Assembly: GCA_051382335.1 (NCBI GenBank)
Contig: JBBCAX010000013.1
Coordinates: 1 to 12,343 of the forward strand
Source: Deltaproteobacteria bacterium TL4
GTDB lineage: Bacteria; SAR324; NAC60-12
Length of the DNA stretch: 12,343 nucleotides
Reading direction: 5' to 3'
Shown: in pieces, positions 1 through 12,343 of the stretch
How the letters are laid out: each line of letters starts with the position of its first letter
Position numbering within the stretch: position 1 is the first letter of the stretch
Notes under the pieces: generated by a model
The model's input: the letters and a program-made list of their open reading frames with translations, nothing else
The model's database searches: none
What the model was told of the DNA's origin: nothing
Translations under genes and position numbers: made by a program

Positions 1-126
1 GAAATAATAACCTTGCATTAATTCATTCATAAAATAAAACCACTGATATTATTGAATAATTAAAACTAAAACCATGAATCAAATGTTCAAAGTCCAGTGA
101 AATAAAAGGTAGAATTTTTTCCCAAC

Positions 127-143
127 ACTTTCGGCACAGCCTC
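127..143 (-). mobile_element. Possible IS terminal inverted repeat (IS5/IS1182-like), element extending left out of the window
   Basis: The minus strand reads GAGGCTGTGCCGAAAGT about 30 bp after the pglX stop, followed by very AT-rich non-coding-looking DNA. It resembles GAGGCTGT..CAAAA IS ends as I recall them. No partner end or transposase is visible. Confidence 0.25.
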
Positions 144-171
144 TTCGGGCAGAAATTGACATATTTTCATT

Positions 172-1731
172 TTACTCCTGATCTCCCGTGACCGCCTTCA
201 CATCCGCCAATAACTCCCCAAACTTGCCATAGTTGACCTTCACCCCATCATCCAGATCGAGGGTGATGCGTTGGTCGGCATAGTGGCGGAGAAGATCATC
301 AAATTTTCCGAGTTCCCCTTGCTTTTTGAGGAGAACATCCAACTCTTTTTGATGCTCTTTGCGGGTGGAGGTGGAGGAGGTTTTGTCGATTTCATCCCGT
401 AGATATTGCTCCCGTGCTGTGAACTTGCCTTGCAATGGAGTGACGTATTCCGTTCTCATGCGGGAGAGGGTCGCTTCATTGTAACGATGCAGATAGACCA
501 GACATTCAAAGGCCCGTTGTTTGCCACTGGAAAACAACCAGTAGATCGGACGTTTTTTGTAGCGTTTGAGGTGATCCTTGAAGAAACTGGTACTGATATA
601 CCGACGGATGGCCGCCTTGGGGGATTCGCCACGTTTGGGAGAAAGGTTGTCTGCTATGAATTTGAGGTTTTGCTCCAATAAAGATTCCTTGTTTTTGTGT
701 GTTCTTGTGTGTTCTTGGCTAAAATCCTCCCCCCAAGCCTTCTCCACAAACTCCACAAAGCGGGTGGTGACATCATCCCAGAAGCCCCAATCCATATCCG
801 TGATCGGAACAATCCCGTCATCATCGGCCTTGAAGGTCTGGTAAAGAGAATGATCAAACCCCTGATTGCCGCTATGGGCATAAACCAATCCGGGTTGTTT
901 GCCGCTACGTAGGGCGGCCCTACCGTTTATCACACCATTGTGGCCGCCATCAAAGACGTGGTTCAATGCGTCATCCAGATTATAACGTCCCATCATGCAG
1001 CCCAGGGCATAACTGATCAGTTCCTGAACCGTATCCTCCCGGAACCGGGTCCAGCCTGCCTCATCGGTTAGATTGCCTCCGTAGCGATACTTCGGATTGA
1101 CCGTCAGGGTGATCTGCTCCAGCGGCACCTCAGGGGTCAGTTCGTCCTGCAACCCGTAAGCGTCAATGAACAACCGGTTGTTTTCCTCCTCCAGCCGTTG
1201 CATTTCGGTGATGTTGGCCTGACTCTGCTGTTGCCAGTTGAGGAAGGATTGTTCCAGGGTTGGGGATTTTGTGTCGGATTGAAGTAATGGAAAGGTCTGG
1301 AAATCCCAGGAGGTTTCGAAGGAGTCCCAATCTTTCTCTGTTTTAAGAACACAACCTTCAACAACTGTTGATAATTCATTCATCGTCTTTTCGTCAGTAA
1401 TTTTTATTGGAAGTTTTCTTAGATCACCAACTTGAAAACTCAAACTTGGGTTGATAATTTTGCTGAGTTCGTCAATGAACTTACTATTTAAAATTGCTAA
1501 AAAATAATAAAAATATCTATCTTCCTTTAGATGAAAAACAGGACCTTTCATATCTGCAATTTGCCCTTCATAAAAACGCATGGAAATCCTAGTTGATGTA
1601 ATATCGCTATACCCGATTCCCTTTTTATACCAATATTTTTCTGAGAGTAAGTTGGATGTTTTATTATTTGAATAATAATTCCTTGCATTAATAGACCAAT
1701 CTACAACAAGATATCGGTGTTTCCAAACCAT
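172..1731 (-). CDS. pglX: BREX-1 adenine methyltransferase PglX, C-terminal fragment (continues the 1701..3959 ORF across a frameshift)
   Basis: Typical PglX C-terminal motifs: DWDSFETSWDF, EEENNRLFIDAYGLQDELTPEVP, LISYALGCMMGRY, HLKRYKKRPIYWLFSSGK, LVYLHRY, LDLDDGVKVNYGKFGELLA. The ORF-track start is probably not real because it overlaps the end of the upstream fragment in the -1 frame. Confidence 0.93.
   Translation of the reverse strand: MVWKHRYLVVDWSINARNYYSNNKTSNLLSEKYWYKKGIGYSDITSTRISMRFYEGQIADMKGPVFHLKEDRYFYYFLAILNSKFIDELSKIINPSLSFQVGDLRKLPIKITDEKTMNELSTVVEGCVLKTEKDWDSFETSWDFQTFPLLQSDTKSPTLEQSFLNWQQQSQANITEMQRLEEENNRLFIDAYGLQDELTPEVPLEQITLTVNPKYRYGGNLTDEAGWTRFREDTVQELISYALGCMMGRYNLDDALNHVFDGGHNGVINGRAALRSGKQPGLVYAHSGNQGFDHSLYQTFKADDDGIVPITDMDWGFWDDVTTRFVEFVEKAWGEDFSQEHTRTHKNKESLLEQNLKFIADNLSPKRGESPKAAIRRYISTSFFKDHLKRYKKRPIYWLFSSGKQRAFECLVYLHRYNEATLSRMRTEYVTPLQGKFTAREQYLRDEIDKTSSTSTRKEHQKELDVLLKKQGELGKFDDLLRHYADQRITLDLDDGVKVNYGKFGELLADVKAVTGDQE
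689..722. repeat. Single arm of the 10-nt-unit (CAAGAACACA) palindromic element, in frame inside pglX
   Basis: ttgtttttgtgtgttcttgtgtgttcttggctaa matches the intergenic arm at 9617..9650 at 32 of 34 positions. It is translated within FSQEHTRTHKNK. Confidence 0.9.
901..923. repeat. Short GTAG...CTAC hairpin (REP-like remnant) inside an apparent pglX insertion
   Basis: GTAGGG-cgg-CCCTAC at 909..923, overlapping a second imperfect palindrome GCCGCTAC/GTAG(GG)CGGC. It lies in the segment DALNHVFDGGHNGVINGRAALRSGK, between RYNLD and PGLVYAH. Confidence 0.45.
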
Positions 1732-3959
1732 TTCCGAAAGGGGCCTCCTTTAGAGTAAAGTACCCACTTTTTATTAGTTCCAGAGTTATTACTCGATACT
1801 TCCCAACGAAAACGGACAAACTTTTCGTTATCAGCAGTTTTATGCAAGGCAACAATTTCAATAAAACGACCAAGGGAGGGATTGTTAACAAACGAATTCC
1901 TTACCCGATCACTCACCCAATAGGCGATGGGGGAGCCTGGAATCTTTTTGAAATCGTCGGAGGAAGCGGTGTAGCGATAGCCACAATCAGGATTTTGGAT
2001 GGCTTCTTTTAACTTGATGGGCTGAGACTCGGCTGACCCTAAATACCCTAAATCAAAGTAATCACCTTTGAGGTTTTCAATTCCATTTCTGAGAGTAAAC
2101 GTAACCAATGGGACAATAGCCGATTCAAAGAAACTTGTGTATGATGGCTTCACAAGGCTGGAAAGCGTTTTACTTGAAAAAATGTAACTTCTGAGTTTTT
2201 CGTAAGATGAAATAAACATCCATGTAAATGGAGTCACCATGCCTAAAAAGCCTGACTTTTTAGACAGTCTAGGAAGGTGTTCCATAAACATTGCGTATGT
2301 ATCTGATTTGCTACCTGGATAATTATCTTGAGCAAACTTCTTCAACTCCGCATTCATTCCCTTTCCGCCCATGTAGGGGGGATTGGCAATGACGCAATCG
2401 TATTTTCGAGCAAGGATGGAGGCTTGTCGCAAAAGCGGCTTTAAGATTTCGATGGCATGATGCTGTTGTAAATGACCTTGAGCGTCACCTTGTTCCAGAA
2501 GAGCGTCAAGGGACGGTAATTGCGATGAAAGTTCGGAAGGAATGGAAATCAGGGAACCAAAGATTTTGGCATTTTCAAAGAGATTTATCAACTGAATCAC
2601 CTGATTGGCGTCTTTGTTTTTTGAAATCAAATCAGGCATATCAGGATAAAGCGAGTCAACAATGTTTTCAGGATCAATATTCGCTGTGCTTTGGATAGCC
2701 ATGACATTTAAATGAACCAGAGAACCCTCCTGTAGAATCCTGCGATTGTCCTCTCTGGCTTTCATCAGCAAGGCAAAGCCCGCCATTTGAGCAGCCCGTT
2801 CATCAATGTCCAATCCATAGAGATTCTTTTCCAGAATGAGTTGCGGGATGTCACGAAGGCGATAGCCCCGTTCCAGATAGATTTCCTTGAGCAAATCGTA
2901 GGCTTCCACGAGAATATGTCCTGAACCACAGGCGGGGTCAAGAATCGTCAATTCTTCAGGATTTAGAGAGTCAGGAGTGATTTTCGCAAGCTGTTGTTTG
3001 ACTTCTTCGGATTGTTCTGCGGGTTCAATGTAGAATTCCATTTTATTTAAACGCAAAGGCGCAAGGTCGCTAAGGTCGCTAAGATTATTTTTATTATTAA
3101 TTTCCTTTGCGCCCTTTGCGTCTTTGCGACTTTGCGTTGAATTTGAAACCCGTTCTCCACGAAGCGATGAATTAGGATAGGTTGCCAGCCACAGTCGTCC
3201 CAGACTGTTCTGCACCATGTATTTTACAATCCAGTTTGGCGTGAACAATTGTGTAGCCGCAGGAATATCTTCACTCTTGACCACCTTGCCAATGACCTCA
3301 TCTTTCTTTTCTGAGATATAGAACTGATAGAGCCAACCGATGATTTCCACATTCTGCCAATCCGATTCCTCAATTTCATTGACCAGTTTACGGAGCAGAG
3401 AATCGGTATGGAGCAGATTATCAGGCAGGAGCAATTCGGTTTCGTCATTGATCTTTTCAAACAGAAACGGCAAGGCATGATGGAGTGCGTTGCATTGCCC
3501 CAGTAATAGACTTCTGTAAAGTTCGGCATCCCGATTACCATCAAGTTTCATGGCAATGATGTCATCCTTTGAAATTCCAGGCAAATCGACATTCTGAGCT
3601 TCTTCCAGAATCTGGGGGTGGGTTTTACCTTCGGGATGACTCAAAACTCGAAAACCATGAGCCAGAAAATCATGCAATTCCATGTACCGTATCGCCACAA
3701 AACGATTAAACCAAGTGTAGGCTACGGATTCCATCGCTGGAACAAAGCCATTATTTTTGATTCGTTCTTCAAGTTTTATTCGTTGCTCTGCCACTCGTTT
3801 GGGGAAAGTTTTATCCCCAATGATGACCGTATTCCCCTGAATCGTAACAGGTTCGATGCGGTTTTTAGAGATACCAAAAGCGTTAGCCCGTTCTGTGACC
3901 GCTTGAATGAAGTCCCTTCTGGCGATGGTAGCATAGGCTTTCAGTTTATTTTTGTTCAT
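1701..3959 (-). CDS. pglX: BREX-1 adenine methyltransferase PglX, N-terminal/catalytic fragment
   Basis: Starts MNKNKLKAYA (ATG at 3959 with AAGGA just upstream; the ORF-track start at 4013 is likely too long). Contains AYTWFNRFVAIRYME, IPAATQLFTPNWIVKYMVQNSLG, SAM-binding motif I DPACGSGHIL, catalytic motif IV NPPY and FKKIPGSPIAYW. Ends prematurely just after KGGPFRKWFGN. Confidence 0.95.
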   Translation of the reverse strand: MNKNKLKAYATIARRDFIQAVTERANAFGISKNRIEPVTIQGNTVIIGDKTFPKRVAEQRIKLEERIKNNGFVPAMESVAYTWFNRFVAIRYMELHDFLAHGFRVLSHPEGKTHPQILEEAQNVDLPGISKDDIIAMKLDGNRDAELYRSLLLGQCNALHHALPFLFEKINDETELLLPDNLLHTDSLLRKLVNEIEESDWQNVEIIGWLYQFYISEKKDEVIGKVVKSEDIPAATQLFTPNWIVKYMVQNSLGRLWLATYPNSSLRGERVSNSTQSRKDAKGAKEINNKNNLSDLSDLAPLRLNKMEFYIEPAEQSEEVKQQLAKITPDSLNPEELTILDPACGSGHILVEAYDLLKEIYLERGYRLRDIPQLILEKNLYGLDIDERAAQMAGFALLMKAREDNRRILQEGSLVHLNVMAIQSTANIDPENIVDSLYPDMPDLISKNKDANQVIQLINLFENAKIFGSLISIPSELSSQLPSLDALLEQGDAQGHLQQHHAIEILKPLLRQASILARKYDCVIANPPYMGGKGMNAELKKFAQDNYPGSKSDTYAMFMEHLPRLSKKSGFLGMVTPFTWMFISSYEKLRSYIFSSKTLSSLVKPSYTSFFESAIVPLVTFTLRNGIENLKGDYFDLGYLGSAESQPIKLKEAIQNPDCGYRYTASSDDFKKIPGSPIAYWVSDRVRNSFVNNPSLGRFIEIVALHKTADNEKFVRFRWEVSSNNSGTNKKWVLYSKGGPFRKWFGNTDILL
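3046..3141. repeat. Complete tandem-unit palindromic element (CGCAAAG family), in frame inside pglX
   Basis: Left arm tttaaACGCAAAGG-CGCAAGGT-CGCTAAGGT-CGCTAAG, then an AT-rich spacer, then right arm CTTTGCGCC-CTTTGCGT-CTTTGCGA-CTTTGCGTTgaa. It shares its start (taacgcaaaggcgca-like) with the element at 10277..10376. Confidence 0.9.
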
Positions 3960-4146
3960 ATTTCCTTTAAAATTGCATTTTATATCTTGATATAGATTGT
4001 TATCTTGATCCATGTATAATAGTCGGGTACATATCCATTAAAAAGTGCCTAAAATTTGAAGTGTCTGAAGTAAATGATTTTGAAAGGGGCTTCATGATAA
4101 TATTGGGTAAAAATGATTATTAATTAATATCGAGTTCCAGAATACC

Positions 4147-4932
4147 ATGATACTTAACCTCCCTCACTGTAAAAGACGAACTTTTAAAAAACATTTTTTA
4201 ATAGGGGTTTATTGTGAAGTTGAATATCAGGCAATGGCTAATACCATTATACTGGAAAAAGAAGATACACTGAGAGACAAACTCGTAGATTTTGGATTTC
4301 ACGATTCAAAAAAAGTGGTTCACAATCAATTTTTCTTTCAAGGAAATCATTCAGTACCTCAGGTCATTAATATTCAACAAAACGCAAATCCTGTTGGGAT
4401 TGCTTTTGTCAGTTTAGAACCTAAACGTGAATTACAAATCACCTCAGACCGTGTTGTATTTTCAGATTATAGTTACCAGGGTTTTGATGATTTCGAAAGA
4501 AGACTAAAAGGATACTTTAAGATTATTGAAAAGGAACTTGGAAAGCTTTCTCCCATCAAAGTTGGATTTCGTAAAATAAATTCCATTATTGTCGAGCCTG
4601 TAACCTCTTATTCTGACGCTTGTTCGATTTTTAATCCATCCTTGTTTGGAACATTACGGAGCGGTATTGCGGGGAAAGATGCGTTGAAACTGATAGAAGA
4701 GTCGATGGTACTGGAACTGGGTCAGGACATCTGCTTGATCAGAAATCAATTTAAACAACTGGATAAAGCCGACAGATACCAAGCTGTCCTGGATTTTGAC
4801 CTGATTCGAAAAGAACCTGGTAATATAAAGAATGTGATGGAAAATATACTTCCCAGCTTTAATGCCAGGCATTTCGATCTTTTTATGTGGTCAATCACAG
4901 ATACGATGATTAAACTGATGGAGGAAGAATGA
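4147..4932 (+). CDS. TIGR04255-like uncharacterised protein (261 aa), first gene of the inserted operon
   Basis: The N-terminal F..hfL..V.CEV.Y, central Y.GFDDF, KVGFRKINSI (cf. RIGLRYINRI) and C-terminal VLDFD...LFMWSIT fit the pattern I associate with TIGR04255. The stop overlaps the next start (ATGA). Confidence 0.75.
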   Translation: MILNLPHCKRRTFKKHFLIGVYCEVEYQAMANTIILEKEDTLRDKLVDFGFHDSKKVVHNQFFFQGNHSVPQVINIQQNANPVGIAFVSLEPKRELQITSDRVVFSDYSYQGFDDFERRLKGYFKIIEKELGKLSPIKVGFRKINSIIVEPVTSYSDACSIFNPSLFGTLRSGIAGKDALKLIEESMVLELGQDICLIRNQFKQLDKADRYQAVLDFDLIRKEPGNIKNVMENILPSFNARHFDLFMWSITDTMIKLMEEE

Positions 4933-5276
4933 TGAGAAAATCAAGTAACGATGCGAGTTCCCCACTTTCCTACTCTTTGCATCCACAAGTAAAATACAAT
5001 CCTGAAAAAAAGACATTATCTCCAGTGAATCAAAGAATTATATTTATGAGTTACTTACCTGATCACTCAAATTATATACTTCTTTTGAAAGGAACTCATA
5101 CTGTTACAGAAACAAGTGAACCTGCTATTTATTGCAATACAGGATCAACAACATATATTCAAGAAACATGGTCTCATATCCCTAATCTTGCTTCATATTC
5201 GGAACTCATAGAGGATTATGATGTATCAGAGGTTGAAGAACAGCAAATGCAAGCTGCCAAAAACTATGGCTGGTAA
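4929..5276 (+). CDS. Hypothetical protein (115 aa), S/T/P-rich with acidic C-terminus; possible antitoxin/regulator
   Basis: ATGA overlap with the upstream stop, GAGGA RBS-like sequence upstream, and a 14-nt gap to the next gene. No recognisable domain. Confidence 0.7.
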   Translation: MMRKSSNDASSPLSYSLHPQVKYNPEKKTLSPVNQRIIFMSYLPDHSNYILLLKGTHTVTETSEPAIYCNTGSTTYIQETWSHIPNLASYSELIEDYDVSEVEEQQMQAAKNYGW

Positions 5277-5290
5277 GTAAGAGTATATTA

Positions 5291-5824
5291 ATGATGAGTT
5301 CTCCATATTACACTTCAATCAATACTAATCATCGTTGGCAGGGAGATATTTACAAATCCGAAGATTTTGGTTCTTCGGTTCCCTCTTCAAAGATTCCCCT
5401 TTGGATGCTTGTTAATCGTACTTGTCATTTAGTCGAAAGTCCCTCTCGTTCTGTTAAAATTACCCACCTAGTATTTTGTATAGTAATTACGCTCAGAGAT
5501 TTTATTGAAGCCTCTGGGAGTCAAAAAAACTTAAAAAATCAAATTTCTAATATTGTGAAAGGTAAAACAGAGAATTTGATGTTCTTACCTGTTGATGCCC
5601 AATATGGAGTTCAGGAACCTTTGGTTGCGGACTTCAATATGATTTATTCTTTTGACTTAACAGTATGTCCCACAGCAGAAAAAAAGTTAACCCAACTTAC
5701 CTCTCCATTTGCGGAACATCTATTTCAGCGGTTTGCACGTTGGTTTTATACTGTAGGATTCGATGATACTGAACTGAGCGGTGATGATTATATTCAAAAT
5801 CTAGTGCAATTAGTTAAAACCTGA
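5291..5824 (+). CDS. Hypothetical protein (177 aa) with QGDI...LVNRTCHL motif; possible PemK/MazF-fold toxin
   Basis: Intact ORF and third gene of a tightly packed operon. WQGDIY...LWMLVNRTCHL...LVFCIVI parallels the MazF layout RGDIY...PVLVVS.D...VIVAPIT. The fold assignment is inference. Confidence 0.7.
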   Translation: MMSSPYYTSINTNHRWQGDIYKSEDFGSSVPSSKIPLWMLVNRTCHLVESPSRSVKITHLVFCIVITLRDFIEASGSQKNLKNQISNIVKGKTENLMFLPVDAQYGVQEPLVADFNMIYSFDLTVCPTAEKKLTQLTSPFAEHLFQRFARWFYTVGFDDTELSGDDYIQNLVQLVKT

Positions 5825-5996
5825 TGTTGCTTGTGCAAATTTTGGGGTAGGACACAAAACAAGGTTCAAACTGAAATTCAAGTATTCAGAACCAAAAATT
5901 CATCAGTCAGAATGCCATTACCACTAACAAAATCCTTTCGAGATTTGATCGTATGGTAAAAAGCACATCATCTGGTTTTATGGGTTTCTTTCTAAT

Positions 5997-7667
5997 CTAT
6001 TTAATCCAAACCCGTTCTTTATTGGAAATCGCCTTTTCCAATTCTTGCCTGAGTATTATTAAAAAATCATCAATGTCCTGCTCGGTTTCCAAAATTATTT
6101 TAGGAACCAGTTGAGAAAGATAAATGTTTATAGGAGGCTTTACAGGGTCATTAGGATTCTGTTCAAGCTCAAACAGAATGTCATCCAACTTTTCCTGCGC
6201 AGAATTCTTGGCATAATGAATGTCTGGAATACCCACTTCACTTTGTATTTGTTTCTTAATATCCTGGAGTGGTTTTAGCAAACGGTTACTTAATATTCCG
6301 TCTGCTTTAGCTTCATCCAGTTTGGTTTTAATCTGTGCCATCATCTGGTCCAGGACGGCTTCCACTTCCTGCCGTTTAGTTTGAATCAAATGTTCATTGA
6401 TGGGAGCGACCGTTGCGATCAAGTCATCCGCTTCTTTGATCAGAGTGTATGGGTGAAGGGCCTTGAGGATTTCTTCCATGCGTTGCATGGCTTTGAACGC
6501 CTGAGGATTTTCCTGCAAATCCTTCTGATTCAAACTAAAGTGCTGGTGAGCCTGAATCAATCGTTCCCAGGTGGTTTTTTGATTTTTATAAAAGCCTCTG
6601 AGATCATGCAAATCTTCGGAGAAGTCCTCCAAATCCTTTTTACTTTTGAGAAAGGCTCCAAGGAACTGGTAGCTATCCTGATGGGACAACAAGGGAGGTA
6701 AGGTTTTCAAAGCAGAGGCGACAATTGTTCCTCCAGGGTATTTCCCCGTTTGGGTCAAAGGCTTGATCTCCTCTAAATCCGATTTCCATTGAGTCAAATG
6801 GTGTTTAAGGAAATCAAACAAATCCTGTTCAGCGTCTGGCCCGATTTGCCCAAATAAATGTTGTCCGAGCTTCCGTGCTTTTTCCAAAGAATCCTTATCA
6901 AGGATACGACGCTTGTGCAGGGATACCAATTTCCATTTGGCGGTTTTACAGAAAAACTCTTGAGCCTCTTCCAGGGTTAAGGGGGAAGTTCCCTGCCTTA
7001 AGTTGATGGAATGATTAGAGGCAAGCTTAGCCACTAAAATCACGATTTCCCACTCAGGCCATCCAAACGGGCGACCTGAAAAATGTTCAATGGCTTCGCT
7101 CAAGAGTAAGCGTTGATTTTGGTCGTTCTTCAGTTGGATATAGCGTTGGACTTCATCCATAGCGTAGTTGGCCGCATCTTCTTGAGCCATTTCAATTTGG
7201 GTGACATCGCTGGTGCGGAGGAGAGCCTTGATTTCTTCTTGTGGATTGGGGTGAAACGTTTTGAGGTAGTTTAGCTTGGAATAAAGATTCTGAAGTAAAT
7301 ATTTGAGGGTTTCGTCAACACAGGCTTGAGCATTGGCGGATTTGCTATCCAGCCCTTTTCCCATCGCATAGTATTCCGCCTCAAGGAGCAGCGTTTGGAC
7401 CGCGTCTATTAACCTTTTTTGACGATCCCTGTTTTCTTCCTGCCGATCCCGTAAAATCCGTTGAAGGGTTGAGGGCGCAGAGGAATCGCTTTTGGTCCGA
7501 ATGTATTTATCGGTTTGCAGCCAGGTTCTCAGTTCCCTCGCAAACGCCACAGGGTTGTCCAGCTTGACCACCGCACGGCCATTGTCTTGAATACTGCGGG
7601 TAATACATTTTTCCTGGGAATACCACTCATAGTCATCGGAAAAAGGTGTGATGATTTCCAGCACCAA
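5997..7667 (-). CDS. brxC: BREX P-loop ATPase BrxC, C-terminal fragment (frame is BrxC-like from about 7715)
   Basis: ELRTWLQTDKYIR, FSGRPFGWPEWE, TGKYPG, and the C-terminus LETEQDIDDFL..LRQELEKAI...ERVWIK. The same frame extends upstream as ARLCDGHPWKGKLEQDLVLEIITP, continuing the N-terminal fragment. Confidence 0.9.
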   Translation of the reverse strand: MVLEIITPFSDDYEWYSQEKCITRSIQDNGRAVVKLDNPVAFARELRTWLQTDKYIRTKSDSSAPSTLQRILRDRQEENRDRQKRLIDAVQTLLLEAEYYAMGKGLDSKSANAQACVDETLKYLLQNLYSKLNYLKTFHPNPQEEIKALLRTSDVTQIEMAQEDAANYAMDEVQRYIQLKNDQNQRLLLSEAIEHFSGRPFGWPEWEIVILVAKLASNHSINLRQGTSPLTLEEAQEFFCKTAKWKLVSLHKRRILDKDSLEKARKLGQHLFGQIGPDAEQDLFDFLKHHLTQWKSDLEEIKPLTQTGKYPGGTIVASALKTLPPLLSHQDSYQFLGAFLKSKKDLEDFSEDLHDLRGFYKNQKTTWERLIQAHQHFSLNQKDLQENPQAFKAMQRMEEILKALHPYTLIKEADDLIATVAPINEHLIQTKRQEVEAVLDQMMAQIKTKLDEAKADGILSNRLLKPLQDIKKQIQSEVGIPDIHYAKNSAQEKLDDILFELEQNPNDPVKPPINIYLSQLVPKIILETEQDIDDFLIILRQELEKAISNKERVWIK

Positions 7668-9526
7668 ATCCTGTTCCAGCTTTCCTTTCCACGGATGTCC
7701 GTCACAAAGACGGGCAAAGGATAATCCGTTTTGTTGACGGGATAACGGTATTTATGGTTCCCTTTCAGCACCTCTTCAAAAATCAAACGGCTGATTTCCT
7801 GAACCTCTTCATTTCCGTCCAGACTGAGCATTTTAATTTCTCGGGTCACATCCTGCTCTTCATTGGTTAAAAAATAATAAAGAGCGCCGCTGCGAGAAAT
7901 CAGCGTTTCTTTCTCCAGCCTTTGCAGACTTTCCTCGATTTGCCTTCGTAAAACCAGCCGATCCGCATCGACCTGATCAATACAAAGCGTGATCAAATTG
8001 TCGATGTGGGGCTTTAAAATATCAACGTAGCGAATCAAAAACAACACTCTGAGCAACTGGAGATCAAACGGCGCTAAAGGTCGCTCCGAGGCTTGATTGA
8101 TGGTACGGCTGACCGCAGTGTCCAGAAATCCTTCAATCGCAGAATAAAAGCGATATAAAGGAACGAGTGTGCCGACAGGTTGATTGCCGATTTCCTGAGC
8201 CGCCAATTGAAACGCATCCAGCATGGAACGTTCCCCTCGACTGAGGTGTTTGCCTGTGGCTCCCGCCTTACGGATGGACTCAAAAACTTTTTGAATCAAC
8301 TGGAATTGATAGGGAACGAAAGGGTAGTTTGCTACAAAGTTATCAGAATCAGCATAATTTTTAAGCGTGGCTCCTGTGTTTTGAAAACTGAGTTGATGTT
8401 TGAGAATATCCCCTTTCTCCGCATAAAGACGTCTTAAGGCCTTCTCGGCATCTGATGTTTTGGTCAGAAGCCTTTTCTGGATGACTTCATCGGTATTGAA
8501 ACTGGAAAGAGATAAGCGTGTGGTGAACCTTCCCTGAATTTTAGAAAAGTCCTGTTCTTTTGCTTTTTTGAATTCTCCAAGAATGGTATCAATGTCTTCC
8601 TGAGACGTGACCATGACCCAGGCACGACCTCCACAGGTTGTTCCAAGATTTTCAGTGATGGTTTGCAGGTTTAGCATCAACGGACTGTCATCCCCGATGA
8701 ATTGCCCCACCTCATCCACTAAAAACAAAATCCGATGATTGGAACCTTTGCGATCCAGGTAGGATTTCACTTGTTTGGCAAAATTCTCAATAGTCAGACT
8801 GTATTGTTCTTCCGCCTTATTAAACCAGTTTTGAGCATCGTTTTCAGAAATATCCAAGGCTTTGGCTAACGCTCCCACCACCTGAGATTCCTTGAATAAA
8901 TGAGCATCCTTCTCCTCTTCCCAGGACGAGCCATCCAAATCGTTAAACGCCTGATGAAACGCCTCTAACTTTCCTTTTTCGCTCAAGTGATTTTCCATTT
9001 GAGCAATATGGGGATAATCTCCGCTAAAGCCCTGATTTTCGTTAAACACTCGCAAAAACACATTCAGAATAGCGTTTCTGCCTTCTTTATGGTCGGCTTT
9101 GGTGTCAATATTAAACAGGATGACTTCCGTGTCTTTGGAAACCGCACGTTGAATATCACCTAAGAACAAGGGGTCATCTATTTTATCATTGAAGAATTCC
9201 AAGGCATTTTTTTGGATTCCTGATTCTGGATGAGGAACCTGTCTATTTTCCAGAAGATACGATAATATTTTGATAAAATGGGACTTCCCTGAACCAAAGA
9301 AGCCTGAAATCCAGACTCCAATTTGTCCACTGACGGAGGGATCATGAGGGTGGTCAACCGATTTCAGATAGACTTGAAAGAGCTTTTGAAAATGCTTCAG
9401 CAACTCTTTTGTAATGACATATTCGTCCAGTTCCTGCCACACCACCGCCTGATCCTGTTGTTCCGCTTTGACGACTCCGTTGATGGATCGGAACAGGTTT
9501 TTGGCAAAAATATCTTTAATCAGCAT
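7529..9526 (-). CDS. brxC: BREX P-loop ATPase BrxC, N-terminal fragment
   Basis: IFAKNLFRSINGVVKAEQ, ELDEYVIT, Walker A GVWISGFFGSGKSHFIK, Walker B LFLVDEVGQFIG, VTSQEDID, DFSKIQGRF, YPFVPYQF, GERSMLDAFQ. Strong RBS AGGGGAG. The sequence after about 7716 (LPVFVTDIRG...) is out-of-frame tail. Confidence 0.95.
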   Translation of the reverse strand: MLIKDIFAKNLFRSINGVVKAEQQDQAVVWQELDEYVITKELLKHFQKLFQVYLKSVDHPHDPSVSGQIGVWISGFFGSGKSHFIKILSYLLENRQVPHPESGIQKNALEFFNDKIDDPLFLGDIQRAVSKDTEVILFNIDTKADHKEGRNAILNVFLRVFNENQGFSGDYPHIAQMENHLSEKGKLEAFHQAFNDLDGSSWEEEKDAHLFKESQVVGALAKALDISENDAQNWFNKAEEQYSLTIENFAKQVKSYLDRKGSNHRILFLVDEVGQFIGDDSPLMLNLQTITENLGTTCGGRAWVMVTSQEDIDTILGEFKKAKEQDFSKIQGRFTTRLSLSSFNTDEVIQKRLLTKTSDAEKALRRLYAEKGDILKHQLSFQNTGATLKNYADSDNFVANYPFVPYQFQLIQKVFESIRKAGATGKHLSRGERSMLDAFQLAAQEIGNQPVGTLVPLYRFYSAIEGFLDTAVSRTINQASERPLAPFDLQLLRVLFLIRYVDILKPHIDNLITLCIDQVDADRLVLRRQIEESLQRLEKETLISRSGALYYFLTNEEQDVTREIKMLSLDGNEEVQEISRLIFEEVLKGNHKYRYPVNKTDYPLPVFVTDIRGKESWNRIWCWKSSHLFPMTMSGIPRKNVLPAVFKTMAVRWSSWTTLWRLRGN

Positions 9527-9569
9527 AAACTCCCCTTTGAGTGCAAAATAAATTTTTAAAGCCTAAAAA

Positions 9570-9650
9570 TTTTGCCAAGAACACACAAGAACACACAATA
9601 AAATTTTTAAAAAAATTTGTTTTTGTCTTTTCTTGTGTGTTCTTGGCTAA
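9570..9650. repeat. Tandem-unit palindromic element (10-nt CAAGAACACA units) between brxB and brxC
   Basis: GCCAAGAACACACAAGAACACACAA (9574..9598) is inverted as TTGTcTtTTCTTGTGTGTTCTTGGC (ending 9647), around an A/T-rich spacer. Confidence 0.9.
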
Positions 9651-9676
9651 TTTACCAAAATAGAGATAGGACAAAA

Positions 9677-10252
9677 TTATGAAACCAAACGAAATGCACG
9701 GTAGTAGTGGTCTTCTTTTAGTTTTCCAAACAGTCTCATCTGCTGTCCATCGTAGATGCCAGGGTAAAACATTACCAGTGGAGTGCCTTGCATCAAGGGG
9801 TGGAAGTTGTTGAGCATGGTGTGTGTTCGCAGCATGGGGTACACATTACCAACGCCTGAAATCAAAACCAGATCAGAATCATTGGGCGATACGGATTCCA
9901 GAAAATATTGCGCCACTTTTTCTTCATGCAATGGACCTTTCAAAGCTTTCATCACAGCCGTATTGCCTTTTTCACTTTGCAGTTTGATTGCGGGTTGCAG
10001 TAATTTCCGTTTTTCCAGATACTCACAAAGTAAGGTAAACAGGTTGACATGCTTGACTTTGAGATCCGGTTTGTTTTTATTCAACTGCTGGATCATGATT
10101 TCCAAAGATTCACGGATTTCCAACTCATATTCAGGAGGATAGTCAAAAATGTAGAATCCTATTTCATTTCCCAAGCCCTTGTTATTTTGCAGTTCATCGG
10201 ATTGCAATCGTGATAAAACCTGATTCCAGCGTTGTTTTAATTTTGCATCCAT
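9677..10252 (-). CDS. brxB: BREX protein BrxB (DUF1788), 191 aa
   Basis: GLGNEIGFYIFDYPPEYEL, ISGVGNVYPMLRTHTMLNN, PLVMFYPGIYDGQ.MRLFG, YYRAFRLV. Start assigned to the ATG at 10252 (MDAKLKQRW); the longer ORF only reads through the intergenic repeat. Confidence 0.95.
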   Translation of the reverse strand: MDAKLKQRWNQVLSRLQSDELQNNKGLGNEIGFYIFDYPPEYELEIRESLEIMIQQLNKNKPDLKVKHVNLFTLLCEYLEKRKLLQPAIKLQSEKGNTAVMKALKGPLHEEKVAQYFLESVSPNDSDLVLISGVGNVYPMLRTHTMLNNFHPLMQGTPLVMFYPGIYDGQQMRLFGKLKEDHYYRAFRLVS

Positions 10253-10276
10253 CTTTATTCTTGTATGATAAGAAAA

Positions 10277-10376
10277 TTTTAACGCAAAGGCGCAGAGAGC
10301 GCAGAGGGACGCAGAGGAAAAAATTTCATAAAACTTCTCTGCGATTCTCTGCGGTCTCTGCGTCTCTGCGTTTAAA
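10277..10376. repeat. Tandem-unit palindromic element (CGCAGAG units) between brxA and brxB
   Basis: ttttaACGCAAAGG-CGCAGAGAG-CGCAGAGGGA-CGCAGAG, a 20-nt AT-rich spacer, then CTCTGCGATT-CTCTGCGGT-CTCTGCGT-CTCTGCGTttaaa. Its right end contains the brxA stop codon. Confidence 0.92.
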
Positions 10377-11022
10377 TAAAAAACTGTTGGGTGTCTTGTG
10401 AGCCAATATCCATGCAACGCAGGACATAATTTTCATGATGCTGCTTCAAGTAATTGAGAACTTCATTTTCAAGATGAATCGGTTTCACCACAGGTTTCCG
10501 CAAATTATCAATATACTGTGCCTCTGCCAGAATACGAAATACGACCTGCCCCATTTTTTGCTTGGTACTTTTAGACCAATGCCCTACCTCTGGAGCTTGC
10601 TGTCCACAACCATCCAGAAAATCATTCCAGTCCTTTTTGGAGAGTTCCGGCTTAAACACCCTCAGGTTTTCCTTGAGTACCTGCTCTAAAAAATCCCCAA
10701 TCAAACGACTATGCTTTATCGCACATGCCAACAATGCCTGAGTCGTTACCACAGAATCACCTTCAATAATGATTTTCCATAGTTCAGAAGTCATTGTTTC
10801 CAGCCTTGCCCGAATTAAATTATTGATTCGTCTTGCCGTGTCTGGACTTCTTTTTTGAAGAATATTGTCCACCACAATCGCTTGATGCCATTGTTCTTTA
10901 CTGCTGTTGTTCAAAAGCAACTGTGCAATGTGCCGACTCTCCGTCAGCATCAAGGAGGAACCCGAAGTAAAACTGGCGTTGTAGATAGAAGAATCGTTAG
11001 ATTTTTTTATGATTGGCCGCAT
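10372..11022 (-). CDS. brxA: BREX protein BrxA (DUF1819), about 216 aa
   Basis: SLMLTESRHIAQLLL, W..AIVVDNILQKRSP.TA.R, QALLACAIKHSRLIGDFL, WSKSTKQKMGQVVFRILAEA.YI. It is the first gene in brxA-brxB-brxC order. The ATG at 11022 is preferred over the ORF-track start at 11064. Confidence 0.93.
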   Translation of the reverse strand: MRPIIKKSNDSSIYNASFTSGSSLMLTESRHIAQLLLNNSSKEQWHQAIVVDNILQKRSPDTARRINNLIRARLETMTSELWKIIIEGDSVVTTQALLACAIKHSRLIGDFLEQVLKENLRVFKPELSKKDWNDFLDGCGQQAPEVGHWSKSTKQKMGQVVFRILAEAQYIDNLRKPVVKPIHLENEVLNYLKQHHENYVLRCMDIGSQDTQQFFI

Positions 11023-11213
11023 TGATGTCTTGACCTTATAGTAACAAAACCTCGGTTGACGCAAGTTTTTAGCATTAGACTCATGTGTTTGTGACGAATA
11101 TTGTTGATTCCATTTTCGGGCTTATTGTGGAAATACTATCAGAAAATTGGATTGGTAACATGTTTTCCCCTGCTTCATGTTAATATTGAGTTTGATTTTC
11201 ATACTCGTACTTG

Positions 11214-11243
11214 ATTATAAAATTAAAGGCAAGAGGAAATCAA
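11214..11243 (-). promoter_or_regulatory. Candidate sigma70 promoter for the BREX operon
   Basis: Minus strand TTGATT-N18-TATAAT, about 190 bp upstream of the brxA ATG. Confidence 0.4.
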
Positions 11244-11361
11244 ATTCAACATATTGGATTCGCTCACAATGACGATAGTGACAACAAATAACCGCTATTT
11301 TCCTGGTCGATTTTGATGACAAAACAGAAATGTAGACTCACTCAACCCTGATGAATTTACC

Positions 11362-11390
11362 TTGCCGATCTGTAGCTGACTCGGTATAGT
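11362..11390 (+). promoter_or_regulatory. Candidate sigma70 promoter for the toxin-antitoxin operon
   Basis: TTGCCG-N17-TATAGT, followed by the inverted repeat GGTTCC-N6-GGAACC at 11416..11433. Confidence 0.55.
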
Positions 11391-11505
11391 ATCCAATAGA
11401 ACATACCCTACACACGGTTCCCGAATCGGAACCAAAGGATGAAACTCATGCCCAAAGAATTTACGCTAGAGAAGAACGTTTCTGAATACGAATAGGAGCA
11501 ATGTT

Positions 11506-11736
11506 ATGCTTAAACAAACGATCCAATACTCATCGCCATTAGATGCTCTGCTTGCTGTGACAAAAAGGCTAAGCATCTACGAAAGCGAGCAGAAAATCAC
11601 ATCAGAAGAGTTCTATGACCAGTATTGCAGAGGAAAAATGCCTGATGATACGGTCTATGTCGAATGGGCTAATGATTTTCGCCATTACCTGGAGCTTCAT
11701 CAGAAACTGGAAAAAAGGCTCCAAAATGTTGCATGA
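11506..11736 (+). CDS. TumA-like antitoxin (76 aa)
   Basis: Small helical protein with L..YE....ITSEEFY..Y..G.MPDD..YVEW. AGGAG RBS upstream. Overlaps the downstream DUF6516-like gene by 11 nt. Confidence 0.75.
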   Translation: MLKQTIQYSSPLDALLAVTKRLSIYESEQKITSEEFYDQYCRGKMPDDTVYVEWANDFRHYLELHQKLEKRLQNVA

Positions 11737-12106
11737 AGTATTAGCGTCCTACCTGGAAGAAGTGGAACGAGCAATACTCCAATGTCGTGATGTCTATGTG
11801 GAAAAATATGCGGAGGAGGTATTAACATCGGAAAGAGTGAATCTGCGGATTCGTATGCGTTTCGATAAAGGGCCGTTGCTAGAAATGAGCGAAGCTGTTG
11901 TGGTAGAGGCGAATAACCTTGTCCATCTCGACTACCGCTACCACTGCCAAGACGAGCAACATCATCTCATTTTCCGGTATGACAGCACTCCACATTTTCC
12001 CGATCTGACAAGTTTCCCACACCACAAGCACTTATCGAATGATGTGGTTGCCTGTGAAAAGCCATCGATCGAGAAGGTGTTGGAAGAAATAGTCGAACAG
12101 CAATGA
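11726..12106 (+). CDS. DUF6516 / TumE-like toxin (126 aa)
   Basis: YRYHCQD....LIFRYDSTPHFPDLTSFPHHKH matches the DUF6516 signature (Y.Y......RYDN.PH....TFPHHKH). Start assigned to the ATG at 11726 (MLHEVL). Confidence 0.85.
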   Translation: MLHEVLASYLEEVERAILQCRDVYVEKYAEEVLTSERVNLRIRMRFDKGPLLEMSEAVVVEANNLVHLDYRYHCQDEQHHLIFRYDSTPHFPDLTSFPHHKHLSNDVVACEKPSIEKVLEEIVEQQ

Positions 12107-12145
12107 CCAGAATAATTGACTGACTTGGTACAATTTGAAAAATTT

Positions 12146-12164
12146 CCACCTGTGCAGGTGGTTT
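12146..12164 (+). terminator. Possible intrinsic terminator after the TA operon
   Basis: Perfect hairpin CCACCTG-TG-CAGGTGG followed by TTT, 40 nt after the toxin stop. The U-tract is short. Confidence 0.4.
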
Positions 12165-12169
12165 GAAAA

Positions 12170-12284
12170 TTAACCACGAAAAACACGAAAAACATGAAAT
12201 AAATGATTTTTTAATAAATGAATTCCTCCGTGAAACCCTATTTTGCAGGTTTTATTTCGTGTTTTTAGTGTTTTTCGTGGTTAA
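12170..12284. repeat. Tandem-unit palindromic element (9-nt CACGAAAAA units)
   Basis: The 34-bp arms ttaaccacgaaaaacacgaaaaacatgaaataaa (12170..12203) and tttatttcgtgtttttagtgtttttcgtggttaa (12251..12284) are inverted with 2 mismatches around a 47-nt spacer. Both ends are TTAA. Confidence 0.92.
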
Positions 12285-12318
12285 AAAAAGGGCTACCGGT
12301 CTAAAGTGGGACAAAAAC

Positions 12319-12343
12319 GTAGGTTGGGTAGAGCGTAGCGAAA
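12319..12343 (+). repeat. GTAG-family REP element, truncated by the window end
   Basis: GTAGGTTGGGTAGAGCGTAGCGAAA fits the GTAGGTTGGG..GAGCG.AGCGAAACCCAAC REP pattern; the closing arm would lie outside the window. Confidence 0.6.

Follow-up and report, generated by a model that had tools for sequence, protein, structure and literature searches.

The three genes at positions 4147-5824 of the DNA studied here are one member of a wide family of gene sets, in which a gene of the TIGR04255 family is followed by a variable middle gene and an exchangeable, toxin-like effector gene. TIGR04255 is the constant part of this layout, which is our main result and was absent from an earlier note on the same DNA, whose reading of the trio was partly supported. 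The trio is patchily distributed and foreign to its genome, as reflected by the data given below. It is probably a self-contained, horizontally acquired three-part defence module of the toxin-antitoxin type that landed in the slot between brxC and pglX of a BREX locus.

The window, i.e. the whole stretch of 12,343 nt that was analysed, is the complete contig C13 of a 6.59 Mb genome (445 contigs, 43.4% GC). Its features around the trio are as follows.

172..4013, minus strand: pglX, split over two frames near 1700-1730 (profile positions over two ORFs)
3960..4146, no strand assigned: presumed promoter region, divergent and AT-rich, from the probable start of pglX to gene 1 (intergenic)
4147..4932, plus strand: gene 1, TIGR04255-family protein of 261 aa (NCBIfam match and model)
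4929..5276, plus strand: gene 2, 115 aa, no family assigned (BLASTP relatives and alignment)
5291..5824, plus strand: gene 3, 177 aa, MazF/PemK/CcdB fold (model and structural matches)
5997..9526, minus strand: brxC, split over two frames near 7703-7721 (comparison with an intact BrxC)

As the earlier note had described, the trio (1.7 kb) consists of three intact, coupled ORFs antisense to BREX; genes 1 and 2 share an ATGA overlap at 4929-4932, and a spacer of 14 nt (5277-5290) separates genes 2 and 3. The GC content of the trio was 0.356 overall and 0.36, 0.345 and 0.36 for genes 1, 2 and 3, respectively, compared with 0.44 for brxC and 0.434 for the genome, which agrees with the higher AT content noted before, and only 0.6% of 3703 equal-sized genome windows were as AT-rich as the trio. 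In comparisons of genes 1-3 with their relatives, the codon-position pattern 2 > 1 > 3 was found in 9/9 pairs, reflecting constraint at the protein level. A promoter scan of 3960..4146 gave no sigma-70 consensus on the plus strand, a result below chance level and uninformative.

The genes brxA, brxB, brxC and pglX of the type I BREX locus are all located on the minus strand. The interval between brxC and pglX is a site for accessory genes, as previously claimed; BrxU is placed there according to PMC8565348. Both flanking genes carry one frame change each, while the trio is intact, again as stated earlier. The intact 1180-aa BrxC of a related genome (G068) fits frame -1 of the window down to position 7703 and frame -3 from 7721; this one close BrxC among the relatives ends near the end of its contig. 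In pglX, profile positions 1-754 and 752-1210 lie in separate ORFs; the first ORF runs from 4013, with a probable true start at 3959 (the profile match begins at residue 24). Because none of 14 other tested genes, gene 3 among them, was frameshifted according to tblastn, the evidence leans weakly towards real decay of brxC and pglX rather than assembly errors. The trio proteins showed no homology to BrxA, BrxB, BrxC, PglX, PglZ or BrxL in Pfam, NCBIfam and PADLOC profile searches.

Gene 1 matched the NCBIfam family TIGR04255 with 79.2 bits (cut-off 30; E 4e-22; profile positions 2-251 of 252), in accordance with its earlier description as TIGR04255-like. The gene is single-copy in the genome, and its ESM Atlas matches were TIGR04255 only. 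The model, obtained from 49 sequences, had a pLDDT of 95.0 and forms a two-repeat alpha/beta saddle. Structural matches included TBP (Z 7.8), McsB and other guanido kinases (Z 7.5-8.0; 185 residues aligned to the McsB kinase domain at Z 8.0) and RepDE (Z 6.9), and one half of the protein matched the N-domain of spermine synthase (Z 8.2); the viral structure library returned TBP-like and unnamed rows only. Since Z values of 7-8 are weak, at a level that the tool calls a possibly common arrangement, 'TBP-like' denotes an architecture here and not an ancestry. When the 49 family members were compared with Pfam, no family was matched by more than one member and no TBP-type match was obtained. The residues Y110, G140, R142, D216, D218 and F246 are conserved. 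For gene 1, which the earlier note read as a sensor or chaperone, a chaperone of the SecB type was rejected at the profile level: comparison with 26 SecB sequences by hhalign gave a probability of 0.25%, and PF02556 matched 0/49 members. SecB was also absent from the best 50 rows of either structural list, a comparison that half-domain likeness to SecB could escape.

Gene 3 had no Pfam or NCBIfam match at E<=1, including PF02452, and none in PADLOC. Its model (pLDDT 95.2) contains an SH3-like barrel and a C-terminal helix that superpose on MazF and CcdB. Beyond the MazF fold, the model has an insertion and one additional helix at the C-terminus. The best structural matches were S. aureus MazF (4mzm; Z 11.1, rmsd 3.3, 112 of 115 residues aligned) and CcdB (2vub; Z 10.2), which tie within 1 Z, and Kid was matched as well; ToxN, CptN and AbiQ followed with Z 5.5-7.5. 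All 15 top matches were toxins of the MazF/CcdB/Kid/ToxN type, the next unrelated row had Z 3.2, and Foldseek matched a MazF-type fold with E 8e-4. Thus, the predicted structure has the MazF/PemK/CcdB fold, and the PemK/MazF likeness noticed earlier in the N-terminal pattern is borne out at the level of the model. By sequence, 18 close proteins were retrieved, and a wider search yielded 362 representatives with E<=0.001, of which 150 were listed; the nearest ESM Atlas clusters are all unnamed, and no relatives were found in the viral contigs or plasmids searched.

In an alignment of 108 gene-3 family sequences, C45 was invariant (108/108) and Q17, G18, D19, P139, E142 and G156 were conserved in 90-102 of the 108. 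Canonical PemK/MazF toxins have an invariant Arg in the KxRP motif (25/25 sequences) and a PxT motif, and both have a catalytic role. In the matching strands of the gene-3 alignment (compared at the level of strands) no Arg or Thr was conserved at 50%, and the gene-3 and PemK/MazF profiles did not align (profile-profile probability 0.6%). Therefore, the MazF fold stands, whereas RNase chemistry is only predicted, and membership of gene 3 in PF02452 was rejected on the same profile results. From its modelled fold, gene 3 is likely to be a toxic effector.

Database versions of gene 3 are probably too long in a number of loci, as gene callers extend the gene upstream by about 30 codons through the overlapping frame of gene 2's conserved tail (L004-L014, L017, L018); the resulting proteins of 205-222 aa carry a probably false N-terminus. 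Among 41 longer gene-3 relatives scanned, a receiver domain was detected in 19 by PF00072 and in one by PF21194 (E<=0.01). Three such fusions of a receiver domain to the gene-3 MazF-like domain (L023:1486-2658, L024:877-1968 and L025:1486-2520) are located after a HATPase gene and before Vsr or Dcm, which indicates that the gene-3 clade also serves as an output domain elsewhere, in settings associated with restriction. These HATPase - REC-MazF-like - Vsr/Dcm operons are candidates for a separate two-component conflict system.

Gene 2 belongs to no family and gave no AbrB or RHH Pfam match. Two regions are conserved, an N-terminal KxKYxP motif and an acidic C-terminal tail, D-V-x-E-V-E-x-x-(M/F/Y)-x-A-x-x-x-G-W. 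In the alignment of 15 sequences, the terminal W115 was present in all 15 and E103 in 14, and the last 35 residues carried a net charge of -2 to -11. The view of gene 2 as a small protein with an acidic tail hence extends to its relatives, in which this tail likewise ends with Trp; we take it to resemble the tail of E. coli MazE. Judged from its sequence, gene 2 may serve as antitoxin or adaptor.

For the distribution of the trio, the gene-3 alignment was used to retrieve 17 loci, from 2 genomes and 15 metagenome contigs. Gene order and strand were kept in 14 of these, i.e. in all those with upstream DNA, and the remaining three are cut off by a contig start within gene 2 or gene 3. That the trio is conserved elsewhere, as anticipated, thus applies to close relatives. 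BLASTP relatives of all three window proteins were present in the same order and on the same strand in 12 of the 17 loci, two more (L005, L018) were found by profiles built partly from these loci, and gene 2 had BLASTP relatives in 14. L003 and L009 appear to be identical, and gene 1 is split in L014. An unpublished genome, G088 (L002), is counted in this total and in alignments A4-A6, and the unpublished L047 (G126) and L056 (G349) are among the 42 loci of the survey described below and in A6/A7; dropping all three shifts the counts by one or two.

The trio is located just downstream of yicC in L003, L011 and L013, with gmk-rpoZ following in L009, which suggests that the site after yicC is an insertion hotspot. 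In L002 the trio adjoins tRNA-Arg near a phage capsid gene, and L015 runs on into YhcG and Schlafen-domain genes. A single-query search found gene 3 in 0/40 relatives, while the gene-3 profile matched 5/87 further genomes from the phylum; in two of these, TIGR04255 lies upstream. In one further locus (L022:1483-3157), a gene-3 relative is accompanied by a middle gene that is acidic and W-ended; the first gene of this set, with 260 aa, gives no match to the TIGR04255-type profile, and the set is possibly a very distant member of the family.

The position of the trio between brxC and pglX raises the question of a dedicated BREX accessory that acts as a guard and fires upon inhibition or loss of BREX. 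Backup effectors are often embedded in BREX loci, as described in PMC8565348 and PMC12839542, and a BrxC/PglY match is located near one TIGR04255 locus, L098. However, this was the only BREX match among 38 survey loci, and no BREX gene was present in the ORF lists of the 17 closest loci, which are mainly on short contigs (the four long ones lie by yicC or tRNA-Arg). Moreover, the trio is intact beside two broken genes, brxC and pglX. A guard function is accordingly very improbable, and the special link to BREX proposed in the earlier note was not recovered.

We studied the wider family in a survey of TIGR04255 that gave 60 match rows, from which 42 loci, chosen regardless of gene 3, were examined. 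Of 401 genomes sampled from the class to which G089 belongs, 49 contained TIGR04255, compared with 0/14 control genomes. In 17/42 loci the second gene downstream, on the same strand, was a gene-3 relative (E<1e-7 in five loci, weak matches of 1e-5 to 6e-3 in the others), compared with no match in 1566 control ORFs. In another 14 loci the third gene belonged to a family with conserved R, S and H (R-S-H), counted with a profile built from the same 14 proteins. The others comprised two PIN genes, one HNH gene, one PrlF-YhaV pair and one DUF7689 gene, and six third genes were unassigned, truncated or at a contig end.

The R-S-H proteins of 115-200 aa (L041, L043, L050, L055-L057, L092-L099; alignment A7) had no Pfam or PDB sequence match; from the motif, we presume a likeness to ADP-ribosyltransferase/RES proteins. 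Their middle genes often contain an LPxxWDxY motif, and three match PDC-M32A weakly. Across the survey, middle genes gave HTH profile matches in 11/30 loci, mostly below the cut-off, and a weak match to the PrlF antitoxin in one; in other TIGR04255 loci they encode short acidic proteins. The middle genes of two subfamilies that were tested did not align.

A constant gene 1 in front of such different effectors bears on what this protein does. It could be an enzyme or a nucleic-acid-binding effector with R142, D216 and D218 as active site, as in guanido kinases/McsB or Rep_trans, that modifies the toxin or makes or cleaves a signal, with C45 of gene 3 being regulatory or catalytic. D216 and D218 are each found in 47/49 family members and R/K142 in 48/49, the McsB kinase domain and RepDE are among the top structural rows, and the receiver fusions of gene-3 relatives next to HATPase, Vsr and Dcm show that the fold accepts enzymatic control. 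On the other hand, the Z values of these matches tie with TBP and are near background, and the Pfam comparison named no shared family. Furthermore, since unrelated effectors are served through a variable middle gene, one type of gene 1 is more easily explained by binding than by a single chemistry. We thus consider an enzymatic gene 1 quite unlikely.

Instead, binding would be the role of gene 1 in the defence module favoured here. Gene 3 would form a MazF-type dimer and act as a toxin, most likely a translation-halting RNase and possibly a poison of the CcdB type; gene 2 would neutralise it through its acidic Trp-ended tail. Gene 1 may bind or stabilise gene 2 and may at the same time be the sensor: a phage molecule, either nucleic acid or protein, on the saddle would free the toxin, and freed gene 3 toxin would lead to abortive infection or growth arrest. 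The module would then work like a toxin-antitoxin-chaperone (TAC) system with a non-SecB third protein, and BREX would not be needed.

A close comparison is with TAC systems such as CmdTAC/PD-T4-9 (PMC11618068) and the HigB-HigA-SecB-like system of M. tuberculosis. Like these, the trio has three genes with a constant protein, and the trio family shows the three-gene operon with a variable toxin (RNase- and ADP-ribosyltransferase-like). In both, the middle protein ends in a conserved C-terminal tail, and in relatives of the trio it often has HTH matches. In contrast, the constant protein of the trio is a predicted 250-aa TBP-like saddle without detectable SecB similarity, the gene order is constant-middle-toxin, and the trio has no PADLOC match.

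With MazEF, PemIK and CcdAB the trio shares the fold of gene 3 and a small upstream gene with an acidic tail. It differs in that gene 3 has 177 aa compared with about 110 and lacks PF02452 and the conserved canonical Arg/PxT, in the missing AbrB/RHH match of gene 2 and in the addition of an obligatory-looking gene 1. Type III toxin-antitoxin systems (ToxIN, CptIN, AbiQ) have an enlarged MazF fold of a length similar to gene 3, but the Z values are lower than to MazF and the partners in the trio are proteins. A type III antitoxin was rejected, as region 3900-6100 contains no tandem repeat array, only scattered short chance repeats.

In type II Gabija (Liu-DS1), a divergent, split MazF-like GajC is needed for defence according to PMC13069673; TIGR04255 was not found in its searched text. 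GajC and gene 3 both have a divergent MazF-like fold with a helical insertion, whereas the partner of GajC in that source is the UvrD helicase GajB, of which the trio has no counterpart. Many effectors are embedded in BREX loci according to PMC12839542, and its searched main text contains no MazF, PemK, TBP or TIGR term. The trio shares the brxC-pglX slot with BrxU and such accessories (PMC8565348, PMC12839542) and differs from them by its antisense strand, its three genes and its unrelated proteins. TBP domains are used by the TOTE/TALON conflict systems, as stated in PMC12458937, and the trio resembles them as a candidate conflict system with a bacterial protein whose model is TBP-like; the trio lacks a TPR, OB/cold-shock or helicase gene, and gene 1 lacks a TBP-type Pfam match.

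In PADLOC-DB 2.0.0, a library without post-2023 systems, the three trio proteins matched no family at E<=1 and 0/30 TIGR04255 relatives matched at E<=0.001, in good agreement with the earlier statement that the trio corresponds to no named system. Altogether, Pfam, PADLOC and PDB sequence searches named nothing in the trio beyond TIGR04255. TIGR04255 was found in no main text of the literature searched, subscription papers and bioRxiv supplements being outside its scope, and the trio is undescribed there.

To assess whether defence genes are found nearby, the ORFs up to about 4.5 kb away from 38 TIGR04255 loci (258/270 listed ORFs; L102, L103 and one L101 ORF were omitted) were compared by PADLOC at 1e-15 with 144/177 ORFs from 16/20 control regions, taken from the same genomes. 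Genes of the RM, Hma or BrxC kind were located near 9/38 TIGR04255 loci compared with 0/16 control regions (p 0.045, the category being chosen after seeing the matches). Defence-specific matches were found in 15/38 compared with 3/16 (p 0.21) and any PADLOC match in 21/38 compared with 7/16 (p 0.55). Where genomes were GC-rich, the simple ORF picker sometimes took antisense shadow frames; in addition, several loci come from one and the same genome, and few loci were sampled. The enrichment in defence islands is accordingly modest and suggestive only, and the broader counts are not significant. Many TIGR04255 loci are located among housekeeping genes (yicC, gmk, FKBP). In L078:162-8659, a trio of TIGR04255, HTH and MazF-fold genes directly follows hmaB-hmaC on the same strand.

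Signs of mobility were also observed. Gene 1 of the window had no match in the plasmids searched, while a distant TIGR04255 query matched 12 plasmid and two 'phage' records. The plasmid-borne putative trios led by TIGR04255 adjoin a tape-measure gene or transposon genes, or have a DUF927 primase region on one side and a type I RM operon on the other. Overall, copies are located beside phage-like genes, a transposon and tRNA genes.

These observations bear on a selfish addiction or stress module, i.e. a three-gene toxin-antitoxin set that stabilises its mobile DNA, or answers general stress, without an anti-phage role and whose insertion into BREX was tolerated. The weak enrichment on broad counts, the 12 plasmid records, the adjoining transposon genes and tRNAs and an intact trio beside broken BREX genes, as expected if it were addictive, would all fit. 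Conversely, the trio shares the slot of BrxU, the copy in L078 directly follows hmaC, and RM genes lie beside other loci. Exchange of the effector among RNase, DNase and ADP-ribosyltransferase-like classes is, moreover, typical of immune modules. DefensePredictor scores for TIGR04255 proteins point in the same direction: in PMC13092281, Table S4 gives at least eight of them as 'predicted novel defense gene', and TIGR04255 is absent from its tables of cloned and screened systems. A purely selfish module is therefore unlikely, and a defence module remains our preferred reading.

Beyond this locus, and more tentatively than for the trio itself, TIGR04255 may be an unrecognised immune platform, in which a TBP-like phage-sensing saddle steers interchangeable effectors via a fast-evolving adaptor or antitoxin. 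If so, three-part control of a toxin would have been solved a second time, independently of SecB, and the platform would be present in about one eighth of the genomes sampled from one large class. Its effectors would comprise PIN, HNH and YhaV proteins, a new clade of the MazF fold whose Cys is invariant, and the R-S-H proteins as a further clade, unnamed and ADP-ribosyltransferase-like. TIGR04255 is common yet without an assigned function; as constant regulator of swappable toxins it would define a testable family of defence cassettes with two unnamed effector clades, and these cassettes probe whether a non-SecB protein can fill the sensor role known from TAC systems.

A few other elements were observed in the window and its genome. 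A TumA-TumE toxin-antitoxin pair (PADLOC PDC-M44A/B; 11506-12106), in which tumE probably starts near 11726, is located divergently from and upstream of brxA. A palindromic repeat at 3042-3141, with about 17 genomic look-alikes, lies in frame inside pglX and adds a low-complexity peptide of about 35 residues. Interspersed repeats are present at 1-110, 9567-9653, 10277-10363 and 12137-12343 (about 63, 8, 10 and 83 genomic look-alikes, respectively), and two of them break contig ends. The same genome (G000) has two further BREX-like loci with long open frames on contigs C437, C43 and C191 (L058, L060, L062), and an 890-aa PglZ-like gene on C191 may be the missing pglZ of the BREX locus in the window.
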